DNA of 64,000 nucleotides from an uncultured Candidatus Saccharibacteria bacterium (GTDB lineage Bacteria > Patescibacteriota > Minisyncoccia > Phycocordibacterales > JABMNX01), in NCBI GenBank assembly GCA_964575755.1, contig CAZNRH010000002.1, forward strand, positions 70,351 through 134,350, read 5' to 3'. Under the pieces are notes generated by a model. The model was not told where the DNA came from, did not search any database, and was given only the letters and a program-made list of their open reading frames with translations. This document shows positions 1 through 64,000 of this stretch, in pieces. The stretch's first letter is position 1. Each line of letters begins with the position of its first letter. A program made the translations under genes and the position numbers.

Positions 1-127
1 CTCAGCCGAGGTGCATAGAGCTTACACTGAAGCGGGTGCAGACGAGACGCAAATCGCAACTGGATTTATGGAATACGGATCAAAGATATTCCAGGACATT
101 CATATTGCGCTTGCTGAGGAAGATTAA
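1..127 (+). CDS. 3' end of an unidentified protein (partial; gene starts upstream of the window)
   Basis: Open frame ...SAEVHRAYTEAGADETQIATGFMEYGSKIFQDIHIALAEED ending at TAA 125-127. A hairpin plus T-run terminator follows immediately. Confidence 0.35.
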   Translation, partial: SAEVHRAYTEAGADETQIATGFMEYGSKIFQDIHIALAEED

Positions 128-143
128 TTCAAAATATTTTAAG

Positions 144-174
144 CCGTGCGGGTTTTTATCCGCACGGTCTTTTC
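144..174 (+). terminator. rho-independent terminator
   Basis: Stem ccgtgcgg/ccgcacgg followed by tcttttct. Confidence 0.6.
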
Positions 175-468
175 TATTAAAATCCTTTCTTAGTTGCCTT
201 TGGGAAAAAGGGTAACCTGCGAAGTGAATTTGAGATTCAGCTTTTTTATAAAAGTCCTTCGAGTGAACTAGTATATGTATTTATGAATGACGGAATTGCA
301 AACATAAGTCCTATAACAGGAAGTACGACTGCAATAACTGTAACCCAAATAATGACAAGAAAATATTTGCGTATTTTTTCTACTGAAGTAAAAATCTCAT
401 TGAATGTTTCATACTAAAATTATACATCAAAATTAACGGGCTGGCTGTCTGGGACGACGTTAGAACTT

Positions 469-1041
469 TTATTCAAAATGTCTATTCCACGGCAATATAA
501 AATCATCAACAGACTGTAGGCGTTCATCACGAGCATACCTTTGACTTAAGGTGTCTAAAATCTTTTCAAGCACCTTTTCAGAAGAAATTTTATTCATATC
601 TGTAAAAACCTCTACTTCGTCTACTGGTTCGTACCCTTTTGTGTTCTGAATGTGAATTCTATTTCTCTTTTTACGCAACGAATCCATCACATCATAAAAA
701 TTTGTGTTACTTGAATCAAATAAATCGTGCTTCTTTGCTTGCGCAATATAATGTTCAAACTGGTCAAATCTCTTTCCTCGAATAGCTCTGATTATTTCTT
801 GATTAAGATTCAATACACCTTCGTATACATTCGCTTTTATTCTTAATAAAAAATCATGCAGCAGCGCCTCGGAAATACTTACATTTATTAAAATTATAGG
901 TTTTATAAGTAAACATTGATTTTCAGTATTGTTTGCAAGTGCTCTATATTGCTCATAAAGAACTCCTTGCACACGTAGGTTGTAAACTATATTATCTCCA
1001 GTTTTAAATCGACAGATAAAATTTGCAGGTATAGTAAACAT
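469..1041 (-). CDS. hypothetical protein; possible HEPN-like Rx4-6H motif (LRKKRNRIHI) near C-terminus
   Basis: 190-aa ORF, last gene of a three-gene minus-strand operon. No recognisable family beyond the R..H motif. Confidence 0.5.
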   Translation of the reverse strand: MFTIPANFICRFKTGDNIVYNLRVQGVLYEQYRALANNTENQCLLIKPIILINVSISEALLHDFLLRIKANVYEGVLNLNQEIIRAIRGKRFDQFEHYIAQAKKHDLFDSSNTNFYDVMDSLRKKRNRIHIQNTKGYEPVDEVEVFTDMNKISSEKVLEKILDTLSQRYARDERLQSVDDFILPWNRHFE

Positions 1042-1048
1042 AAACTTT

Positions 1049-1906
1049 TTATTTTGTTTGTTCCCCTTCTATCTGAATAGATAAATCATCCATCACGTAG
1101 TGTACAAATTGAGAACCAAGTTCGGTTAAGATATACGGATCAGTACGATCAAAGGCAGATTTACCTTTTCCTTTTGATGTAGATTCTTGTCTTATTACAC
1201 CTCCTGTACTTAAGTCTCTAATTAGTAATCTAAATAAATCAGCTTCTGCAGAACGTTCTTCTGGAATTTCTCCTCTAAGATTTTGCCATATTTCACCTCT
1301 TGTAATCCTTGGGTGATTATATATCTTTGAAATAACTTGAAAATGGAATTCGTGATATTTTTCAATCCAGTCCAGAAAAAATCTAACCCAATCATCTTGA
1401 ACTATACTTATTCCTCCAGCGTTAGTGATCAGCTTCCTTAACATATTTCTTTTTTCAAGCGTCTCTGCTTGATCCCATTTTGAAAAAGTCGCTTTAACTA
1501 ATGCTATATACTCTTCTGATTCGATCCTTTTATTTATTCTATCACCAAACTCTTTAAATCTCCCAAAAATCTGGTTTAAGTCTACTGACAATTGCTTTAA
1601 TTTCTCCTCATGTTCCTTTACCCAGAGATAAATAAATTTATTCATATCTTGCTGGTCATTTTCAGAAGAAAGAGCTGCTGCAGCACTTATTACAGAACCT
1701 ACCCAAGGGAGGCTGCTTAGAGCAGCCATTGAAACTCTGGTGTATTTTAGAGATTCACTACCTAGAAGTCTTTCTAAAATTTCTCTTTCATTTCCAGATA
1801 ATATTTCTATATCTCTTCTTATTACACCCTTAGTTTCACTGACACCTTTTGTGGTACTTTGTGTCTCATCTATCTTTTCTTTACCTTTTTTGCCTTTATC
1901 GTCCAT
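1049..1906 (-). CDS. hypothetical protein
   Basis: 285-aa ORF separated by 8 nt from the downstream gene and 5 nt from the upstream gene in the same operon. No recognisable motifs. Confidence 0.5.
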   Translation of the reverse strand: MDDKGKKGKEKIDETQSTTKGVSETKGVIRRDIEILSGNEREILERLLGSESLKYTRVSMAALSSLPWVGSVISAAAALSSENDQQDMNKFIYLWVKEHEEKLKQLSVDLNQIFGRFKEFGDRINKRIESEEYIALVKATFSKWDQAETLEKRNMLRKLITNAGGISIVQDDWVRFFLDWIEKYHEFHFQVISKIYNHPRITRGEIWQNLRGEIPEERSAEADLFRLLIRDLSTGGVIRQESTSKGKGKSAFDRTDPYILTELGSQFVHYVMDDLSIQIEGEQTK

Positions 1907-1910
1907 TAAT

Positions 1911-2516
1911 TTAAGAATTGAGTTCAGATAAAAGATCTGAATCTTTTTTATGGTTTTCTTTTGACTGCTTAACGAAGCCAGTTATTTTCTGGTTGAGAGT
2001 TTCATTGTAACCATCAACTTGTTGATTAATGTTATCAAGTCGTTGCTGAATCTTCCCTACAATATCGTCTCTTTCTTTTTTTAGTGAATCAGCATCATCT
2101 GAAAAGACAATAATCTCAAATACAATACAATTATCTTCAACCGACACTTCTTCACTCCAAAGCATAAAAGTTGACGGCTTTGATTCAAGTAGTTCTTTGT
2201 CGCCTGAAAATGGAACAGAAAATACCGCGATCTTTTTTTCATATTCCTCACCTCGATCTACACCGAAAGAACTTGGAAAATATTTTGCTGGAATCATTGC
2301 TTTTGTAAGGTCAACTTTTATTTTTGATGGATCCAAGACAACTCTTGCAATTGACTTTTCTTCAACAAGGTTTTGAATGTACTTTTCTTCATCTTTTAAA
2401 TTTACAACAGAAGAATCAGCAAGAACTTCTTCTTCTATTTTTTTTGTTTGTGCTTCAAGGACTGCACCTAAGTCAAACTTTGCAAACAATCTGAAGCCAC
2501 TTCTAGTAAAAAGCAT
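1911..2516 (-). CDS. hypothetical protein
   Basis: 201-aa ORF, first gene of the three-gene operon. No recognisable motifs. Confidence 0.5.
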   Translation of the reverse strand: MLFTRSGFRLFAKFDLGAVLEAQTKKIEEEVLADSSVVNLKDEEKYIQNLVEEKSIARVVLDPSKIKVDLTKAMIPAKYFPSSFGVDRGEEYEKKIAVFSVPFSGDKELLESKPSTFMLWSEEVSVEDNCIVFEIIVFSDDADSLKKERDDIVGKIQQRLDNINQQVDGYNETLNQKITGFVKQSKENHKKDSDLLSELNS

Positions 2517-2742
2517 ATATTTGTGTTTCTAGTAGTCTAGTAATGTTAAATCCAGTATACTCCTAATATTTATATGTCCAACGACTTAATTATTGAGCAA
2601 CAATTTTTATTATCGCTTTTACAATAGAGCCTACTTTTCAGGAATAATCGAAGATGGTAAACGCAACGTTCTAAATCCGTCCAAATCTGAATAATGGTCT
2701 CTTTCAAAATCAGATGTAATTTGTCTTATATTTACAGCCATA

Positions 2743-2773
2743 AATAAACAGCCAGAGTACTCTGGCTGTTTAT
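2743..2773 (-). terminator. hairpin terminator downstream of tRNA-Gln
   Basis: Perfect palindrome aaacagccagagtactctggctgttt flanked by T-rich runs on both strands. Confidence 0.5.
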
Positions 2774-2794
2774 TTTGTGTGTCATTTCGTTCAA

Positions 2795-2865
2795 AGCTGC
2801 CGGACTAGGACTCGAACCTAGATAGCTAGCACCAAAAGCTAGTGTCCTGCCATTAGACGATCCGG
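2795..2865 (-). tRNA. tRNA-Gln (anticodon UUG)
   Basis: Manual cloverleaf: acceptor TGCCGGA/TCCGGCA with U1-A72. Three-bp D-stem GTC/GAC. Anticodon stem CTAGC/GCTAG with loop TTTTGGT. T-arm CTAGG-TTCGAGT-CCTAG. Discriminator G. Confidence 0.8.
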
Positions 2866-3011
2866 CAGCTTTGAAAACAATGTCGTTTTATTATATTAAA
2901 TTTTAAAGTACCAAAAACCTACCCTATCGCCTGTTTCGTTAGACTCAACAACGGCGATTTTCTGTTCCGCAGAAATCGGATGAAATATAAAGCAGTTTAT
3001 ATTTCATTCCC

Positions 3012-3029
3012 ACCACTTAGACGATCCGG
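3012..3029. repeat. 15-17 nt direct copy of the tRNA-Gln 5' end (ttagacgatccggca)
   Basis: Exact 15-nt match to 2851-2865, about 150 bp from the tRNA gene. Confidence 0.6.
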
Positions 3030-3101
3030 CAATTATTCTATTGTCTACTACAATATTAAATTACTACGTAATATTGCCTTAATTAAAGTATGTAATCAAG
3101 T

Positions 3102-4157
3102 CTATTTAAGTAACTTCACAAGAGCGAGCTCTACTGGAAGTTGAGGAATATATGAACGAGATATTGCATCATATGCTCCAAGGAGCTCATATAGTACAAC
3201 TGAATTAATATGAGACTCCTTGCCCTCACTTAATTTTTTAAGAAATTCAAAATCTTCTTTTACAAACTGCTCTTTAAACCCTTTTTCCATTTCTTTTGCA
3301 TATTTAAGGAGCAAGACCACACGTACTTTATGGAGTACTAGCTTCATAAATGTTTTTATATCAAGGTTCTGTGCCACTACGTCCCCTACAACCTCAAGTG
3401 CATTTTCAAGCTTTTTCTCTGCAATAGCTTCGATAAAATTATTAATAAGCTTCCCTTTTGGCGCCCCTGTTACAAGCTCTACTTCTTCTATGCTTACTTT
3501 ATTGTATTTTGAAGATGAAAGTATCTTTTGCAAAACTCCATGTGCATCACGAAACGAACCCTCTGCAAGCATCGCTATTAAATCCGCTGAAGCTGGCTCT
3601 AGTGAGAATTTTTCCTTCTTCGCGATATCCGTTATCATTTTTGCTAAAATTTGTCTGCTTGGTTTTTTAAATGTAAAACTCTGACATCGCGATATTATCG
3701 TCTCTGGTAACTTCCCTTCTTCTGTTGTTGCCAGCATAAACACAACATGCTTTGGTGGCTCTTCAAGTGTCTTTAAGAGTGCATTAAAAGCTTCTTTAGT
3801 TAGCATGTGTACCTCGTCAATAATATAAACTTTGTACGGAGACTCAAATGGAAGTGTGTGTACTGACTCACGAAGTGCTCGTATGTCATCAATACCACGA
3901 TTTGAAGCAGCATCGATTTCATACATATCATTCTGTGATGCTCCTATCGCTCGCGCCAGTATACGCGCAATACTTGTCTTCCCTGTTCCTCGAGAACCAG
4001 AGAAAAGATATGCGTGTGATATATTTCCCTGCTCTATTGCACCCTCAAGCACAGAGACAATATGCTCCTGCCCGAGCACATCTTTAAACTCCTCAGGACG
4101 ATATTTCCTATAGAGCGCTGTTTGTCTATTTTGGCTGGCATTAGAATCTGCTGACAT
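3102..4157 (-). CDS. dnaX: DNA polymerase III subunit gamma/tau (short form)
   Basis: AAA+ Walker A GSRGTGKTS. DEVH box IIDEVHML. Sensor region TIISRCQSFTFKKP. Confidence 0.9.
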   Translation of the reverse strand: MSADSNASQNRQTALYRKYRPEEFKDVLGQEHIVSVLEGAIEQGNISHAYLFSGSRGTGKTSIARILARAIGASQNDMYEIDAASNRGIDDIRALRESVHTLPFESPYKVYIIDEVHMLTKEAFNALLKTLEEPPKHVVFMLATTEEGKLPETIISRCQSFTFKKPSRQILAKMITDIAKKEKFSLEPASADLIAMLAEGSFRDAHGVLQKILSSSKYNKVSIEEVELVTGAPKGKLINNFIEAIAEKKLENALEVVGDVVAQNLDIKTFMKLVLHKVRVVLLLKYAKEMEKGFKEQFVKEDFEFLKKLSEGKESHINSVVLYELLGAYDAISRSYIPQLPVELALVKLLK

Positions 4158-4238
4158 GAAAAGATTATACCACCCTAAACTAATAATTTGTAAACGAAAA
4201 AGCCGCCATACGTAATACGCAGGCGGCTTATGTTGAGG

Positions 4239-4523
4239 TTATGCTGTTACGGCCAAACCTCCTTTAAATTCTGATGAAATGGATAAAGTTTTTTCCATCC
4301 ACTGTTTCCAGTAGCTTGAGATGTCTATAGACTTTATAAACAAAAAAGCATCCAAAAACAACTCAAGTAATTGACCAGATACTGTCCTGATCTTGATTAA
4401 TGGTAGTATTCCCTCCCTTTCTGTAACTTTTACAACTTTAACTGGCATCCCAACATCTTGCTTGTTCGCAAATGTTAGGTCGGCAAAAGAGTTTTTAACC
4501 AGTACTTCACTTCCCTCAGTCAT
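4239..4523 (-). CDS. hypothetical protein
   Basis: 94-aa non-overlapping ORF between dnaX and dus. Confidence 0.35.
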   Translation of the reverse strand: MTEGSEVLVKNSFADLTFANKQDVGMPVKVVKVTEREGILPLIKIRTVSGQLLELFLDAFLFIKSIDISSYWKQWMEKTLSISSEFKGGLAVTA

Positions 4524-4596
4524 TCTTTATTTATTCCTTTAAATCATTTTTTAGTGGACAATTCCATAAATACTTTAACAGGAAGCGCTATATAAG

Positions 4597-5625
4597 TCAA
4601 GTTTTAAGGTATTTTGAGACTACATTTTCAACCTCAGATGCATCTTTAGCTTCCATAAGTTTTATGCGAAGCTCTTTTGCGCCATCCCACCCACTTACAT
4701 ACGCCTTATAGTGTTTCTTCATTACATTAAAACTTTTTACATCTCCAAGAAGCTCTTCGTAAAGTTTGGTGTGCTCAACTAAAACAGTGAGACGCTCTTC
4801 TATTGAAACCTCTCCTTTATCTCGATCAAATAACCATGGGTTACCGAAAACTGCACGCCCAAGCATCACTCCATCACACCCTGTCTCATCTACCTTTCTT
4901 TGGGCATCTTCTAGATCGACGACATCTCCATTACCAATTATAAATGTACCGCTTCCTAACTCGTCTCGTATTTCAACCGCTCTTTTTATCTGACCCCAAT
5001 CAGCGGGGACTTTCGACATCTCTTTACGTGTTCGCCCATGAACCGTAATTACGGCTGGTTTTGCTTTAAGTAGCGCAGGCAGCCACTCCTCTAGAATATT
5101 TGTACTGTAACCAATGCGAGTCTTTACAGAGACTGGAATATATTTACCACCTTCTTTTATAACCTCATCTACTCCGTCTTTCGCAGCTTGTATTAGTTCT
5201 TGAGCTAATTCAGGAGTCTTCATTAAAGAAGCACCTGAACCCTGTTTTTCAATACTTCTATCTGGGCACCCCATATTTATATCAAACCCATCAAATCCAC
5301 ACTCAACAGCATATTTTGCAGCTTTTTTCATGATGTCTGAACTTGAAGTAAAAAATTGTACAACAATCGGACGCTCTCCATCAGAGTAATTCATGTCTCT
5401 TTTTATCTTTTTTTGTCCTTTTTCATCTGCTAAAAATAACCCATCGGCAGAAATAAATTCCGTCCACATAACATCTGGCTTGCCATACTTCGCTATAACA
5501 CGCCTAAAAGCGACATCAGTGACATCTGCCATTGGTGCTAATACAAAAAATGGTTTTTTTAATTCCCCCCAGAACCCTATCTCATTTCCTTGTAACATGT
5601 TGACAAATATACCACACCATGACAT
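4597..5625 (-). CDS. dus: tRNA-dihydrouridine synthase
   Basis: FVLAPMADVTDVAFRR and INMGCPD motifs of the Dus TIM-barrel family. Confidence 0.85.
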   Translation of the reverse strand: MSWCGIFVNMLQGNEIGFWGELKKPFFVLAPMADVTDVAFRRVIAKYGKPDVMWTEFISADGLFLADEKGQKKIKRDMNYSDGERPIVVQFFTSSSDIMKKAAKYAVECGFDGFDINMGCPDRSIEKQGSGASLMKTPELAQELIQAAKDGVDEVIKEGGKYIPVSVKTRIGYSTNILEEWLPALLKAKPAVITVHGRTRKEMSKVPADWGQIKRAVEIRDELGSGTFIIGNGDVVDLEDAQRKVDETGCDGVMLGRAVFGNPWLFDRDKGEVSIEERLTVLVEHTKLYEELLGDVKSFNVMKKHYKAYVSGWDGAKELRIKLMEAKDASEVENVVSKYLKT

Positions 5626-5936
5626 ATATACTACTAGACAGAAAAAACTTGTATGAATTGGAGATCGAGATGACTGTAATAGCAGAAGTAATCAAAGAGG
5701 AGAAGAAATGTGTAGATGAGATCTTGCGATTACTTGGCAGTGTTTTAAAAAATAGTTTAAATACGGAGAGTAGAGAAATTATAAAGCTAGTAATTATGCT
5801 TCTCTGTAAAAAACCAACCAAATACGCCGACCAAATCAAAAAATTAGCAGAGGTACTGGCGCATAGCCTTGCCTCTGGAGACAAAGAATGGATTAAAGAG
5901 TTTGTTCCCGCACATATTTATAAATTGCCAGATTGA
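5619..5936 (+). CDS. hypothetical protein
   Basis: 105-aa ORF divergent from dus, followed by a terminator at 5960-5994. Confidence 0.4.
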   Translation: MTYILLDRKNLYELEIEMTVIAEVIKEEKKCVDEILRLLGSVLKNSLNTESREIIKLVIMLLCKKPTKYADQIKKLAEVLAHSLASGDKEWIKEFVPAHIYKLPD

Positions 5937-5959
5937 CGACCTGTTACATGAAAGATAAT

Positions 5960-5994
5960 AACGACCGCCTTAAAAAAGCGGTCGTTTTTATTTT
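5960..5994 (+). terminator. rho-independent terminator
   Basis: Stem aacgaccgc/gcggtcgtt followed by tttttatttt. Confidence 0.65.
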
Positions 5995-6084
5995 ATATAA
6001 GCTTAATATGCCTTTTGTGTTATATTAATGTAAGTAGCACTTTAAAAGCATCATTTTTTAACTAACACAGGAAAGGCTCAAACT

Positions 6085-6267
6085 ATGACACCAGTGGATA
6101 ATGACAGTAAGATTAAAGTATTTTTACCTGGATTGAATAGTCCGTCACAAATTGCCGGATCGCTGCAAAGAATGGAAGTTGAAGAAAAGAAACATGGTGG
6201 GCGTGTACCAAATGCTCTCTTTCCAAGATTTGTAGCGTCTTTAAAAAGACTCTTACGAAGGAATTGA
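6085..6267 (+). CDS. small hypothetical protein
   Basis: 60-aa ORF with AGGAAAGG Shine-Dalgarno 10 nt upstream. Its own terminator lies at 6321-6352. Confidence 0.35.
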   Translation: MTPVDNDSKIKVFLPGLNSPSQIAGSLQRMEVEEKKHGGRVPNALFPRFVASLKRLLRRN

Positions 6268-6320
6268 TGAAAGTCTACATAAAAGATTTACCGGTCAATC
6301 CACACCACCTCGCAAAACTC

Positions 6321-6352
6321 CCCCGTCACAGTAGCTACGTGACGGGTTTTTT
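6321..6352 (+). terminator. rho-independent terminator
   Basis: Stem cccgtcac/gtgacggg followed by tttttt. Confidence 0.6.
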
Positions 6353-7187
6353 ATTTCAACTTAAAATATACCTTATTACCAAAACGTAGATCTATGTATT
6401 CTATGTCTTCTGTATTCTTTTCTCTAAATGTTTCTGAATCGAGAACGACAGTAAGGTTATCGAGCACCTCAGACGATCCTTGTTTTCTTGTGAAGATAAT
6501 CTTACTCTCACCTTCTAGATAAAGCTCCATATTTGAGACACCTACTGTGTGTAATTCGATAGGTATAACCTCTAACTTTTTAAGTGAATCAATAAGAGTG
6601 TTCATTTTATTAAATTCGTCGTTTATTTTTAAATAATACTTACCTACATAATCTGGACCTATTAAATCTCCATAAAAACGCATGAAGACATTACCCGTAA
6701 AGTTGGGTGCTTTCGAGAATACAAACCCTTCCGTATTAATGAAATAACAATCCTCTGTTAATTCACTACTTTTATCAGTACACCAAAGAGCATACGGCTT
6801 CTGCTCCTCTATTTCCATGGATAAAGTTTGAAGGTCAGTACGCACGATATCAACTGACTCAATTTGCTTAAATGTGGTTAAGATAGAAGACTCTATCTCT
6901 TCTTCTGGAAAAATTAAACTGTTTGTACGCGGAAATAATAAAAAATATTTTCCACCCTCAAGAACCTCTTCTGTAACATCTTTTATTCTTGAGTCTGAAA
7001 TAACACTACTTCCATTTATAACAATATTGTTTATCTGCAAGTATGGACGATACGATACCCACGAACCTAAACCTATTAAAAGTATAATGACGACCACGCT
7101 ACCAACAATTTTCCATAAAAAAGATCTACGCCTACGTTTAGCAAGTCTTTCTGGTCGTGCTACTTTACATCTCCTAAACCACTTCAT
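6351..7187 (-). CDS. ftsQ: cell division protein FtsQ/DivIB-like
   Basis: Basic cytoplasmic N-terminus, one TM helix, POTRA-like region (VDIVRTDLQTLSMEIEEQKPYALW). Confidence 0.7.
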   Translation of the reverse strand: MKWFRRCKVARPERLAKRRRRSFLWKIVGSVVVIILLIGLGSWVSYRPYLQINNIVINGSSVISDSRIKDVTEEVLEGGKYFLLFPRTNSLIFPEEEIESSILTTFKQIESVDIVRTDLQTLSMEIEEQKPYALWCTDKSSELTEDCYFINTEGFVFSKAPNFTGNVFMRFYGDLIGPDYVGKYYLKINDEFNKMNTLIDSLKKLEVIPIELHTVGVSNMELYLEGESKIIFTRKQGSSEVLDNLTVVLDSETFREKNTEDIEYIDLRFGNKVYFKLK

Positions 7188-7299
7188 CCCGTACGAAATA
7201 GGACACGGACTAATGTTGCCATTGTCCTAAAGTTAAATCCTCTGTTAATTATCGACTTATTTTCCATATATTATGTTTGTATCCATGATTTCGTACGGG
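7188..7299 (-). repeat. start-codon-abutting inverted-repeat element (copy a, upstream of ftsQ) with internal 27-aa micro-ORF
   Basis: Arms cccgtacgaaataggacacgga and tccatgatttcgtacggg are complementary. The element ends exactly at the ftsQ ATG. Internal ORF MENKSIINRGFNFRTMATLVRVLFRTG spans 7184-7267 on the minus strand. Its TGA overlaps the ftsQ ATG as ATGA. Confidence 0.75.
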
Positions 7300-7306
7300 A
7301 TTTATA

Positions 7307-8572
7307 TTATTTTGATATTATGTCCTTCCCTAAATATTTTTGCAACACTTCTGGAACTTTAATAGATCCATCTTCCTGTTGGAAATTTTCTACAAGCGAT
7401 ACTAGGATTCTTGGTGTTGGTATCGCGGTGCAGTTAAGAGAGTGGACATATTTAGCTTTTCCATTCTTGTCTCTATATTTAATATTAAACCGTCGTGTTT
7501 GGAAATCATGGAAATACGACGCTGAACTTATCTCGCGATATTTTTCTTCAAGTGGCACCCAAAGCTCAATGTCATACTTCTTAACCTGACCTTGTCCTAA
7601 ATCTCCACCACAATTAAGTACTGTGTGATACGGAATATTAAGTGATTCAATAAACTCTTCTGTATTTCTATTTATCCATTCATGTAGTCGCACAGACTCT
7701 TCATGATTAGCTTCGCATAAAACAACCTGTTCAAGCTTAAAAAACTCATGCACTCTAATGAGTCCTTTTGTATCCTTTCCATGACTTCCTGCTTCCCTCC
7801 TATAACACGGGGAGAACGACAAGAATTTTACTGGAAAAATCTTCTCATCTAGAATCTCATCGGCATAATATCCCATTGTTGATATCTCTGACGTACCAGC
7901 AAGATAATCATCGTCTTGCGTCTTATATATATCATCAACTTCGTTTGGTAAATGTCCTGTGCCGTATAAATTACTCTTACGAACTATCGAGGGAACAATC
8001 ATTGGGGTAAACTCTTTTTTAAGGAAAAAGTCCATTGCGTAATTCCAAATAGCCCATGACAAAAGTGCGCCATCATTTTTAAGAAAGTACCCACGGAACC
8101 CATGCACCTTTGTACCACGCTCAAAATCAACCATGTCCAGCGCTGTCATTATATCTACATGATTTTTTGGCTCAAACGAAAACTGAGTTTTCTCTCCCCA
8201 CACCTTTATTTCTTTATTATCTTCATCATCTTTTCCCTCTGGCACTGACATGTCTGGAACATTTGGAACTTGTAGCATAAGCGTATGCCACTTTTCCATA
8301 ACACCCTTCAACTCTTCTTCTTCTTTTTGTAATACTGCCTTAAGTTCTTTCATTTCAGAAATAGCCTGATAGCGAACATTCTGGTCTTCTGACTTTGCTA
8401 TCTCTTCATTTGCTTTATTTTGTCTTGCGCGTTTTTCTTCCACTGATTTCAATATCTCTCGCCTTTTATCATCAAGAGTAATAAGACTATCAATATCAAA
8501 ATCCATATGCTTTTTTCGAGCACCTTCCTTAACAAGATCTTTGTTTTCTCTAATGAAGTTAATATCTAACAT
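7307..8572 (-). CDS. serS: seryl-tRNA synthetase
   Basis: N-terminal coiled-coil arm and class II core. Typical SerRS sequence and length of 421 aa. Confidence 0.9.
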   Translation of the reverse strand: MLDINFIRENKDLVKEGARKKHMDFDIDSLITLDDKRREILKSVEEKRARQNKANEEIAKSEDQNVRYQAISEMKELKAVLQKEEEELKGVMEKWHTLMLQVPNVPDMSVPEGKDDEDNKEIKVWGEKTQFSFEPKNHVDIMTALDMVDFERGTKVHGFRGYFLKNDGALLSWAIWNYAMDFFLKKEFTPMIVPSIVRKSNLYGTGHLPNEVDDIYKTQDDDYLAGTSEISTMGYYADEILDEKIFPVKFLSFSPCYRREAGSHGKDTKGLIRVHEFFKLEQVVLCEANHEESVRLHEWINRNTEEFIESLNIPYHTVLNCGGDLGQGQVKKYDIELWVPLEEKYREISSASYFHDFQTRRFNIKYRDKNGKAKYVHSLNCTAIPTPRILVSLVENFQQEDGSIKVPEVLQKYLGKDIISK

Positions 8573-8609
8573 AATTACTGTTTATATACGTGATACGATA
8601 CATATTACT

Positions 8610-9476
8610 ATGGAGACACATGTTAAACAACTTAAATCCTCTGAATTTCCACACCTATTAAAAGAAACATCTGACCCACCAAAAGAGCTGTACGTACGTG
8701 GTAAACTCCCACAACAGGACACTAAACTACTATGCGTTGTTGGTTCACGAAGACACTCTCCGTATGGGAAAGATGTGTGCGAGACACTTATTAAAGGGCT
8801 TAAGGGATTTAATATCGCAATCGTATCTGGACTTGCACTGGGCATGGATGCGACTGCACACAAAACTGCCCTTGATGTAGGTCTACCAACTATTGCCGTC
8901 CCTGGTTCTGGTTTAGATGATTCTGTCTTATATCCAAGAACAAATAAACTACTCGCACAAGATATCCTTGACGCTGGAGGAGCGCTTCTTTCAGAATTTA
9001 AACCCATGTTTCGAGCTACACCATATAGCTTTCCACAAAGGAATCGAATAATGGCCGGCATGTCTCACGCAACGCTGATAATAGAGGCTGGGGAAAGATC
9101 AGGGACTCTTATAACAGCAAGACTTGCGATGGAATACAACCGTGACGTACTCACAGTCCCAAGTTCAATATTCTCACGTCTTTCATACGGGCCGCACATG
9201 CTTATTAAAAACGGTGCTACTCCAATCACAGAGAGTGATGATATTCTCGAAGTGTTTGGACTAGAAAGAGAAGAAGCAAACCAGTCTACTGAAAAGAACA
9301 CAGAAGACCTTGGAGATGATGAAAAAAAAGTATTACATCTACTTGCACACCCTATGAAGAGAGATACTTTATTAGACGCACTCGACTTACCTATTAGAGA
9401 TATAAATATACTACTTTCTAGTATGGAATTAAAAGGTTTAATTATCGAAAGACTTGGAGAATTACGACAAACTTAA
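8610..9476 (+). CDS. dprA: DNA processing protein DprA (Smf)
   Basis: Rossmann-like DprA core LCVVGSRRHSPYG...IVSGLALGMDATAHKTAL...IAVPGSGLD. Internal Met at 8610 chosen to avoid overlap with serS. Confidence 0.8.
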   Translation: METHVKQLKSSEFPHLLKETSDPPKELYVRGKLPQQDTKLLCVVGSRRHSPYGKDVCETLIKGLKGFNIAIVSGLALGMDATAHKTALDVGLPTIAVPGSGLDDSVLYPRTNKLLAQDILDAGGALLSEFKPMFRATPYSFPQRNRIMAGMSHATLIIEAGERSGTLITARLAMEYNRDVLTVPSSIFSRLSYGPHMLIKNGATPITESDDILEVFGLEREEANQSTEKNTEDLGDDEKKVLHLLAHPMKRDTLLDALDLPIRDINILLSSMELKGLIIERLGELRQT

Positions 9477-9524
9477 CTGTCTTAACATTTGACAGATGGT
9501 TATACTTACTGTAAATATATATTC

Positions 9525-9662
9525 CTATGAATCCCGTTAGAGATAAGTCCTCCAGAGGAGACTGTCGGACACTGGGACGATATATACAACAATATAAAAT
9601 ATTATTAACACATTTAATTTTAGGACAAAGGTTGTTTACATCGGTGTCCTATCTCTAACAGG
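9525..9662 (+). repeat. start-codon-abutting inverted-repeat element (copy upstream of topA, no micro-ORF)
   Basis: 5' motif ctatgaatcccgttagagataag. 3' arm ggtgtcctatctctaacagg is immediately followed by the topA ATG. Arms pair (cccgttagagata / tatctctaacagg). Confidence 0.7.
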
Positions 9663-11870
9663 ATGAAACTATTAATTGTAGAATCGCCAGCAAAAGCAAA
9701 AACTATTTCAAAATATCTTGATGATAAATACACAGTACGCGCATCTGTGGGGCATGTTCGTGATTTACCAAAAAGTAACAAAAATGCTATCGATATAGAT
9801 GCAGGTTTTGTCCCCAACTATGAAATATCAAAAGGTAAAGAAGACATCATAAATGAACTTAAAAAACTAGCTAAAAAATCTGATGAAGTGCTCCTTGCAA
9901 CTGACCCCGACCGAGAAGGTGAAGCAATCGCATGGCACTTGAAAGAAATACTAAAACTTAAAGACCCTAAACGAGTTGTGTTTAACGAAATTACAAAAGA
10001 AGCTGTGCAAGAAGCTGTTGCACAGCCAAGATTGATAGATGACAATCTGCGTAAAGCTCAAGAAGCTAGACGCATACTAGATAGACTTGTTGGTTATGAC
10101 CTTTCTGGATTGATATGGAAAAAGCTACGCTATGGACTATCTGCAGGACGCGTTCAGTCACCCGCACTTCGAATCATAATGGAGCGTGAGCGTGAGATAC
10201 GTGCGTTTATACCTGAAGATTTTTGGGTACTAACTGCCGACGTAACAACTGCAAAAAAAGTAGCTTTTCAGCTTACGTGTACTAAAGAACCAAAAACAGA
10301 AGAAGAGGCAAAAAGGATCTGTAAAGTTGGAAAGAAGGGGGCTTGGGTGATTAAGGACGTTATAGAAACGAAAGCCAAACGCTCGCCGAAACCACCATTT
10401 ATAACATCAACACTGCAACAAGTTGCGAGCACTCGGCTAGGTTTTGCGCCAAGTCGTACTATGGGTATTGCACAGAAGTTATACGAATCTGGACATATAA
10501 CATATATGCGTACTGATAGTACCAATCTAAGCAATCAAGCACTTACCCATATTGAAGAAGTTGTTAAAGATAAGTATGGAGCTAAGTTCAGTAACAAAAA
10601 TGTATTTAAAGCCAAGAGCAAAGGTGCACAAGAAGCACATGAAGCTATTCGACCTTCAAACTTCCTTAAAGAAAGTGCTGGTAATAACGAAGACCAAAAG
10701 AGTCTCTATACTTTAATTTGGGAAAGGACTGTTGCTTCTCAGATGTCAGATGCAGAAATACTGCGCACTAAAATAACTGCCAATATAATAAATGAAACAG
10801 AAAGTAATGCTATTCCAAATTTTGCTACCAATGGATCACGAGTTATGTTTGAAGGATGGCTCAAGGCAGATCCACGAGCACGCGGTGAAGATGTTGAACT
10901 TCCCAAAGTAATGAAAGATGAACCTATAACGCTTAAAGATATGGGGTCAGAAGGTAAACAAACCCAGCCACCTTTCCGTTATACAGAGGCTGGTCTTATT
11001 AAAAAACTTGAAGAACGTGGCATTGGACGCCCCTCCACATATGCATCTATCATGAGGACACTCCAAGACCGTGAATATGTAATAAAAGAAGGACGAACTC
11101 TCTTCCCCACTGACACTGGAGATGTGGTGAGCTCATTTCTTGAGAAGAATTTTGAAAAATATATCAGTGATTCGTTTACAGCAGAGATGGAAAATGAGCT
11201 TGATGAAATAGCACAAGGAGAACGCAAATATGAAAAAACATTAAAAGATTTCTATACTCCATTTAGTAAAGATGTTAAATCAAAAGAGAGTATGGACAAG
11301 ATAACAAATCTTGGCGACGCCCCAGATGAATTTGACTGTCCTAAGTGTAAAAGCAAAATGATTATCAAGCTTGGACGAGGTGGTAAGTTTATGAGTTGCG
11401 ACAAGTTTCCAGAATGTATAGGCGCTCGGACAATAGAAGGAAAGATTATAGAACCAGACAAACCAATTGGAAAACATTCCGAAACAGGAGAGGATGTATA
11501 TCTGCTCACAGGGCGTTTTGGTCCATATGTTCAAATGGGAGCAAGTCCAGCAAAAGGAGAGAAAAAAAAAGAAAAGCCACGCCGAGCGAGCGTGCCAAAA
11601 GAAAAAGATATCGACGAAGTCACAATGATAGACGCAGAGAAATATTTGAGCCTACCTCGCATACTCGGAAAGCATCCTGAGACAAACGAAGACATCACAG
11701 CAAGCATAGGACGCTTTGGACCATTTATCGTGCATGATGGAGATTTTCGCTCACTGAAAACAGATGATGTGTACGCTATAAAATTAGATCGGGCTCTTGA
11801 AATACTAGCAGAAGAAAAAAAGACTCGAGGTAAGAAAAAGGCGGTAAAAAAGAAGGCGGTAAAAAAGTAG
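9663..11870 (+). CDS. topA: DNA topoisomerase I
   Basis: TOPRIM start MKLLIVESPAKAKTI. C-terminal zinc ribbon CPKCKS...C and a lysine-rich tail. Confidence 0.95.
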   Translation: MKLLIVESPAKAKTISKYLDDKYTVRASVGHVRDLPKSNKNAIDIDAGFVPNYEISKGKEDIINELKKLAKKSDEVLLATDPDREGEAIAWHLKEILKLKDPKRVVFNEITKEAVQEAVAQPRLIDDNLRKAQEARRILDRLVGYDLSGLIWKKLRYGLSAGRVQSPALRIIMEREREIRAFIPEDFWVLTADVTTAKKVAFQLTCTKEPKTEEEAKRICKVGKKGAWVIKDVIETKAKRSPKPPFITSTLQQVASTRLGFAPSRTMGIAQKLYESGHITYMRTDSTNLSNQALTHIEEVVKDKYGAKFSNKNVFKAKSKGAQEAHEAIRPSNFLKESAGNNEDQKSLYTLIWERTVASQMSDAEILRTKITANIINETESNAIPNFATNGSRVMFEGWLKADPRARGEDVELPKVMKDEPITLKDMGSEGKQTQPPFRYTEAGLIKKLEERGIGRPSTYASIMRTLQDREYVIKEGRTLFPTDTGDVVSSFLEKNFEKYISDSFTAEMENELDEIAQGERKYEKTLKDFYTPFSKDVKSKESMDKITNLGDAPDEFDCPKCKSKMIIKLGRGGKFMSCDKFPECIGARTIEGKIIEPDKPIGKHSETGEDVYLLTGRFGPYVQMGASPAKGEKKKEKPRRASVPKEKDIDEVTMIDAEKYLSLPRILGKHPETNEDITASIGRFGPFIVHDGDFRSLKTDDVYAIKLDRALEILAEEKKTRGKKKAVKKKAVKK

Positions 11871-11881
11871 TATCGAAAAAA

Positions 11882-11913
11882 GCCGTCGTGTTTTAGGCGA
11901 CGGCCTTTTGTTT
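11882..11913 (+). terminator. rho-independent terminator of topA
   Basis: Stem gccgtcg/cgacggc followed by ccttttgtttg. Confidence 0.65.
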
Positions 11914-11919
11914 GCTTTG

Positions 11920-12204
11920 TCATATCCCCTTCAGAAATCCTGTTGATTTTGTTCCGAATACATGAGCACCGGAAGAAGGTTCACTGGAATGACGCTTCTG
12001 CTTAGAGCGTTCTTTTTCGAACGCAATCACCTCATCTAATGAAGCACCAGGTGGAAGTTTCTTCTCCTGGTCAGTGTCGGACTTAAGTCGCTCCTGCCCA
12101 TAAGGACAATCATGGGAGTCTTCTTCGGCTCTACAGGGTCTGTCGACAACTTGCGAACAGTAGCGACACCGAGTTTTCTCAGTAGTACGATTCTTATTGC
12201 ACAT
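11920..12204 (-). CDS. hypothetical Cys-rich small protein (possible zinc ribbon)
   Basis: 94-aa ORF with CxxC...C...C spacing. Sits between topA and rel. Confidence 0.3.
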   Translation of the reverse strand: MCNKNRTTEKTRCRYCSQVVDRPCRAEEDSHDCPYGQERLKSDTDQEKKLPPGASLDEVIAFEKERSKQKRHSSEPSSGAHVFGTKSTGFLKGI

Positions 12205-12248
12205 TTTCTGTCCCTCCTAAATTTGCACAATTCTAATAAAGCAGTATA

Positions 12249-13775
12249 ATGACGATTATGATAACTGTCAAGGAAATAATTAGTCAACTTGATTCCCCAA
12301 ATGAAAAGGACATCGCCCTTATAACAAAAGCATATAATCTCTCAGAAGAGGCTCATAAAAATCAGAAACGTAAATCTGGCGAACCTTACATGACTCATGC
12401 GGCAGCAATTGGTCTAAATCTAGCGGAGATGACCATGAGTCCACGCACCATAGCCGCAGGCTTACTTCACGACACAATAGAGGACACGACCGTTACAGCT
12501 GACGACATTAAAAAGCAATTCGGTGAGGAAATTCTTTTCCTTGTTGAAGGAGTTACTAAACTAAGTTCTGTTCGATACCATGGCGCTGATCGACATAATG
12601 AAAGCCTGCGTAAGTTATTCGTTGCCACAAGTCAGGATATAAGGGTATTAATTATTAAACTTGTTGATCGATTGCACAATATGAAGACGCTGCAGTATGT
12701 GTCAAAAGAAAAACAGTTGCGCATCGCTCACGAAACACTCGAAATATATGTACCAATAGCGCACCGTCTTGGAATGGGTAGTATTCGTAAAGATTTAGAG
12801 GACTTGGCTTTTCCATATGTGTATCCAAAAGAAAGCAAACATATTTATAAACTACTTAAAGAAAGAAGTAGTGGCAAAGAAAAGCATTTACAAAAAACTC
12901 TTAAAACCATTAAAAAAGCTCTTGGCAAGGAAGGTTTTACTAATTTTAGAAGTGAGGAACGTATTAAAGGACACTATAGTTTGCATCGGAAACTTGAAAG
13001 AAAAAACTTTGATATATCAAAAATACATGACGTCTCAGCACTCCGTATTATTGTACCTACAGTAAGTGACTGTTACAAAGTCCTTGGGGTAGTTCATGGT
13101 ATATGGAGACCTCTTCCAGGTAAAATTAAAGACTATATTGCATTTCCTAAACCAAACGGATATCAAAGTATTCATACCACTGTATTTACAGGAACAGAAG
13201 GAACTATTGAGATTCAGATTCGTACAGAACAAATGCATCACGAGGCACAATTTGGAATAGCTTCGCACATTTCATATAAAGCGAAAAGTCGCGGTGAAAA
13301 AAACATTGGCATAGATTGGATACGTCAATTTATTCCTAGTATAAACATTAGGACAAAAAAATATGGCGATACTTTAAAGGCTAAACAAAAAGCTAAAGAG
13401 GATATACCAAAATGGATTAAACAGGTTGCTGAAGAAGACATAAGTTCAACAGAATTAGAAAAAGAAGAGTACTTAAAAGAAATCAAAACTGACTTTTTCA
13501 GTCATCGTGTTTTTAGTTTTACGCCAAAAGGAGATGTGATTGATCTGCCCATAGATTCAAGTCCAATTGATTTTGCTTATGCTATACACTCCGATATAGG
13601 TAACCATGTTTCTGGGGCCCTAGTAAACGGTAAAATGGCGTCTCTTGATACTAAACTTCATAATGGCGATATAGTTGAAATACAGACAAAAGAAAAAAGT
13701 AAGCCTACAAGGAAGTGGTTAGACTTTGTGAAGACTACTCTGGCGAAACGCCATATTAGAGCAACTCTCACTTAA
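12249..13775 (+). CDS. rel: bifunctional (p)ppGpp synthetase/hydrolase, RelA/SpoT family
   Basis: HD hydrolase domain. RelA_SpoT synthetase region. C-terminal TGS-like domain (FTPKGDVIDLP...NGDIVEI). Confidence 0.9.
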   Translation: MTIMITVKEIISQLDSPNEKDIALITKAYNLSEEAHKNQKRKSGEPYMTHAAAIGLNLAEMTMSPRTIAAGLLHDTIEDTTVTADDIKKQFGEEILFLVEGVTKLSSVRYHGADRHNESLRKLFVATSQDIRVLIIKLVDRLHNMKTLQYVSKEKQLRIAHETLEIYVPIAHRLGMGSIRKDLEDLAFPYVYPKESKHIYKLLKERSSGKEKHLQKTLKTIKKALGKEGFTNFRSEERIKGHYSLHRKLERKNFDISKIHDVSALRIIVPTVSDCYKVLGVVHGIWRPLPGKIKDYIAFPKPNGYQSIHTTVFTGTEGTIEIQIRTEQMHHEAQFGIASHISYKAKSRGEKNIGIDWIRQFIPSINIRTKKYGDTLKAKQKAKEDIPKWIKQVAEEDISSTELEKEEYLKEIKTDFFSHRVFSFTPKGDVIDLPIDSSPIDFAYAIHSDIGNHVSGALVNGKMASLDTKLHNGDIVEIQTKEKSKPTRKWLDFVKTTLAKRHIRATLT

Positions 13776-13792
13776 AACCATATAGAATAGAT

Positions 13793-14911
13793 CTAAATAG
13801 AAAAATTCTTTACAGAATAAAGGTCTTCGTCATTCCCGTCGTCCTCTTTCTCGTTTTCTGAACGGTCGTCTAATGGCACATCTTCTATGGAATCAGTTTT
13901 TACTGTGTCAGTGGATAATATTTCTTTAGGTGTGTCAGAACTGTCTTGTGTTCCTTGGCCTTCGGGCACGATTCCTTCTCCGGAAGGAATCGTAAATGAA
14001 ACAAGTCTTTCAATAAATTCTTCTTCTTTCTTTTCTTCAGTTTTTTCATCTTCACTAACAGTGCCATCGTGTGTTTTCGTAACTATTTCTCTATTTATTC
14101 TTTCAAGAATGCTGTGAAGATCATCCATAGTAAAGTAGTCAATGTGCACCTTTCCACCATCGTCACGTTGTTCTATCTGAACACGTGTACCAAGAGTATC
14201 TGTTAGTTGCTTTTCGAGCTCTATTACTTCTGGGTCAATTGCATATTTCTTTTTACGGACTCTGTCTTGCGCTATACGTTGTGCAATACTCTCTGCTTCT
14301 CGTACAGTAAGTTTCTTATACAAAATCTCTTTGAAGAGTGTGTGTTGTTCTTCATCTCTTCCTGTAAGCATTAAGATTGGCCTTGCATGACCTTCGGACA
14401 TCTTTCCATCTAAAATAGCCTGCTGTACCTCGTCAGGCATATTAAGTAGTCTTATGGTATTTGAAACATATTCACGACTCTTTCCTACTTTCTTACCAAC
14501 TTCTCCATGCTTTAAGCCAAACTTATCTACAAGCTGTTTAAATGCACGTGCTCTATCAATTGGATTGAGATCCTCTCGTTGAAGATTCTCAATAATTGCT
14601 AGTTCCAGCTTCATTTTGTCAGTCTCATTACTCGTCCTGATTATGACGGGGACTTGAGGAAGTCCTGCGATACAAGAAGCTCGCAAGCGTCGTTCTCCTG
14701 CTATAAGCTCGTACTCAGTAGATAGTCCACCGTCTTCCTTCTGAATCTCGTGGCGAGTAACGACAAGAGGTTGGAGTATTCCATATTGACGAATAGAGTC
14801 AGCAAGTTCTTCTAACTTACCAGCGTTAAACTCTTTACGTGGTTGAAATGGATTTGGTCGAACCTTTCCAACTTCTACCCAAAATATTGAATTGTTATAA
14901 AATTCTTCCAT
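13793..14911 (-). CDS. parB: ParB/Spo0J family partition protein with long acidic C-terminal tail
   Basis: ParB N-terminal box (PNPFQPRKEF...GILQPLVV) and HTH region. No parA adjacent in this window. Confidence 0.8.
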   Translation of the reverse strand: MEEFYNNSIFWVEVGKVRPNPFQPRKEFNAGKLEELADSIRQYGILQPLVVTRHEIQKEDGGLSTEYELIAGERRLRASCIAGLPQVPVIIRTSNETDKMKLELAIIENLQREDLNPIDRARAFKQLVDKFGLKHGEVGKKVGKSREYVSNTIRLLNMPDEVQQAILDGKMSEGHARPILMLTGRDEEQHTLFKEILYKKLTVREAESIAQRIAQDRVRKKKYAIDPEVIELEKQLTDTLGTRVQIEQRDDGGKVHIDYFTMDDLHSILERINREIVTKTHDGTVSEDEKTEEKKEEEFIERLVSFTIPSGEGIVPEGQGTQDSSDTPKEILSTDTVKTDSIEDVPLDDRSENEKEDDGNDEDLYSVKNFSI

Positions 14912-14974
14912 AATTAATTACCATTGTAACATTAAATTGTCTCTGGAATAAAATTACTGTACACTCTATTCATC

Positions 14975-15056
14975 GCTGGAGTGGTGGAATTGGTATACAC
15001 GTACGACTCAAAATCGTATGCCGCAAGGCTTGAGGGTTCAAGTCCCTCCTCCAGCA
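14975..15056 (+). tRNA. tRNA-Leu (anticodon CAA)
   Basis: Acceptor GCTGGAG/CTCCAGC. Anticodon stem TACGA/TCGTA with loop CTCAAAA. Long variable arm. Discriminator A. Confidence 0.8.
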
Positions 15057-15078
15057 CTTTGTATAGAAAACTAAATAT

Positions 15079-15115
15079 GGACTCAAAATCGTGTCTCGCA
15101 AGGGATGAGGGTTCG
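15079..15115 (+). pseudogene. partial degenerate copy of the tRNA-Leu(CAA) anticodon-to-T-arm region
   Basis: gactcaaaatcgt and tgagggttc are identical to the tRNA 22 nt upstream. The rest has diverged. Confidence 0.55.
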
Positions 15116-15299
15116 TCGAAGAAACTGTAAAAGCTGCTTTTTCAGGTTCAGGTTCAATTGCTGTAAATTCATCTTCTGGAGTTACAGAGGCAAGCCAAGA
15201 AGATGATTATGTAGAAGCCTCCGCCCAAGAAGCCAAAAAACTGCGCGACCAAATGCGTGAAGCGGGCGGTAATTGCTAATTATTTTTATGCAACGTCAA

Positions 15300-15335
15300 A
15301 CGGCGACCCTCGCAGGTCGCCGTTTTTTCTTTTTT
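15300..15335 (+). terminator. rho-independent terminator
   Basis: Stem acggcgacc/ggtcgccgt followed by tttttctttttt. Confidence 0.7.
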
Positions 15336-15349
15336 GATTAACTTCCCTC

Positions 15350-15895
15350 TTACTGTTGTTCTTTAAGATAATTAACCATTGTGTTTGCATCACTCACTTC
15401 AAAAGGATCTTCTTCATAATTGTCTGAGAGACCTTCTTCTATAAACATCTTTTTAATGACACTGTCGTCTACGAACATGCTGTATCTCCAAGAACGATCT
15501 CCAAATCCAAGATTGTCTTTCTTTACCATCATCTCCATACCACGAGTGAAATCACCATTGCCATCTGGGATTAATTTTACGTTTTCTACACCTTGAGCTA
15601 TTCCCCACTGAAACATTACAAATGCATCATTTACTGAAAGACAATATACTTCATCCACCCCAAGTTCTTTGAGTTCATCATATAAAGTCTCGTATCCTGG
15701 CAAGTGAGTAGAAGAACACGTAGGAGTAAATGCTCCTGGAAGTGCAAACACTACAATTTTTTTACCTTTAAATAAGTCGTCACTTGAAACATCTTGCCAC
15801 CTGAAAGGATTGCTTCCTTCGACACTCTCATCACGCACACGTGTCTTAAATACTACATCTGGGACCTTGTTCCCCTCCATTTTGCGATTATCCAT
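15350..15895 (-). CDS. peroxiredoxin (Prx5-like, AhpC/TSA family)
   Basis: PGAFTPTCS peroxidatic cysteine motif. Confidence 0.8.
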   Translation of the reverse strand: MDNRKMEGNKVPDVVFKTRVRDESVEGSNPFRWQDVSSDDLFKGKKIVVFALPGAFTPTCSSTHLPGYETLYDELKELGVDEVYCLSVNDAFVMFQWGIAQGVENVKLIPDGNGDFTRGMEMMVKKDNLGFGDRSWRYSMFVDDSVIKKMFIEEGLSDNYEEDPFEVSDANTMVNYLKEQQ

Positions 15896-15960
15896 GATAT
15901 GTTATCTTTGATTATATTAATTATGTGCCATATTATACCATACAGTATTGACCACAAAGA

Positions 15961-16857
15961 ATGACTATCAAAAAACCTAAAATAATAACGGTCGTAGGAC
16001 CAACGTCTTCTGGAAAGAGCGACCTAGCTGTAGAAATAGCTAAAAAATTTAATGGCGAGGTTATTTCTGTTGACTCAAGGCAGGTATACAAAGGACTCAA
16101 TATCGGTACTGGTAAAATCACAAAAACAGAAATGAAAAGAATCCCCCACCATCTACTTGATGTAGCAAATCCAAAAAAAGTATTTACAGCTTCTGATTTC
16201 GTCAAAGTTGGAAATAAGGCAATATTGGATATTTTAAAAAGAGACAAGGTTCCAGTTCTTGCTGGCGGAACAGGGTTTTATTTAAGTGCACTTTTAGGAG
16301 AGATTTCTCTTCCAAATGTACCACCAAATAAAAAACTAAGGACTTCCTTAGAAAAACTTTCAAACAAAGAACTGTTAGCTAAACTTAAAAAACTTGATCC
16401 AGAGCGTGCACAAGTAATAGACCAATACAATATTCCACAAATAATTCGCTCTATCGAAATAGCTAATGCTATAGGAAAAACTCCGAAAAGTACGTCTAAG
16501 TCTCCATATAAAGTCCTTAAAATCAGTATAGATGTAGATAAAATAGTTCTTGAAGAAAGAATTAATAAACGACTTATGTCTCGATTACGAAAAGGAATGT
16601 TAGCTGAAGCTACGCGACTTCATAAAAATGGTCTATCGTGGAAACGAATGGAGTCACTTGGACTTGAATATAGATACATGGCACGTCATCTTAAAGGAGA
16701 AATAACCAAAGATGAAATGATAGAAAGTCTAAAAATAAAAATTCGACAATACGCAAAACGTCAACGAACATGGTTCAAGAGAGGTAAAAAAATTAAATGG
16801 TTTAAACTGACTGAAATTAAGAAAATAGAGAAAGAAGTTTCAAAGTTCTTACATTAA
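15961..16857 (+). CDS. miaA: tRNA dimethylallyltransferase
   Basis: P-loop GPTSSGKS followed by VISVDSRQVYKGLNIGTGK. Confidence 0.9.
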   Translation: MTIKKPKIITVVGPTSSGKSDLAVEIAKKFNGEVISVDSRQVYKGLNIGTGKITKTEMKRIPHHLLDVANPKKVFTASDFVKVGNKAILDILKRDKVPVLAGGTGFYLSALLGEISLPNVPPNKKLRTSLEKLSNKELLAKLKKLDPERAQVIDQYNIPQIIRSIEIANAIGKTPKSTSKSPYKVLKISIDVDKIVLEERINKRLMSRLRKGMLAEATRLHKNGLSWKRMESLGLEYRYMARHLKGEITKDEMIESLKIKIRQYAKRQRTWFKRGKKIKWFKLTEIKKIEKEVSKFLH

Positions 16858-16875
16858 TAATGGCTTAAAAAAGGA

Positions 16876-16901
16876 AGCCCAGTCGCAATGCGACTGGGCT
16901 T
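16876..16901. terminator. bidirectional terminator between convergent miaA and the downstream minus-strand ORF
   Basis: Stem aagcccagtcgc/gcgactgggctt with T-runs on both strands. Confidence 0.65.
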
Positions 16902-16908
16902 AATTTAT

Positions 16909-17787
16909 TTAAAGTACTGTTGCAAAATGGACTTTGACACAATATCTTCCTTTTTTTGAGAAGTCTATTGTAAAACGTTCTTCATCCGTATAATACATAT
17001 TCACGTGTGCGTCTCGTGAAGTACTGAAAACTACATAACCAGGATCAACTAACTGTGTTTGCATTGAGTATTTGTAAAACAAGTACCCAAGTGCATTAGG
17101 AAACTCTTGAATTTCCCAAACTTTCCCAAGCATGAAATCTTTATTTGCATCACCGTTAACAGCATGGAATCTTGTTTTCATGATCACAACACTTCGCACA
17201 TTCTCAGGGTCAGACTTCCTAAGTGAGGATAGCTCATCCCAGATAATTCGTGCCAGCTTACTTGAACAATCATTGAGATCTCGCATCTCTTTGGGTGAAT
17301 AGTCGTCTTCAGTCTTGTCACCCATGAGTTGGTTCAGTAGTTCTTGTTCGAGTACTTTAAAGGAAGGAGGTATGAGCTGAGTAAATTCAGTGAACGGAAA
17401 GACGCTATAGATGTCGAGTCCTCCAGTATAACGGTTACATTGCACAAGAGATTTGCCGTTGCCAAGGTCAGGTCTTGCAACACCAAGATTAAATTCTGCT
17501 TCTGAAATCATGCTTTCACCATGCTTGCGAGCTCTTACGTAAACGTCTTTAATTTTTTTGTTCAACTTAATTGCAAGTGCAAAAACATCTGGGTCAAAAT
17601 GATATAAACTGTCGTCGCTTGAACGATGGTCGTACAAAAAGAAGCGGCTTTCTTTCATAAGATCAAGAACTACTTGTAAAGCGTGCTCAGCTTGTGCTTC
17701 AGTAAATTCAAAATTGGTCATTGTGGTGTTCCTTTCATGGAGTACCAGTTTTTCAAAGATCAAAGGTGTCGCATTATGCGGTACCAA
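16909..17787 (-). CDS. hypothetical protein (true start may be the internal Met at about 17721)
   Basis: 292-aa ORF with no recognisable motifs. Confidence 0.45.
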   Translation of the reverse strand: MVPHNATPLIFEKLVLHERNTTMTNFEFTEAQAEHALQVVLDLMKESRFFLYDHRSSDDSLYHFDPDVFALAIKLNKKIKDVYVRARKHGESMISEAEFNLGVARPDLGNGKSLVQCNRYTGGLDIYSVFPFTEFTQLIPPSFKVLEQELLNQLMGDKTEDDYSPKEMRDLNDCSSKLARIIWDELSSLRKSDPENVRSVVIMKTRFHAVNGDANKDFMLGKVWEIQEFPNALGYLFYKYSMQTQLVDPGYVVFSTSRDAHVNMYYTDEERFTIDFSKKGRYCVKVHFATVL

Positions 17788-17853
17788 GTCTACCTTAACA
17801 AAAAATATTGAAAAGCACCATTTTAATGAAATAATGTTGGGAATCTGTTATTG

Positions 17854-17924
17854 CGGGCCCACGAGGGCTCGAACCTCGGTCGACGGTTTTGGAAACCGTT
17901 ATTCTACCACTGAACTATAGGCCC
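17854..17924 (-). tRNA. tRNA-Trp (anticodon CCA)
   Basis: Acceptor GGGCCTA/TGGGCCC. Anticodon stem ACGGT/ACCGT with loop TTCCAAA. Discriminator G. Confidence 0.8.
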
Positions 17925-17965
17925 AATATTTTACTAATAAACTACAAGTCACATTACTATAACGC

Positions 17966-17996
17966 AAAAACCACTTGTGAGCCAAGTGGTTTTTTA
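17966..17996 (-). terminator. terminator downstream of rpmG
   Basis: Stem aaaaaccacttg/caagtggttttt. Confidence 0.6.
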
Positions 17997-18016
17997 TAGT
18001 AAAAATATGAAGTTTT

Positions 18017-18175
18017 TTACTTCTTGGCTTCTTTGTGAACCACCTGCTTTCTACACCACTTACAAAACTTCTTGAGCTCAATCTTTCGCTCAACTAGTTT
18101 CTTGTTTTTACTTGTCCAGTAATTAACTCTTTTGCAGTCCTGGCAATTCAGTTTTAATAGTCTATCTTGTGACAT
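18017..18175 (-). CDS. rpmG: 50S ribosomal protein L33
   Basis: 52-aa ORF below the ORF-track cutoff. MSQDRLLKLNCQDCKRVNYWTSKNKK...LKKFCKWCRKQVVHKEAKK carries the L33 CxxC...CxxC zinc ribbon. rpmG-tRNA-Trp synteny. Confidence 0.75.
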   Translation of the reverse strand: MSQDRLLKLNCQDCKRVNYWTSKNKKLVERKIELKKFCKWCRKQVVHKEAKK

Positions 18176-18263
18176 ATGTTTTACTTATATATTCAATTTA
18201 ACTCACACACTATATGCGATAATCTATACTAAGTCAATGAATTAAGGCTGTTTATATAAGATA

Positions 18264-18773
18264 TTAAAAGGATGGCCCATATTCTTGTACACTACTATTT
18301 ACTTTCACTGGTGATGTGTCCTTTATTAGAGTATTGGACTGTGTTGATGTTTGGGATGATGAAGTATTACAGTTAACGCCCTTGAGTACATCAGTAATCT
18401 TACCTACACCGTCTCCAGTTAAGGTTGTAAGTAGAACGTTTACCACTAACCATCCCGTAAGAATAATTATAATTCCTATAAATGCATTAGTGAATATACT
18501 CTTAGCGTTAGATATTCTCCCCGGATCACTCCCTCCAGTGAAATAAAGAAATCCTGCATATGCAAACAAAAGTGCAACAACCGCAAAGGATACTTTTATT
18601 ATAAAATTGATAACGTTTTCAGCTAGTAATGCTAAGTGACACATATTACACTCTGGTCCATCGCACGGAACAAGTCCCCCTTGGGCATAGGAAATCTCTG
18701 GAGAGATAAAAAACACACCAAGCCCAGTAACCAATATAAAGGCGATAACGAGTATTATGGTTATGTTTTTCAT
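18264..18773 (-). CDS. secreted/membrane pilin-like protein (TrbC/VirB2-like fold)
   Basis: Signal peptide, then two TM helices (FAVVALLFAYAGFLYF and FIGIIIILTGWLVVNVLL) and a Ser/Thr-rich tail. Confidence 0.5.
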   Translation of the reverse strand: MKNITIILVIAFILVTGLGVFFISPEISYAQGGLVPCDGPECNMCHLALLAENVINFIIKVSFAVVALLFAYAGFLYFTGGSDPGRISNAKSIFTNAFIGIIIILTGWLVVNVLLTTLTGDGVGKITDVLKGVNCNTSSSQTSTQSNTLIKDTSPVKVNSSVQEYGPSF

Positions 18774-19017
18774 AATGCATTTAATGATATATGTAAAATG
18801 TGGTGGTTACAAGGTGGATGAAGTGGTTAATATTTTCAAATCCTGCCTGGCGTGACAAACAAAATCACCCCATGCTTTCACATTGGGTGATTTTGTATTA
18901 TTTATTTGGCGCAGGTTTCTAAGCTCACTGCGTTCACTAAGAACCTCCTGCCCTAGCTCGCGGTAACAATTTTTAAGGAAAAAGAAAAATCGTTACATCG
19001 CTCCGCTTCACAGAAAC

Positions 19018-19048
19018 GTAAAAAACGAGGAACCAACCTCGTTTTTTT
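19018..19048 (-). terminator. terminator downstream of tRNA-Tyr
   Basis: Stem aaaaaacgagg/cctcgtttttt. Confidence 0.6.
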
Positions 19049-19057
19049 ACATTTCTG

Positions 19058-19141
19058 TGCGCCGGGCAGGATTTGAACCTGCGTAGGGCTATGCCCGTCA
19101 GATTTACAGTCTGATGCGATTGACCACTCCGCCACCGACGC
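19058..19141 (-). tRNA. tRNA-Tyr (anticodon GUA)
   Basis: Acceptor GCGTCGG/CCGGCGC. Anticodon stem TCAGA/TCTGA with loop CTGTAAA. Long variable arm. Discriminator A. Confidence 0.8.
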
Positions 19142-19170
19142 ATTTGCACTCACTAGTCATTGAGTAGCAA

Positions 19171-21909
19171 TTATACTACTACTTTTTGCTTCTTCGCGCG
19201 AGTACGCACAGGCGTACGTCGTGCTTTTGTTTGTTTTTTCTTTATATTAAATACAAATTCTCTTTCTGAAGGAAGGATTTCTTTAGTTTCATTTGTCTCT
19301 GTGTCCTTAAGATTTACTGAAATAGTTCCACCACCCATAACACCTCTAGAAACCATCATCCCCGCAATAGGAGTTAATATCTTTGATTGTATAAGTCGCT
19401 TAAGTGGTCGCGCACCGTACTGTGGGTTATATCCCTCTTTTGCTAGATATGAGAGTACCTCAGAGGATACATTTAGTTTGATTTCTTTATTAAGTAATCG
19501 CTCTTTTACAATATCTACTTGAATTTTTACGATGTCTTCTATTGCTTCTGGAGACAAAATATCGAATACTAAAATCTCATCGAGTCGGTTTAAGAACTCT
19601 GGCCTGAAATGATCTTTTAATTCTCGCAATACCTTTCCTTTGGTATCATCGTATTCTGTCTCATCTGTATCTCCGCTATTACTAAAACCAAACTTAGTCA
19701 TATTATCAATATGTCGCGCGCCTATGTTTGATGTAAGTACAATAACTGTGTTTTTAAAGTTTACTTTGCGTCCCTTTGCGTCAGTTAAATGACCACTATC
19801 AAGAACTTGAAGTAAAATGTTAAACACTTCAGGATGTGCTTTCTCAATCTCATCGAAAAGTAATACGGAATATGGTCGATGTCGAACAAGCTCAGTTAGA
19901 CTTCCCCCCTCTTCATGTCCAACATATCCTGGAGGAGCACCAATCATCTTTGATACCGAATGATTCTCCATATATTCAGACATATCAACTCGTATAAGAG
20001 CACTGTCGTCGTCAAAAAGGAATTGTGTTAAAGCTTTTGTTAATTCTGTCTTTCCTACCCCTGTTGGTCCAAGAAAAAGAAAAGAGCCAATAGGTCGATT
20101 AGGGTCTGAAATGCCAGCACGTGAGCGTTTTACTGCATCAGAAATAAGCTTAACGGCATTGTCTTGCCCAACTATGCGCTTTTTAAGCTCTTCTTCCATT
20201 CTACTCAATTTTTCTGCTTCTTCTTCTAACATCCTCTTCACTGGTATATGTGTCCACCTTGCTACCACGTCCGCAATATCTTCTTCTGAGACTTCTTCTT
20301 TTATTATTCTTCGTGAGCTTTGAAGCTTCTTGAGTCTCTTTGCTTTGGTAGCTAAGTCTTTTTTATGTCGTGGAATCTTCACATAACGAATCTCAGCAGC
20401 ATGAGAAAGGTCAGCAACAGCTTCCGCGCTGTCTGCCTCTACTTTTAACTCATCGAGTTCTGTCTTTAGTATTTTTATATCATTTAAAACCTCTTTCTCA
20501 TTTGTCCATTTTAGCTCTAACTCAGAAGTCTTTTCTTTTAAATTAGAAATTTCTTTTTCTATTTTCTTTGTTCGTTCCTTTGCTTTTTTATTTCCTGAGG
20601 CAGTTTCTTTCTTTAATGCTTCCTTCTCTATCTCAAGTCGTAATATTCTACGGTGAGCTTCCTCAAGCACTGGTGGTTTATTCTCAAGAGAAATACGAAG
20701 AGCAGAAGCAGCTTCGTCTATAAGGTCAACAGCTTTGTCCGGCAAAAACCTGTCAGAGATATATCTTGAACTTAAAGAAACTGCGGCGATAAGTGCATCG
20801 TCAGTAATACTAACTCCGTGGAATAGCTCATATCTTTCTTTTAATCCACGCAGTATCGCGATAGCATCTTCTTCCGAAGGCTCATTAACGTGCACAGGCT
20901 GAAAACGTCGAGTCAGCGCAGGGTCTCGCTCGATATGTTTTTGATATTCTTTAAGGGTCGTAGCACCGATAACACGTAAATCTCCACGTGCTAGGGCTGG
21001 TTTTAACATATTTGAGGCATCCATAGATCCTTCTGCTGCACCTGCTCCAACAAGGGTATGTATTTCATCTATAAAAAGAATTATGTCACCTTGGGCACGC
21101 TCTACTTCTTTCATAATATTTTTAAGGCGCTCTTCAAACTCTCCGCGATATTTTGTTCCAGCAATAAGCATGCCTAGATCAAGAGTGACTAACTCTTTTC
21201 CCTTTAGAGATTCTGGTACGTCCCCGCATGCCATTCGTTGTGCCAACCCTTCTGCAATAGCTGTCTTACCTACACCAGCTTCACCAATTAAGATAGGATT
21301 GTTTTTAGTTCTTCGTGAGAGAATCTGAATAACACGTGTGATTTCATTATCTCTCCCAATAACAGGGTCTAGTTTATTTTCTGACGCAAGCTTTGTGAGA
21401 CTTCTTGTGTAGCGAGCAATAGCTCTATTTTGTTTTGGCGCCGTGGCATCGGTGTCGTCACTCTCTCGTAATTCATTAAAAATATTAAGTACTGAGTTTC
21501 TGTTGATTTGGAATTGTCCAAGTATGTTTTTTGTCTGTCCTGGATTGTCTATTATAGCTATTAATAGATGCTCAGTTGAAACAAACGAATCATTAAAACT
21601 CTCTGCGACTTTGTTTGCATCTTCAAGTACAGTGGCGAGCTCTGGCGTTAAATACAATTGATATGATGGGGACGAAAGTACTCCTCCTCCTTCACTGCCC
21701 TCAATAGCCTCTAAGAGTGCGTCTGTAAGTAAAATAGTATCTACCTCCATTCTCTCAAGAATAGAAAGGACCATGCTCTCTTCTTGAAACACGAGAGCAG
21801 TAAGAAGATGTAGTGGATTGATATGGTTTTGCCCACGCTCAATAGCCAGCTCATGAGCCTTTTTTATTGCATCTTTTGCTTTAGCTGTAAAATTATTAAA
21901 TGGGGTCAT
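19171..21909 (-). CDS. clpB: ATP-dependent chaperone ClpB
   Basis: Clp N-domain. Two AAA+ modules (GEAGVGKT and GPTGVGKT). Long middle coiled-coil. Confidence 0.95.
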
Positions 21910-21962
21910 AAAATTATTTATTAGAAAATATAGACGTAGTAGATTATACAGTAATTACTACC

Positions 21963-22841
21963 CTATTCTACCCCAACTACATTTGCTGCAAGCTCTATGA
22001 TTTGAGACCGCACTGTTTGGATTGGAGTAAAGTCACCGACTCCATGTATGCGACTTTCTCTTGTACTTATACCAACAACTTCTCCAAATATATTAAGTAT
22101 TACTCCCCCTTTTTCTATCTTACTACTACTTATATTTGTTTCTATTGCTGTAAGGACTGATATTGTTTTAGGCTCTTCTGTCGAACCTTCTGCTACCTCT
22201 AGAACCTCCTCCTTCTCATCAAGACCAGAGATTATTCCTAGTGCGATACTTGTCCTTTTAACACCACTAAGAGTAAGTGCTGTCTGTCCAAGTTTAAGAT
22301 TATTTATGTTTCCGTATTTTATACTCCCAGGTACAACACCGTATTCTTTGGTAAAGGTGAGTTGTAGTAGTGCAGTTGATTTACTTAACGTACCCGCAAC
22401 AACATCTCCAGATATTTCTTTACCGCTTGATAGCGTTACAGAATATAACCTATCTTGATTTAAGATTGAACTGTCTGTTGCCACTGCAACCACTCCATCT
22501 TTTGAAACAATCACTCCTACTCCAACATACACAGGGTCGTTTGCAGTTTTTTGGTAAATCTTTACAATCTTGTCTTTATTTTTCTCAATAGCTTGGATAA
22601 CAAGGTCTTCCTCATTTACCACGATAGTTTTCTCAGTCTCTATTACTGTTGCTGTCTGAGTCTCGCCTGGAACAACCCTCTCGATAGTTCTTTCAACTAC
22701 TCGATTTATTGTTTGAGTAACAACAGGTGAAGCTTCTTCAAGGAGAGTTACTGTCACTATACCAGTTGCGATTGACGTAACAAAACTCACAAGCAAAACA
22801 AGTAGTACAGTCTGTGATTTTGTAAGTCTTTCAATATCCAT
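21963..22841 (-). CDS. membrane-anchored trypsin/HtrA-like domain protein, apparently catalytically inactive
   Basis: HtrA-like beta-barrel pattern (GVGVIVSKDGVVAVATDS...ALLQL...GGVILNIFGEVVGI). The His, Asp and Ser triad positions are all substituted. Confidence 0.5.
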   Translation of the reverse strand: MDIERLTKSQTVLLVLLVSFVTSIATGIVTVTLLEEASPVVTQTINRVVERTIERVVPGETQTATVIETEKTIVVNEEDLVIQAIEKNKDKIVKIYQKTANDPVYVGVGVIVSKDGVVAVATDSSILNQDRLYSVTLSSGKEISGDVVAGTLSKSTALLQLTFTKEYGVVPGSIKYGNINNLKLGQTALTLSGVKRTSIALGIISGLDEKEEVLEVAEGSTEEPKTISVLTAIETNISSSKIEKGGVILNIFGEVVGISTRESRIHGVGDFTPIQTVRSQIIELAANVVGVE

Positions 22842-22931
22842 ATGAGACTATGATACATAACCTTTTAGAACATGTCTATGTAAGTTTTTTACACAATATA
22901 AATAATCTATTACTCTAATTAAAGATTACCA

Positions 22932-24182
22932 CTATAATCCAGCTTTGTCAAACTTATTCACTTCATCCACGAGTACCGAGATAACGTAATCAATATCTTT
23001 CTTTTTAACTCCCCTTCCAAAAGAAAACCTTATGGAACTTTTTGCCATTTTTATACCAAAACCTTCGTCTTTATAAAGGGAAGCTACTACGTATGAGTAT
23101 TTTCCATTTCCATGTCCTAGACATGCGCTTTTAGTTGCCACAGCAATACCGTGCTCGTCCAGTGCAATCATTAAGTACTCATTATCAATTCCCGGAATTG
23201 ATATATTTACATTATTTGGTGAGCGGAGTTTTGAGTCACCATTAAGTACAGCTTTTGGAATATGTTGTTTTAACTTCTCTAAAAAATATTTTTGTAATTC
23301 TGATATTTCTCTTACTTCCTTTTCTATATGTAGCACAGCTTCAACAAATGACTCTTTCATGCCAACAATAAGTGGTATATTCTCTGTACCAGGACGTAGT
23401 CCATGTTCCTGGTTTCCTCCTTTCATTATCGATTCAAGGTTTACACCTTTTCGTCTATATAAAAAACCGACACCCTTCGGTCCATAAACTTTCTGTCCAT
23501 CTATTGTCATCAAATCAACATCTATATTCTTTGGTATACAGTCAAAATAAAGTGGGGCTTGACTAGCATCAGTGTGGAAAATTATCTTAGTGCCCATTTC
23601 TTTTTCGTGTGCTCGTATTTCTTTAGCTATTTCTTTAATTGGCTGAACTGTGCCTATTTCATTATTCACATACGATATAGAAACAAACAGCGTCTTTTTT
23701 CTCAAAATTGCTCGCACTGCTTTAGGGTCAATAACTCCATTCTCCTCAAAATCAACCATGTCCACCGACACGCCCTTGTCTCTAAAAAAAGTGAAGCAGT
23801 CAAGTACTGACGGATGCTCCGCTGAGCTTGTAACGATATGAATATCTTTTAACTCTCCACCTTCTTCAATCAATGCACTTATATGCCCTATAATAGCTAA
23901 ATTATTTCCCTCTGTTCCACTTGATGTAAAAATTATTTCTTCTGGTGTGGTCTGGATTGAATCTGCAATACCTTTCCTACATTCATTTAGTACCCGCTTA
24001 GATATTTCCCCTTCTTTATGTAGCGCCCCTGCATTTCCAAAATGTATACTAAAGTACGGTTCCATTTTTTTAAGAAAACGTGGCTCAAGAGGTGTTGAAG
24101 CTGAATAATCTAAATATATTCTTCTCTCTTTAGAAGATGTCCAAGAAAAATAGTGTCGTAATTTGCTTATTAGGTTTTTCAT
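22932..24182 (-). CDS. cysteine desulfurase (aminotransferase class V, NifS/IscS family)
   Basis: YLDYSASTP N-terminal motif and PLP-enzyme architecture. Confidence 0.85.
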   Translation of the reverse strand: MKNLISKLRHYFSWTSSKERRIYLDYSASTPLEPRFLKKMEPYFSIHFGNAGALHKEGEISKRVLNECRKGIADSIQTTPEEIIFTSSGTEGNNLAIIGHISALIEEGGELKDIHIVTSSAEHPSVLDCFTFFRDKGVSVDMVDFEENGVIDPKAVRAILRKKTLFVSISYVNNEIGTVQPIKEIAKEIRAHEKEMGTKIIFHTDASQAPLYFDCIPKNIDVDLMTIDGQKVYGPKGVGFLYRRKGVNLESIMKGGNQEHGLRPGTENIPLIVGMKESFVEAVLHIEKEVREISELQKYFLEKLKQHIPKAVLNGDSKLRSPNNVNISIPGIDNEYLMIALDEHGIAVATKSACLGHGNGKYSYVVASLYKDEGFGIKMAKSSIRFSFGRGVKKKDIDYVISVLVDEVNKFDKAGL

Positions 24183-24347
24183 TCACACTATTGTATACCC
24201 ACACACTAGTATTGTCATGGTTCTAATGTGTGAGTACCTTTTGCAAAACAGTATGTAGAGTGTATAATGCCTATTTATAAAGCCTTTTGTGGCTTTGGGT
24301 CTTTAGTACATTAAAAGCGCCCCCACGTATAACCTCGATAATTTCAC

Positions 24348-24848
24348 ATGACAGCATTACTCTCAAATAATACTGAAATAGTAATATATGCGCTTATTGC
24401 AATTGCGCTTATATCTATCATATGGAATATTCGTATCGAGATTAAATTACGTCGACTTCTATCTGGTAGAGATGCTCGTAGCCTAGAAGACACCATAGTA
24501 CATATAAAAGAAGGTCATGATGAGCTACACCAATTTAGAAAGGAGATAGGTCAATACCTTGAGCTTGTTGAGAAACGACTAACGCGAAGCGTTCAGGGTA
24601 TAGAGACTATCCGATTTAATCCTTTTAAAGGTATGGGCTCTGGAGGCAACCAAAGCTTTTCTACAGTATTTTTAGATGAGTCAGGTAATGGTGTTGTGCT
24701 GTCAACATTACACGCGAGAGACAGAATGAGCTTCTTCTCAAAACCAATCGTTAATTTTACTTCTACACACGAGTTGACTGATGAAGAAAAAGAATCAATA
24801 GAAAAGGTGCGCTCTTCTATGAAAATTACGAACGTAAAGAAAAAATAG
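24348..24848 (+). CDS. membrane protein, DUF4446-like
   Basis: N-terminal TM helix, then ...RFNPFKGMGSGGNQSFSTVFLDESGNGVV.... Confidence 0.4.
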   Translation: MTALLSNNTEIVIYALIAIALISIIWNIRIEIKLRRLLSGRDARSLEDTIVHIKEGHDELHQFRKEIGQYLELVEKRLTRSVQGIETIRFNPFKGMGSGGNQSFSTVFLDESGNGVVLSTLHARDRMSFFSKPIVNFTSTHELTDEEKESIEKVRSSMKITNVKKK

Positions 24849-24883
24849 TGAGTGATAAAAAGTAAGAATGTATACAGACTTAT

Positions 24884-24978
24884 GCGATTCCTCGCAAGGA
24901 ATCGTGTCCGGAGACCGATCATCCTCGCAAGGAATCGTGTCTGATATCTCTCAAGATATCATGTCCGGAGATCGGAGA
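24884..24978 (+). promoter_or_regulatory. structured leader upstream of infB with tandem hairpins and a direct repeat
   Basis: Hairpin cgattcctcgcaaggaatcg. Direct repeat tcctcgcaaggaatcgtgtc occurs twice. Hairpin tgatatctctcaagatatca. The gtgtc.tatctctcaaga segment resembles the 3' arm of the element family at topA and ftsQ. Confidence 0.35.
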
Positions 24979-24995
24979 CTAAAAAATATAATAAT

Positions 24996-26507
24996 ATGGA
25001 TAAAGAAAACAAAACTAAGAGGGCTCCAGTTATTGTGGTTATGGGACATGTTGATCATGGGAAATCAGCGCTTCTTGACTATATCCGAAAGACCAATGTA
25101 GTAGAGGGTGAAGCTGGAGGTATAACGCAACACATTTCAGCATACGAAGTTGAACATAAAGACAAAGAAGGCACAGTGCAGAAAATTACTTTCCTTGATA
25201 CCCCTGGACACGAATCATTCTCAAAGATGCGAGCACGTGGTAGCAAGGTTGCTGATATAGCAGTGTTAGTAGTTTCAGCAGAAGATGGAGTGAAGACTCA
25301 AACACTAGAAGCGTATAAAACTATTAAAGATAATGGTATTCCATTTATAATTGCTATCAATAAAATCGACAAACCAGAAGCAAATATTGAACGTACAAAG
25401 ACGAGCTTACTTGGACATGAGATTTATCTTGAGGGGGCTGGTGGCGATATACCATGGGTAGCTATATCAGCAAAAGTAGGCACGGGTGTGGATGACCTCC
25501 TCGATATGATGCTCCTTGTGTCAGACATGGCAGAGCTTACTGGGGACATAAATAAAAAAGCAGAAGGTGTTGTACTAGAGTCTCACCGTGACAACAAAAA
25601 AGGAATATCTGCCACGCTACTTATTAAAGATGGATACATAAAGAAAGGAGATTTCATTCAATCAGGAGAAAGTGTGTCACCTGTTCGAATAATGGAAGAC
25701 TTTACAGGTAAAAGCATTGCAGAGGCGCAGTTCTCTACCCCAATTAATATAATAGGGTTCAATGTCACACCAAAAGTTGGGGAATTATTTAATACTTATA
25801 ATTCTAAAAAGGAAGCTGAGAAAGTAGCTCTGGCGTATAAAGAAGAAAACAAAAAGACTGAGAAGCAATCTGCACCAGTAACAATAGCTCGCGACAGCGA
25901 AATAAAATTAATACCAATAGCGCTCCGCGCAGATGTGCTTGGGTCAATTGAAGCAATAGAACATGAAATTAATAAAATATCACACGAGCGCGTAGAGATA
26001 AAGATAATACAAAGAAACGTTGGTACAGTAACAGAAGGAGATATAAAACTAGCTCTTGGTAGCCCCGACTTATTGATAATCGCTTTTAATGTAGGTACAG
26101 ATAAAGCTGCTCTAGATCTCGCCACAAGAAACGGTATCAAAATACATTCGTTTGATATTATCTATAAGCTGGCTAAGTGGCTTGAAGAAGAAATAAAACA
26201 ACAAGCCCCTAAAATAAACACTGAGGAGACAACTGGAAGTGCTACTCTTCTAAAAATATTTAGCAAAAACAAAGATAAGCAAGTAGTAGGCGGTAAGGTA
26301 AATACAGGATCCATTAAAGTTGGTAGTGTTGTTAATATAACCAGACGCGACAACCGCATAGGCACTGGAACTGTTATTGGACTACAACAACAAAAAGCCG
26401 CAACTAAGGAAGTTGAAGAAGGAAGCGAGTTTGGAGCACAAATAGATTCACGTATTGAATTAGCTCCAAACGACACCATTGAAAGCTTTATTATCGTTAA
26501 AAAGTAA
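24996..26507 (+). CDS. infB: translation initiation factor IF-2 (short form)
   Basis: G-domain [10 protein letters not shown]...DTPGHE...NKID followed by the IF-2 C-terminal domains. Confidence 0.9.
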
Positions 26508-26643
26508 GTTACTATTATGACTTACTACACTCGGATGCAGTTTGAGACACAAGTGAAAAATGGAAAAAGGCATATTATACATATGGCGTCTGACATTTTT
26601 CATGAAGTGACGAAGAAATGCGCCGAGTGCATAAGTCATAATT

Positions 26644-26973
26644 ATGTCCGATAGAACTTTAAAGGTATCATTACTTGTTAAAGAAGCTGCTGCCGATTTT
26701 CTTAACAGGGAATCTAATCACACGTCACTTATTACCGTGACTAACGCAACAATTTCAAAAGACTTCAGTAATGCTACTGTATTTTTTACAGTTTTTCCTG
26801 ATGATCAACAAGAACAAGTTCTTCATTTCACACGCAGGAAAAGAGCTGACTTTAAATCATATTTAAAGTCTCGCCTTCATTTAAGGAGAATACCCTTCGT
26901 TGATTTCAAAATAGACGAAGGAGAAAAACATCGCCAAAGAATCGATGAGATTTCACAGGAAGTAGAAGAATAA
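26644..26973 (+). CDS. rbfA: ribosome-binding factor A
   Basis: KH-like RbfA fold pattern and conserved position directly after infB. Confidence 0.7.
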   Translation: MSDRTLKVSLLVKEAAADFLNRESNHTSLITVTNATISKDFSNATVFFTVFPDDQQEQVLHFTRRKRADFKSYLKSRLHLRRIPFVDFKIDEGEKHRQRIDEISQEVEE

Positions 26974-27001
26974 TGTAGAAAGTTTAGTATAATAGAATAC
27001 T

Positions 27002-27074
27002 GACCACGTGGCGAAGTAGTTAACGCAGCGGTTTGCAAAACCGCCATACGCGGGTGCAGATCCCGCCGTGGTCT
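27002..27074 (+). tRNA. tRNA-Cys (anticodon GCA)
   Basis: Acceptor GACCACG/CGTGGTC. Anticodon stem GCGGT/ACCGC with loop TTGCAAA. Discriminator U. The T-loop TGCAGAT is atypical. Confidence 0.7.
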
Positions 27075-27125
27075 CAAGTTAAAATATCTTGTCTTCAAAC
27101 GACAAAAATATTTTTACGTAAATAT

Positions 27126-27209
27126 GCCGGGATGGTGGAATTGGTATACACGCAACACTTAAAATGTTGTGGGCGTAAGCCCATGCGGGTTCAACTCCCG
27201 CTCCCGGCA
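27126..27209 (+). tRNA. tRNA-Leu (anticodon UAA)
   Basis: Acceptor GCCGGGA/TCCCGGC. Anticodon stem CAACA/TGTTG with loop CTTAAAA. Long variable arm. Discriminator A. Confidence 0.8.
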
Positions 27210-27222
27210 CAAAGAGAAATGA

Positions 27223-27256
27223 ACCTCGTCTGAGAAGACGAGGTGATTTTCTTTTG
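27223..27256 (+). terminator. terminator after tRNA-Leu(UAA)
   Basis: Stem acctcgtct/agacgaggt followed by gattttctttt. Confidence 0.6.
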
Positions 27257-27258
27257 TA

Positions 27259-27388
27259 GCCGGGAGCGGGAGTTGAAAGACGGAAGCGGTATACAAGATG
27301 CGTAGTGAAACGGAGCAGGCTTGTCGCTGAGTCGGGGTCGAGAGTACTTAGTGCATAGCACTTAGTAACTCGTGACCAACTCCCGCTT
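27259..27388 (+). repeat. tRNA-linked AGACGGAAGC element (unit A)
   Basis: Starts with the reverse complement of the tRNA-Leu(UAA) 3' end (gccgggagcgggagttgaa). Then aagacggaagc. Core gctgagtcggggtcgaga. Ends ttagtaactcgtgacc plus a copy of the tRNA T-arm 3' strand (caactcccgct). Confidence 0.6.
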
Positions 27389-27457
27389 CTAATAGAAAAA
27401 CAAATTTGTTTTGTAACCTTTTTCTGTTACTATAACTCTTGTTATATTACACAACAT

Positions 27458-27530
27458 CCGCCTATAGCTCAGTTGGTAGAGCAACCGCCTCTTAAGCGGT
27501 GGGTCGCAGGTTCGAGTCCTGCTGGGCGGA
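27458..27530 (+). tRNA. tRNA-Lys (anticodon CUU)
   Basis: Acceptor CCGCCTA/TGGGCGG. D-arm GCTC-AGTTGGTA-GAGC. Anticodon loop CTCTTAA. T-arm GCAGG-TTCGAGT-CCTGC. Discriminator A. Confidence 0.85.
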
Positions 27531-27534
27531 CAAT

Positions 27535-27580
27535 GAAATAAAATACTCCCATTTTTGTGGGAGTATTTTATTTCATTTCT
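27535..27580 (+). terminator. long hairpin terminator after tRNA-Lys
   Basis: 17-bp stem gaaataaaatactccca/tgggagtattttatttc followed by atttcttc. Confidence 0.55.
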
Positions 27581-27588
27581 TCTACACT

Positions 27589-27720
27589 GGACTCGAAAGA
27601 CGGAAGCCCGCGTGCCAAAGCACGAGAGAGGGCTGAGTCGGGGTCGAGAACACTTAATATTTCAGGAATACCTGGACTAAAATATTTAGTGATTCGTGAC
27701 CGAGTCCTGCTGGGCGGACA
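27589..27720 (+). repeat. tRNA-linked AGACGGAAGC element (unit B)
   Basis: Starts ggactcgaa, the reverse complement of the tRNA-Lys T-loop/stem. Then agacggaagc. Core gctgagtcggggtcgaga. Ends tttagtgattcgtgacc plus an exact 20-nt copy of the tRNA-Lys 3' end (cgagtcctgctgggcggaca). Confidence 0.65.
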
Positions 27721-27796
27721 CGCGCAAAACAAAATACGCTATACCTATGGCGTATTTTGCTTTAACAAGCAAACTGCTTTGCTTGTGGAGCTTGTC

Positions 27797-27973
27797 CGAG
27801 ACGGAGCAATGTTTTGTTGCCTGTTTTTCCTAAGACAACAAAACCGCGAGCCCAGACCAAAAGCACTTAGTAGATTTCAAGCGAAGCGAAAAAATCTATT
27901 TAGTGACTTGTGGTGACTAAGTGATAAAATAAGGTTTGCGAATTTAGAAACCTGCGCCGAGTCCTTTAAATTA
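27797..27973 (+). repeat. GAGACGGAGC-motif element X1
   Basis: gagacggagcaatgttttgttgcc...aacaaaaccgcgag hairpin, then ...tttagtgacttgtggtgac...gcgaatttagaaacctg. Ends gcgccgagtcct, resembling the tRNA-Lys T-arm. Homologous to 46433-46532. Confidence 0.55.
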
Positions 27974-28021
27974 ACAACTTGTGATGACGAGGTACACTGC
28001 TTTTTGTATGTACTCGTGTCT

Positions 28022-28060
28022 GAGACGGAGTGATATTTTGGTACGATGCATCGCTCGGAA
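28022..28060 (+). repeat. GAGACGGAG-motif element X2 (short or partial)
   Basis: gagacggagtgatattttggtacgatgcatcgctc. Confidence 0.4.
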
Positions 28061-28125
28061 TAAATCAAACAAACACCACTTGAAACAAAATCAATACTAA
28101 ACTATACTAGTGGACACATATTAAT

Positions 28126-28189
28126 GTGCGAGTGGTGAAATTGGTAGGACAAACAGTGTTTAAACACTGTTTGTCCCCGTCGAGTGAGG
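28126..28189 (+). pseudogene. tRNA-like pseudogene (tRNA-Leu-derived 5' half, no T-arm or acceptor 3' strand)
   Basis: GTGCGAGTGGTGAAATTGGTAGGAC closely matches the 5' half of the adjacent tRNA-Leu (GCGCGAGTGGCGAAATTGGTAGAC). Followed by an aberrant anticodon hairpin with a 6-nt loop and no T-arm. Confidence 0.5.
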
Positions 28190-28218
28190 AAATGTTCGTT
28201 ATAAAAAATTGATAGTGT

Positions 28219-28300
28219 GCGCGAGTGGCGAAATTGGTAGACGCGCTAGTCTTAGGAACTAGTGGGGCAACCCATGGAGGTTCAAGTCCTCTCTCGCGCA
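28219..28300 (+). tRNA. tRNA-Leu (anticodon UAG)
   Basis: Acceptor GCGCGAG/CTCGCGC. Anticodon stem CTAGT/ACTAG with loop CTTAGGA. Long variable arm. Discriminator A. Confidence 0.85.
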
Positions 28301-28345
28301 CAGTGTCTATTTTTTATAGAACATAGTAAAAGGTATCGCAAGATG

Positions 28346-28373
28346 TGGAGGTTCAAGTCCTCTCTCGCGCACA
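28346..28373 (+). repeat. exact 28-nt direct copy of the tRNA-Leu(UAG) 3' end
   Basis: tggaggttcaagtcctctctcgcgcaca is identical to 28275-28302, with a 43-nt spacer. Confidence 0.8.
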
Positions 28374-28379
28374 TAAAAC

Positions 28380-28412
28380 AAAAAACACCTAGCTTACACT
28401 AGGTGTTTTTTG
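28380..28412 (+). terminator. rho-independent terminator
   Basis: Stem cacctag/ctaggtg followed by ttttttg. Confidence 0.6.
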
Positions 28413-28422
28413 TTTCACGAAC

Positions 28423-28812
28423 TTAAAAAGAAACATTATCATTATAATGAGAATAAAAGTTACCACCTCCACTTCCTCTCCTCTCTATCACACCTGGTAT
28501 AATCACATTTTGATCCTGTACACTAAAAGTAGATTGGAGCATTCTAATCAATCCCCAAATTGAAACCATTACAAAAAGAGCAATAATTCCATATATCATA
28601 ATGTCTCGCCCTTCGGATTTTTTATCCTCACTTCCTTGATTAAATATGAACTGAGCCAACCCCCAGAAGAAATAAAGCACTGCAAGAGCTAGTACCAACG
28701 GAATTGCCGTATTTATTAAGCTAGAAAAAGTACCCATCACAGCTTCCAAACTTTGAGCACTAGCCACTAGTGGCATAATAAGCAATCCTAACGCCACAAA
28801 AAATGTTTTCAT
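28423..28812 (-). CDS. TrbC/VirB2-like pilin-type small membrane protein
   Basis: Signal peptide MKTFFVALGLLIMPLVASA followed by two TM helices (AIPLVLALAVLYFFWGLAQ and IMIYGIIALFVMVSIWGLIRML). Confidence 0.6.
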   Translation of the reverse strand: MKTFFVALGLLIMPLVASAQSLEAVMGTFSSLINTAIPLVLALAVLYFFWGLAQFIFNQGSEDKKSEGRDIMIYGIIALFVMVSIWGLIRMLQSTFSVQDQNVIIPGVIERRGSGGGNFYSHYNDNVSF

Positions 28813-28837
28813 ATAATTTAATACTACAACACTATTA

Positions 28838-29086
28838 CTATATTGGCAAGTCGAACATATTTTCCATAAGTCTGACGATACCGAGTGCAGCGATCATAAC
28901 AAACATACCAATCACACCCCACAACATATGTACCTTTCCCTCTTTTCTGTCGTCTTCACTATCTGCCTTCCAGATAAAGACCGTCATACCCCACAGGAAA
29001 TACAAGAAAGCAGTTGCAAATAAAAGCAGTATAAGCGGGTTTATAATAACCGTATTTATGTTATCGATAAGCCTGTCTGTCGTCAT
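28838..29086 (-). CDS. TrbC/VirB2-like small membrane protein (no signal peptide)
   Basis: Two TM helices with the same ...FLWG...MLWGVIGMFVMIAALGIVRLM pattern as its neighbours. Confidence 0.45.
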   Translation of the reverse strand: MTTDRLIDNINTVIINPLILLLFATAFLYFLWGMTVFIWKADSEDDRKEGKVHMLWGVIGMFVMIAALGIVRLMENMFDLPI

Positions 29087-29095
29087 ACCTTACTA

Positions 29096-29431
29096 TTACC
29101 TCTTTACTTCCTTAGGAATAATAACAGTCTGATCTGTTACACTAAAAGTAGATTGGAGCATTCTAATCAATCCCCAAATTGAAACCATTACAAAAAGAGC
29201 AATAATTCCATATATCATAATGTCTCGCCCTTCGGATTTTTTATCCTCACTTCCTTGATTAAATATGAACTGAGCCAACCCCCAGAAGAAATAAAGCACT
29301 GCAAGAGCTAGTACCAACGGAATTGCCGTATTTATTAAGCTAGAAAAAGTACCCATCACAGCTTCCAAACTTTGAGCACTAGCCACTAGTGGCATAATAA
29401 GCAATCCTAACGCTACAAAAAATGTTTTCAT
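29096..29431 (-). CDS. TrbC/VirB2-like pilin, near-identical paralog of 28423-28812
   Basis: Start set at MKTFFVALG. The first ~100 codons are ~99 percent identical at DNA level to the paralog. The C-terminus differs. Confidence 0.6.
   Translation of the reverse strand: MKTFFVALGLLIMPLVASAQSLEAVMGTFSSLINTAIPLVLALAVLYFFWGLAQFIFNQGSEDKKSEGRDIMIYGIIALFVMVSIWGLIRMLQSTFSVTDQTVIIPKEVKR
29131..29431. repeat. ~300-bp segmental duplication (partner 28510-28812)
   Basis: Near-identical DNA over about 300 bp. Only isolated single-base differences were seen. It covers the 5' parts of two pilin genes. Confidence 0.8.
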
Positions 29432-29567
29432 ATAAAATTTATTTAATATTTCTTTTAATAGAAACCTTCTACTAATAATCAATTATAATTATAGAGTAAT
29501 AATAGCCGATAATTGCACTAAAGAGCAATCCAGCAGTGTGGATATAGTAAACCACACTAAAATTCAG

Positions 29568-29930
29568 CTAAATTCTTATAGTCTCACCTGGAGTATACTG
29601 CTGTTGCGTGGAACCACCAGAACCTAAAAAAGTATTACTTAAAAGACGTAAAATACCCCAAATAGATACCATAACAAAAAGTGCAATAATACCGTAAATC
29701 ATAAGCTTTCTGCCATCTTCTATCTTAGAAGTATCTCCAGCTGAAAATATATATTGAGAAACTCCCCAAAAGAACCCAAGAACTGCTAACGCAATTATTA
29801 TAGGAACCGCTAAATTAATAAAACCTACCAACAACCCAACAAGCTCAGGAAAAGTCTGCGGAGCAGCGAAAGTAACCATTGGAATAAATAGAAGTGCTGA
29901 TAATGTTAATATTGTAAGTCTTTTTAACAT
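29568..29930 (-). CDS. TrbC/VirB2-like pilin-type small membrane protein
   Basis: Signal peptide MLKRLTILTLSALLFIPMVTFA. TM helices AVPIIIALAVLGFFWG and LMIYGIIALFVMVSIWGILRLL. Confidence 0.6.
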   Translation of the reverse strand: MLKRLTILTLSALLFIPMVTFAAPQTFPELVGLLVGFINLAVPIIIALAVLGFFWGVSQYIFSAGDTSKIEDGRKLMIYGIIALFVMVSIWGILRLLSNTFLGSGGSTQQQYTPGETIRI

Positions 29931-29933
29931 AAT

Positions 29934-30350
29934 TTATCCAGTTAAAAGTCCGATAGTGTTTCTTACAATAATTGCCAATGTCCAAGAACCAAGGAATAAG
30001 GCTACCCCAATAATTGTATAGTAAAAAGTCTTCTTAGCTTCTTCAATCTTTGTTACATTACCCTGTGCTGTAACAAAAAGGAATCCAGAATACACAATAG
30101 ACAACACCGCTATTGGAAGTCCTATATTAATAACTGCCTTTAGAAGCAACTCAACAAATTTTTCAAAGCTATAGATACCGCTATTTTCTAATGGGTTTTC
30201 TAAACCAGCTGCAAGTGCATATGGTACTGTAACCATAAAAAAGAAAATAAATGTTGTTAATGTTTTTTGAATCCCATACGAAATAGGACACGGACTTATA
30301 GTATTTTTATCCACAAGTATAGATTTTATATTAATTGTCAACTTTTTCAT
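29934..30350 (-). CDS. TrbC/VirB2-like small membrane protein (start uncertain; N-terminus reads through a repeat element)
   Basis: Two TM helices (INIGLPIAVLSIVYSGFLF and IIGVALFLGSWTLAIIV). The ATG at 30350 lies in the loop of element copy b. An alternative ATG lies at 30236. Confidence 0.5.
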   Translation of the reverse strand: MKKLTINIKSILVDKNTISPCPISYGIQKTLTTFIFFFMVTVPYALAAGLENPLENSGIYSFEKFVELLLKAVINIGLPIAVLSIVYSGFLFVTAQGNVTKIEEAKKTFYYTIIGVALFLGSWTLAIIVRNTIGLLTG

Positions 30351-30393
30351 TTTTATTATAATTTTAATGTCCGTGATTTCGTACGGGACTAAT
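30272..30393 (-). repeat. inverted-repeat element (copy b) between the SBP-like gene and the pilin gene
   Basis: Arms atcccatacgaaataggacacggac and gtccgtgatttcgtacggga. An in-frame ATG in the internal loop (MKKLTINIKS...) is homologous to the micro-ORF of copies a and c. Confidence 0.7.
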
Positions 30394-30395
30394 AC

Positions 30396-31703
30396 TTATC
30401 TTAGCAAATTTTGTAACTCTTTATGGGCAGTACTTACTGACTCACTCGTCCTCAGTCTACCAGAAACAACTGACTCTATCATTAGTTTAAATATTTCATC
30501 TGTCTTGCTTACACTGGGGTCGAGCCAAGCACGAGACTGAAGCGCTGCGTCGGCAAAAATAACTTTAAATGGATCCGATGGCCTGTTGGCTAACAATGAC
30601 CTTGATACTGGAGATAGGCCTGTCTTTTCTGACATATCCTGCAAGACCGAGTCAGACGTAAGTGCAAAAGCTATCTGCATTGCTCCTGCAATATTCTTTG
30701 ATGTTCTTGGAATCGCTAAGCCTGTAATATTTCCAAAGGTAATATTATTGTTACTACTTCGAACCTGCGGAACAAGAGCGACATCGAAATTTAAGTTGGC
30801 GTTTTTTTCTCTTATAGATGAAAGCTCGCTCGCAAAACCTACGTAGTTAGAAAGTATTCCGGATACAAAGGCTTGTTTTGATTCTGGTAATGCACGGTTC
30901 CATGTATAAATGGTCTTTGTGGGGTTTGCAAAATCTGTATAAAAACGGAGAGCATTCTCAGCAGGCACCTGTCCATCACTTAATTGACGAACTAGCCCCG
31001 AAGACAAAGAACCGTTACTTCCAACTAATACTAAATCACCCCCTGCCTGCAGTATCAACATCGAGAGTAACTCTTTTGCATGTGCAATGTTTTGATACTC
31101 TCCAATTGACAAAGCGCTTTTAAATATTTCCCCACTGTCACCACGTGTTGTTAATGAACCATTAAGAGCAAACGACACTATCTCATCCCAAAACCGTGGC
31201 GGTCGAGATATTCCAGCTTGAGAATAATGATCCCTGTTCCAATAAAGAACCAACGGGTCAACAGTGAAAGGAAGGGCGGTAATACCATTCCCACTTAAAA
31301 ACAATTCTGCTTCTTGAATAAAAGCATCTTTAAACTCACGCTGTGACATAACGTCATATGAAATTGGATAAATCTTATCCCCGTGCCTTAAAATAGTGTC
31401 TTGGCTTAAGAAAAACAAATCAGGACCTCTCTGAGACGCAAGGGCTTCTACTAATTCCTCATCAAAAAAACGTACATCTTTTTCAATATATGTAACTTGG
31501 TCAAAACGGTCATCGTTAAATGAAGCCTCTCTTATGAGTGCCTCCATAACCTTGTCGTCATACGTACCCCAAATCACTACCTCGCCTACATTAGCGCCGC
31601 CACCTCCAAACCCGCCAACACCAGCAAAGAGCATCACTCCAACCACTGTAAAAAATATAAAGGCTCCAGTAACAACTATTTTAAATACGCTTAATTTATT
31701 CAT
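30396..31703 (-). CDS. membrane-anchored extracellular solute-binding-protein-like protein
   Basis: N-terminal TM/signal anchor, Gly-rich linker, then a periplasmic-binding-protein-like pattern (VVIWGTYDDKVMEALI...). Weak assignment. Confidence 0.4.
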   Translation of the reverse strand: MNKLSVFKIVVTGAFIFFTVVGVMLFAGVGGFGGGGANVGEVVIWGTYDDKVMEALIREASFNDDRFDQVTYIEKDVRFFDEELVEALASQRGPDLFFLSQDTILRHGDKIYPISYDVMSQREFKDAFIQEAELFLSGNGITALPFTVDPLVLYWNRDHYSQAGISRPPRFWDEIVSFALNGSLTTRGDSGEIFKSALSIGEYQNIAHAKELLSMLILQAGGDLVLVGSNGSLSSGLVRQLSDGQVPAENALRFYTDFANPTKTIYTWNRALPESKQAFVSGILSNYVGFASELSSIREKNANLNFDVALVPQVRSSNNNITFGNITGLAIPRTSKNIAGAMQIAFALTSDSVLQDMSEKTGLSPVSRSLLANRPSDPFKVIFADAALQSRAWLDPSVSKTDEIFKLMIESVVSGRLRTSESVSTAHKELQNLLR

Positions 31704-31823
31704 CCCGTACGAAATAGGACACGGACTTAAACAGCCCTTGTCTCTATGTTTAATATTCTATTAATTATCGACTTATTTATCATATATTGTTTCTGTGTCC
31801 GTGATTTCGTACGGGATTCATAG
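31704..31823 (-). repeat. start-codon-abutting inverted-repeat element (copy c) with an 18-aa micro-ORF
   Basis: Arms cccgtacgaaataggacacggac and gtccgtgatttcgtacggg with an outer attcatag motif. Micro-ORF MINKSIINRILNIETRAV spans 31727-31783 on the minus strand. The element ends exactly at the ATG of the 30396-31703 gene. Confidence 0.75.
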
Positions 31824-31843
31824 TATTTTATATAGCATTTGTT

Positions 31844-32392
31844 CTATCTTTTAAACACTGCTCCATAATGATGTGCACCAGCCTGTATCTTAAATAGTAG
31901 ACTAAAACCTTCTTCTTTAAATAAATCTTTTACAAAACTTAGTGGCACTATATTTTCGCTTTTAGGGCCTAGCCCGCCGAAGGAATCTTTCCAGTCAACT
32001 ACTAATACTTTACCATTTTGTTTGAGTACTCGGGATACTTCTTTTGTAAAACTTTTTTTATCTTCTACTGAAAAAAATATATTGGAAGCGATTACTGCAT
32101 CAATAGTACCTTCTAACAAACCACTCCCACCCTCTTTCTCAATATCTCCCCATACAACTTCGACGTTCTCTAACCCTTCTTTGTTTGCTGTGTTTTTAAT
32201 ACGGCTTAATAAATCTTGTTGTATATCAATAGCGTACACAACTCCTCGTCTACCAACAGCTCGAGCAGAAGCAATGGTGTAACCTCCCATACCAGCACCA
32301 AAGTCAGCGACCAGAGAACCAGTTTCTAGCTTAAATTGCTTAATATTCGACTCAGGATCAGAAAACTTCATTAACCTATTATACCCGCACAC
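31844..32392 (-). CDS. class I SAM-dependent methyltransferase
   Basis: Motif I VADFGAGMGGYT and motif II-like VVYAIDI. Confidence 0.75.
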   Translation of the reverse strand: MCGYNRLMKFSDPESNIKQFKLETGSLVADFGAGMGGYTIASARAVGRRGVVYAIDIQQDLLSRIKNTANKEGLENVEVVWGDIEKEGGSGLLEGTIDAVIASNIFFSVEDKKSFTKEVSRVLKQNGKVLVVDWKDSFGGLGPKSENIVPLSFVKDLFKEEGFSLLFKIQAGAHHYGAVFKR

Positions 32393-32553
32393 TATATAAA
32401 ACAGCTAACTGTGTTATACACGCATGTATAACAAACTTGGCGGTCGAACCGCCAAGTGCGGCTGGAATTGTGTAAAAAGAAAAACCACCCCTCGTCGAAA
32501 CGAAGTTTGGTTCTCTTTCGTTTCACCCGAAGTGGCGGTTATTGTTGGATATG

Positions 32554-32940
32554 TCATCCCATTAATTCATTTCGTTCGTATCCTAACTGTAGAAGGGCTT
32601 CAAAAAGAGGAATCATTTCTATGTGAGCTTCTTCTCTTAGAATATTTGCTTCTTTTTCAAGTTTGTCAGCTTCAGGAAGTTCTTCAGGGTAGTCAGCTTC
32701 TTTATAAAGAGTGATTACTTCCATTACCAAACGGTGACCACGCATCATTTTATCGTAAATCTCACCTGTGTTAATCCCTAATTTAGCTGCTATAATATCT
32801 ATATCATCAGATAATTTTTGCTTTTTTCCTAACTTGGGATTACGATACAAACCTCCAGGTAAATAACAATAAAAGTTATTGAAATGAACAAGCGGCTTTT
32901 TTGTGTCTTCTTTGGTACAACTAGTCATACAGTCCTCCAT
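32554..32940 (-). CDS. hypothetical protein
   Basis: 128-aa ORF with no recognisable motifs. Confidence 0.4.
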   Translation of the reverse strand: MEDCMTSCTKEDTKKPLVHFNNFYCYLPGGLYRNPKLGKKQKLSDDIDIIAAKLGINTGEIYDKMMRGHRLVMEVITLYKEADYPEELPEADKLEKEANILREEAHIEMIPLFEALLQLGYERNELMG

Positions 32941-33436
32941 ATTGATTAGTGTTTTAACTTTAAAACTACGCGTAAAGTTAAGATCTGGTGCGAGAACTTA
33001 CTCTGACAAGAAATTAACATTATAAGATTAACATGTCAAGTGTACCGTAATATATCATGACATTTGCATCACTATATAATTCAATGCCGTGGCGCGGCTA
33101 TAAGTGGTTTACCACAAGGGCACTTCTTGTTTTCTAGCTCGTAAACTCACAAGAAAACAAAGTCGAAAGCCCTCGATTGCTTCGCAACCTGGGGCTTTAT
33201 TTTAGGTATTTTGATAGTTTTTGGAGACCTGGTCTCCAAAAATGCATTTTAAAATATTGAAAACCCAATAGAATTCCTAGGCTTGGATAAAGTTCGAGGA
33301 AGTCGTAAATTTAGAAATTCTGGACTTCCAAAAGGATTTCAAAATTTCTAGGAAAATTACATTAAAAATTACGAAGCATATCGGGCATATGCTGAATAAT
33401 CTTTAATGCGATTTTACCGAAATTTGGGAATTCTCT

Positions 33437-35935
33437 CTATAGGCAGACCATCGATGCGACTTTATCGCCCGCTCGCAATTTCATAACCCTAACCCCCTGC
33501 GTCTGTCTTGAAAGTGACGGTATCTCTTCAATACCAGTTCTTATAACCTGCCCTTTTTGTGACACAGCAACTATCTCCCCTTCTGAATCTTTAACACTAT
33601 CTACAACAGCCATTGCTATTACATTGCCCGTCTTTGCGGTCACTTTTGCGGTCTTGATACCAGACCCTCCTCTGTTTTGTATTTTATATTCTTTAAGTGA
33701 TGTCTTTTTACCATACCCAAAAGCAGTCAAAACTAACAATTCTGGATTCTCATATTCGGAGTGTACAACCTCTGCACCTATGACCACATCGTCTTTGCCA
33801 AGTTTTATTGCTCTTACTCCCGCGGCACCACGCCCCATCTCACGGATATCTGACTCGTTGAACCGAATCGACTGACCTCCACGTGTTGCCACAGACGCAT
33901 TCTCACCTTTCTTTACAAATGAAGCAGTGATGAGTGTGTCGTCTCCCTTTAGTGTAATAGCTATCAAACCACTCCTTCGTACATCATGGAAATTATCTGC
34001 AGAAACTTTCTTCGCGATACCGTTTTTGGTCACCATCATAAGAGATAGTTCATCTTTCTTTATTTCCTTTGGCATAGCGAGGATAGATGTCACCTGTTCG
34101 TCTTGTGAAATAGATAAGAAGTTCATAATTGATTTACCACGTGTTGCTCGCTTACCCTCTGGGATATCAAACATTCGTATCTGGTACACCTTTCCCTTGT
34201 CAGTGAAAAAGAGTAAGTCGCTATGCGTGCTTGTGGTAAGGAATTTTGTCACAACATCTTCTTCTTTTGTATTTAAATCTACAACACCAACCCCTCCACG
34301 CTTTTGCCGTTTGTACTCGCTTGGATTTGTTCTCTTTATATACCCACCTTTTGTAAAGACAAGTATGCTCTCTTCGTCTGCTATCAAATCCTCAGGCGCA
34401 AGTGTCTTCGCACCATGCTTTACTATTTTTGTCCTTCTCTCATCACCGTATACTTTAATAAGCTCAGTTAACTCGTCTTTAATAATTCCAAATATCTTTT
34501 TATCGCTTGCTAGAATCACGCCGAGTGACTTTATCAAAGCTTGTATATCTTTTAGTTCGTCTTCTATCTTTTTACGCTCTAGCCCAGCAAGTTTTTGCAG
34601 TCTCATCTCAAGAATCGCGGTCGCCTGAAGGTCAGAGAACTTAAATTCTTTTCTAATAGCTACGTGTGCAGCTGGAGCGTCTTTTGATTTCTTAATAGTC
34701 TTGATAATCGCATCGATATGATCAAGCGCTTTCTTAAGTCCAAGTAATATATGCTCGCGTGCTTTTGCTTTCCTTAATTCAAACTCTGTCCTGCGAGTAA
34801 CTATTTCTTTTCTGTGTGCAATAAATGAAACAAGGATAGATTTTAGAGAAAGTGTTTGTGGAATACCATCAACAATAGCCACCATGTTGTAGTGGAAGGT
34901 GTCTTCTATCTGTGTGTGCTTGTAAAGGTAGTTAAGTACTGTCTGTGGGTTAGCGGTGCTTTTTAGGTCAATAACCACACGAGTTTCTTTTGTTGACTCG
35001 TCTCGCACATCTTTAATACCCTCAAGCCTTTTGTCTCGCACAAGGTCAGCAATTTTGATAAGTAAATCAGATTTGTTAACACGATACGGAACAGAAGAAA
35101 TTATAATCTGGAAATTCCCTTTAGAGTCTTCTACTACTTCTGTAGTACTCCGCACCACAACACCACCCTTGCCGTGAACATATGCGTTATGTATATCCTT
35201 TTCATTATATGCAATACACCCACTTGGGAAATCAGGCCCTTTAACAAACTTCATCAAGTCTTCTGTGGTTGCTTTAGGGTTATCAATAAGGTGGATAGTT
35301 GCTTCCGATACCTCAGTAAGGTTGTGTGGCGGTATATTTGTCGCCATACCAACAGCAATACCAAGTGGTCCAGTAAGAAGTAGGTTAGGTGCAGCAGACG
35401 GAAGAACTTCTGGTTCTTTTCTTGTACTGTCGTAGTTGGCACGCCACTTAACTGTGTCTTTTTCTAAGTCCTTTAAGAGCTCTCCAGAGAGTTTTGACAT
35501 TTTTGCTTCGGTATAACGCATCGCAGCTGGAGCATCTCCGTCAACAGAACCGAAGTTACCTTGTCCAATAACTAGTGGGTACCTGTAGGTAAAGTCTTGC
35601 GCCATTTTTGCCATAGCGTCATAGATAGCAGAGTCACCGTGTGGATGGTATTTACCCATGACGTCTCCAACTACAGCAGCAGACTTACGGAATCGCCCCG
35701 AAGCAGAAAGACCCATTTGGTGCATGGTAAAGAGGATCCTCCTGTGAACAGGTTTGAGTCCGTCACGCACGTCAGGAAGTGCACGCGATGTAATTACTGT
35801 CATAGCATAATCAAGATATGCCTGTTGCATTTCAGCGCTTATACCCTGTTTGATAATTCTACCAACTGCTTTATTTGAATTTTCTCCACCATCTGATGAA
35901 TTATTTTTTGATTTTTTTTCAGAGTCTTTTGCCAT
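33437..35935 (-). CDS. gyrA: DNA gyrase subunit A
   Basis: Active-site region [23 protein letters not shown] and C-terminal beta-pinwheel repeats. Confidence 0.95.
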
Positions 35936-36034
35936 AAATAAATTTTAATTGTCATCCATTATACCATATTCACGCCTTAACTTAAAGGCATATAAGCCTT
36001 CTACACTAACTAAGGTCCAGCCTTAGATAGTTAA

Positions 36035-36460
36035 TTATTCAACTAAAATAATCTCAACTCCTGATGGAGTAATTTCATTTTCTTGCTTCTTTTCCTTTAT
36101 TATTACTTGCGTAGAGGCTTGTTTTTCTTCTGGAGTAGTAGATATTTTATCTTCTATGATAGTGCTTCCAGTAAACTCAGTGTCATCTAACTGCACCGCA
36201 GTATTTTCTATTTGTTCCTTAATAATACCAACACCCTCTTTAAACGTATCACTGGCTTCATTAAACGAGGTAGTAAATGCATCAAAACTAAAAGTACTAT
36301 TAGATTTTACAGATACATCTTGACCTTTTTGTAATGAAGCGAAAAACGATACTACCCAAAGTAAAAATATTAGCCCTGTTATAACACCAGCGACACTAAA
36401 AGCTATCGCTTGTCGCTGTCTACGTGGCTTTTCTCGAATTCGTTCCAATGTATCAAACAT
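36035..36460 (-). CDS. hypothetical membrane-anchored protein
   Basis: N-terminal TM helix followed by a Ser/Thr-rich extracellular region. Confidence 0.4.
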   Translation of the reverse strand: MFDTLERIREKPRRQRQAIAFSVAGVITGLIFLLWVVSFFASLQKGQDVSVKSNSTFSFDAFTTSFNEASDTFKEGVGIIKEQIENTAVQLDDTEFTGSTIIEDKISTTPEEKQASTQVIIKEKKQENEITPSGVEIILVE

Positions 36461-36634
36461 GTTTTATAACTCGCGCACTTGGCGCACTTCTTCGTTACTT
36501 CGTTAAAAATATCAGTCGTCATATGTTCATATGACTTCTTTTATTTTTAACTTGCGCCTCGAACCGCATCAAAGTGCGCAAGTTCTAATATCAGAATCAA
36601 TTATTATTTCTCATAAACTCAACTAAAAATTGCT

Positions 36635-37267
36635 TTAAGAAGAAATCACAACAATATCCCCTATCTTGCCCTCGACATCTTTCTTCTTTATTGTGAGTTT
36701 CTCAACAGGATTCGCTTTATCTGCACCACCCTCCTTCAAAAATGCTTTCAGTGAATCCTTCTTACCAATACCATCGTAATGTATAGGGATTATTATATTC
36801 GCCTCAAGCTTAACACCAACTCCATGAGCTTCCGAAGGATTAAGAACTCCCTCACCACCAATTGGTACGAAAAGTATATCTATACCATCTACATCTTCAA
36901 AAATCTTTGGGTCAATCTTGCTTTCAGATAAAGCTCCAAGGAAGCAAAGGTTCATTCCCTCAAGTGTGACTATGTAAATAGTATTGGGGCGCTCTGACCC
37001 TCCGTACCCCGAAACTGACGGGAATCCTTTTATAAAAATTCTTTCAACCTCATATTCTCCAGGACCTTGAATAACAAACGGCTCATTGTCTCCACGTGTC
37101 ACACTCTTAACTCCATTGAAATCTTTGTCTGCTGTTGTTATGAGAACAATATCCGCACCAAACTTAGGCCTAGCAAGTTTAGACTCTTTAGAAATAGGGT
37201 TAAACACGATAGTTGTGTCACCTCTTGTAACTTTTATACATTCTCCTCCATGGTGTGTGATTATCAT
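36635..37267 (-). CDS. MBL-fold metallo-hydrolase
   Basis: Start set at MIITHHGGECIKV (beta-lactamase-fold HxHxDH-like region). The ORF-track version extends 30 codons upstream into a hairpin. Confidence 0.65.
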   Translation of the reverse strand: MIITHHGGECIKVTRGDTTIVFNPISKESKLARPKFGADIVLITTADKDFNGVKSVTRGDNEPFVIQGPGEYEVERIFIKGFPSVSGYGGSERPNTIYIVTLEGMNLCFLGALSESKIDPKIFEDVDGIDILFVPIGGEGVLNPSEAHGVGVKLEANIIIPIHYDGIGKKDSLKAFLKEGGADKANPVEKLTIKKKDVEGKIGDIVVISS

Positions 37268-37317
37268 GAGAATAGTATACAACCTGTTTGTCCAAGAGTG
37301 AAGCGATTGGCTACAAA

Positions 37318-37360
37318 CAGCAGTGCCCCAAACAATGTGCGAAGCTAAGCTTCGCACATT
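37318..37360. other. perfect 17-bp inverted repeat with 3-nt loop
   Basis: aaacaatgtgcgaagc-taa-gcttcgcacattgttt, with no adjacent T-run. Confidence 0.5.
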
Positions 37361-37492
37361 GTTTACGTGAACGTGACTCCTAAAAACTACAAGCTAACAC
37401 CTACAAGCTGTGATATTAAGTCATAGAAATAGTAACTTGACAAGTATTTTAAGTGTGCTAGTATATCTACATCCTGTTGTCATATTCGAAGC

Positions 37493-37960
37493 AGGATTAT
37501 ATTGTCCTTTGAAAGGGAGCACCAAAAAATGAATCGGCTTAATAGCTCGCAGAGCAGTTTGTATAAAAGTGAAAACATCACCGGCCTGATCGACGATCGC
37601 AACGGCGCCAGTCCCGGCAAATCCGCCGACCATTCAGCCATTACCGGTAAAGCTTTTTTGAACATGTCTCCCCAGGCCGCCGGCGCCGTCACGACCTGAC
37701 CGGCCGGTTACGTCAGTAGCAGTAAGATTACCGCCTAAGGATTGTCCTTTGTGCGTACAACAATCTTCTGTTGCGAAACTGAGCGTCACATGACGCTCCA
37801 CCCCCTACCGGTCACACGACCGGTGCAAGGAGCCCCCTCGGCGCTACCACGCCAACACGGCCCCAAGCCGGTCCTACGATCGGCACATGACTTAGGTCCA
37901 CCCATAAACCTGAGCCAGCCCCCCTTAGCTTCACAGCTTCGGGGGGTTTTTCTTTTTCCT
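37493..37960 (+). other. GC-rich compositional island; its left-boundary 14-nt repeat attgtcctttg recurs inside the island
   Basis: Strongly GC-rich against an AT-rich genome. The repeat aggatt(at)attgtcctttg is at 37491-37505 and 37735-37749. Small GC hairpins (ccggtcacacgaccgg, gagcgtcacatgacgctc). Ends with a cccccc...gggggg hairpin plus T-run near 37920-37955. Confidence 0.5.
37529..37699 (+). CDS. possible small ORF with host-like AT-rich 5' part and GC3-biased 3' part
   Basis: AGGGAG Shine-Dalgarno 9 nt upstream of the ATG. Third codon positions in the C-terminal half are nearly all G or C. 56 aa. Confidence 0.25.
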   Translation: MNRLNSSQSSLYKSENITGLIDDRNGASPGKSADHSAITGKAFLNMSPQAAGAVTT

Positions 37961-38293
37961 ACCTTCTCTCGAAACTACACCTACTTAACCCTTGTTAAAC
38001 TCCTAATTTTCCGATATAGTACTACAACTCATTTAGAGTATTATCAATTAACCATATGCGCGTTGCTAACCCTACTTATAGAGAACGGAGTAGGTTCAAA
38101 GATTTGCTTTTGGGTATATATTATTTGATTTTGAGCGAGACGAAGTAAAAAAGTTTGAAGCATATCAACAGATACGCTGAGAAATTTTTAACGAGTTCGT
38201 AGCCAAAATATAAGGATATAGAACCAGAATGAAATTTTTGAACATGCTTTCACTGAGTAAACAGCTAGTAGTACAACGCACATCACATACACA

Positions 38294-39496
38294 ATGTTAG
38301 GATTTGGAAAAAAGACTGACCATGAGGGGTCAGAATCAAAAAAAGATATTGAAGAAATTAAAACTGTTGTAGAAACGACACCAACTGAAGTAAAAGAAGT
38401 TAAAAAAATAAAGTCACCACTAGACACAAAGTCTAAGATGGATGACTTTTTAGAAGCGTCTGAGAACCCACCACAAATAGGTGACCTTATAGAAGGACCA
38501 GTACTTGCTATCGAACGCTCACATATCTATATCGACCTGCCTCCGTTTGGAACAGGTATTATTTATGGTCGTGAGTTTATGAACGCACGAGATATCTTAC
38601 GTAAAGTAAATGTTGGAGACAGTATCGCGGCAAAGGTTGTTGATACAGAGGGCATGGACGGATACATCGAGCTTTCACTTAAAGAAGCTAGGCAGGCACT
38701 TATCTGGGCAGAAGCGGAAGACGCAATAGCAAACAAAACAATACTAGAGCTTCCAATTAAAGACGCAAACAAAGGAGGTCTTATTATCGAATGGCAAGGA
38801 ATTCAAGGGTTCTTACCAGCTTCACAACTTAAGACTGAAAACTACCCCCGCGTTGAAGATGGAGACAAAGACCGTATCTTAGAAGAATTACGTAAACTAG
38901 TCGGAACAAAACTCGCAGTTACAGTAATCACCGCTGATCCAAAAGAAAACAAGATGATCTTCTCAGAGAAGAGCTCTAGCGAAATAGACAAGAAGGCTCT
39001 TACTGAAGAGTATAAGATTGGTGACGAGATTGAAGGAGTAATAACTGGCGCAGTCGAGTTTGGCGTATTCGTAAAACTTCGAGAAGGTCTTGAAGGGTTA
39101 GTACATATATCTGAAATAGACTGGGCACTTGTTGAAGATCCACGAACTATCTTTGAAATCGGAGAAAAGATGAAGGTGAAAGTAATAGACATAAACGAAG
39201 GTAAGATTTCACTATCCATCAAAGCGCTTAAAGATAATCCGTGGAAAGAAGCTGCTAAGAAATACAAGAAAGGAGATAGGGTTAACGGAGTCATCATCAA
39301 ATACAACAAGCACGGCGCTCTTGCCTCAATCGAGGAAGGTGTCGCAGGTCTTGTTCATATCTCTGAGTTTGAAACAGAAGAAAGCCTACACACAACTCTT
39401 GAACTAGGTAAAACATACGAGTTTACTATTACCCTCTTTGAGTCAGAGGAACAACGTATGACTCTTTCATTTAAGGATGAAAAGAAAGAAGAGTAA
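38294..39496 (+). CDS. rpsA: 30S ribosomal protein S1 (four S1 domains)
   Basis: Repeated S1 OB-fold motifs (GDLIEGPV..., GEIEGVITGAVEFGVFVKL, GDRVNGVIIKY...). Confidence 0.85.
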   Translation: MLGFGKKTDHEGSESKKDIEEIKTVVETTPTEVKEVKKIKSPLDTKSKMDDFLEASENPPQIGDLIEGPVLAIERSHIYIDLPPFGTGIIYGREFMNARDILRKVNVGDSIAAKVVDTEGMDGYIELSLKEARQALIWAEAEDAIANKTILELPIKDANKGGLIIEWQGIQGFLPASQLKTENYPRVEDGDKDRILEELRKLVGTKLAVTVITADPKENKMIFSEKSSSEIDKKALTEEYKIGDEIEGVITGAVEFGVFVKLREGLEGLVHISEIDWALVEDPRTIFEIGEKMKVKVIDINEGKISLSIKALKDNPWKEAAKKYKKGDRVNGVIIKYNKHGALASIEEGVAGLVHISEFETEESLHTTLELGKTYEFTITLFESEEQRMTLSFKDEKKEE

Positions 39497-39617
39497 TAAC
39501 CTATAAAATATTAAGCGTCCCAACTAGTGAAAAGTAAAACTTGTGGTTAAAGATGAGAATAGAGTAAATTAGACAAATGTTATTGCGGTTTTATCTTATC
39601 TCGGTTATATTTGATGT

Positions 39618-39959
39618 ATGAATACACCTAAAAAAGGTAAGTATAGATGGTTAATTTTTAAAGACGGCAAAGATTGGCTTGGCGTGGTTTTGGAATTTAA
39701 CATCGTTATCTCTGGTTCGGATCCACAGGTTGTTGAAGTTGAACTGCAAGAAGCTGCGGTCGGGCACATTGAATCCGCTAAAAAATTAAAGGGTTTTAGA
39801 TCTACTCAAGTAAATAATATCCTTAACCAAGTCTCTGAAGATGAGTTCGAAGGACTTTGGTCTCACACAATGACCCAAAAATCCAGCGAAAATATTCTGT
39901 CTCCATTCTCTAGAAAAGATGTCTACAAAGCTGGTGTAGCAGACCTTAGCTTTGCTTAG
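39618..39959 (+). CDS. hicB: HicB-like antitoxin (UPF0150 / RNase H-like fold)
   Basis: YRWLIFKDGKDWLGVVLEFNIVISGSDPQVVEVELQEAAVGHIE matches the HicB N-domain pattern. Sits 3 nt upstream of hicA. Confidence 0.5.
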   Translation: MNTPKKGKYRWLIFKDGKDWLGVVLEFNIVISGSDPQVVEVELQEAAVGHIESAKKLKGFRSTQVNNILNQVSEDEFEGLWSHTMTQKSSENILSPFSRKDVYKAGVADLSFA

Positions 39960-39962
39960 TCT

Positions 39963-40196
39963 ATGTCTCGTAATAAATCTAATTGGACATTTAGAGAAGT
40001 ACGAAAATTTTTAACTAAACACGGATTCATACTTCACCATGTTCGAGGAAGCCACCATTTCTTTAGAGGATCCCAATCAGGCGAAATTCGTATGGTTCAT
40101 TGTCAATTTCACGGAAAAGATTCTATCCATCCTAAAACATTAAATTCTGTTATTAAACAATCCGGAATTTCAGAAGAAGAGTGGTTAAATAGATAA
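39963..40196 (+). CDS. hicA: HicA-family mRNA interferase toxin
   Basis: LTKHGFILHHVRGSHHFF...IKQSGI shows the YcfA/HicA dsRBD-like signature. Confidence 0.65.
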   Translation: MSRNKSNWTFREVRKFLTKHGFILHHVRGSHHFFRGSQSGEIRMVHCQFHGKDSIHPKTLNSVIKQSGISEEEWLNR

Positions 40197-40250
40197 ATCT
40201 TTATCATTACCGTCGAAATTAAAAACAACGCTCAAAACTGAGTGTTGTTT

Positions 40251-40853
40251 TTAATTGTGAGTATTCATGGCGGACACCCTCCCCTCTTCTATAATTGTTT
40301 CTAGTATTTTATTAATAGTATGGGCAATCTTAGGAATAGTTTCCATTTCTTTCTTTCTATAATCCCCTAGTAAGAAATCGAGGACTTTCTTCTCACCCTT
40401 AGGCTTTCGTAATTTACCGCTTGGAGTTGTTGGCGCGACTCCAACCCGTATCCGTATAAAATCTTTTGTTTTTATTGCGCGGATGACTGACTCCAATCCA
40501 TTATGTCCTCCACTCCCTCTACTAAATGCAATCTTTGTACTACCAAACGGCAAATCAATATCGTCGTAAATCACAACAAGTTTCTCTGCCTTTTTTTTAC
40601 TAGTTACTAAAGCTTTAAGAGTAACGCCTGATTTATTCATAAACAGCTCTGGAAGTACAAGAGTCACTGAGTGCTTACCTATTTTACCTTTTGATACTAA
40701 GTATGATTTTTTCTTTGTATCTTTTGAATTTACTTCCCAATCTGAAAAACCATTTTTTTTAGCAAACTTCTCAACCAAAATACGTCCAGTATTGTGTCGA
40801 GACATTTCATATTCTTCTCCAGGATTTCCTAGACCTACAATTATGTATGACAT
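40251..40853 (-). CDS. pth: peptidyl-tRNA hydrolase
   Basis: IVGLGNPGEEY...HNTG N-terminal signature. Confidence 0.9.
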   Translation of the reverse strand: MSYIIVGLGNPGEEYEMSRHNTGRILVEKFAKKNGFSDWEVNSKDTKKKSYLVSKGKIGKHSVTLVLPELFMNKSGVTLKALVTSKKKAEKLVVIYDDIDLPFGSTKIAFSRGSGGHNGLESVIRAIKTKDFIRIRVGVAPTTPSGKLRKPKGEKKVLDFLLGDYRKKEMETIPKIAHTINKILETIIEEGRVSAMNTHN

Positions 40854-41040
40854 TACTCAGAATAATATCACGAAGTGCGAGATTTTATACCAAACCTTAA
40901 CAACACGAAATCAATTATTGTGTCAAACGATTCTTTGTAATACAATAGCTTCATCATGTTCATTAATATTGTGTTTAAAAAATATTTGTACGAGCCTAGC
41001 TTATTGTTATCAGATAACTACCTAGTACTTTAAAAACACA

Positions 41041-41736
41041 ATGATTGAACCCAACAAAAACAACCCAAATGCAGAAGATAATCTAGCAATATCAAGTGCT
41101 CGTTCTAATAACACTGAGAAAGACGCTGTAATTGTTGAGTCTCATTCAAAAGAAAAAAGCTCCCCCACACCACCAGGCATGCATGGTGATCAGCAAGAAA
41201 AGAGTGAGAACTTTGGTCTTGAAATACTTAAGATAGTTGTCCTAGCGATTATTATAGTTACTCCTGTGCGCTTATTTATAGCCCAGCCATTTATTGTTGA
41301 GGGAGCATCAATGGATTACACATTTGCGAGTGGTGAGTATCTTATTGTAGACCAGTTAAGTTATCGGTTTACTGAACCTGAACGTAATGATGTTATTGTA
41401 TTTCGCTTTCCACTAGAACCTTCTAAGTTTTTCATTAAAAGAATTATTGGATTACCGAATGATAAAATAGTTATGCAGGGAAACACAACGACGATTATCA
41501 ATGAAGAAAATCCAGAAGGCTTTATCATAGACGAAAGCTATCTGTCTCCCGAAAATGTCGAACACAGCCCTTTCACTATCACACTCGAAGATGATGAATA
41601 TTTCGTATTGGGTGACAACAGGAGGAAAAGCTACGACTCTAGAGCATGGGGTACACTCGATAGAGACAGTATCACTGGGCGAGTGTTTATCAGACTATTC
41701 CCTATTACCAAGCTAAACCTATTCCCAGGTAAATAA
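41041..41736 (+). CDS. lepB: signal peptidase I
   Basis: Box B GASMDYTF. Box D RIIGLPNDKI. Box E YFVLGDNRRKSYDSRAWG. Confidence 0.85.
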   Translation: MIEPNKNNPNAEDNLAISSARSNNTEKDAVIVESHSKEKSSPTPPGMHGDQQEKSENFGLEILKIVVLAIIIVTPVRLFIAQPFIVEGASMDYTFASGEYLIVDQLSYRFTEPERNDVIVFRFPLEPSKFFIKRIIGLPNDKIVMQGNTTTIINEENPEGFIIDESYLSPENVEHSPFTITLEDDEYFVLGDNRRKSYDSRAWGTLDRDSITGRVFIRLFPITKLNLFPGK

Positions 41737-41740
41737 AAAT

Positions 41741-42910
41741 ATGATACCAACTGCACAAACATCACATAAAACTACTGACAAGGCTATTAAAAATGCTACG
41801 GGTATAGCTGAGTACTATGGCTTCTTACCAACAGACCTGATCATGCCAGAGTATAACACCAAGAAGCGTTCTAAACTACCTCAACATACAAGCTATTCAA
41901 ATACTTTTGATAACGATTTAGCTTCTATCATACGTTCACATATTGAACACGGCCATACTAAACTTACGCAACCAACTCTTTTACATAACATCAACACTAA
42001 TCCTAAAGACTCAAATAAGGTTAATTTTGAGCTTCACATACTTGGCACATCGAGCAGTATCGCAGAAGCTACACTTATAAAGACAGCTCTTTCAATACTA
42101 GAGGACCTTGGTATATCTAATCACCGTGTATATATAAACAGTATCGGCGACAGAGATTCGACCACACGATTTACAAAAGAGCTTACTGACTACCTACGTA
42201 AAAACATGGGTGAAATGCCGTCTAGCTCGCGACAGGCAATGAAAAAAGATACCTTTACTGCATATGGCCAACTTCTTAAGAAAGGGCATGAACTATGCTC
42301 TAGCGCACCAAGTACTGTTGAGTTTCTTACCGAGGCAAGTCGGGCACATCTACAAGAAGTACTCGAATATCTAGAGATAACTGAAGTTGATTATGAACTT
42401 GACCCATCTATTATTGGACACTGTGACTGTTATTCAAAAACTATGTTCGAGATACGTGGAGTGCCAGACAACGAAGAAGACGAATTTATAGTATTTGCTC
42501 GTGGAGGCAGATATGACGAACTGTCTAAAAAAGCTTTCCGTAGGAGTGTCCCAGCCACAAGTATCGTATTTGAATATGAGAAAAAGGGACGTGTGTTGAA
42601 AACACCTAAAGCACCTAAAAATAAAAAACCAAAGTTTTACTTCATCCAGTTAGGCTCAGAAGCACAAATAAGAAGCTTCGCAGTTGTTGAAATGCTCCGT
42701 AAAACGAAGATGCCAATATATCAATCTCTGGGCAGAGACCAGTTGTCATCACAGCTTGAACTCGCTGGTGAGCTTGCGATACCCTACTGCATCATTATGG
42801 GACACAAAGAAGCTCTCGAAGGTACTGTTATTGTGCGTAATATAGATACAAGAGCACAAAATATAATCCCCTTGGAAGAACTCCCTAAATACCTTAAAAC
42901 AATCAAGTAA
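41741..42910 (+). CDS. histidyl-tRNA synthetase-like class II aaRS paralog (divergent catalytic motifs)
   Basis: GGRYD motif-3 signature and a C-terminal anticodon-binding-like domain. The N-terminal motifs are degenerate. Confidence 0.5.
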   Translation: MIPTAQTSHKTTDKAIKNATGIAEYYGFLPTDLIMPEYNTKKRSKLPQHTSYSNTFDNDLASIIRSHIEHGHTKLTQPTLLHNINTNPKDSNKVNFELHILGTSSSIAEATLIKTALSILEDLGISNHRVYINSIGDRDSTTRFTKELTDYLRKNMGEMPSSSRQAMKKDTFTAYGQLLKKGHELCSSAPSTVEFLTEASRAHLQEVLEYLEITEVDYELDPSIIGHCDCYSKTMFEIRGVPDNEEDEFIVFARGGRYDELSKKAFRRSVPATSIVFEYEKKGRVLKTPKAPKNKKPKFYFIQLGSEAQIRSFAVVEMLRKTKMPIYQSLGRDQLSSQLELAGELAIPYCIIMGHKEALEGTVIVRNIDTRAQNIIPLEELPKYLKTIK

Positions 42911-42965
42911 TTAACGCTTTTACTGGCTTGATAACTTTTAACTCACATGTTACAGTACTCTGACA

Positions 42966-43214
42966 ATGATTAATGTAGAAGTAACAAAAAACAATAACGA
43001 AAACACCACAAGCCTCATCCGTCGCTTCACTAAGCGAGTGCAAGGTTCTGGTGTCTTACCAAAGGTTCGTAAAATACGCTATGCTCAGAGGAAACCTTCT
43101 GATTTTAAAAAGAAAGAAGGAACACTACGAAAGATCGAACGTAAGGCAAAATTTGAAGAACTATACAAACAAGGAAAGGTAGAACTACGAAGAGGTCGTG
43201 GACGAAAGCGCTAA
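42966..43214 (+). CDS. rpsU: 30S ribosomal protein S21
   Basis: Basic S21 pattern ...RYAQRKPSDFKKKEGTLRKIERKAK... Confidence 0.8.
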   Translation: MINVEVTKNNNENTTSLIRRFTKRVQGSGVLPKVRKIRYAQRKPSDFKKKEGTLRKIERKAKFEELYKQGKVELRRGRGRKR

Positions 43215-43223
43215 ACCATACCA

Positions 43224-43610
43224 ATGAAAAATTCTAATTTTTCAATAACTAAGACAGTTAAAGGCAAGCTTCCAAGCTTGCCTTTTGCTGATATGAAAGA
43301 CTCTGTTTTAGGGAAAGACTATGAGTTAAGCCTTGTATTTATTGGTGACAAACGCTCTCAAACACTAAACAAAAAATACCGAAACAAAGACTACGTGCCA
43401 GATATTCTTTCATTTCCCTATGATAAAAAAGAAGGAGAAATTTTCATAAACCCAAACAAAGCGCGAAAGCGCGCTAAAGATTTCGACATGACTGAGAAAA
43501 GATTTATAGGATATTTGTTTATCCACGGATTGCTTCATTTGAAAGGACTCCGTCATGGTAGTACAATGGATAAAACGGAGCTTGCGTATTTACAACGTTT
43601 TCACACTTAA
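43224..43610 (+). CDS. ybeY: rRNA maturation endoribonuclease YbeY
   Basis: HGLLHLKGLRHG matches the HxxxHxxxxxH zinc motif. Follows rpsU. Confidence 0.65.
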   Translation: MKNSNFSITKTVKGKLPSLPFADMKDSVLGKDYELSLVFIGDKRSQTLNKKYRNKDYVPDILSFPYDKKEGEIFINPNKARKRAKDFDMTEKRFIGYLFIHGLLHLKGLRHGSTMDKTELAYLQRFHT

Positions 43611-43710
43611 CGTTTTAATTAACATTTGTTAATTATATCCTTCACTGGCTTGCTCTACTTTTCAAGAAATAGAGCCTTTTTTATTATAGAGACGAGAAAT
43701 CAATATATTT

Positions 43711-44877
43711 ATGTCACGAAACATCATCACAGGTATAGACATCGGAACCTATCAGGTGAAGATTATCATTGCTGAATACAGTAAGGATAATCAGCTACCT
43801 CGTATTATAGGCACTGGATTTGCTGAATCAAAAGGCCTTCGACATGGATATATAATCAATTCTAACGATATTGTGAAAAGTATTCACAGTGCAGTAGAGC
43901 AAGCAGAGAAGAAAGCACGAGTACACATAAAGCACGCTTATCTTTCAATAGGAGGTATCGGACTTGAAGAAATTAAATCAAAAGGAGAGATAGTCATAAC
44001 GCGAGCAGACGGTGAGATTACAGACCTTGATATAAAGAAGGCGTTGGAAGTGAGTGAAGACAAAATCTCTCCCAAAATAGCTAATAGGAAAATAATCCAT
44101 GCTATACCGGTGAAGTTTAAAATAGACGGAGAGACAGTACTCGGGCGCCCTGTTGGCATGAATGGTTCACAGCTAGAAGTAGAGACCCTCTTCATAACTT
44201 GCCTTGAGCAACACCTTAATGATCTTATACAGGCAGTTGAAGACGCTGGTGTTGAAGTAGACGACGTAATGGCTTCCCCTATCGCGGCAAGCCTTGTCAC
44301 TTTGACAAAAACACAAAAGATAGCAGGTTGTGTCTTAGCAAACATTGGTTCTGAGACAGTCTCTATTGTGGTGTTTGAAGATAACATCCCTATCTCACTT
44401 AAAGTATTTCCTATCGGCTCAACAGACATAACGAACGATATCGCACTCGGACTTAAGGTATCTCTTGAGGAAGCAGAACAAATAAAAAAAGGTGCCATAA
44501 CAGGAGCCGACTATCCTAAAAAGAAACTTGATGAAATAATTGTTGCACGACTTTCTGATATCTTTGAACTTATCGAAAACCATCTCAAGAAAATTGGTAA
44601 AAACGGACTGCTTCCAGCTGGCATAATAATGACAGGTGGCGGTTCGGGTATTACAACCATAGAAGACTTAGCGCGCGCAGCATTAAAACTCCCATCCAAG
44701 CTAGCGGACCCACACTTTGGAGAGAACGCAAAAATAAAAGACGCCTCTTGGGCAGTGTCATATGGGCTTTGTATTTGGGGACTAACAGCTGATAAAAGCG
44801 ACGGCCCTATTGGAATAGATCTCGCCCGAAAGACTGGTAACAACCTCCTTTACTGGGTTAAGCAATTTCTACCTTAA
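43711..44877 (+). CDS. ftsA: cell division protein FtsA
   Basis: Actin-like ATPase start ITGIDIGTYQVKIII and the conserved ftsA-ftsZ order. Confidence 0.85.
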   Translation: MSRNIITGIDIGTYQVKIIIAEYSKDNQLPRIIGTGFAESKGLRHGYIINSNDIVKSIHSAVEQAEKKARVHIKHAYLSIGGIGLEEIKSKGEIVITRADGEITDLDIKKALEVSEDKISPKIANRKIIHAIPVKFKIDGETVLGRPVGMNGSQLEVETLFITCLEQHLNDLIQAVEDAGVEVDDVMASPIAASLVTLTKTQKIAGCVLANIGSETVSIVVFEDNIPISLKVFPIGSTDITNDIALGLKVSLEEAEQIKKGAITGADYPKKKLDEIIVARLSDIFELIENHLKKIGKNGLLPAGIIMTGGGSGITTIEDLARAALKLPSKLADPHFGENAKIKDASWAVSYGLCIWGLTADKSDGPIGIDLARKTGNNLLYWVKQFLP

Positions 44878-45027
44878 AGCGTAAGCAAGATGTGTATTTT
44901 ACATACTCTTCATTTAAGCCCGTAACAAAGCCGTCAATACCAGAACAAAACAAAAAAATGTCAACGGGTTCACTTTTTTCTTTTGTCTGTGTATGATTGT
45001 GCTACTTTATATACTTAAGGAGAATAT

Positions 45028-45148
45028 GAATCCCGTTAGAGACCGCGGTCGCGAAACAGGAAAAAATAGTTATGAGTAATAGTCGAATTTATATTTATAA
45101 AACATTAACAACACAGGCAGCGAAAACCGCGACCTGTCTCTAAACGGG
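45028..45148 (+). repeat. start-codon-abutting inverted-repeat element (copy upstream of ftsZ) with a 23-aa micro-ORF
   Basis: 5' motif atatgaatcccgttagagaccgcggtcgcg. 3' arm cgcgacctgtctctaaacggg is immediately followed by the ftsZ ATG. Micro-[26 protein letters not shown] spans 45072-45143. Its TAA stop ends 5 nt before the ftsZ ATG. Confidence 0.7.
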
Positions 45149-46342
45149 ATGAAAAAAATACAACCAGACGTTGAAGCATTTGCACGAATACGAGTAGTTG
45201 GAGTAGGAGGTTCAGGAAACAACGCTGTTAATCACATGATTAACACGAAAGTAACCGGTGTCGATTTTGTATCAATAAACACTGACGCACAAGCACTACA
45301 TGGCTCAACCGCAAAGAAGAAGATTCACATCGGTAAAAATCTTACACGAGGTCTTGGAACAGGCATGAACCCAGAAATGGGAAAGCAGGCAGCAGAAGAA
45401 ACGAAAGAAGAAATCCAAGAAGCTGTTAAAGGTTCTGACATGGTTTTCGTAACCTATGGAGCTGGTGGAGGAACTGGTACAGGAGCAGCTCCTGTGGTAG
45501 CTAAGATAGCGCGAGATTCAGGAGCACTGACCGTAGCTGTTGTTACTAAGCCTTTTTCTTTTGAAGGACAACAGAGAATGCGCTTAGCAGAACTTGGACT
45601 TGAAGAAATCAAAAAAGAAGTAGATGCGCTTATAGTTATCCCTAACGACCGACTACTTGCTGTTGTACAGCGTGAGACCTCTGTCAAAAATGCATTTGCA
45701 ATGTGTGACGACATACTAAAGCAAGCTGTTGAAGGTATTTCAGACCTTATTACCATGCCAGGAATAATTAATGTCGACTTCGCAGACGTTCGCGCTGTTA
45801 TGGACAATGCTGGTTCGGCTCTTATGGGTATCGGAACAGCTACAGGTGAGAAACGAACTGAAGATGCTGCTAAAGCAGCTATCAGCTCACCTCTTCTTGA
45901 AGTTTCAATAGCAGGAGCTAAAGGAGTATTGTTCTCAGTTGCAGGTGGTGATGACCTCTCAATGCTTGAAATTCAAGACGCAGCTAAGGTAATTACAGAA
46001 TCAATTGATCCAAACGCAAAGGTTATCTTTGGAACAGTACAAGATGACAAACTTAAGAAGAATGAAGTAAAGGTGACCGTTATCGCAACAGGATTCCCTG
46101 AAAATTCAATGCCGTCAGGAAAAAGCTCTTCCCTATTCCAGCTTCCAAAGAAGGATGCAGAAAAAACAGAAGAAAAAAAAGAAAGTAAAATTTATAATTC
46201 AGTAGCAAAGTTAACAAACGACCCTAAAAAAACAGACAAGAAAGATGATGCAAAGAAAGACGGAGATGTAAAAAAAGATGATACAGATGATGACGACTGG
46301 GGCGCAGTTCCAGCATTTTTGCGACGGTCGAAGTTAAAGTAA
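45149..46342 (+). CDS. ftsZ: cell division GTPase FtsZ
   Basis: [10 protein letters not shown] tubulin signature. Acidic linker. C-terminal AVPAFLRR peptide. Confidence 0.95.
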
Positions 46343-46390
46343 ACTTCGATTCGCAAAAATGCGAACTGCGCCCCAGTGGGGCACAAAAAT

Positions 46391-46428
46391 GTAAAAAAAT
46401 GAAGCCAATGCTTCATTTTTTTACATTT
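46391..46428 (+). terminator. rho-independent terminator of ftsZ
   Basis: Stem gtaaaaaaatgaagc/cttcatttttttac followed by atttttg. Confidence 0.65.
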
Positions 46429-46432
46429 TTGT

Positions 46433-46532
46433 GAGACGGAGCGATGTTTTGTTTTCCATTTTTACTAGAAAACAAAACCGCGAGTCCGGAGAGGAAGTTC
46501 TTAACAAGCGTAGCGAGTTTAGAAACTTGACC
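46433..46532 (+). repeat. GAGACGGAGC-motif element X3 (homolog of X1), bracketed by two terminators
   Basis: gagacggagcgatgttttgttttcc...aaaacaaaaccgcgagtcc...caagcgtagcgagtttagaaacttgacc shares blocks with 27797-27973. Confidence 0.55.
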
Positions 46533-46560
46533 TCAGTTCCAGCTTTCCTACATTGTAAGC

Positions 46561-46592
46561 AAAAAACACCTCACTTTGTGAGGTGTTTTTGT
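46561..46592 (+). terminator. rho-independent terminator
   Basis: Stem aaaaaacacctca/tgaggtgttttt. Confidence 0.6.
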
Positions 46593-46650
46593 GTTATTAT
46601 ATATTTTACTTACATTCGTAATTCATTATTCTTAATTCATAATTCTTAAC

Positions 46651-47694
46651 ATGTACGATTTAGCAATTATTGGAGGAGGACCAGGAGGAACAGCAGCAGG
46701 AGTATACGCTTCTCGTAAACACCTTAAAACAGTATTTATAACCAAAGAATGGGGTGGACAAAGTGTCGTATCAACTGATATACAAAACTGGATAGGTACC
46801 ACTTCTATCTCAGGAACAGACCTCGCAAAGAACCTCCAAACTCACCTAGAAACATACGCGAACGAAATAGTAGACATAGTTTCAAACACGTGTGTGACGT
46901 CCGTAGAGAAAATCGACGGAGGTTACAAAGTATCTCTCGATAATAACGAATCACACGAAGCAAAGACACTCCTCGTAACAGCAGGGGCCCATAGACGCAA
47001 GCTAAAAGTGCTAGGAGCAAAAGAGTTTGACCAAAAAGGTCTCACTTATTGTGCGTCTTGCGATGGCCCCCTGTTTTCTGGACAAGATGTGGTAGTTATA
47101 GGAGGAGGGAACGCAGGCTTTGAGACTGCAGCACAGCTTCTCGCTTATGCTAAGAGTGTCACCTTACTCAACAGAAGTGATGCCTTTAAAGCAGACCCAG
47201 TGACAGTAAAGAAAGTGCTCGCTAATGAAAAAATGACCGCTCTCTTAAACGCTGACATTTCAGAAGTAGTCGGTGACAAGTTCGTAACAGCAGTTAAATA
47301 TAAAGACACGAAGACAAGTGAAGAAAAAGAGTTATTAGTCACAGGAGTATTTGTAGAGATAGGGCTAGTACCAAACACCGATTTCCTTGGAGGCCTCGTA
47401 GAGCTCGACAATATCAAACGCATTAAGGTAGACCCAAAGACACAAAAAACCATCCTTACAAACCAAACACTAAAAATGACGTCAGGTGCAAGGCATGGAG
47501 AAAGCGAGGGCGGAGACGAAGCTGGTGCTTCGGCGACTGAGGAGCAGAGGCTCCATAACGAAGCAGATGATGTTATTTCTGGTATTTGGGCTGCTGGAGA
47601 TTGTGCAGATGGTTTATACCAGCAAAACAATATCGCCGTCGGCGACTCTATTAAGGCTTTAGAAGACATCTACAACCACCTTCATACTAAGTAA
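46651..47694 (+). CDS. trxB: thioredoxin-disulfide reductase (with a ~30-aa GC-rich internal insertion)
   Basis: FAD motif IIGGGPGGTAAG. Redox-active CASCDG. NAD(P) motif VVIGGGNAGFETA. Confidence 0.85.
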   Translation: MYDLAIIGGGPGGTAAGVYASRKHLKTVFITKEWGGQSVVSTDIQNWIGTTSISGTDLAKNLQTHLETYANEIVDIVSNTCVTSVEKIDGGYKVSLDNNESHEAKTLLVTAGAHRRKLKVLGAKEFDQKGLTYCASCDGPLFSGQDVVVIGGGNAGFETAAQLLAYAKSVTLLNRSDAFKADPVTVKKVLANEKMTALLNADISEVVGDKFVTAVKYKDTKTSEEKELLVTGVFVEIGLVPNTDFLGGLVELDNIKRIKVDPKTQKTILTNQTLKMTSGARHGESEGGDEAGASATEEQRLHNEADDVISGIWAAGDCADGLYQQNNIAVGDSIKALEDIYNHLHTK

Positions 47695-47707
47695 GTTTAA
47701 AATACCA

Positions 47708-47742
47708 AAAAGCCCACAATTCTTGTAGAATTGTGGGCTTTT
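47708..47742. terminator. bidirectional terminator between trxB and the MFS gene
   Basis: Stem aaaagcccacaattc/aattgtgggctttt. Confidence 0.65.
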
Positions 47743-47750
47743 ACAGCTTA

Positions 47751-48932
47751 TTACTTTATCGCCTCTTGCTTATTCACAAGAGTTACCAGAAGTGAAGAAA
47801 CTGCTGCGAGTACAAAAGCAATTTTAAGACTAAAGAAAAGTACCATAACAGATATAAGTGCAAGCATGAGCACGTACCCTATCATTACAGATATCTCTTT
47901 CAAGACAGTAAATTCGTCTACGTAATGCCCATTATCTGCTGCTACGTCATATGTAGTAGCATCAACTGATAAACGATTCACAGCTCGTCCCATCTTATGA
48001 TATGTATCAAACAAGAACACCTGAAAACTCGACTCTATAAATAATTTAATAATCCACCCTGTCGTATTTAATATAGAGCCAATAGTAACCACTCGTTTTT
48101 TATTCCAACGGTCTAGTAAATCTCCTATAAAGAAACGTACAACAACAATCAAAAATATTGTGATTGACGACACAACACCTACAGCTAAGAATTTTCCCTT
48201 TAAAAGAAGGAAAATAAATATTGGCCAAATAATTACAGTCACACCAGACTGAGCACCATCAGCGGTATACCCTATTAGAAGCGAACGGTTTTCTTTACTA
48301 AAGAGCCTCCTAAATGTCTCGAAATATCCAAAAGAGAACTTTTCATATTGTTCACGAAGGAAGAATAGTGGAATAACCGCAAAGAGAAGAATGCCAAGAG
48401 ATATAATGAAAAGATTATTAAATCCATAAGTAGCAATAATAAATCCACCAAACAGTGGCACCATTATCCCAATAGTCTGAAAGACAGCAAGAAGTATCGA
48501 CATCTGGCGACCACGTGTTTTCTTGTCAGTAAACTTAGCGAAATCAACATGGTACGGTACCCAATAAAGAGCTTTAAATAACGCTATACTAAAAATAAAC
48601 CCAGTGAGTGCATATAAAGGATTACGGTCCCAAAGAAGCATAGAGAGAACTTCACCGAAAAGAAACGGCATTGCAAACATCATCATCCTCTTCATACCAA
48701 GTACAGATATAAGACGAGCACTTAATGGAGTGAGTATTATAGTAAGTGCAAATATCGCAATAAATATTATAACCACCTTTGATACAGACTGGTTAAACTT
48801 ACCAAAAAGAAAGATAATCTCAAAAAGTCCAATGATTCCAATTCCAAGAAGAATGAGAATCCTGTTTAGATATAGCGCAAGAATATTAAAAGAGAAGTGC
48901 ACTCCTTGATAATCTTTAAGACCGAGTTTCAT
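47751..48932 (-). CDS. MFS transporter
   Basis: About 12 predicted TM helices and an MFS-like GxxxDRxxRR-type loop (LLDRWNKKRVV). Confidence 0.75.
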   Translation of the reverse strand: MKLGLKDYQGVHFSFNILALYLNRILILLGIGIIGLFEIIFLFGKFNQSVSKVVIIFIAIFALTIILTPLSARLISVLGMKRMMMFAMPFLFGEVLSMLLWDRNPLYALTGFIFSIALFKALYWVPYHVDFAKFTDKKTRGRQMSILLAVFQTIGIMVPLFGGFIIATYGFNNLFIISLGILLFAVIPLFFLREQYEKFSFGYFETFRRLFSKENRSLLIGYTADGAQSGVTVIIWPIFIFLLLKGKFLAVGVVSSITIFLIVVVRFFIGDLLDRWNKKRVVTIGSILNTTGWIIKLFIESSFQVFLFDTYHKMGRAVNRLSVDATTYDVAADNGHYVDEFTVLKEISVMIGYVLMLALISVMVLFFSLKIAFVLAAVSSLLVTLVNKQEAIK

Positions 48933-48982
48933 ACTTAATACAAAATTTATGTTTTTATAAGAATAACACAGTCTAATCTGCG

Positions 48983-49429
48983 CTATTCATCAAATCCATA
49001 TCCCCACCCCCACGGTACAAGTGGATTAGGAAAACCAAAAGCTCTAACACCAATATACATAATATCTCCCATAAGTGGCACCCGTTCATTCACCCGCTCA
49101 CGGAGTTCATCATCGGCTTGTTTCCTTTCTTCAAGACTCCCACCTCTCCAGTATTTAATATCGTGCTCAATACATATGTCCGTAAAGTCTTTATTAAAAA
49201 AACCATTGATCCACAAACTACATCCATCTGTATGAAATTCTTCTGTAGGCACCGCTTCGGTTTTACTATTAGCTATTTCTACAAGTTCATCAACATCCTC
49301 TGGTTCAAATTGCTGGTCAAAATAAACAAAAGATACCAAGATCAGTATCAGACCTGCCCATATAATTATTTTACTTTTTATAATCTTTTTCCACGACTGT
49401 GGTCGGGATTTCGATTGTGATCTCAACAT
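48983..49429 (-). CDS. membrane-anchored protein with prokaryotic phospholipase A2-like motif (GCS...CxEHDxxY)
   Basis: N-terminal TM helix. FHTDGCSLWINGFFNKDFTDICIEHDIKYW resembles the PLA2 catalytic His/Asp pair framed by cysteines. Confidence 0.4.
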   Translation of the reverse strand: MLRSQSKSRPQSWKKIIKSKIIIWAGLILILVSFVYFDQQFEPEDVDELVEIANSKTEAVPTEEFHTDGCSLWINGFFNKDFTDICIEHDIKYWRGGSLEERKQADDELRERVNERVPLMGDIMYIGVRAFGFPNPLVPWGWGYGFDE

Positions 49430-49552
49430 ATTTTTATATTTTCTTGTATTTTACTCTTTCTGGGGGTATACTTACTTTATCTAGTGGTTTATTCATGAAA
49501 CTGTTAGGGTTCTACATCTTAGGGTCGCCTTCTTCACGGAGGGCGATTTTGT

Positions 49553-50149
49553 TTATGTATCAGACTTCCTGTCACTATTTTCTTCTCTATGTTTAAGCTC
49601 ACGACCCCATATATCCGCATTTACTTTTAAAACATCCGTGTATCCATCGGCGCCAGTCCGTAATTCTTGTGAAATATTATTTCTTGAAGAATATATAAAT
49701 ACCTTTTTCCCAGCATTTCTTATGTATCTAATGAGACCAAGAAAATCTGAATCACCAGTAAAAAATATCGCTATATCATAATTATTTTTGTTATGTATAG
49801 CGTCAATAGTTATCTCAACGTCCATATCACCTTTTTCTTGTATTACACCACCCTCTTCTGTTGAAATGTTTATCCTTTTTAATTGTTTTTTGCGTACATT
49901 AAAATTAAGACCTTTTTTAAGATATGTATAAAATTTATGCTTACCATCTAAACTATAATCTCTGGTTCCTTTTGCTGGGTATGCTGTATAATAGAAAACT
50001 TCCAAATGTTTTGTCTTATGTTCATCTCTTAAATAACTCTTTAACTTCTCATAATCAAAAGTCATACCTTTAGCTTTTTGGGCTTGCCATATATTAGAAG
50101 CATCTATAAAAACATACGCAGTATTCGTTTGTTTATCTTTTCTAAACAT
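49553..50149 (-). CDS. NYN/LabA-like (PIN-like) domain protein
   Basis: AYVFIDASN...GDMDVEITIDAI...IAIFFTGDSDFLGLIRYIRNAGKKV. Confidence 0.7.
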   Translation of the reverse strand: MFRKDKQTNTAYVFIDASNIWQAQKAKGMTFDYEKLKSYLRDEHKTKHLEVFYYTAYPAKGTRDYSLDGKHKFYTYLKKGLNFNVRKKQLKRINISTEEGGVIQEKGDMDVEITIDAIHNKNNYDIAIFFTGDSDFLGLIRYIRNAGKKVFIYSSRNNISQELRTGADGYTDVLKVNADIWGRELKHREENSDRKSDT

Positions 50150-50159
50150 AACTTAGATG

Positions 50160-50414
50160 TTATTTTACATGAACGTATATAACATTCCACCAATGCTTAC
50201 CCTTCTTAAAACCAATCCATGCCCCAGCCATCATCAAAACTACCGCACCAGTGTTGTGAATCATTTCCCAAGTTTCCCATGACAGCCCCATACCCCATCG
50301 TTCAAAATCAGACACCAGTAAAGCTATTATAGGGATCTCCAACACAGCATGTAAAAGAAAGCTGACCAAGACTCCAAGGAGTGTAAACAATAGTATGTAA
50401 ATAGGTTTCTTCAT
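50160..50414 (-). CDS. small membrane protein
   Basis: 84-aa ORF with two hydrophobic helices. Confidence 0.4.
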   Translation of the reverse strand: MKKPIYILLFTLLGVLVSFLLHAVLEIPIIALLVSDFERWGMGLSWETWEMIHNTGAVVLMMAGAWIGFKKGKHWWNVIYVHVK

Positions 50415-50418
50415 ATTT

Positions 50419-51027
50419 TTATCTCACAATTTTTATACTATCATCAGTTACTACAAGCGCCTCACTATCGGTCAATGGTAAAATTTCGCAGTCAGCTTTG
50501 TCGCTCCATTCCTTAACCATCTCCTCTTCTTCTTTACAGTAATGTGGTGATATTGCTACTTTTACCAAGTTAAGTCCAGTTGTGTCTTGTAAATTTATAT
50601 CATTTTCATCTGGAGTAGCAGTTAGTCCTATGTCTGGTCCTAAAATCATACTTCCGGCACTCGCTCCTACATAAACTACTCCTTTGTTTATTAATTTTAT
50701 TAAAATCTCATCGAATCCTGATTCTCGGACTTTGTGTAATAAATAAAAAGTATTCCCTCCACAAACATAAACCACATCAATATCTTTCAGTTCCTCGTCT
50801 GTAAGTTTTCTGTCTAAATCAAAACTAATTATATTTTTATCTAGTATTCCTACAGAAATTAATTCTTCTCTAGACTTACCAGTATAAAACAATTGTTCCT
50901 CGTCTATGGCGGCGGTTGGAATAAATAGCACTTTGATTTCTGAAGCTGGTTTATCAACCAATTCCAAAAAAATTTCACCAATTTTTGGATTCTCAAACCC
51001 CCCCGAAGTTAAAAGTATTTTCTTCAT
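50419..51027 (-). CDS. peptidase E-like (S51 family, class I glutamine amidotransferase-like fold)
   Basis: ILLTSGGF...VYVCGGNTFYLL...VYVGASAGS nucleophile region. Confidence 0.7.
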   Translation of the reverse strand: MKKILLTSGGFENPKIGEIFLELVDKPASEIKVLFIPTAAIDEEQLFYTGKSREELISVGILDKNIISFDLDRKLTDEELKDIDVVYVCGGNTFYLLHKVRESGFDEILIKLINKGVVYVGASAGSMILGPDIGLTATPDENDINLQDTTGLNLVKVAISPHYCKEEEEMVKEWSDKADCEILPLTDSEALVVTDDSIKIVR

Positions 51028-51031
51028 ATCT

Positions 51032-51814
51032 TTATTTTAACATTACAGATACAAGCCAATCTCTAATATATCTCTTACATGCTTCCTGCTCCTTTACCTC
51101 ATAATAAGAATGGGGAGCACCTTTAATAATTTTAATTTCTTTATTTTCCTCTGGTAGTGCATTATAGAGAACTTCTGTTTGTTCAAAACAAGAGGTGTCC
51201 TCACTTCCTATAATAAGAAGGACTGGCATGGTAACTTTGGTGATATTTGGAAATAGATCATGCTGGAGTCTTTCTTCAAACTGAAACCAGTAATTCCTTT
51301 TTATATTACCGTCTTTTCCAATTTTTTCTATAACACCTTTTTCTTTCAGTTCTTTAAATTTTTCAGGATGATATCTTTTTTGAGCTTCAAAAGACATTTT
51401 TCCAGATGCTACAGGAGCAACGGGGACGACATAACTCACTTCTTCTGGGTGTTCTTCCGCATACCTTATTGCAGAATATCCACCTTTTGAATGACCTGTT
51501 AGAGCGAGTGGTCCAACAAACCAGTCTTGTTTTTGAGCCCATTTTGTTACATCTTCAAAATCTTCCCAGTGTAATCCCAATGTAGATTTTTCATAGTCCC
51601 CATCACTTTCACCAAATGAGTTTGTGGTATCAAAATTGAATGTTTGAAATCCTGATTCTAGAAAGGCACCTTTCATTGCTTGTACAGTAGGTTTATTTCT
51701 ATTTCCACCCCAGCCATGCTGAACAATACAGGTACCTTTTATTTCTCCTTTAGGTATTTCTAGAACCCCTACTATTTTTTGACCTTTTCTGTTTTTTAGT
51801 TCTATTTTCTCCAT
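51032..51814 (-). CDS. alpha/beta hydrolase
   Basis: Nucleophile elbow LTGHSKGG. C-terminal GAPHSYY is consistent with the catalytic His. Confidence 0.75.
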   Translation of the reverse strand: MEKIELKNRKGQKIVGVLEIPKGEIKGTCIVQHGWGGNRNKPTVQAMKGAFLESGFQTFNFDTTNSFGESDGDYEKSTLGLHWEDFEDVTKWAQKQDWFVGPLALTGHSKGGYSAIRYAEEHPEEVSYVVPVAPVASGKMSFEAQKRYHPEKFKELKEKGVIEKIGKDGNIKRNYWFQFEERLQHDLFPNITKVTMPVLLIIGSEDTSCFEQTEVLYNALPEENKEIKIIKGAPHSYYEVKEQEACKRYIRDWLVSVMLK

Positions 51815-51833
51815 GTTTTTATCTTATCACAAT

Positions 51834-53318
51834 CTAAAGTTCTTTTAATTTCTTGTAGATTTCTACCATAGCAAGAGTATCTAGCTCACAATACTTTAAC
51901 AGGTTTTCTCGTGTCTTTTCAATATCTCCTTGTTGCATGTCCCTTTTTATCATCTTCTCCCACTCACTGAGTGCCATTGTACCATCTTGAATATCCAAAC
52001 TCTTATATGAAAGCTCTGGCAGAAGTACTGGTAGAACTTTTTTAATAGAAGCACTTCCCTTAAACTCTGGGTCCAAGTAATCTTTCTTAAATACCTTCAT
52101 CAAGTCAAACACCCTGCTATTTATATCCTCCAAAAAGCTCCTGTCTTCAGGATGAAGCTCCATAAGCTCCATATTTCTAGCCTTCTCAAAGCTCTCATAC
52201 CACACCACAACACTGCCCACGGGGCCTATATGAGCCTTGAGAGTGTCTACTAAGCTTTTTGTAGCGCCTGCGAGTTTATCAGCTAAATACTCAAAATGCT
52301 CAAGTTTACCATCTTCACTTAGTTTATGTATAGAGACCTGAAATACAAGCTGTTGATTCGTCTTGTATCGATCAAGTAGAGGTATCGGTGAGCCGTACGT
52401 CTCATAATCTAAGAAATATATAGGGAATACTAATTCAGACAGTGTCTTTTCAATAGCCTCCTTATTAATTCGAGGTCTTCCAGAAACCTGCAAGCTTACT
52501 TTGTCATTTTGAATATCAGTTAAGTCAAAACCCTCTGGAATATCTTTAATATTCACAATTCCATCTGCTAAAAGTAATCGGAGTTTATTACCCGCTACAA
52601 TATGGTGCACCGAGTATTCAGGTACTTGAGGGTTAAATTTAAAGAAAGAGTCGCATCTCTGGCCATGTGTTTTGTAGAGGCACTCACATCCCTCAAGCAA
52701 TATGTCGTCTTTGTCTAAAGTTTCGAGAGCGACTTTGATTTCATCTCGCACCACATCCTTTTGTTCTGTTACTGTATCTGTTATATTTTCAATTACAAAA
52801 AGCTGTTTAATGTCCACCTCCCCACTCCTCCTATATTTCTTATTAATATATACGATGTAGCTGTCGCCGACTTCGACTCCAGCATCCTCCACCACAATAG
52901 TCTGAAAGACGACGTCTTTAATATGATTGTGTTTTAAATCTGTTTTTATTTCAGAGCTCGCTTTGATCTCGTACAAGTCCCACTTGGAAGTTTCCTTATT
53001 AAAATTAAGCATATCAACTTTAGCGAAAAGCCCCTGCTTTGTTTCAAATGTAGCTTGAAAAATTGGCTTCTTATCATTTTCTTTGTCCTTAAGAAGCTCT
53101 TTTGTCTTCGACAAAAGAGCTTCCTTGTCTCCAGACACGAAAACACCATCAGGAAAAAGCTTCTGCACATACGACTCAACCTCGTATCCATCTTTTATAA
53201 GTTTCTTAAGGAAAAGAGAAAACTCCCCCGCCACATACTCCTCCGGACGTTTCTTCTTCAACCACAAGCTCTTCCCACACAACAACCACTCCTTAAATTC
53301 TGTCTTAGTCAGTTTCAT
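51834..53318 (-). CDS. DUF2779-like nuclease: N-terminal Cas4/RecB-type PD-(D/E)xK domain with Cys cluster plus C-terminal DEDD-like 3'-5' exonuclease domain
   Basis: DLYEIKAS...CECLYKTHGQRCDSFF (nuclease with Fe-S-like cysteines). YFLDYETYGSPIP (Exo I-like) and YCELD (Exo III-like). Confidence 0.6.
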   Translation of the reverse strand: MKLTKTEFKEWLLCGKSLWLKKKRPEEYVAGEFSLFLKKLIKDGYEVESYVQKLFPDGVFVSGDKEALLSKTKELLKDKENDKKPIFQATFETKQGLFAKVDMLNFNKETSKWDLYEIKASSEIKTDLKHNHIKDVVFQTIVVEDAGVEVGDSYIVYINKKYRRSGEVDIKQLFVIENITDTVTEQKDVVRDEIKVALETLDKDDILLEGCECLYKTHGQRCDSFFKFNPQVPEYSVHHIVAGNKLRLLLADGIVNIKDIPEGFDLTDIQNDKVSLQVSGRPRINKEAIEKTLSELVFPIYFLDYETYGSPIPLLDRYKTNQQLVFQVSIHKLSEDGKLEHFEYLADKLAGATKSLVDTLKAHIGPVGSVVVWYESFEKARNMELMELHPEDRSFLEDINSRVFDLMKVFKKDYLDPEFKGSASIKKVLPVLLPELSYKSLDIQDGTMALSEWEKMIKRDMQQGDIEKTRENLLKYCELDTLAMVEIYKKLKEL

Positions 53319-53364
53319 TTTGTTAGTTTACCACACAGCCTAAAAACCGCTCTCCCAAGCCCAA

Positions 53365-53396
53365 CCCGCCTCGCAAGCGAGAGCGTTGCAGGCAGG
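53365..53396. repeat. left copy of a perfect 32-bp direct repeat bracketing the R-M cassette
   Basis: cccgcctcgcaagcgagagcgttgcaggcagg is identical to 57768-57799. Confidence 0.85.
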
Positions 53397-53675
53397 CAAA
53401 TTAAATGCCCCAACCCATGTGGGGCATTTAATTCTTATCTTTCCCCCGTTTCTCTTCCCTCTGTCTTGAAACTAAGTCTTCTACACTCTTACGACTCGTA
53501 AAATACGCCCCAAGCGCAGCACCCACAACAGCAACAATAATTAAAATAAGGATATTCATGGTTTTATTTTAGCATGACACCACAAAAACCTCCCCCGCAA
53601 TAGAAGGTGTTGTGGACAGGCAAAATAAACAGCCAGAGTACTCATGCTATTTAATTTTTATATTCTGGCAAAAAA

Positions 53676-54359
53676 TTATTTTTCTATATCTGATATGATC
53701 TGCCTTCTAAAAGCAGTCAGTCTTTTACCTCCCATTTTTTCATATACACTTAGTTCCACATGATGTTTTTTACACAAAAAACAAAGACTATTTTTCTTTG
53801 AATGTAGATGTATGTACTGTAATAATATTTTATATACGTCGTATTTCTCTGTACCAGAAATGTATCCGTGGTCACATGCTATCTTCAAATTATCCGGTCT
53901 ACTTTTTTGAAGGTGTACTGTATCTAAATCATTCCTATTGCACTCTGGGAACTGACAAGTTGTCACAATCTTCTTTAATGGACTAAAAAAACTTTGAGTT
54001 ATATTGCGGACTTCACCTGACAACATAGTAAGCACCTTTAAATCTGAGTTTGTAACAATATAAATGTCTCTATATTTCTCAAAAAACTTTGGCTTAGTAG
54101 ACTTAAAAATAATATCAACTTTTTTTCTATCTTGAGCGACCATAATACCTTTAATAATCGCCAAGCTCTCTTGTTTACGAAAACAAAATAGCTTATTTTT
54201 GTCTTTATCTTGAATATTATATTTTTTAAGTATTTTCCACGACTTGAATCCTTTACTATTTACTGAATCATGTCCAAGCATATTATCAAGCTGCCTAGTT
54301 GACAGGCCTGATTTCAAGAAATGTAGCAAAACATCTTTATCTTTAGTATTAAATTTCAT
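53676..54359 (-). CDS. HNH-type endonuclease-like protein
   Basis: CQFPEC...LDTVHLQKSRPDNLKIACDHGY...CFLCKKHH has an HNH-like H/N/H arrangement with flanking Cys pairs. Start set at the internal Met (MKFNTKD). Confidence 0.5.
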   Translation of the reverse strand: MKFNTKDKDVLLHFLKSGLSTRQLDNMLGHDSVNSKGFKSWKILKKYNIQDKDKNKLFCFRKQESLAIIKGIMVAQDRKKVDIIFKSTKPKFFEKYRDIYIVTNSDLKVLTMLSGEVRNITQSFFSPLKKIVTTCQFPECNRNDLDTVHLQKSRPDNLKIACDHGYISGTEKYDVYKILLQYIHLHSKKNSLCFLCKKHHVELSVYEKMGGKRLTAFRRQIISDIEK

Positions 54360-54581
54360 AGTATTAATATACTCGTTTACCAAGTAAAACAAAACCAACT
54401 AGTGATACATAGGTTGCCATTACCTCACTTGTCAAGTTTTATAACAAGCCAACAGAGTAATAAGTACGAGTTGTAGAAGAAAAAAGCGTGTTTAATACAA
54501 AAAAACGAGCAATTACCGTGTTATCATTTATGGTATATCAAAAAGAGAAAATTGATATAATCAATTATATAAAATAACTTT

Positions 54582-56435
54582 ATGCAAAAAGATTTAGAGA
54601 AAACTTTAAATAATTATAGTCCTTTTATTATTGAAACAGCTCTTGTTCAATTATTTATTGACTCTAATAATTTAACTGTAAAAAAAAATGAACTTATTAG
54701 ATCTCTACTAGAAAATAAAAGTGAAGAAATTCTGAAAGCTAAGGAGTTTCTAATAAACAAGATAGAAACAAAAAATATAATCGACTTTGTAAATATATTT
54801 GAATTACTAATTCCTTTAGATGATAAAAAAAATAACGGAGCCTTCTTTACTCCGTCAAATATTACTGATTTTATAGTTTCTGAAACAATAGACTCAAGAT
54901 CTCAGAGAATTCTAGACCCTAGTTGCGGGTGTGGCGCTTTCCTTATCTCTGCCACAGACTTTATTGCAAAAAAATATAATAAGAGTGTCACGAAAACAAT
55001 TGAAGAAAATATATTTGGAGTGGACATAGCAAAATACAGCATAAAAAGAGCTAAAATTCTTCTTTCGCTTCTCGCTCTTAAAAATAATGAGGATAAAAAA
55101 GAAATAAAATTCAATCTTAAAACAAAAGACAGTTTGACGACTGACTGGAAAAAATTATTTCCAGAAATAAAAAATGGGTTCGACGTGGTTATAGGTAATC
55201 CTCCTTATGTTAAATTCCAAGACCTTAACGAAGACCTAAGGAAAAGTCTGTCTAAAAATTGGCAAACCCTAAATACTGGAAATTATAATCTTTATTTTGC
55301 CTTCTTTGAGTTAGGAATTAGTGTTATGAAAAATACTGGAGTACTTGGTTATATTACACCTAACAACTATTTTACTTCCTTAGCGGGAATTCATCTCAGA
55401 GAATTCCTAGAATCTAATAGGTTAATAGAAAAAATTATTGATTTCAACCACTTTAAAGTTTTTGATGCTCAAACATATACAAGTATAAGTTTTTTAAGTA
55501 AAGGTAATAACGTATCTTTCGATTATGAAAAAATCGATGACTGTGCGAAATTAAATTCATTAAAAAAATTACAATACTCGAAAATAAATTTTAGTGATTT
55601 AAATAATAAAAAATGGCGACTTCTACGTCATGGTGATCAAGAGAATATAAAAAAAATTGAAAATATAGGTAGAAAACTAGGAGATATAGTAAAAATTAGA
55701 GTTGGAGTAGCTACATGCAAAGATTCTGTGTACTTTGTGGACGGTTCAACTTTTGATGGAAAATATTTACATAAATCATACAACGGGAAGGATTATTTTA
55801 TTGAAAAAGACATTACTCAATCAATAGCAAAAATTTCTGACTTTAAAGCACAAGATGACCTAGGCGAAAACAATCGAAGAATAATTTTCCCTTATAGAAA
55901 AAAAAATAGAAACGTAGAAATCATTGAGGAAGATAAGTTAAAAAAAAAATACCCTTATTGTTATAAGTATCTTATGGCTGCTAAGTCAGAACTGGCATCA
56001 AGAGACAAGGGAGCTGTTAATTATCCAGAATGGTACGCCTACGCAAGAACCCAAGGACTTAATTTTTTAGGGAAAAAGCTACTTACTCCAACATTCAGCT
56101 CTAAGCCAAGGTTTCTGCTTGAAAAGAATGAAAATACACTATTCTGTAACGGATATGCTATTTACTTAGACAATAGACCGTCTTTATTTTACAAAACTGA
56201 ACAAAAATTAAATCTGTCCATTCTTAGCAAAATACTCAATTCGTCTATAATGGAATACTACATTAAACAAACTAGCGTATCTATTGATGGTGGGTACCCA
56301 TGCTATCAAAAGAATTTTATTGAACTGTTAGGAATTCCGGACTTCACCTCAAACGAACTAGGTTACTTAAACAGGGAAAAAGATGGAAAATTAATTAATG
56401 ATTTTTTAACAGGTAAATACGGTGTGCAAATCTAG
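54582..56435 (+). CDS. N6-adenine DNA methyltransferase, Eco57I-like (gamma-class) with C-terminal target-recognition region
   Basis: Motif I ILDPSCGCGAFL. Motif IV VIGNPPYV. Preceded by FFTPSNITDFIV. Confidence 0.85.
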   Translation: MQKDLEKTLNNYSPFIIETALVQLFIDSNNLTVKKNELIRSLLENKSEEILKAKEFLINKIETKNIIDFVNIFELLIPLDDKKNNGAFFTPSNITDFIVSETIDSRSQRILDPSCGCGAFLISATDFIAKKYNKSVTKTIEENIFGVDIAKYSIKRAKILLSLLALKNNEDKKEIKFNLKTKDSLTTDWKKLFPEIKNGFDVVIGNPPYVKFQDLNEDLRKSLSKNWQTLNTGNYNLYFAFFELGISVMKNTGVLGYITPNNYFTSLAGIHLREFLESNRLIEKIIDFNHFKVFDAQTYTSISFLSKGNNVSFDYEKIDDCAKLNSLKKLQYSKINFSDLNNKKWRLLRHGDQENIKKIENIGRKLGDIVKIRVGVATCKDSVYFVDGSTFDGKYLHKSYNGKDYFIEKDITQSIAKISDFKAQDDLGENNRRIIFPYRKKNRNVEIIEEDKLKKKYPYCYKYLMAAKSELASRDKGAVNYPEWYAYARTQGLNFLGKKLLTPTFSSKPRFLLEKNENTLFCNGYAIYLDNRPSLFYKTEQKLNLSILSKILNSSIMEYYIKQTSVSIDGGYPCYQKNFIELLGIPDFTSNELGYLNREKDGKLINDFLTGKYGVQI

Positions 56436-57235
56436 AAAATATCTTTACTCCCGAATCTTTTAGTATAAATATCTAACATATCTTTTGTAAATCCACTTAT
56501 TGTAAGATTTTTCAAGTTGACTTTTGTGTTTTTAGAAACCAACCCATCCATCTTCAACTCTTTAATTGAAGAATAAAGTTTAGGGCTTTTTTTTCTGAAA
56601 TCAACAATTAAAAGACAGACTCTTTCATATTTATACTCGTTTCCTTTTATAGAATGTCTGTTATTAATGGCTTGAAACATTCGTATGTATTCTTCTATAT
56701 TTGAAACTGACTTGAATTCTACTTTATTTTGCAACATTGCTTTATCATCATATTCGTGAGTAGGTATTAAGTATACTTCTCCCATACACTGTTTAGGATG
56801 ATTTAAATGTAAGTTTAAAGCTTCTGCAAACGTTCTCTCATATAAAGTGTCAATGTTTTTCTTTAAGCTACTTAATTGACTACGTACATTAACGCTAATA
56901 ATCCTTTTTATTCTAGGATCATCAGTATTAGTTATAGGTATCAACTCAATATTAGGAATAATGACGATGTCTTGGTTTTTTGACTTTAAAAACCCTTTGA
57001 TTTTAATCTCAGGACTAGATTCTCCAACTGGTGGAAAAATCTTTTGTGATTGAACTTTATTTTCTACAAAATCTCTTTTTATAAAATCATGAATAATATT
57101 TATTATTTTTTGGGAACGAATTAAAGCTTCTTTGGCTTTATGTCCATTTTCATATGTATTACCATTAAACTTCGAAGTGGTAATTGCTTCGTCATAATCT
57201 TTCTTTATTTTTTTGAGAACCTGTTGTATTGTCAT
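56432..57235 (-). CDS. candidate restriction endonuclease partner (unclassified)
   Basis: 267-aa ORF convergent with and overlapping the methyltransferase stop. Possible PD-D/ExK-like D...E(V)K segments. No firm family assignment. Confidence 0.35.
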   Translation of the reverse strand: MTIQQVLKKIKKDYDEAITTSKFNGNTYENGHKAKEALIRSQKIINIIHDFIKRDFVENKVQSQKIFPPVGESSPEIKIKGFLKSKNQDIVIIPNIELIPITNTDDPRIKRIISVNVRSQLSSLKKNIDTLYERTFAEALNLHLNHPKQCMGEVYLIPTHEYDDKAMLQNKVEFKSVSNIEEYIRMFQAINNRHSIKGNEYKYERVCLLIVDFRKKSPKLYSSIKELKMDGLVSKNTKVNLKNLTISGFTKDMLDIYTKRFGSKDIF

Positions 57236-57346
57236 AATTATCTTAAAACTACGTTAAAAGGTATACTCCCACAAAATATAGCTAAAATCAATGAAAAAAC
57301 AAATCTCCCCGAGGTTAAACCTCGGGGAGTATACAAGTATTCTTGA

Positions 57347-57685
57347 CTAAGATCTGGGAGTATTATTTTTTAAATAACCGTCCATAATTCTAGTTAACCG
57401 AAGTGCTTTGCGACGCAATCTTTTTGTTTTTATACGTGAGAGAGCATCTAAAAACTCTATAAGAGAACTATCTATTTTTTTGACGGCAATTTCTAAAGAT
57501 TCATTTACGCTTATGAAATCTGTTACTTCATTTAGAAGAATCTTCCTTCTAGCTATTATTTCATTCACCACCAACTTCGAACAGTTAATAGGGGTTGACG
57601 TGGAGATGAGACCACGAGTTGATCCTCTACTAAAGTTCACCTTAAGAACACTGCTACTTGTTCTCATGACAGGTTTCCTTTCCAT
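57347..57685 (-). CDS. hypothetical protein
   Basis: 112-aa ORF inside the DR-bracketed cassette. Confidence 0.35.
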   Translation of the reverse strand: MERKPVMRTSSSVLKVNFSRGSTRGLISTSTPINCSKLVVNEIIARRKILLNEVTDFISVNESLEIAVKKIDSSLIEFLDALSRIKTKRLRRKALRLTRIMDGYLKNNTPRS

Positions 57686-57767
57686 TACTGTTTATTATTC
57701 CAGTCTCTCTAATCTAAAAGTACCACGTTTAATCATTTAATCAATGAAATTAAATAGTAGTACCCCG

Positions 57768-57799
57768 CCCGCCTCGCAAGCGAGAGCGTTGCAGGCAGG
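57768..57799. repeat. right copy of the 32-bp direct repeat bracketing the R-M cassette
   Basis: Identical to 53365-53396. Confidence 0.85.
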
Positions 57800-58372
57800 T
57801 CTGGTTGTTTAATTTTTGTGTAATTTGAGTAGTTTTAAGCGTTTTTGTATCAACTGAATGTCGTCGGACGACCCTCAGCACAAACCTTGATATTTCTATC
57901 TGTAATATAAACCTATTACGCCAAACAAAGGAGCTAACTCACTCAATCTTTGATCTAAATACCCATCTAGAGACGAATTGCATGATAACCTCCCTTTATA
58001 TCACCACGTGACAACACTATCTGCCAAAGACTGAATAATCGATACTACATCAATATTTATTTTTGCAAGAGAAAGCCAGTCTTTTTGAATCTGTTCATGG
58101 GTTGTGCCAGTCAACTCTTCGAGTTCGGAGAACAATGAGTCTAAAGAAATCTTTCCAACATCAGCTGGTTGTAGGTACTCATCTTTCAGTCTGTATGCTT
58201 TTTCTTTCGGAAAAAACCTTTAAAACTAAATTGGTACAACTTCAGAACAAATAACACCGAAGAAGTCGAAGGCAATATTTTTTTATTAATGCTCATATGT
58301 TTAATTTTAACGCAACCAACACAAGTGTGATACTCGCTTGTCAACAAGCTACCTCGTGCTAGCTCTAAGTTG

Positions 58373-58459
58373 CGGAGATGAGAGGATTCGAACCCCTGAT
58401 ACGGTTTCCCGTATGCCACTTTTCGAAAGCGGTGCCTTCAACCACTCAGCCACATCTCC
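58373..58459 (-). tRNA. tRNA-Ser (anticodon CGA)
   Basis: Acceptor GGAGATG/CATCTCC. D-arm GCTG-AGTGGTTGAA. Anticodon loop TTCGAAA. Long variable arm. Discriminator G. Confidence 0.8.
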
Positions 58460-58558
58460 CATTACACCTATATGGTTAACAGCGTAGCATTTTTGCACAA
58501 ATACTAAAAGTATTGTATTATTCTCAAACGACTCATATATGTGAGTCGTTTAAAATAT

Positions 58559-58633
58559 GGCCCTATCGTCTAACGGTTAGGACATCAGGTTTTCAATCTG
58601 GTAATCAGAGTTCGATTCTCTGTAGGGTCACCA
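58559..58633 (+). tRNA. tRNA-Glu (anticodon UUC), CCA encoded
   Basis: Acceptor GGCCCTA/TAGGGTC. TC-GTCT...GGAC D-arm as in E. coli tRNA-Glu. Anticodon loop TTTTCAA. T-arm CAGAG-TTCGATT-CTCTG. Confidence 0.7.
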
Positions 58634-58776
58634 ATTTTTAAACTATATATACCAACGTATTTTTAATGTACCTAAAGGGACGTTGGAACCTTATATTTCT
58701 AATAAAATAGAAAAGATAAACTGAAATTTGAACTAAAGAGAACCAACATTGAAGTGCAACACTTCGCATATTTTGA

Positions 58777-59109
58777 TTAAAAACTTCTAATGGTGTTTTC
58801 CAACCCAAACGCTTCCTTGGGCGTGTATTCTACCATAGCTAATTCTTCCTCTGACACTTTGGTGAAGTCCGTACCTTTTGGATGGTAATCTCTCAGTAAT
58901 CCATTGGTATTTTCATCACTACCTCTCTCACTAGAGCAGTAGGGATGACAGAAGTATGTATTTGTATTGAGTTGAGTCTCAATATCGCGCCATCCTGCAT
59001 TTTCACTACCGTTATCAAACGTAATAGTATGTGTAGGGAGTGATTGTAGACGTTTCACAATAGCTTCTGTAGTCGCGGTACTCCCTTGTTCGTAAAGTTT
59101 AGTAATGGT
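58777..59109 (-). pseudogene. IS30-family transposase remnant (C-terminal ~110 aa only)
   Basis: ITFDNGSENAGW...YFCHPYCSSERGSDENTNGLLRDYHPKGTDF matches the IS30 DDE C-terminal block. No N-terminal HTH or DD region. The ORF-track version is fused to unrelated opposite-strand sequence. Confidence 0.6.
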
Positions 59110-59329
59110 AGAGCTTGGTAACGAAAATAGAACTCTTGTATACGAAGTAACAGTAGGAACACAAGAAGTCAAAGTAGATGCAGGCAATGGGTCTGTGCTA
59201 CACATTGGTAACGATGACAATGAAAAAGAATCCGCAGAGTCAGAAGAATCTGAATCTGAAAAAGGTGGAGACTTTGACAAAAATGGCATCGATCACCAGT
59301 TTGAAGGAGAGGAAGAGCATACTGATTAA
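59105..59329 (+). pseudogene. PepSY-like domain fragment with acidic tail (truncated gene remnant)
   Basis: LVYEVTVGTQEVKVDAGNGSVL resembles a PepSY repeat. No upstream coding continuation; it abuts the IS30 remnant. Confidence 0.35.
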
Positions 59330-59376
59330 ACCACATCTTCTTTTCTGCTCAAAAACCTCTTTATAGAAAGGGGTCT

Positions 59377-61500
59377 TTGATTTATAATAGATACATTATG
59401 GATTATTTTATATATTTACTATCAACACTTAAAGACTTTCCTGTACTTAGTTATTCAATAGTGGCAGTATTGGCATTTGCAGAGTCACTCGCTTTTGTGG
59501 GATTACTCGTTCCTGGGAGTATAGCTGTTGTTATTGGTGGGTTCTTGGCTGCACAGGGAATTATACATGTTGGATATCTTTTTGTAATAGTTGCAATTGC
59601 TGCTTTTTTTGGAGATAGCGTTAGTTATTATCTCGGCAGTAAAGGATACATTACTTTTCGTAAAGAAAATAAGATATTCAAGCCTGTTTTCTTAGAAAAA
59701 GGAGAAGTATATTTTAAAAAGCATGGAGGTAAAAGTGTTTTCTTCGGGCGTTTTATCGGTTGGATACGTCCCATTATTCCTTTTATTGCTGGGGTATTTA
59801 AGTTAGACAAAAAGATTTTTATAGTTTGGAATATATTAAGTGGAGTCTTGTGGGCAACTGCACATATCGCACTCGGCTATTTCTTCGGACAAGCATGGAA
59901 TGTTATCGTTCTATGGTCAACACGAGCAAGCATATTTATAGTTACTTTTTTGGGTATTATTTTTATTTTCTACATACTAAAATGGTTACTCATCAAAACA
60001 GGTAACCAACTTTTTTCTTTCCTACATTCAATATCACAGTCAATAAAAGTGGCAATAGCAAACAATGCAGATGTTAAAGAGTTCACAGTAAAGCACTCTG
60101 TATTTCTTAAATTTATAAAAGCACGTCTTAATAAAAAGAAGTTCTGGGGCTTGCCAACAACACTGCTTATTTTGAGTTTTGTATACACGCTTTCTCTTTT
60201 AGGAGGTACTGTTGAGGATGTCATCACTTCGGATATTATTGTTTCAGTAGATACGCGTGTAATGAATCTACTTGCATTGTTTAGGAATGCCGACCTCACA
60301 CAATTTTTCTTATGGATAACACTTCTTGGTAAATGGCAGATTGTACTTGGTTTTGTTGTGGCAGTGATAGGTATTTTATGGATGTGGCGCAAAAGATTAT
60401 ATATTCTTCCATTATTACTCACTATCGCAGGTGCTGAAATTTTTACTGCGATAAGTAAAATTATTTTCCACCGCCCACGACCAGAGTTGGCGATTTACGC
60501 GGAGCATTCTTTCTCCTTCCCAAGTGGACATGCCACAATTGCAGTTGTTTTTTATGGTTTTCTTACATACATACTCATCCGTCATTTTTCAAAATGGAAA
60601 ACAAAGGTAAATCTTTTTTTTGCAGGATTCGTAATAATTTTACTTATTGGATTTAGCCGTTTGTATCTTGGAGTTCATTATGTAAGTGATGTTTGGGGTG
60701 GGTACCTTGTAGGAGCAACTTGGCTAATTATTGGTGTAAGTATTTCGGAGTGGATTCATTCGTGGAAGAAAGACAAAATCAAACCAATCTCACAAACAAA
60801 AATTAAAATCGTATCTATTATTTTCATTTTATTATCACTCGGTTCGTATGTTTTGTTTGCCATTCAATATAATCCACAATTAAAACAACAAGTGACTAGA
60901 GAGGAGTTGTTTGTACAAAATCCAATTGATATTTTTATCGATGAGCAAATGAAATATACAGAAACATTGCTAGGAAAAAAACAAGAACCTCTTAGTTTTA
61001 TTATTCTTGCCAATAATGATAGCGAATTTATCAAAATTCTTGAGAACTCAGGCTGGCAGATGGCAGAAGATGTAAATATACGTTCATTTGCAAAAATCAC
61101 GGAAGCTGTGATTTTGAAAAGAGAGTATCTAAATGCTCCAATGACACCATCATTTTGGAATAAGCAGACACATGATTTTGGCTTTGAAAAACCAACAAAT
61201 ACAAACAACGTAAGGCAACGACATCATGCACGATTTTGGAAAACAAATTACAAAACTCTAAATGGAAAAAGAATGTATGTTGGTACTGCAAGTTTAGATA
61301 GTGGTATAAAATGGGGAGTGACACATAAAATAGACCCTAGTATAGATACAGAACGGGAGTTTTTGTTTGTGGATATTCAAAACACTGGAATATTACAATC
61401 ATCCCAAAAAGAACAATTTGTAAGACCCTCTATCGGTGAGAATTTCTCTGGAGATCAATTCTTTACAGATGGCAAAATATACATTTTATTTTTTAAGTAA
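59377..61500 (+). CDS. bifunctional DedA-family / PAP2 phosphatase membrane protein with C-terminal LssY-like domain
   Basis: DedA region (LVPGS...GYFFG). PAP2 motifs KIIFHRPRP, PSGH, SRLYLGVHYVSD. Soluble C-terminal domain. Confidence 0.75.
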   Translation: MIYNRYIMDYFIYLLSTLKDFPVLSYSIVAVLAFAESLAFVGLLVPGSIAVVIGGFLAAQGIIHVGYLFVIVAIAAFFGDSVSYYLGSKGYITFRKENKIFKPVFLEKGEVYFKKHGGKSVFFGRFIGWIRPIIPFIAGVFKLDKKIFIVWNILSGVLWATAHIALGYFFGQAWNVIVLWSTRASIFIVTFLGIIFIFYILKWLLIKTGNQLFSFLHSISQSIKVAIANNADVKEFTVKHSVFLKFIKARLNKKKFWGLPTTLLILSFVYTLSLLGGTVEDVITSDIIVSVDTRVMNLLALFRNADLTQFFLWITLLGKWQIVLGFVVAVIGILWMWRKRLYILPLLLTIAGAEIFTAISKIIFHRPRPELAIYAEHSFSFPSGHATIAVVFYGFLTYILIRHFSKWKTKVNLFFAGFVIILLIGFSRLYLGVHYVSDVWGGYLVGATWLIIGVSISEWIHSWKKDKIKPISQTKIKIVSIIFILLSLGSYVLFAIQYNPQLKQQVTREELFVQNPIDIFIDEQMKYTETLLGKKQEPLSFIILANNDSEFIKILENSGWQMAEDVNIRSFAKITEAVILKREYLNAPMTPSFWNKQTHDFGFEKPTNTNNVRQRHHARFWKTNYKTLNGKRMYVGTASLDSGIKWGVTHKIDPSIDTEREFLFVDIQNTGILQSSQKEQFVRPSIGENFSGDQFFTDGKIYILFFK

Positions 61501-61669
61501 AATGTACTAGTAAAAAGGGAGCCTCGCTTGCGCGCGCATTGGGTGGGTGGGGCAAGCACAATATGATTTGCTTGTGCGTTTAGCACAATCCTTATACGAT
61601 AGCAGACTACCTACAGGACAGGCGGGGCGAGAAGTGATAAAACTATCATGATAGAGTATAGTTACTCCT

Positions 61670-62827
61670 ATGAAAATTTTAAGTATTGAGACGAGTTGTG
61701 ACGAAACGGCTATTTGTATAGTTGAAGCTCACGGTGAACTTGAAAATATTTCTTTCAAGGTTCTTGCTGATTCCCTACTATCTCAAGCGCTACTTCATAG
61801 AGAATATGGTGGAGTATTTCCAACTCTTGCAAAGCGTGAACATGCTCGAAATCTTTCACCACTCCTCCAGAAGACTTTAGATAAAGCGGGTATGTTTGAA
61901 AAAATTAACTCACCCTTAACACGAGATCAAATCAGTGAACTAAAAGAGCTTCTCATGCGAGAGCCTGAATTATTTGTGTTACTCATTGCATTTTTAGGTA
62001 ATACTAAGAAGCCAGACTTAGACGCAATCGTTGTGACGGTAGGTCCAGGCCTTGAGCCTACGCTATGGGTTGGGATTAACTTCGCAAAAGCGCTTACGCT
62101 GGCGTGGGACATACCACTTGTACCAGTAAACCACATGGAGGGTCATGTACTTTCTTCTCTTATTAAGAACGATGCAATTACTTCTATTGGGTTCCCTGCT
62201 CTCGCTCTACTCATCTCTGGTGGACACACTCAGCTTGTGGTTATGAGGGACTGGTCACGCTATGAAATTATCGGTAACACAAGAGATGATGCTGTTGGCG
62301 AAGCGTTTGATAAGGTTGCTCGCATGCTTGGTCTCGAATACCCTGGTGGTCCAGAAATCTCAAAGCTTGCGCAATCTGCACGAGAAGAGAATCTTGAAAA
62401 ACCGTATTCCCTACCACGACCTATGATAGACACAGACAACTTCGACTTCTCTTTCTCTGGACTCAAGACAGCTGTAATGTATCTTATTCGCGACAAGGGG
62501 TCTTTAAGCGAAATTGATAAAAAACAAATTGCGCGTGAGTTTGAAGATTCTGTGTCTGAAGTACTTCTTGAAAAAACAAAACGTGCAATAGCAAAGTATG
62601 ATATTAAAACATTTATACTTGGCGGCGGAGTATCTGCTAATAAGCACATACGCTACACACTTGAGACACATCTACCTCAAGATGTTGAGAAGTTTACCCC
62701 ACCACTTGAGCTTACAGGAGACAACGCGGTTATGATTGCTGCTAGTGGTTACTTAACTATCGCATCAGGAAAAGAGATTCCGAAACTAGACGACATCAGT
62801 GCAAACGGTAATTTGGCTTTGCGATAA
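61670..62827 (+). CDS. tsaD: tRNA N6-adenosine threonylcarbamoyltransferase TsaD (with ~45-aa insertion)
   Basis: MKILSIETSCDETA start. HMEGH metal site. GGGVSAN C-terminal motif. Confidence 0.85.
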   Translation: MKILSIETSCDETAICIVEAHGELENISFKVLADSLLSQALLHREYGGVFPTLAKREHARNLSPLLQKTLDKAGMFEKINSPLTRDQISELKELLMREPELFVLLIAFLGNTKKPDLDAIVVTVGPGLEPTLWVGINFAKALTLAWDIPLVPVNHMEGHVLSSLIKNDAITSIGFPALALLISGGHTQLVVMRDWSRYEIIGNTRDDAVGEAFDKVARMLGLEYPGGPEISKLAQSAREENLEKPYSLPRPMIDTDNFDFSFSGLKTAVMYLIRDKGSLSEIDKKQIAREFEDSVSEVLLEKTKRAIAKYDIKTFILGGGVSANKHIRYTLETHLPQDVEKFTPPLELTGDNAVMIAASGYLTIASGKEIPKLDDISANGNLALR

Positions 62828-62850
62828 ATAACAAATTAATTATGAAAAGA

Positions 62851-62882
62851 AAAAAGCCACCGGGAGTATTTGTGGCTTTTGT
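62851..62882 (+). terminator. rho-independent terminator of tsaD
   Basis: Stem aaaaagccac/gtggctttt followed by gtac. Confidence 0.6.
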
Positions 62883-63459
62883 ACAAGGAGTATTATCTTT
62901 GTTTTTATATCCTCCACAACCCGGTGACAACCTATATCAGCGTCCATCTTAATGGTTTACTTAATTAAGATAAGTGGTAAGTCGGTTACACTACAACCAC
63001 TGATGCATTAATATTACTATCTTAAATAATGCACGTCAATAAAACTGAAACGATCCAATTTTGCAAGCAAAATTGGATCGTGTTCCGTATTGTCACGGAT
63101 GTGCATCGCGCGGATGTCTAGCGAGAACATCTCCAGAAACCAACATGTGGTTTACCTCATCCGGCACACAACAGCACAAGCAGTCAGGATCTATTTTTGG
63201 CCCTTTCAGCACCTTACCATTCAAAACCCTGTTGATTGGAATATAGTAGTGTGACCTGCTGTTACAAACAAGAACACTATGCTCAAACTCGGACAAAACA
63301 GTGCATTGAACGTTATCAGTCATAACATTATCCTCCAGTTAAAATCTACCATCTTTATAACGTATTCTTCAACCTGCGTCAAACGTGTACAGGCATACTT
63401 GTTAATACCATTGATATAACATGGTATTTTGCTATTATCTCCATATAAAGAATAAAGCC

Positions 63460-64000
63460 ATGGATGAAATATTTCTAAAACCATATGATTCAAAGTCTCA
63501 CGAAGATAATATATACAAGCGCTGGGAAGACAGTGGTTTCTTTAACCCTGATAACTTACCTGAAATATCTTCTGGAGAGCGTAAAGAACCATACTCTATA
63601 GTACTCCCTCCTCCAAATGTAACTGGAACGCTTCATATGGGGCACGCCGCAATGCTTGCAATTCAAGACATACTTATACGTTTTAATCGAATGTCTGGGA
63701 AAAAAACCCTCTGGGTTCCTGGTACTGACCACGCAGCTATTGCAACGCAATCTAAGGTAGAAAAAGAAATATATAAAAAAGAAAAAAAGACCCGACATGA
63801 CCTCGGCCGAGACGAATTTTTGAAACGTGTTGAAGAATTTGCACAAGAGAGTCACAACACTATCGTAACCCAAATAAAGAAAATGGGGTCTTCTGTCGAT
63901 TGGAGTCGTGAGGCATTTACGCTTGATGAAGCTCGAACAAAAGCCGTAAATACTGCCTTCAAAAATATGCATGAAGCTGGACTTATCTATCGTGGTGCAC
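63460..64000 (+). CDS. valS: valyl-tRNA synthetase (5' partial, runs off window end)
   Basis: PPPNVTGTLHMGHA HIGH-region and a ValRS-like N-terminus. Absent from the ORF track because no stop codon falls in the window. Confidence 0.85.
   Translation, partial: MDEIFLKPYDSKSHEDNIYKRWEDSGFFNPDNLPEISSGERKEPYSIVLPPPNVTGTLHMGHAAMLAIQDILIRFNRMSGKKTLWVPGTDHAAIATQSKVEKEIYKKEKKTRHDLGRDEFLKRVEEFAQESHNTIVTQIKKMGSSVDWSREAFTLDEARTKAVNTAFKNMHEAGLIYRGA

Follow-up and report, generated by a model that had tools for sequence, protein, structure and literature searches.

HepT toxins of HEPN-MNT type II toxin-antitoxin systems (SO_3166, PDB 5YEP; 7AE2; 8XDJ) are small, all-helical proteins in which a conserved Arg/His cluster, within an Rx4H motif, follows the third core helix. 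Other HEPN proteins participate in defense without a fixed partner. These stand-alone proteins (AbiV; HEC-08/DUF3644; the HEPN domains of AbiA, LsoA and RnlA) each derive from a single HEPN gene, and HEC-08 is a validated single-gene HEPN defense system that depends on the histidine of its motif. A different arrangement is found in the type IX retron Retron-Kva2, which encodes a 174-aa HEPN protein together with a 245-aa protein composed of helical bundles and a C-terminal helix-turn-helix (HTH). The HTH protein is a steric antitoxin that covers the HEPN active site, and it mitigates toxicity when acting alone. The Retron-Kva2 HEPN protein, which relies on H64 and R122, has no Rx4-6H motif, and active HEPN RNases that are devoid of the canonical Rx4-6H motif do exist. 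A further point of comparison comes from the PADLOC PDC systems, which are defense candidates nominated through 'guilt-by-embedding'. One of these, PDC-S54, is an untested single-gene candidate, and our search of the literature found no paper that names it.

The locus examined here consists of three genes on the minus strand of a 64,000-nucleotide window, by which we mean the whole stretch of DNA that was analyzed. The open reading frames (ORFs) of gene A (1911..2516; 201 aa), gene B (1049..1906; 285 aa) and gene C (469..1041; 190 aa) were confirmed exactly as the original prediction had described them, and they are separated by gaps of only 4 nt between A and B (1907-1910) and 7 nt between B and C (1042-1048). 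When a crude gene call is applied to the window, same-strand neighbor pairs are separated by a median of 119 nt, and only 8 of the 41 pairs have a gap of no more than 10 nt. As a result, the two successive tiny gaps of the trio are tighter than the window norm, and the co-transcription that had been proposed on the basis of spacing is plausible. A terminator scan revealed no internal terminator within the trio. Gaps of 4 and 7 nt suit functional coupling of the gene products as well as mere co-expression.

The promoter for an A-B-C transcript is presumed to reside in the intergenic region upstream of A (2517..2741, minus strand), where a promoter scan called no sigma-70-like site. A perfect palindrome of 17+17 nt, identified by a repeat search (2742-2775, minus strand), stands between this region and the upstream neighbor of the trio, a tRNA-Gln(ttg) gene (2796-2867, minus strand; ARAGORN; Rfam RF00005, 58.3 bits) that we treat solely as context. 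The palindrome is located directly 3' of the tRNA and probably ends the tRNA-Gln transcript. A search of positions 1-3200 with Rfam returned the tRNA and nothing else. Past C there is a non-coding stretch from about 216 to 468 with no credible ORF, neither for a small antitoxin nor for a membrane peptide. Farther downstream, a terminator scan identified a terminator-like G+C-rich hairpin (143..168, plus strand) that follows both C and a convergent gene annotated as DHO_dh (dihydroorotate dehydrogenase). According to the gene map of the extended contig, the genes that flank the trio are housekeeping genes, namely this DHO_dh gene and a DNA polymerase III clamp-loader gene (dnaX-like).

We give about an even chance to the explanation that the trio is a defense islet, probably expressed as one transcript, that is composed of two separable modules: a solo gene C and an A-B pair. 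A defense or accessory role, which had been put forward on the basis of the compact operon and its position, fits the contexts in which all three families are found in other genomes, although this evidence is circumstantial.

An AlphaFold model of C (pLDDT 89.2, pTM 0.87) exhibits a core composed of a four-helix up-and-down bundle. When this model was used as a query for Foldseek, HepT structures occupied ranks 2-11 with probabilities of up to 0.96, but with E values of at least 0.24 that are not significant alone. From the modeled structure, we conclude that C adopts the HEPN fold and represents a new sequence family for which no model existed. No HEPN model from Pfam, NCBIfam, PADLOC or PHROGs matched C, and none of the Pfam HEPN models was reached by any of 31 members of the C family. 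One of these 31 proteins weakly matches DUF4145 (E=0.027), and no HEPN family recurs among the weak matches. Likewise, the C family profile found nothing relevant among PDB sequences, and the profiles for all three families retrieved only spurious or compositional matches from this collection. C shares with HepT a small size, an all-helical character and a conserved Arg/His cluster that follows the third core helix. However, its identity to HepT proteins is only 6-13% with no profile-level match, and C is about 50 residues longer, with beta-strands at its termini and an additional segment inserted at about residues 71-114. The stand-alone HEPN defense proteins resemble C in their lack of a fixed partner, but they exhibit no sequence or profile similarity to it, and their structural match is weaker than that of HepT.

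The original prediction also noted that the sequence LRKKRNRIHI fits the Rx4-6H signature of HEPN RNases. This sequence is indeed present at residues 122-131 of C, and it encompasses a putative catalytic motif, R123-K-K-R126-N127-R128-I-H130 (652..675, minus strand), that is defined by conservation among 31 homologs. The canonical spacing, however, is provided only by R123-x6-H130, and 3 of the 31 proteins lack R123 (28 retain it). Moreover, 68% of shuffled versions of C include one or more bare Rx4-6H matches, and therefore the bare pattern carries no weight. A second match in C (R91-x5-H97) is not conserved. All 31 homologs share the four residues R126, N127, R128 and H130, which places the invariant core at RNRxH, or Rx3H when counted from R126, rather than the Rx4H of HepT. 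In contrast to the bare pattern, conservation of RNRxH in this alignment is better than chance, and the expectation that the arginine and histidine positions would be retained in homologs was borne out for R126, R128 and H130. By analogy with characterized HEPN proteins, C is predicted to be a metal-independent RNase of the Abi or toxin type.

Homologs of C (57 proteins) were recovered, and the 60 genomic loci of the family are distributed among Patescibacteria, Proteobacteria, Planctomycetota, Verrucomicrobiota, Eremiobacterota and other phyla, with neighbors that are unrelated from one locus to another. These neighbors include LmuA, DpdF, PsyrT, PifA, type IIG restriction-modification (R-M) and GajB, as well as a defense-associated reverse transcriptase (PADLOC RTasHel, DRT), a KAP NTPase and Mrr. 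One C homolog adjoins a Gabija-like pair and a serine recombinase, one adjoins Vsr and a C5-methylase, and another adjoins a BglII-like endonuclease. Gene C is an autonomous, defense-linked gene with no fixed partner in dozens of genomes, and therefore its product would be expected to be self-restrained or only conditionally active. Furthermore, the closest relatives of C, including one that is 73% identical, are solo genes, which argues that C can do without B as an antidote. We also considered whether C might belong to a HEPN-MNT toxin-antitoxin pair. This candidate was rejected because no MNT gene resides beside C, whose neighbors here are B and the non-coding stretch, and because no nucleotidyltransferase family is present among the 25 Pfam families listed for 40 immediate neighbors of C homologs.

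It had been stated that none of the three proteins matches a recognizable family. This remains true for Pfam, NCBIfam and PHROGs, which yielded no significant match for A, B or C, but it does not hold for PADLOC. Protein A matches the PADLOC model for PDC-S54 with E=1.8e-34 and 117.9 bits, wherein residues 8-200 align with positions 5-199 of a 410-position profile. Comparison with full-length PDC-S54-type proteins by using hhalign gave a probability of 100% and E=1.5e-67 over 209 columns. Judging from these alignments, A corresponds to the PDC-S54 N-terminal domain encoded as a separate protein. It differs from PDC-S54 in lacking the C-terminal half that carries the D...ExK domain, and thus the full-length single-gene architecture is absent at A. 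The domain has 500 library matches, in which it occurs either alone (about 200 aa) or at the N terminus of proteins of 360-420 aa. Its conserved positions are restricted to G, P, F and N, with no conserved polar or catalytic residues. The C-terminal segment of A (residues about 141-200; 1917..2096, minus strand) yields only weak compositional matches to apolipoprotein, TRIM coiled-coil and syntaxin helices, and we infer from these that it may be amphipathic or may form a coiled coil.

The domains that accompany A in longer proteins were surveyed by clustering, with BLAST, the C-terminal domains of the 67 long relatives found among the best 150 matches. Three clusters emerged, comprising 49 domains of the unannotated PDC-S54 type, 17 in a cluster that includes the TIR-matching members, and one singleton. 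Four members of the cluster of 17 were scanned, and all match TIR_2. In addition, one member of the long-form A alignment has a guanylate-cyclase match (E=3e-11). The C-terminal half of PDC-S54 itself carries a conserved D...ExK signature (GKTDILL...FVAECKFW) and has only weak matches to DUF234, Vsr and NERD; this motif and these matches make it a candidate nuclease-like, PD-(D/E)XK domain. The idea that A and B together represent a split PDC-S54 was rejected because neither B nor C has similarity to the PDC-S54 C-terminal domain when compared by using hhalign and phmmer. The fusion of the A domain to TIR_2 in some relatives, along with the presence of TIR genes near B homologs, is reminiscent of TIR-domain defense proteins (Thoeris ThsB-like), but no TIR domain is encoded in the trio.

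Gene B represents a very large family. More than 2,900 members of a 90%-identity non-redundant protein set reach E<=0.001 (2,931 among the 8,000 candidates scored), and none of these carries a Pfam domain. B itself has no match in PADLOC, Pfam or NCBIfam, regulator families included, and likewise no match in 72,556 plasmids. Its AlphaFold model (pLDDT 76.7, pTM 0.68) depicts a disordered, Lys-rich N terminus that is followed by a helical domain spanning residues 38-197 and, at the C terminus, by a winged helix (residues about 198-272; 1091..1315, minus strand). The best structural matches of B are MarR- and ArsR-type regulators, and the winged helix-turn-helix fold is present. The winged-helix domain also resembles histone H1/H5 weakly at the profile level (E=0.15). 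This domain is acidic (pI 5.6), and its putative recognition helix, with the sequence SAEADLFRLLIRDL, is acidic rather than basic. Conservation and the model further point to a helical hairpin rich in small and hydrophobic residues (residues 55-82, Y55...PWVG...E82; 1661..1744, minus strand), with helices modeled at 50-64 and 67-81 and with Y55, A62, W68 and G70 as invariant residues. The 19-residue Kyte-Doolittle maximum is 1.53 for B and 1.59 for the family median, making the hairpin a borderline candidate for a membrane segment.

Homologs of B frequently reside near genes for defense, including TIR, AbiJ, Hypoth_Ymh, KwaB, Schlafen/AlbA_2, AbiGi, PD-(D/E)XK and several PDC candidates. Aga_HEPN is also among the immediate neighbors, and ThsB models match some neighbors of B. 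We take AbiJ, Hypoth_Ymh and Aga_HEPN to be HEPN-type families. Serine recombinases and other mobile-element genes also are located near B homologs, and some B genes are seemingly isolated (L069). Individual proteins at three loci deserve separate mention. A 149-aa protein at L100 was tentatively read by eye as a PD-(D/E)XK nuclease, and its sole annotated match is 'MarR family transcriptional regulator'. A 429-aa protein at L145 appears Schlafen/AlbA_2-like by eye, and the only annotation found is 'ATP-binding protein'. For a 435-aa protein at L087, the search was uninformative.

The comparison of gene neighborhoods among genomes separates the trio into two parts. An A-like gene adjoins B in 9 of 89 B loci, where the arrangement can be A then B, B then A, or convergent, and this linkage is still evident when identity has dropped to 22-29% in A and 44-59% in B. 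Conservation of the neighborhood thus extends to A and B, but C was not found alongside them in the loci surveyed. Profile searches detected no A or B homolog in 64 loci carrying C and no C homolog in 89 loci carrying B. The closest A-B relative (L072), in which A is 81% and B is 86% identical to the proteins examined here, is found without C in another genomic context, with a glycosyltransferase gene upstream and 624 nt past B that contain no ORF. Given the absence of co-occurrence in either direction among these loci, a conserved three-gene operon A-B-C was rejected, and the proposal of a single three-gene system is not supported.

If the trio is a defense islet of two modules, then the most likely state of C is a dimer, by analogy with HepT, AbiV, LsoA/RnlA and HEC-08, in which the R126/N127/R128/H130 cluster would serve as a metal-independent RNase site. 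Upon infection, this predicted site would cleave RNA of the host or the phage (tRNA, rRNA or mRNA), leading to growth arrest or abortive infection. Protein A most likely functions as a sensor or assembly module that has no catalytic residues of its own. This role is suggested by its single-chain relatives, in which the A domain is fused to swappable outputs: a nuclease-like majority, TIR and one nucleotide cyclase. Protein B, as the recurrent genomic partner of A, would then provide an output or adaptor function by binding protein or nucleic acid, and possibly is associated with the membrane.

A competing explanation is that the three genes form one integrated system, wherein A senses a trigger, B binds and restrains the effector, and C is the effector used in this genome. 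Elsewhere, the same A-B or B chassis would be paired with TIR, other HEPN families or nucleases, and the system would work like the WH-HEPN sub-complex of a type IX retron, minus the reverse transcriptase and the msDNA. We regard this explanation as possible but doubtful. The tiny gaps and the absence of an internal terminator are favorable to it, as is the fact that B, a 285-aa helical protein with a C-terminal winged helix, is followed directly by a 190-aa HEPN-fold protein. The HTH protein of Retron-Kva2, by masking the HEPN active site, offers a precedent for how B might restrain C, and the acidic winged helix of B suits the binding of protein over DNA. [quoted passage not shown] Toxin-type genes are also found beside other A-B pairs, and C could therefore be an effector that the A-B pair can exchange for others. 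Specifically, a 433-aa gene whose homologs are annotated as HEPN-domain proteins lies about 200 nt upstream of the B-A pair in L090, and TIR genes related to the A-TIR fusions adjoin the A-B pair in L128 and immediately precede B in L104 and L149. The HEPN-type, Schlafen and PD-(D/E)XK families among the immediate neighbors of B point in the same direction. These associations must be weighed against the absence of A or B from 64 C loci and of C from 89 B loci, the lack of any ORF after B in L072, the solo status of the closest C relatives and the apparent isolation of some B genes. Defense genes cluster in any case, and so a toxin gene is expected to be adjacent at times even when there is no functional coupling. 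It is unlikely that the B family as a whole constitutes an unrecognized winged-helix 'chassis' that docks and silences interchangeable toxins, with A serving as an infection sensor that releases the toxin.

Two other explanations place the trio outside of a defense system or attribute its location to a mobile element. In one, there is no defense role: B would be a winged-helix transcription factor, C a non-catalytic HEPN-like domain that binds nucleotides or protein, and A a structural component, such that the cluster would amount to accessory cargo serving a regulatory or other physiological function. The structural matches of B to MarR/ArsR-type regulators and the housekeeping genes on the flanks are consistent with this view. 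However, an invariant Arg/Asn/Arg/His cluster is hard to explain if C is non-catalytic, and an acidic recognition helix in a domain with a pI of 5.6 does not favor a transcription factor. The fusion of the A domain to TIR, and the patchy distribution of all three families across phyla in mobile-element contexts with defense-rich neighbors, likewise make this explanation very unlikely. A slighter chance still is assigned to the possibility that the trio is cargo of an integrative element that targets tRNA-Gln, which would account for both its position and its composition. The trio does reside close to tRNA-Gln, 279 nt away from its 3' end, as the tRNA-adjacent position in the original prediction implied, and the G+C content of the trio is below that of the window (33.2% versus 37.5%). 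Serine recombinases often adjoin B and C homologs elsewhere, and an exact 15-nt copy of the 5' end of tRNA-Gln is present at 3017-3031. But this repeat encloses just some 150 nt on the upstream side of tRNA-Gln and leaves the trio outside, no direct repeat of the tRNA-Gln 3' end brackets the trio, and there is no integrase or recombinase within 10 kb downstream of C or between the clamp-loader gene and the trio. Neither an integrase nor att repeats around the trio lend weight to its position beside the tRNA.

The preferred explanation, that of a defense islet with a solo C and an A-B pair, rests on findings that extend known themes, and none is surprising in kind. If C is an RNase, it would represent a new HEPN sequence family with an atypical invariant RNRxH core that resides solo in defense islands across many phyla, and it would offer a case for studying how solo HEPN toxins stay silent. 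PDC-S54 can now be viewed as a two-part protein whose N-terminal module recurs in other proteins joined to TIR, nuclease-like or cyclase outputs, as well as in split form. The partner of this module, the B family, is unannotated and recurrent in defense islands. Should the 'chassis' proposal prove true, the trio would be a retron-independent counterpart of the type IX WH-HEPN mechanism, and would define a new modular class of defense that is widespread in uncultivated bacteria. Homologs of A, B and C come largely from metagenome bins of Patescibacteria, a group in which few defense systems are annotated, and the locus therefore constitutes a concrete defense candidate for genomes of the candidate-phyla-radiation (CPR) type.

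The three consecutive minus-strand open reading frames (ORFs) near the tRNA-Gln gene, A (1911-2516, 201 aa), B (1049-1906, 285 aa) and C (469-1041, 190 aa), are arranged as the original prediction described, with gaps of 4 nt between A and B and 7 nt between B and C. In a crude gene call covering all 64 kb, same-strand neighbors lie a median of 119 nt apart, and gaps of 10 nt or less occur in 8 of 41 such pairs; two successive tiny gaps are therefore unusual. A terminator scan called a single terminator-like site, downstream of C at 143-168, and none within the trio. Given this spacing and the uninterrupted interior, co-transcription of A, B and C is likely, as had been proposed.

Upstream of the trio, tRNA-Gln(ttg) occupies positions 2796-2867, and a perfect 34-nt palindrome (17+17) at 2742-2775, directly after the tRNA 3' end, probably ends the tRNA-Gln transcript. 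This palindrome went uncalled by the terminator scan because it has no T-run, and its sole Rfam match, to mir-192, is spurious. A further 225 nt of intergenic sequence separates it from A. In the longer public contig, a clamp-loader gene (dnaX-like) and then tRNA-Gln come before A, B and C; past C, a little non-coding sequence separates the trio from a convergent gene whose annotation is DHO_dh (dihydroorotate dehydrogenase). The G+C content of the trio is 33.2%, versus 37.5% for the window. A 15-nt exact direct repeat, TTAGACGATCCGGCA, is present at 2853-2867, where it forms the tRNA-Gln 5' end in the minus-strand reading, and again at 3017-3031, roughly 150 nt farther upstream, in the spacer that divides the clamp-loader gene from tRNA-Gln; this second copy resembles what is left of a tRNA 5' fragment. 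Of the sigma-70-like matches in the region, the best (TTTTCA-16-TATAAT, 10/12) lies on the minus strand inside B at 1316-1343, roughly 275 nt upstream of the C start, and might serve C as an internal promoter. Promoter-like matches are, however, fewer in the region (8) than in shuffled copies of it (11), and so this match is not evidence of a promoter.

The last gene product, C, carries the string LRKKRNRIHI, which had been put forward as a possible Rx4-6H motif of HEPN RNases. The bare pattern is meaningless alone, since at least one match occurs in 68% of shuffles of C and a second match in the protein itself (R91-x5-H97) is not conserved. More weight rests on conservation and on the fold. 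In an alignment of 31 homologs (37-73% identity), R126, N127, R128 and H130 are invariant and R123 is kept in 28. The canonical spacing is reached only via the non-invariant R123, and the invariant core is RNRxH, or Rx3H when counted from the RN dipeptide. Foldseek comparisons place HepT structures at most of the top ranks, with probabilities up to 0.96 and E-values of at least 0.24, which are not significant by themselves. With this fold recovered and the R and H residues conserved, the HEPN assignment passes the refutation test that accompanied it. Neither C nor any of its relatives is matched by a curated sequence model, and therefore C is predicted to belong to a new sequence family with the HEPN fold. 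An active HEPN RNase that departs from the canonical motif is known from Retron-Kva2, a type IX retron.

Homologs of C (57 in the non-redundant protein set) are present in 60 species-representative genomes from Patescibacteria, Alpha-, Beta- and Gammaproteobacteria, Planctomycetota, Verrucomicrobiota, Omnitrophota, Eremiobacterota, Dormiibacterota and Ignavibacteriales, and also on a Mesorhizobium plasmid. Their neighbors are not conserved between loci. Among 40 immediate same-strand neighbors are LmuA, DpdF, PsyrT, PifA, type IIG restriction-modification (R-M) enzymes, GajB-like helicases, a defense-associated reverse transcriptase (PADLOC RTasHel, DRT), KAP NTPase and Mrr; the results listed for these 40 include no nucleotidyltransferase antitoxin. 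In individual loci, C adjoins a serine recombinase and a Gabija-like pair (OLD-TOPRIM ATPase, UvrD helicase), Vsr and a C5-methylase, a BglII-like endonuclease, or miaA, and the closest relative (73% identity) is solo, after a 375-nt gap. Because these neighborhoods are unconserved and rich in defense genes, we conclude that C behaves as a self-contained, horizontally mobile, defense-island-linked gene. It resembles the single-gene HEPN defenses AbiV and HEC-08, the latter of which has been validated.

Several retrieved loci have peculiarities of their own. A Dormiibacterota locus (L049) encodes two C-family paralogs about 2 kb apart (7668-8576 and 9855-10262). Apparent frameshifts split a C homolog in L055 (7989-8559) and an A homolog in L082 (4327-4938), suggesting pseudogenization of these modules in some genomes. 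In a Hyphomonas MAG (L002/L016, 7465-9327), a 179-aa gene upstream of the C homolog shares 4 nt with it and a 210-aa gene comes after it, the block being flanked by a serine recombinase on one side and a Gabija-like pair on the other. The 210-aa gene recurs beside C in three retrieved loci (L002, L003, L016), which represent at most two independent contigs, and the two genes may be a local partner set for C that differs from that in the window.

Only A has a library match, to the PADLOC phage-defense candidate PDC-S54 (E=1.8e-34, covering only positions 5-199 of 410); the original statement that no family is recognizable thus stands for B and C but not for A. The PDC systems number 145 candidates, whose prediction relied on genes found embedded within BREX, DISARM and type I R-M loci, and we found no mention of PDC-S54 by name in the literature. 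An exhaustive HMMER search recovered 500 relatives of A, which either stand alone at about 200 aa or form the N-terminal domain of 360-420-aa proteins, and the short and long forms match by hhalign at 100% probability (E=1.5e-67). The top 150 matches include 67 long relatives, whose C-terminal halves fell into groups of 49 and 17 and one singleton when clustered by BLAST. The group of 17 includes four members matching Pfam TIR_2 (E down to 1.6e-20), and one member of A7, the alignment of full-length PDC-S54-type proteins, matches guanylate cyclase (E=3e-11). The unannotated majority class conserves GKTDILL...FVAECKFW...TWRD (A7, e.g. P0190 and P0210), wherein GKTDILL...FVAECKFW suggests the D...ExK motif of a PD-(D/E)XK nuclease. 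Weak DUF234, Vsr and NERD matches support this reading, and comparison of this half with the PDB returned nothing in its favor. Conservation within A itself falls on G, P, F and N and supplies no polar catalytic candidate. Being non-catalytic, N-terminal and joined to exchangeable outputs would be expected of a sensor or assembly domain of defense proteins.

The B family is large (2,931 matches at E<=0.001 among 8,000 candidates scored), and its members are mostly about 280 aa, metagenomic and in no case annotated; none was found in 72,556 plasmids. In the model of B (pLDDT 76.7), a disordered N-terminus rich in Lys leads into a helical domain (residues 38-197), which is followed by a C-terminal winged helix. 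Within the helical domain, a conserved hairpin at residues 55-82, made up of small and hydrophobic residues, reaches a Kyte-Doolittle maximum of about 1.5-1.6, which is borderline for a membrane segment. Other immediate partners of B are extremely diverse, including TIR, AbiJ, Hypoth_Ymh, KwaB, Schlafen/AlbA_2, AbiGi, PD-(D/E)XK and ThsB-like proteins and several PDC candidates, and serine recombinases are often nearby. In one 2.3-Mb genome (L065, 5042-6004; also L066-L068), a 320-aa gene precedes B with a 4-nt overlap, within an element carrying a serine recombinase, an rve integrase and Phage_rep_O. Its product begins MTLVISTLTSSGIVLTADSR, has no Pfam or PADLOC match and by eye resembles an N-terminal-nucleophile or proteasome-beta-like hydrolase.

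Profile-level searches found C in none of 89 loci with B homologs, and A or B in none of 64 loci with C homologs, and the proposed three-gene system is not borne out. The closest A-B relative (81% and 86% identity), preceded by a glycosyltransferase gene, keeps the pair with the same 4-nt gap, and the 624 nt that follow contain no ORF and no C homolog. The three-gene arrangement is thus peculiar to this genome. A and B themselves are linked: an A-like gene directly adjoins B in 9 of the 89 loci, as A then B, B then A or convergently, and the linkage persists down to identities of 22-29% for A and 44-59% for B.

We favor, with middling confidence, the reading that the trio is a co-transcribed defense islet combining two modules, namely C as a solo gene for a predicted HEPN RNase and an A-B pair in which A would be a split-off sensor or assembly domain of the PDC-S54 type and B its partner. 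The main rival, which we consider doubtful, holds that all three genes cooperate, with C as one effector among many that can replace each other. In its favor, B comes directly after TIR genes akin to the A-TIR fusions in L104 and L149, and TIR genes of this kind adjoin an A-B pair in L128. Some 200 nt upstream of a very distant B-A pair (L090) lies a 433-aa gene, for which all six annotated plasmid homologs are called 'HEPN domain-containing protein'. (Downstream of the L090 pair, a 274-aa gene at 4868-5692 contains HELIH, an HExxH motif that by eye suggests a zinc metallopeptidase.) The order B then C is also strikingly like the type IX retron pair described in a preprint, wherein a 245-aa helical-bundle and HTH protein sterically masks a 174-aa HEPN RNase and by itself mitigates its toxicity. 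Against the rival, the relatives of C are solo, and therefore C does not depend on B as an antidote; no effector adjoins the closest A-B pair, and defense genes cluster with or without functional coupling.

A role for the trio outside defense seems improbable. Slightly less credible still is that a tRNA-targeting integrative element carried the trio as its cargo, since the gene map of the longer contig shows no integrase within 10 kb and no att repeat brackets the trio, the 15-nt repeat pair included.

The components of the trio extend known themes: C represents a new family of HEPN proteins whose RNRxH core is atypical, A a split variant of the PADLOC candidate PDC-S54, and B a large unannotated winged-helix family resident in defense islands. 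We hypothesize that B-family proteins may serve as a chassis for swappable toxins, and the main value of the trio is that it offers compact, directly testable candidates.

What the first reader, a model, noticed from the sequence alone, without database searches (positions are those of the whole stretch)
2795..3029. tRNA-Gln with a 15-nt exact copy of its 5' end 150 bp upstream, next to an operon of three unknown genes
The 5' 15 nt of tRNA-Gln (ttagacgatccggca in plus-strand coordinates) recur at 3015-3029, between the tRNA and dnaX. On the other side of the tRNA lies a compact operon of three proteins with no recognisable family (469-2516), after its own terminator. A duplicated tRNA end on the 5' side is unusual for integrases, which normally target the 3' end. 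The operon is nonetheless positioned like cargo of a tRNA-associated island.
Basis: seen in the sequence. Interest (0 to 1): 0.5.

Follow-up and report, generated by a model that had tools for sequence, protein, structure and literature searches.

The report
Displaced old start of tRNA-Gln gene
The 15-base repeat is the left-over old start of the glutamine tRNA gene, pushed aside when a short DNA segment carrying a replacement start was inserted; this has happened repeatedly at the same gene in related ultra-small bacteria, often with a small DNA-cutting "selfish" gene on board.

Summary
The repeat is real. TTAGACGATCCGGCA occurs only at 2853-2867 (tRNA-Gln 5' end) and 3017-3031, 2 nt off the reported coordinates, and is not chance.

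It does not bracket the three-gene operon. Both copies lie on the dnaX side and enclose 149 bp with no ORF.

The upstream copy plus 13 nt of its flank is 28/28 identical to the flank and start of the functional tRNA-Gln in the closest relative (L083). The present tRNA plus 10 nt of flank is 96% identical to another relative (L168). So the copy is most likely the displaced native 5' end.

Such stumps recur. 19 of 116 Paceibacteria tRNA-Gln genes have one upstream and none downstream, breaking at tRNA positions 10-29, patchily across the dnaX tree. In many loci the space between stump and intact gene holds a GIY-YIG, LAGLIDADG or HTH-protein ORF. This mirrors endonuclease "mobile ORFs" that replace gene ends in fungal mitochondria. 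The window's copy is an ORF-less case, so the nuclease link is inferred.

The operon is separate accessory cargo: absent from about 170 related loci, with no integrase and no flanking repeat. Its first gene matches the defence candidate PDC-S54.

In passing I found an undescribed covarying RNA-like element downstream of tRNA genes (27259-27929).

The parts
3017..3031 (-). Stump: exact copy of tRNA-Gln positions 1-15 (acceptor 5' strand and start of the D arm). Interpreted as the displaced native 5' end of the gene.
   Evidence: Together with its flank it is 28/28 identical to the flank and start of the functional tRNA-Gln of L083 (E 9e-9; alignment).
3032..3101 (-). Native tRNA-Gln promoter region, now upstream of the stump. 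It contains the proximal flank ACAATAGAATAAT (3032-3044), a promoter-like TTAATA-16-AATAAT (3059-3032), and a CTTGAT...TAATTAAGGCAATAT block shared with relatives.
   Evidence: Promoter scan. Alignment with the tRNA-upstream regions of L083, L170 and L171.
2868..3016 (-). Inserted segment of 149 bp with no ORF, three hairpins, a TATAAT box, and the proximal flank TTTTCAAAGC of the present tRNA. The 5' end of the present tRNA is inferred to have arrived with it.
   Evidence: No homologue in the window, in about 170 loci or in viral contigs. No Rfam hit. The last 10 nt plus the tRNA are 96% identical to L168. Fold is not significant on the tRNA strand (z -1.5 and -1.65).
2796..2867 (-). Intact tRNA-Gln(UUG) gene.
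   Evidence: ARAGORN. Rfam tRNA, 58.3 bits.
2742..2775 (.). Perfect 17+17-nt palindrome downstream of the tRNA (terminator-like). The same palindrome recurs in relatives.
   Evidence: I8. L083 8920-8954 is 100% identical; L168 7297-7334 is 97% identical. It is single-copy in the window.
1911..2516 (-). orfA (201 aa), first gene of the accessory operon. Similar to the N-terminal half of the PADLOC phage-defence candidate PDC-S54.
   Evidence: E 1.8e-34, profile positions 5-199 of 410. Only one other homologue in 5.8 billion proteins. Absent from all related loci.
1049..1906 (-). orfB (285 aa): helical protein with a C-terminal winged-helix-like domain, member of an unnamed family.
   Evidence: 380 representative clusters. 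AF2 model pLDDT 83. Weak MarR-like fold matches with E >= 0.046. One family member gives a weak Abi_alpha hit.
469..1041 (-). orfC (190 aa), unknown. It is not part of the orfA-orfB module found elsewhere.
   Evidence: Searches gave nothing. The homology with L172 stops at window position 1066. The single-sequence model is unusable.
3102..4157 (-). dnaX (clamp-loader gamma/tau subunit), the conserved upstream neighbour of tRNA-Gln in Paceibacteria.
   Evidence: The dnaX-to-tRNA-Gln same-strand adjacency is seen in most loci, with gaps from 14 nt to 2.5 kb.

Best explanation
The upstream 15-mer is the stump of the gene's former 5' end. A 149-bp segment was inserted into the tRNA-Gln gene at about position 15-18 (D loop). 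That segment carried a new proximal flank and a replacement copy of the first ~15 nt. The result is an intact gene, with the old start and its promoter-proximal flank stranded 164 nt upstream. This part is shown by comparison with relatives. The next part is inferred. The event belongs to a recurrent process at this gene in Paceibacteria, in which a double-strand break in the D-arm/anticodon-stem region of the single-copy essential tRNA-Gln gene is repaired from a donor that supplies a new 5' part. In many lineages the donor also supplies a small homing-endonuclease-type gene (GIY-YIG, LAGLIDADG, or a 227-aa HTH protein). Only products that rebuild a complete tRNA survive, so what remains is a stump, an insert and an intact gene. 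In this window the insert has no nuclease ORF: it was either lost, as in L083, L043 and the stop-codon-bearing L041, or never present. The stump itself is probably a decaying, functionless remnant. The three-gene operon on the 3' side is independent accessory cargo, possibly a defence module.
For: 1. The repeat is not chance.
2. Stump plus 13-nt flank is 28/28 identical to L083's functional tRNA flank and start (dnaX 90% identical). The present tRNA plus 10-nt flank is 96% identical to L168, against 86% to L083 (alignment).
3. L083 itself carries an older stump behind the promoter that is functional in L170 and L171. L174's stump flank is the functional flank in L003 and L085. This indicates serial displacement.
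4. Census: 19 of 116 tRNA-Gln genes have a 5'-part copy 33-322 nt upstream on the same strand, 0 of 116 downstream, and 2 on the opposite strand. Break points all lie at tRNA positions 10-29.
5. The distribution on a dnaX tree is patchy. There are at least four different forms within the >=80% identity clade.
6. Nuclease genes occupy the same niche. 14 of 20 GIY-YIG ORFs lie within 400 nt of a tRNA-Gln, a territory that is 6.3% of the bases (P 4e-13; PF01541 confirmed). 9 of 9 HTH-protein ORFs lie 1-76 nt upstream of tRNA-Gln (P 1.6e-11). Two LAGLIDADG_3 ORFs lie 6-7 nt upstream. Stumps lie upstream of these ORFs.
7. In L128, and possibly L086, the stump has the resident-type D arm while the tRNA behind the ORF has a different D arm. 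This is expected if the cassette brings a cleavage-immune allele.
8. Precedents exist. Endonuclease mORFs that insert a foreign gene end and leave the native end as a duplicate are described in PMC3630166. T4/T6 SegB, a GIY-YIG enzyme, cuts in tRNA gene regions and drives tRNA+segB duplication (PMC2330249, PMC13096335).
Against: 1. The window's insert contains no nuclease ORF and no detectable GIY-YIG remnant.
2. It has no homologue anywhere I could search, so its origin is unknown.
3. In GIY-YIG cassettes the rebuilt tRNA keeps the same D arm as the stump, so immunity to self-cleavage is unexplained.
4. The small (~80 aa) GIY-YIG proteins lack a DNA-binding domain and have never been shown to cut tRNA-Gln DNA.
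5. The match of the present flank to L168 is only 10 nt beyond the tRNA.
6. The loci were collected around dnaX, so specificity for tRNA-Gln over other tRNAs is untested.
7. The contigs that confirm the arrangement (L001, L002) may derive from the same sample.
Confidence: 0.55

Rival explanations
1. This is recombination with foreign DNA without any dedicated nuclease. DNA taken up from a related lineage and carrying tRNA-Gln with its own upstream flank was anchored homologously in or downstream of the tRNA. It was joined illegitimately to the resident gene inside its first 15-18 nt (homology-facilitated illegitimate recombination). The outcome is the same stump/insert/intact-gene structure.
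For: The locus is chimeric: an L083-like stump and flank, but an L168-like tRNA and proximal flank. dprA lies in the conserved neighbourhood upstream of dnaX in relatives, and competence is usual in this phylum (own knowledge). Short palindromes at stump junctions look like end-joining products.
Against: Heteroduplex would normally extend to the end of the shared tRNA sequence, giving flank replacement without duplication. Random joints would not cluster at positions 10-29 in 19 or more independent loci. It does not explain the strong association with three nuclease-type ORF families.
Confidence: 0.17
2. This is a local tandem duplication (slippage or unequal crossing-over) of the promoter plus tRNA 5' part, followed by divergence. 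The upstream copy is then an ordinary decaying partial pseudogene.
For: In L063, L089 and L164 the repeat includes 15-30 nt of identical flank, as a local duplication would give. SegB-driven amplification in phage T6 yields tandem tRNA units.
Against: In the window the two copies have unrelated flanks. Each flank is matched by the functional flank of a different relative. Neither 3032-3195 nor 2704-2867 resembles the 164-nt unit. Perfect 28/28 identity to L083 argues against long divergence.
Confidence: 0.12
3. The upstream copy is part of a functional RNA: a leader or small RNA of about 125 nt (3031 to about 2907). It would begin with the tRNA's 5' sequence, form a closing helix (AUCGUCU/AGGCGAU) and end in a U run. 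It would act on tRNA-Gln maturation or as a decoy.
For: A promoter-like site lies directly upstream. The MFE fold closes on the copied segment and is followed by UUUUU. In classes A and B the stump plus adjacent hairpin is conserved across several lineages while the spacers diverge. A structured element of mirror-image design does exist downstream of tRNAs.
Against: The fold is no better than shuffles on this strand (z -1.5 and -1.65). There is no homologue of the insert, so no covariation can be measured. No covariation is seen in classes A or B. The stump forms differ completely between close relatives. There is no Rfam hit, and model R1 does not match here.
Confidence: 0.1
4. The repeat is an att site of a tRNA-targeting integrative island whose cargo is the three-gene operon, with the matching repeat beyond the window start.
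For: The operon is variable and lies next to a tRNA. The orfA-orfB homologue in L172 lies beside a tRNA 3' fragment and is flanked by inverted repeats of about 80 nt. GC content is slightly lower, 0.32-0.34 against 0.36-0.41.
Against: Both copies lie on the dnaX side and do not bracket the operon. No further copy of the 5' 15-mer or of the 3' 23-mer exists in the window or in the 7 kb beyond its start. There is no integrase or transposase. There are no viral relatives.
Confidence: 0.04

Closest known systems
Mobile endonuclease ORFs (mORFs) of fungal mitochondria that insert a foreign gene end and leave the native end as a duplicate (Allomyces atp6; Glomus atp6, atp9, cox2 and nad3; PMC3630166)
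   Same: An essential gene is kept intact by an inserted replacement end. The native end survives next to it as a non-functional duplicate that resembles the relatives' gene. A GIY-YIG or LAGLIDADG ORF lies between them. The distribution is patchy.
   Different: Here the target is a bacterial chromosomal tRNA gene and the replaced end is the 5' end, including promoter-proximal flank. In the fungal cases it is the 3' end of a protein gene. In this window the ORF is absent. No cleavage activity has been shown.
Phage T4/T6 SegB, a free-standing GIY-YIG homing endonuclease in the tRNA gene cluster (PMC2330249, PMC13096335)
   Same: A GIY-YIG nuclease gene lies next to tRNA genes. Cleavage occurs in tRNA gene DNA. 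Nuclease-dependent duplication of tRNA-containing segments uses microhomology at a tRNA 5' end.
   Different: SegB is a larger protein with a DNA-binding region and is phage-borne. It yields whole-tRNA tandem repeats, not a 5' stump. The proteins here are ~80-aa catalytic domains in cellular genomes.
tRNA-targeting integrative elements (tyrosine-integrase att sites; sublocations in the anticodon loop, T loop or 3' end; own knowledge, Williams 2002)
   Same: A partial tRNA copy forms a direct repeat beside an intact tRNA, and variable DNA lies adjacent to the tRNA.
   Different: Those duplicate the 3' part, bracket kilobases and carry an integrase. Here the 5' part is duplicated, only 149 bp are bracketed, and there is no recombinase.
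E. coli tyrT-operon rtT repeats / RtT RNA (own knowledge)
   Same: Partial tRNA-end copies are embedded in short structured repeats flanking a tRNA gene.
   Different: Those repeats involve the 3' end and lie downstream. They are relevant to the element noticed at 27259-27929 rather than to the 5' stump.

Membership tests
tRNA-targeting integrase island | Integrase/recombinase gene at one end of the element | tested here: not met
   No such domain in the ORFs at 469-5625 or among the genes called on the 12.5-kb L001 contig.
tRNA-targeting integrase island | Direct repeats (att sites) bracketing the cargo, one of them inside the tRNA | tested here: not met
   The two 15-mers bracket only 149 bp on the dnaX side. 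No other copy of the 5' or 3' tRNA end exists in the window or in L001.
tRNA-targeting integrase island | The duplicated segment is the 3' part of the tRNA | tested here: not met
   The duplicated segment is positions 1-15.
Endonuclease mORF with gene-end replacement | Intact gene plus a displaced native end that matches the relatives' gene and flank | tested here: met
   Stump plus flank is 28/28 identical to L083's functional tRNA flank and start. The present flank and tRNA are L168-like.
Endonuclease mORF with gene-end replacement | Homing-endonuclease ORF between the displaced end and the rebuilt gene | tested here: not met
   No ORF and no GIY-YIG remnant in 2868-3016. The feature is met in relatives: L018, L041, L063, L075 and L109 (GIY-YIG), L124 and L128 (LAGLIDADG_3), and L086 and L168 (HTH protein).
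Endonuclease mORF with gene-end replacement | Patchy, phylogeny-independent presence (gain and loss) | tested here: met
   dnaX NJ tree annotated with stumps and ORFs. There are at least four different forms within the >=80% identity clade.
Endonuclease mORF with gene-end replacement | The encoded nuclease cleaves the unoccupied target site | not testable with these tools
   Needs in vitro cleavage of tRNA-Gln gene DNA.
Known RNA families (Rfam 15) | Covariance-model match in 2868-3101 | tested here: not met
   Only the tRNA scores. Nothing passes in E-value mode.
PADLOC PDC-S54 (candidate defence gene) for orfA | Full-length match to the 410-position profile | tested here: inconclusive
   E 1.8e-34, but only profile positions 5-199. 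orfB does not match the remainder.

The most novel reading that the evidence does not exclude
Paceibacteria (CPR) carry a previously undescribed class of small mobile cassettes that home into the 5' half of the single-copy tRNA-Gln gene. Each cassette brings a promoter-proximal flank plus a replacement 5' end, and sometimes a variant, cleavage-immune D arm. It is driven by one of at least three nuclease-type ORF families: an ~80-aa GIY-YIG, a LAGLIDADG, and an abundant 227-aa HTH protein. The window's 15-nt repeat would be an ORF-less footprint of this process. The mirror-image structured elements downstream of tRNAs may be a related RNA-based counterpart at 3' ends.
Probability: 0.35. Interest if true: 0.72.

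Novelty: new variant of a known kind. Interest (0 to 1): 0.55.

Why it matters
Integrative elements are thought to use tRNA 3' ends because the promoter and 5' part must stay intact. These data point to a different route: the 5' end and proximal promoter of an essential single-copy tRNA gene are replaced, leaving stumps behind. If the linked GIY-YIG, LAGLIDADG and HTH ORFs are the drivers, free-standing homing endonucleases are active shapers of the tiny genomes of Patescibacteria. They would also be a route for horizontal exchange of tRNA sequence. This would extend the "mobile ORF plus gene-end replacement" mechanism from fungal mitochondria to bacterial chromosomes and RNA genes. It would also give candidate site-specific nucleases with a defined, conserved target. 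On the practical side, stumps and the hairpins inside them can confuse tRNA annotation and island-finding by att repeats.

Tried and rejected
- Rfam search (gathering thresholds on the whole window, E-value mode on 2500-3200 and 27400-28450): only tRNAs.
- Folding of 2868-3101 and 2905-3033. On the tRNA strand z = -1.5 and -1.65, not significant. The + strand gave z = -3.5, which reflects the same hairpins and is not evidence of function.
- Search for a third copy of the 15-mer or of the tRNA 3' end flanking the operon: none.
- Search for homologues of the 149-bp insert in the window, in about 170 loci and in viral contigs: only chance-level 10-20-mers.
- GIY-YIG remnant in the insert. The frame-0 peptide MKYKLLYISSDFCGTENRRC looks GIY-like by eye, but a 13-sequence profile finds nothing in any frame. 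Rejected.
- Covariation in stump classes A and B: too few and too similar sequences, so no support.
- First GIY-YIG enrichment count (30 of 36). It was inflated because one query ORF (L152) read through the tRNA gene. Corrected to 14 of 20.
- Operon: PHROGs, PDB sequence search and viral contigs gave nothing. The orfC single-sequence model was unusable (pLDDT 38). The orfB fold search gave only weak winged-helix matches.
- The HTH 227-aa protein: only weak HTH hits in Pfam and NCBIfam and none in PDB. My guess that its YWAEG motif is a LAGLIDADG variant is untested.
- tblastn with the contig's pyrD found no relatives. I did not resolve why, so I make no claim about pyrD synteny.
- The intrinsic-terminator scan did not flag the 2742-2775 palindrome, which has a zero-length loop.

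Full report
**1. The observation**

- The window comes from a Patescibacteria (Paceibacteria) metagenome contig. The dnaX product is identical to one on GCA_006243245.1, and its relatives are named Paceibacterota, Kaiserbacteria and similar.
- tRNA-Gln(UUG) lies at 2796-2867 on the minus strand.
- TTAGACGATCCGGCA occurs only at 2853-2867 and 3017-3031, even when 2 mismatches are allowed. Shuffles expect 0.1 matches.
The copies are 164 nt apart start to start and enclose 149 nt.
- Both copies lie between the tRNA body and the stop codon of dnaX (3102-4157).

**2. The repeat does not bracket the operon**

- The three ORFs (469-1041, 1049-1906, 1911-2516, all minus strand) lie on the other side of the tRNA, behind a perfect 34-nt palindrome at 2742-2775.
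- No further copy of the 5' 15-mer or of the 3' 23-mer exists in the window or in the 7 kb beyond its start, read from contig L001.
- No integrase is present.

**3. What the copy is**

- A blastn of the region against about 170 related loci gives two informative matches.
  - Window 3044-3017, meaning 13 nt of flank (ACAATAGAATAAT) plus the 15-mer, is 28/28 identical to the flank and start of the functional tRNA-Gln of L083. L083 is the closest relative (dnaX 90% identical).
  - Window 2877-2795, meaning 10 nt of flank (TTTTCAAAGC) plus the whole tRNA, is 96% identical to L168. The tRNA is only 86% identical to L083's.
- Further upstream, window 3045-3101 aligns with the promoter region (CTTGAT...TAATTAAGGCAATAT...) that precedes tRNA-Gln or its stump in L083, L170 and L171.
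- The simplest reading is that the stump is the native start of the gene, still attached to its native promoter region. The 149-bp segment and the present 5' end then came in later.
- The core of the insert has no homologue in the window, in the loci or in viral contigs. It matches no Rfam family. It has no ORF and no detectable nuclease remnant.
- Its fold on the tRNA strand is not better than shuffles.

**4. The event is recurrent**

- dnaX followed by tRNA-Gln on the same strand is conserved across Paceibacteria. The gap varies from 14 nt to 2.5 kb.
- A fuzzy census of 116 tRNA-Gln genes gave the following.
  - 19 have a same-strand copy of the 5' part 33-322 nt upstream.
  - None has one downstream.
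  - 2 have one on the opposite strand upstream.
- Weaker stumps add L083, L021, L138, L176, L124, L128 and L086.
- The copies always end between tRNA positions 10 and 29.
- The same displacement logic recurs in other loci.
  - L083 has an older stump, interrupted by a GC-rich hairpin, behind the TGTTATAAT...ATACAT promoter that is functional in L170 and L171.
  - L174's stump sits behind the flank that is functional in L003 and L085.
- On a dnaX tree the stumps are patchy. Within the >=80% identity clade there are at least four different forms: break at position 10 in L083, 15 in the window, 17 in L176, and 25-29 in L003, L085 and L174. L168, L170, L171 and L086 lack the ordinary form.

**5. 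Link to nuclease genes**

- In L018, L041, L063, L075 and L109 the architecture is as follows:
  - flank plus tRNA positions 1-10 or 1-12;
  - a GC-rich hairpin such as CCTGCCTGCGCAGGCAGG;
  - TCTAATGGTAGGAC;
  - a ~80-aa ORF starting 3-9 nt later;
  - 1-24 nt of spacer;
  - the intact tRNA.
- These ORFs are GIY-YIG domains (PF01541, E 1e-14 to 6e-18).
- Across 1.54 Mb of loci, 14 of 20 GIY-YIG ORFs lie within 400 nt of a tRNA-Gln gene. That territory is 6.3% of the bases (P 4e-13). This corrects an inflated first count.
- A 227-aa HTH protein family shows the same placement. All 9 copies in the loci lie 1-76 nt upstream of tRNA-Gln on the same strand (P 1.6e-11).
  - The family has 2766 database relatives, many on contigs of about 1 kb, and all are unnamed.
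- L124 and L128 carry LAGLIDADG_3 ORFs 6-7 nt upstream.
- Stump-like D-arm fragments lie upstream of these ORFs.
  - In L128 the stump is TCATCTAATGGTAG, while the tRNA behind the ORF has GGTGGTGTAAAGGTAGCAC.
  - In L086 the evidence is less certain.
- The L128 pattern is what a homing cassette bringing an immune allele would leave.
- Cassettes decay: L041's ORF has an in-frame stop, and L083 and L043 have the hairpin-bearing stump but no ORF.

**6. Mechanism**

- Shown: insertion with replacement of the 5' end, recurrence, clustering of breakpoints, and association with nuclease ORFs.
- Inferred: a double-strand break in the D-arm region is repaired from a donor carrying a new 5' part. Selection for an intact single-copy tRNA then leaves only stump-plus-intact-gene products.
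- Short palindromes next to many breakpoints (GTCCAAG..CTTGGAC, GTATGA..TCATAC, GC hairpins) are compatible with end processing at a break.
- For this window the nuclease link rests on analogy only.

**7. Comparison with what is known**

- The closest analogue is the endonuclease mORF of fungal mitochondria. It inserts a foreign C-terminal gene end and leaves the native end as a duplicate that matches relatives (PMC3630166).
- T4/T6 SegB shows that a GIY-YIG enzyme can target tRNA gene regions and drive tRNA-containing duplications (PMC2330249, PMC13096335).
- I found no paper describing stumps or free-standing nuclease genes at tRNA-Gln in Patescibacteria. The recent survey of tRNA group I introns in this phylum concerns anticodon-loop introns of tRNA-Asn and tRNA-Asp and mentions neither.
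- I therefore rate this as a new variant of a known kind.

**8. The operon**

- orfA matches the N-terminal half of PADLOC candidate PDC-S54. It has only one other relative in the large protein database.
- That relative (L172) follows a glycosyltransferase gene. DNA homology of 82.8% covers only orfA and orfB (window 1066-2572). The module there is flanked by inverted repeats of about 80 nt and followed by a tRNA 3' fragment.
- orfB belongs to an unnamed family of 380 representative clusters. It models confidently as a helical protein with a winged-helix-like C-terminus.
- None of the three proteins occurs in the related loci.
- A motif that follows tRNA-Gln directly in L083 lies beyond the operon in the window (weak).
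- GC content is slightly low.
- Overall, the operon is accessory cargo at the tRNA 3' side, possibly defence-related. Its insertion mechanism is unknown, and it is unrelated to the 15-nt repeat.

**9. Verdict**

- The island interpretation is only partly right.
- The repeat is best read as a displaced native 5' end left by a recurrent, probably nuclease-driven, replacement process at tRNA-Gln.

Noticed in passing
window 27259-27398, 27579-27722, 27787-27929 (+): An undescribed structured element of about 120-150 nt with a three-way junction. It lies about 50-60 nt downstream of tRNA genes: tRNA-Leu(UAA) and tRNA-Lys(CUU) in the window, with a weaker tandem third copy, and tRNA-Gln in 12 related loci. 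Its closing helix pairs a complement of the neighbouring tRNA's T-loop/T-stem/acceptor 3' strand with a direct copy of that 3' end (19 nt exact for tRNA-Lys, 27701-27719). Conserved blocks are GAAAGACGGAG, GAGTCGGGGTCGAGAG and CTCGTGACCGAGTCC. 88.9% of cells are paired against 33-41% when slid, and 37 of 42 pairs show double changes (the alignment was model-fitted). It is not in Rfam. It explains most of the 17 of 113 tRNA-Gln genes that have a 3'-end copy 131-239 nt downstream.
   Followed up: partly
window 28346-28372 (+): A 27-nt exact copy of the 3' end of tRNA-Leu(UAG) (28219-28301) lies 44 nt downstream of that gene. Three of the ten tRNAs in the window have a partial end copy nearby.
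   Followed up: no
L086 9659-10342; L168 6494-7180; also L019, L027, L078, L091, L111, L113, L132: An abundant, unnamed 227-aa protein family with an N-terminal HTH and a conserved LYWAEGxKE motif. It has 2766 relatives, many on contigs of about 1 kb. In every one of 9 cases it lies 1-76 nt upstream of tRNA-Gln. It may be a mobile nuclease or transposase-like gene. Its fold was not determined.
   Followed up: partly
L018 1735; L041 7930; L075 3856; L083 ~8500; L021 8048; L043; L063; L109; also L062 3752, L086 12476, L109 8967: GC-rich palindromes of the CCTGCC...GGCAGG type in these AT-rich genomes. They repeatedly interrupt the D arm of tRNA-Gln stumps at positions 10-19, and they also occur elsewhere. 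They may be small mobile hairpins or junction products.
   Followed up: partly
L172 1950-2030 and 3740-3830: The orfA-orfB homologue in another organism is flanked by inverted repeats of about 80 nt that include a terminator-like palindrome. It is followed by a tRNA 3' fragment (GAGGGTTCGAGTCCCTCACTGGGCAC).
   Followed up: no
L001 7834-8076 (about 7 kb beyond window position 1); L083 12683-12925: The window's genome has a resident 80-aa GIY-YIG gene (PF01541, E 2e-16) in a context conserved with L083 and not next to a tRNA.
   Followed up: no
window ~190-245 (-); L083 8662-8710; L170 6808-6860: A conserved motif, AAATTCACTTCGCGGATTGCC...GGCAACCAAGAAG. It follows tRNA-Gln directly in L083, follows a terminator in L170, and lies beyond the operon in the window (only 13 nt exact, E 0.024). 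Its nature is unknown.
   Followed up: no
between dnaX and tRNA-Gln in L083, L168, L169, L170, L171, L176: Close relatives carry heterogeneous small ORFs of 132-161 aa, mostly unrelated to each other and without a Pfam family, between dnaX and tRNA-Gln. The window, L003, L085 and L174 lack them. This interval is a general hot spot for gene turnover.
   Followed up: partly
L152 1259-1393: Downstream of an intact tRNA-Gln lies a partial tRNA-Gln copy (positions ~20-72). It has a different acceptor stem and a GC hairpin inserted in the anticodon loop.
   Followed up: no

Follow-up and report, generated by a model that had tools for sequence, protein, structure and literature searches.

The serS-ftsQ junction

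The window (the whole 64-kb stretch of DNA that was analysed) carries on its minus strand an FtsQ/DivIB-like gene of 278 aa (6351..7187), preceded by serS, the stop codon of which lies at 7309-7307. Its homologues are named FtsQ, with PF08478/PF03799 on some of them, and the start codon is backed by homologues of 273-282 aa that align across ~100% of the query. Across this start codon runs a micro-ORF (7184..7267, minus strand) of 27 aa with an ATG start, MENKSIINRGFNFRTMATLVRVLFRTG, which was reported in an earlier note and is present in the ORF listing of the window. Its stop TGA occupies 7186-7184 and the ftsQ ATG 7187-7185, so that four bases, ATGA, are common to both.

The junction of serS and ftsQ is occupied by a palindromic element of 114 nt, designated copy c1 (7187..7300, minus strand), which begins after the stop of serS and ends at 7187 with the base that forms the A of the ftsQ ATG. 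The 5' terminal inverted repeat, TCCCGTACGAAAT (7288..7300, minus strand), which occurs identically at at least 80 loci in other genomes, pairs with 0 mismatches with the 3' terminal inverted repeat, ATTTCGTACGGGA (7187..7199, minus strand); the latter is always preceded by an unpaired T and always followed by TG. The micro-ORF covers the arm 7199-7187 of this perfect 13-bp inverted repeat, in agreement with its described passage through the 3' arm. The RNA of c1 is predicted to fold at -40.8 kcal/mol (z = -6.1). At the opposite end, 1 nt past the serS stop, comparison with empty sites identifies ATAAA (7301..7305, minus strand) as a degenerate left target copy derived from ATGAA. A further ORF of 9 codons, MDTNIIYGK* (7257..7286, minus strand), starts in the 5' subterminal stem and stops 8 nt past the micro-ORF ATG, and it could represent the first step of a relay from serS. 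The micro-ORF is the loop ORF of this mobile palindrome of ~114 bases, which inserted precisely at the start codon of ftsQ.

In searches of Rfam 15 at gathering and E-value thresholds the window matched tRNAs only, and the best match on 7100-7400, to an unrelated Listeria sRNA, scored 28.9 bits against a gathering value of 60. Mimicry of tRNA or tmRNA was rejected, ARAGORN finding nothing at the element, as was an integron attC site, because the termini lack GTTRRRY/RYYYAAC cores and the flanks are a true duplication. A literature search by sequence and by topic returned no description of the element; one paper on a Halobacterium MITE was unrelated.

Copies of the element in the window

In all, the element occurs five times in the window (c1-c5); besides the one at 31703-31816 named in the earlier note, three more were found at 30272-30388, 9532-9663 and 45031-45149. 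Copy c3 (31703..31816, minus strand), like c1 of 114 nt, sits at the ATG of a gene for a 435-aa solute-binding protein and shows a perfect flank duplication, ATGAA...TGAA. Copy c2 (30272..30388, minus strand; 117 nt, one arm mismatch) lies 5' of a gene for a small pilin-like membrane protein, where ATT stands in place of the gene ATG and the loop ORF (ATG at 30350) forms an in-frame fusion with the gene. On the plus strand, c4 (9532..9663; 132 nt, variant termini TCCCGTTAGAGAT and ATCTCTAACAGGA) is located at the topA ATG (9663) with a perfect TGAA duplication and has a TTGACA-N17-TAAATA promoter 9 nt 5' of its left ATG, while c5 (45031..45149; 119 nt) bears the variant termini TCCCGTTAGAGAC and GTCTCTAAACGGGA between the left flank aAGGAGaatATGAA and the right flank TGAAAAAA. 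The terminal repeats match at 13/13 bp in c1 and c3 and at 12/13 bp in c2 and c4.

The loop ORF of c3 (31783-31727, minus strand) has 18 codons, reads ATG ATA AAT AAG TCG ATA ATT AAT AGA... = MINKSIINRILNIETRAV* and stops 23 nt before the gene ATG. The N-terminus M-x-N-K-S-I-I-N-R had been described as shared between this copy and the micro-ORF, which is correct; the likeness rests on 17 identical nt, AATAAGTCGATAATTAA, and is therefore, alone, uninformative on coding. The loop-ORF stop codon is TAA in c3 and c2 and reads TTA in c1, the micro-ORF thereby being longer than its c3 homologue and ending on the TGA of ATGA. The ATGA overlap in c1 thus arises from duplication of the target TGAA (ftsQ codon 2 begins with A) together with the TAA-to-TTA loss of the stop, and it is not conserved across the element family. 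The length of the micro-ORF is within chance expectation for this A+T-rich sequence.

A mobile family targeted to start codons

A search with exact termini revealed at least 80 further loci in Patescibacteria/CPR MAGs, several per genome. Family counts below refer to 84 copies; this search favours intact copies, and the copies are kin by descent, so that the counts are non-independent. The elements measure 55-132 nt, contain internal ORFs of at most 36 codons and no transposase gene, and insert in one orientation, their terminal A being the A of an ATG in 81/84 copies; an ORF of at least 50 codons follows that ATG in 77/84. Diverged copies recovered with nhmmer likewise adjoin an ATG, and one tandem triple array was seen. 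Universal to the family are the stem of 13 bp, the unpaired T and the precise junction GGGA|TG, whereas the ORF is not. A duplication of 3-5 nt is found in the flanks of 60/84 copies (51 with exactly 4 nt, six with 5 nt, three with 3 nt), its length not being perfectly constant; the duplicated target is TGNA (TGAA 25, TGGA 17, TGTA 5). As a consequence of the 4-bp TGNA duplication the start codon is present twice, although the left ATG is gone in c1 and in about one fifth of the copies.

Empty sites were found among relatives. In the syntenic loci L081, L082, L084 and L085 the element is absent and the serS-ftsQ gap is 1-5 nt, reading ...TAAtatATGAG or ...TAAcATGAAA, which identifies c1 as an insertion; it is on ftsQ in this lineage only. 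The dprA-topA junction is empty in the same four, indicating that c4 is likewise an insertion polymorphism, and comparison of filled and empty topA sites shows TGAA duplicated. Being short and devoid of a transposase gene, with terminal repeats, target duplication, many dispersed copies and empty sites, the family is a miniature inverted-repeat mobile element that inserts at gene start codons in one orientation and is widespread in Patescibacteria/CPR. No transposase partner was detected in the fetched loci, nor any arm pairs 0.5-3 kb apart across 660 kb, and viral contigs gave no match that would point to carriage by phage.

These data bear directly on the earlier proposal of an ftsQ-specific leader built around the ATGA overlap. 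It is very improbable that the hairpin and its coupled uORF arose as a dedicated means of regulating ftsQ translation, even though the overlap and the stem over the start codon are both real. The element is a multi-copy mobile insertion that also precedes topA, the solute-binding protein gene, the pilin-like gene and more than 70 other genes; the four relatives, with FtsQ 60-74% identical, have the 1-5 nt gap and no leader; and the overlap is missing from two sister copies in the same genome (in c3 the stop is 23 nt upstream, c2 is fused). Across the family, moreover, a stop overlapping or adjacent to the gene ATG occurs in 12-13/84 copies, against 9 in the reverse-complement control and 7.1+-2.5 after loop shuffling, and tight stop/start coupling is thus at about chance level.

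The genes downstream belong to 94 Pfam families of widely differing function, essential genes among them. This breadth, with many core functions, might suggest a signal recognised by a protein or RNase, in which the pair of 13-mers marks mRNAs or genes for joint control and mobility is just historical. The 13-nt sequence itself, beyond its pairing, is identical across distant CPR lineages, and the interiors of elements at orthologous genes share 0.56-0.99 identity, more than the third codon positions of the adjoining gene (0.38-0.64), a difference that also favours the relay set out below. Nevertheless, exact termini were demanded by the search and their conservation is partly ascertainment, variant termini with compensatory changes exist, gene sets vary between genomes, and close relatives have empty sites; such a regulon signal is accordingly quite improbable.

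Translation of the loop ORFs

Whereas overlap is near control values, 31/84 copies contain an ATG-ORF with 8 or more codons whose end falls 10-30 nt 5' of the gene ATG, a number that is 4 in the reverse-complement control and 6.5+-2.4 after loop shuffling; these class-I ORFs are five- to eight-fold above both controls. The conserved arrangement is a loop-ORF stop 18-25 nt 5' of the gene ATG and not an overlap. In-frame upstream ATGs are rarer than in the controls (6 vs 11-16). In subfamily a1 a 16-codon ORF is open in 13/13 aligned copies at a mean identity of 67% (column-shuffle null 2.5/13, P=0.0012), third codon positions of the loop ORF are the most variable, and synonymous differences are about twice those of the other two frames; the signal of frame maintenance comes from a1, the subfamily of c1 having only three copies.

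A chain of ORFs leading from the left ATG to the gene ATG is present in 40/67 copies vs 17/67 in the control, with 11/13 vs 3 in a1, 8/15 vs 0 in b and 5/7 vs 2 in c; counted over 18 cluster representatives, the enrichment is 12 vs 6. Subfamilies a2 and b2, the latter a part of b, have no ATG loop ORF, and their connectivity equals the control (13/29 vs 12/29), so a relay is not a universal mechanism. Outside these two subfamilies, translation across the element is probably of importance in relaying ribosomes from the original start codon to the rebuilt one. The earlier suggestion that ftsQ translation could depend on translation of the micro-ORF and unwinding of the stem is supported in a broader form, that translation of loop ORFs probably matters for unwinding the stem and supplying ribosomes to the gene's start (31/84 enrichment, a1 frame open, codon-position and synonymous signal, in-frame fusion in c2), and not as coupling through an overlap specific to ftsQ.

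The loop-ORF peptide itself is weakly conserved, L014 and L072 differing by three non-synonymous and zero synonymous changes, and the conserved ATTATTAAT could alternatively be a DNA or RNA signal. A peptide read from the left ATG was also considered and rejected: MNPVRN vs MNPVRD seemed to differ synonymously, but 3- or 5-nt duplications give other frames (MIPYEI, MESRTK) and the position of the stop varies.

It is unlikely, though still worth serious weight, that the micro-ORF is a chance, untranslated ORF in a selfish MITE tolerated at start codons, the gene being expressed otherwise. What all copies have in common is the stem, the unpaired T and the junction, and not an ORF; a qualifying ORF is absent from 36/84 copies, a2 lacks relay enrichment, stop/start coupling is at chance, and ORF length is ordinary for A+T-rich DNA. 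Expression might then proceed, for example, by either of two routes. The terminal stem might bring the old SD or 5' end to the new AUG as a split ribosome-binding site (cf. T4 gene 38), or RNase III might cut a stem of ~20 bp, as in Correia elements, and leave a near-leaderless mRNA. RNase III requires substrate stems of about the size found here, the terminal and subterminal stems together reaching ~19-22 bp. On the other hand, the a1 loop ORF stays open beyond a phylogeny-preserving null, class-I ORFs exceed their controls and in-frame upstream ATGs are depleted, and the A of the gene AUG is paired with no SD nearby.

Transcription and RNA structure

A -10-like box lies 5-10 nt 5' of the left ATG in 32/64 left flanks, a spacing that hints at leaderless mRNAs on which ribosomes would start at the left AUG. 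In a consensus scan, sigma-70-like promoters on the sense strand were found inside 17/84 copies vs 33/84 on the antisense strand. With so few internal sense promoters, the element is most likely transcribed from a start upstream of it. Promoters are created by many IS elements and MITEs. An outward promoter inside the element, from which the gene would be transcribed without the 5' arm and hence without the hairpin, would accord with the -10-like words of the A+T-rich centre (TATTAT in a1, GATAAT in c1 and c3) and with TTAACA-16-GACAAT at 7248-7221 in c1. However, the sense matches at consensus level are fewer than the antisense ones and scattered in position, and the c1 site is not kept in c3 (GACAAG), leaving an outward promoter improbable. 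A conserved TATTTC 7 nt 5' of the ATG was likewise rejected as a -10 box, c5 carrying TGTCTC at this place and key -10 bases being missing from both.

In the subterminal stem, G.U and A.C mismatches number 8 vs 8 over all distinct stems, a hint seen in a 24-sequence alignment having vanished, and these counts do not single out the sense RNA as the selected form. Strand-specific G.U wobble was consequently dropped as proof of RNA function; the sense fold is just 1.1 kcal/mol stabler than the antisense one.

A proposed ribosome relay across the element

We consider it somewhat probable that the element combines insertion at start codons with a relay of ribosomes through its loop ORF, the working part of this scheme being inferred. 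On insertion the element duplicates ~4 bp (TGNA) and supplies the A, by which an intact ATG-ORF is rebuilt at its 3' end; at its 5' end a second ATG remains with the original start signals, be they an SD, the -10 box of a leaderless transcript or coupling to the gene upstream. Transcription from upstream would read across the element, and the RNA can form a hairpin of -30 to -41 kcal/mol with the A of the gene AUG in the last pair. Ribosomes loaded on the left AUG, or terminating on the upstream gene, would proceed into the 5' arm and reach a stop codon within the A/U-rich loop. A restart there may follow on the loop ORF, before the ATG of which no SD was found, and translation ending at the foot of the 3' stem would hold the stem open and deliver ribosomes 0-25 nt from the gene AUG for reinitiation without an SD. 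In c1, the left ATG has decayed and the loop-ORF stop has been lost, the ORF extending to the TGA that overlaps the ftsQ ATG, which would make c1 a derived, tighter form of the same relay.

A bolder reading, which we put forward tentatively, is that of a CPR element homing to start codons and persisting on essential genes through its own translational hand-over. Its terminal A would rebuild the ATG, the old start would be kept ahead of it, and ribosomes would cross the very stable hairpin either on successive short ORFs or by shunting or hopping from one AUGNA motif to its duplicate; old copies may now be selectively maintained 5' leaders of core genes, among them ftsQ, topA, EF-G and SecA.

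For annotation, the micro-ORF at 7184-7267, like N-terminal extensions such as that at 30350, results from the presence of a repeat element and is not to be called a gene or an ftsQ regulator. Few bacterial MITEs would be expected to land on start codons with ~96% precision, in one orientation and ahead of essential genes in genomes this small, and the behaviour raises the question of how the transposition system recognises a start codon. A second question is how an SD-less AUG at the foot of a -40 kcal/mol hairpin is translated in organisms apparently reliant on leaderless mRNAs. The ~120-nt element offers a compact cassette for reinitiation, 70S scanning or shunting in bacteria, as well as a marker for tracing CPR lineages.

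Comparison with known systems

Correia/NEMIS elements of Neisseria and ERIC/IRU of enterobacteria resemble the present element in being non-coding, ~100-150 nt long and present in many copies, with terminal repeats, target duplication, empty and filled sites among relatives, and long co-transcribed hairpins able to affect expression. Correia elements are processed by RNase III. They have a TA duplication and 26-bp repeats and occupy varied intergenic positions in either orientation, whereas the element described here has TGNA and 13-bp repeats and lies exactly on a start codon in 96% of cases, in one orientation, its last base rebuilding the ATG; it is thus not of the Correia/NEMIS type.

Coupling by termination and reinitiation and by unfolding of a hairpin over the start codon, as in ATGA genes, 70S scanning and leader peptides such as that of ermC, also involves a short uORF ending at or near a structured, SD-less start, and c1 resembles overlapping ATGA genes in that stop and start share ATGA. 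In contrast, the putative device considered here is mobile and copied to many unrelated genes, its conserved stop lies 18-25 nt upstream, and the chain proposed for it has two steps and begins at a duplicated start codon. A stable hairpin that separates the main ORF from an initial start or short ORF is likewise seen in shunting on the CaMV 35S leader, in bypassing in T4 gene 60 and in the byp elements of Magnusiomyces mitochondria, and in byp matching take-off and landing codons result from insertion of a mobile element, like ATGNA...ATGNA here. Unlike in these systems, there is no sign of hopping and no stop right after the left ATG, and in c1 the left ATG is lost.

The Rickettsia palindromic elements (RPE) are similarly small, palindromic and mobile, and they reside in or at essential genes of reduced genomes with insertion compatible with function. 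They lie in-frame within ORFs, so that their translation product forms a segment of the host protein, whereas the present element sits at the start codon with stops in the frame of the left ATG; nearly every copy ends the left-ATG ORF within 6-33 codons, and the lengths of the elements are not divisible by 3. Compared with RPE, c2 is the sole fusion-like copy.

The ftsQ-proximal element and its copies

Between the serS stop (7309-7307) and the FtsQ-like ORF (6351-7187), the minus strand reads T ATAAA TCCCGTACGAAAT ... ATTTCGTACGGGA TG. The 27-codon ORF that the earlier note placed at 7184-7267 of this strand is present in the ORF listing with the peptide MENKSIINRGFNFRTMATLVRVLFRTG, and its TGA shares an ATGA with the ftsQ ATG, from which a 278-aa ORF begins at 7187. 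This ATG is supported as the true ftsQ start by full-length alignment with FtsQ homologues of 273-282 aa. The peptide start common to the micro-ORF and to 31727-31783 was also confirmed, with 17 identical nucleotides underlying it. The description in that note is accurate; what needs revision is the identity of the 'ftsQ-proximal element'.

Three inverted pairs of the 13-mer TCCCGTACGAAAT are present in the window, at 7187-7300 (ftsQ), 30272-30388 (pilin-like gene) and 31703-31816 (solute-binding-protein gene), in each case oriented with the downstream gene. RNA folding of these three main copies gave -33 to -41 kcal/mol, with z about -6. Two further copies carry variant, mutually compensating termini, namely TCCCGTTAGAGAT/ATCTCTAACAGGA at 9532-9663, adjoining topA, and TCCCGTTAGAGAC/GTCTCTAAACGGGA at 45031-45149. 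Scanning a collection with one genome per species for the exact termini with 85-115 nt between them yielded at least 80 stretches, often several from one genome. With a few exceptions, nearly all matches listed are labelled, as deposited, as Patescibacteria/CPR MAGs, including Nomura-, Zambryski-, Niyogi-, Wolfe-, Harrison- and Doudnabacteria and Paceibacterota. Shorter versions of 55-82 nt were found, and one 55-nt copy does not sit on an ATG. An Rfam search gave no family matching the element, and none of the viral contigs searched contained it.

Copies at three loci (L018, JAGVNG010000018.1; L030; L067) lie on contigs deposited as a Nanoarchaeota MAG and as Gammaproteobacteria MAGs, which are most likely mis-binned CPR contigs and not true hosts. 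The window's ftsQ gene was also assembled independently (L086, Logan contig SRR6439372_435361, 1877 nt), and that contig ends within the element, 85 nt ahead of the ATG, as would be expected of a repeat that fragments short-read assemblies.

Insertion into start codons

Four contigs from relatives encode an FtsQ 60-74% identical to that of the window and keep the order topA-dprA-serS-ftsQ-...-dus-dnaX. Their serS-ftsQ junction is empty (...tcaaaaTAAtatATGAGATTGTTTAGG), with 1-5 nt from the serS stop to the ftsQ ATG, and in the window it is filled (...tcaaaaTAAtATAAA[114 nt]TGAAGTGGTTTAGG). The dprA-topA junction provides a textbook pair, in which the empty site ...TTGACA-N17-TAAATAtataatcttATGAAACTATTAATA corresponds to the filled site ...TAAATAtatattcctATGAA[132 nt]TGAAACTATTAATT, with TGAA duplicated. 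It follows that the ftsQ 'leader' is a young insertion, specific to this lineage.

The same placement was seen among 84 oriented copies, a family sample limited to the phylogenetically related, exact-termini copies of the collection scan. The terminal A is followed by TG in 81 of them, and an ORF of at least 50 codons begins there in 77, gene starts being inferred from ORF length, with homology used for ftsQ and topA only. In 51/84 copies the 4 nt directly after the element also close the left flank, and in nine more the match is 3 or 5 nt long; TGAA, TGGA and TGTA are the most frequent duplicated targets. An ATG also lies 4-6 nt ahead of the element in 65/84 copies. Together, flank duplication and start-codon position give the layout ...ATGNA|TCCC...GGGA|TGNA.... 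The copies at 31703-31816, 9532-9663 and 45031-45149 have perfect ATGAA/TGAA, and at ftsQ the left copy is ATAAA. Diverged copies, detected with profile HMMs in 660 kb of fetched sequence, likewise adjoin an ATG. At one locus (L063, 7454-7828), three head-to-tail elements, one with the main termini and two with TCCCGTTAGAAAT termini, each sit on the ATGAA made by the preceding one, which shows that a duplicated target is open to further insertion. Genes of many kinds, often essential ones, lie downstream (79 proteins with 94 Pfam families between them), among them topA, EF-G-type GTPases, aminoacyl-tRNA synthetases, SecA, SSB, SMC, trigger factor, PilB and solute-binding proteins.

The loop ORF across the family

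Of the 84 copies, 12-13 carry an in-element ATG-ORF with a TGA overlapping the gene ATG, against 9 with the reverse-complement interior and 7.1±2.5 after loop shuffling (compared with 12), so the overlap is unremarkable in frequency. ATGA occurs in 45 copies because codon 2 begins with A, and at ftsQ the overlap arises because the duplicated target happens to be TGAA. The peptides of such ORFs have only ...VRVLFRTG in common, the product of reading the conserved 3' arm in that frame. The proposal of a coupled uORF specific to ftsQ is thus not borne out: the element is multi-copy, its insertion is lineage-specific and the overlap is at control level.

A loop ATG-ORF of at least 8 codons that stops 10-30 nt before the gene ATG is, by comparison, a non-random general feature (31/84 copies; controls 4 and 6.5±2.4). 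Such ORFs recur in subfamilies of quite different sequence: subfamily a1 has the peptide MKLIKYIINNKKDNGA and 25 nt from stop to gene ATG, b has ...TTEI and 21 nt, c has ...QIIRITNENL and 18 nt, and the window type has MxNKSIINR... and 23 nt. The last distance is that of the copy at 31703-31816, where the stop is TAA; the ftsQ copy has TTA at this position, and its ORF runs 9 codons longer to reach the TGA. In a1, the 16 codons contain no indels and the upstream loop is variable in length. Entropy by codon position is 0.57/0.75/0.95, third positions varying most, and 125 synonymous differences were counted in frame versus 63 and 52 in the two alternatives. All 13 aligned copies have this frame open (2.5 under a relatedness-preserving column shuffle, P=0.0012), and on inspection 14 of all 17 a1-type copies keep it. 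The a1 peptide itself is not conserved, and what is kept seems to be an uninterrupted frame that starts with ATG and stops at the foot of the 3' stem.

In the copy at 30272-30388 an indel shift places the loop ORF in frame with the gene, which has ATT at the expected ATG position (30260-30350, minus strand, for this stretch). The sole upstream in-frame ATG of this pilin-like gene (29934-30350, minus strand) is the loop ATG at 30350, and a start there would put 28 extra residues before the signal peptide. Either ATT serves as start, or the start codon now comes from the element.

A possible route of expression

A -10-like box ends 5-10 nt before the left ATG, the duplicated old start, in 32 of 64 left flanks (loci L002-L080), topA in the window (9490-9531) being an example, and SD-like words are rare. 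Targeted genes therefore look leaderless, and such flanks suggest that these Paceibacteria make frequent use of leaderless mRNAs. Transcription would then start at the left AUG and read across the element. An internal sense promoter was considered and rejected: consensus matches on the sense strand are infrequent (17/84, versus 33/84 antisense) and not conserved in position. The roughly twofold excess of antisense sigma-70-like matches might let elements drive transcription back into the upstream region.

The left-ATG ORF crosses the stop-free 5' arm and, after 6-33 codons, usually stops in the loop. For a1 copies, 3-8 nt separate this stop from the loop-ORF ATG downstream, or the two are fused; at 31703-31816 they overlap as ATGA. 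With restarts allowed from 15 nt before to 30 nt after a stop, a chain from left ATG through loop ORF to gene ATG is present in 40/67 copies versus 17/67 in the control (a1, 11/13 versus 3; b, 8/15 versus 0; c, 5/7 versus 2), without enrichment in a2 and others (13/29 versus 12). At ftsQ, where the left ATG is gone, 21 nt separate the end of serS from a 9-codon ORF (7286-7257) that stops 8 nt past the micro-ORF ATG, and the micro-ORF then ends on the ftsQ ATG. We infer, as the favoured model, a translational relay that would hold the hairpin open and pass ribosomes to the SD-less AUG. The suggestion that ftsQ is translated through the stem survives in this form, and not as a dedicated ftsQ leader. 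The ORF is absent in a2 and part of b, so either another mechanism exists, which may be hairpin-bridged initiation or RNase III processing, or expression from these copies is poor.

Age, class and other repeats

In eight orthologous pairs (same downstream gene, 50-94% aa identity), the element interior is 0.56-0.99 identical and third codon positions of the adjacent gene 0.38-0.64; no pair has lost the left ATGNA in either member. Old insertions under purifying selection along their whole length fit these values, as do repeated hits of the same sites by similar master copies. Sites are indeed hit more than once: tandem arrays exist, and in five genomes the solute-binding-protein gene carries elements that belong to three or four subfamilies. 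Compensatory changes, frequent in terminal and subterminal stems, fit RNA structure and co-evolving transposon ends alike, and a G.U versus A.C test on the stems gave no strand signal.

In length, terminal inverted repeats, target duplication, copy number and empty sites in relatives, the element has the features of a MITE, and the 660 kb of fetched sequence showed no arm pairs 0.5-3 kb apart such as an autonomous partner with the same ends would have. Unlike the bacterial MITEs Correia, ERIC, RUP and RPE, it sits near-exclusively on start codons in one orientation, rebuilds the ATG with its own terminal base and has an apparently maintained loop ORF. A start-codon element is more general than an ftsQ-specific uORF, and the full-text literature searched, by element sequence and by topic, gave no description of it.

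Other repeats were observed in the window. A cluster at 28423-30350 (minus strand) encodes four or five paralogous small membrane proteins of about 82-138 aa, each with a signal peptide and a hydrophobic helix, TrbC/VirB2-pilin-like in appearance; it contains a 300-nt direct repeat (28496-28795/29115-29414, 97% identity). Repeats around tRNA genes (2790-2875; 27190-27277; 28125-28147, 28275-28302 and 28346-28373) comprise a stem of at least 13 bp reaching past the acceptor stem of tRNA-Gln, a 42-nt inverted repeat beginning within the 3' end of tRNA-Leu(taa), and stretches of 23-28 nt that exactly duplicate the 5' and 3' ends of tRNA-Leu(tag); they may be integration-site remnants or processing stems. 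An unrelated G+C-rich repeat, CCCAACCCGCCTCGCAAGCGAGAGCGTTGCAGGCAGG, lies at 53360-53396, 53584-53620 and 57763-57799, two copies being 95% alike and the third 62%.
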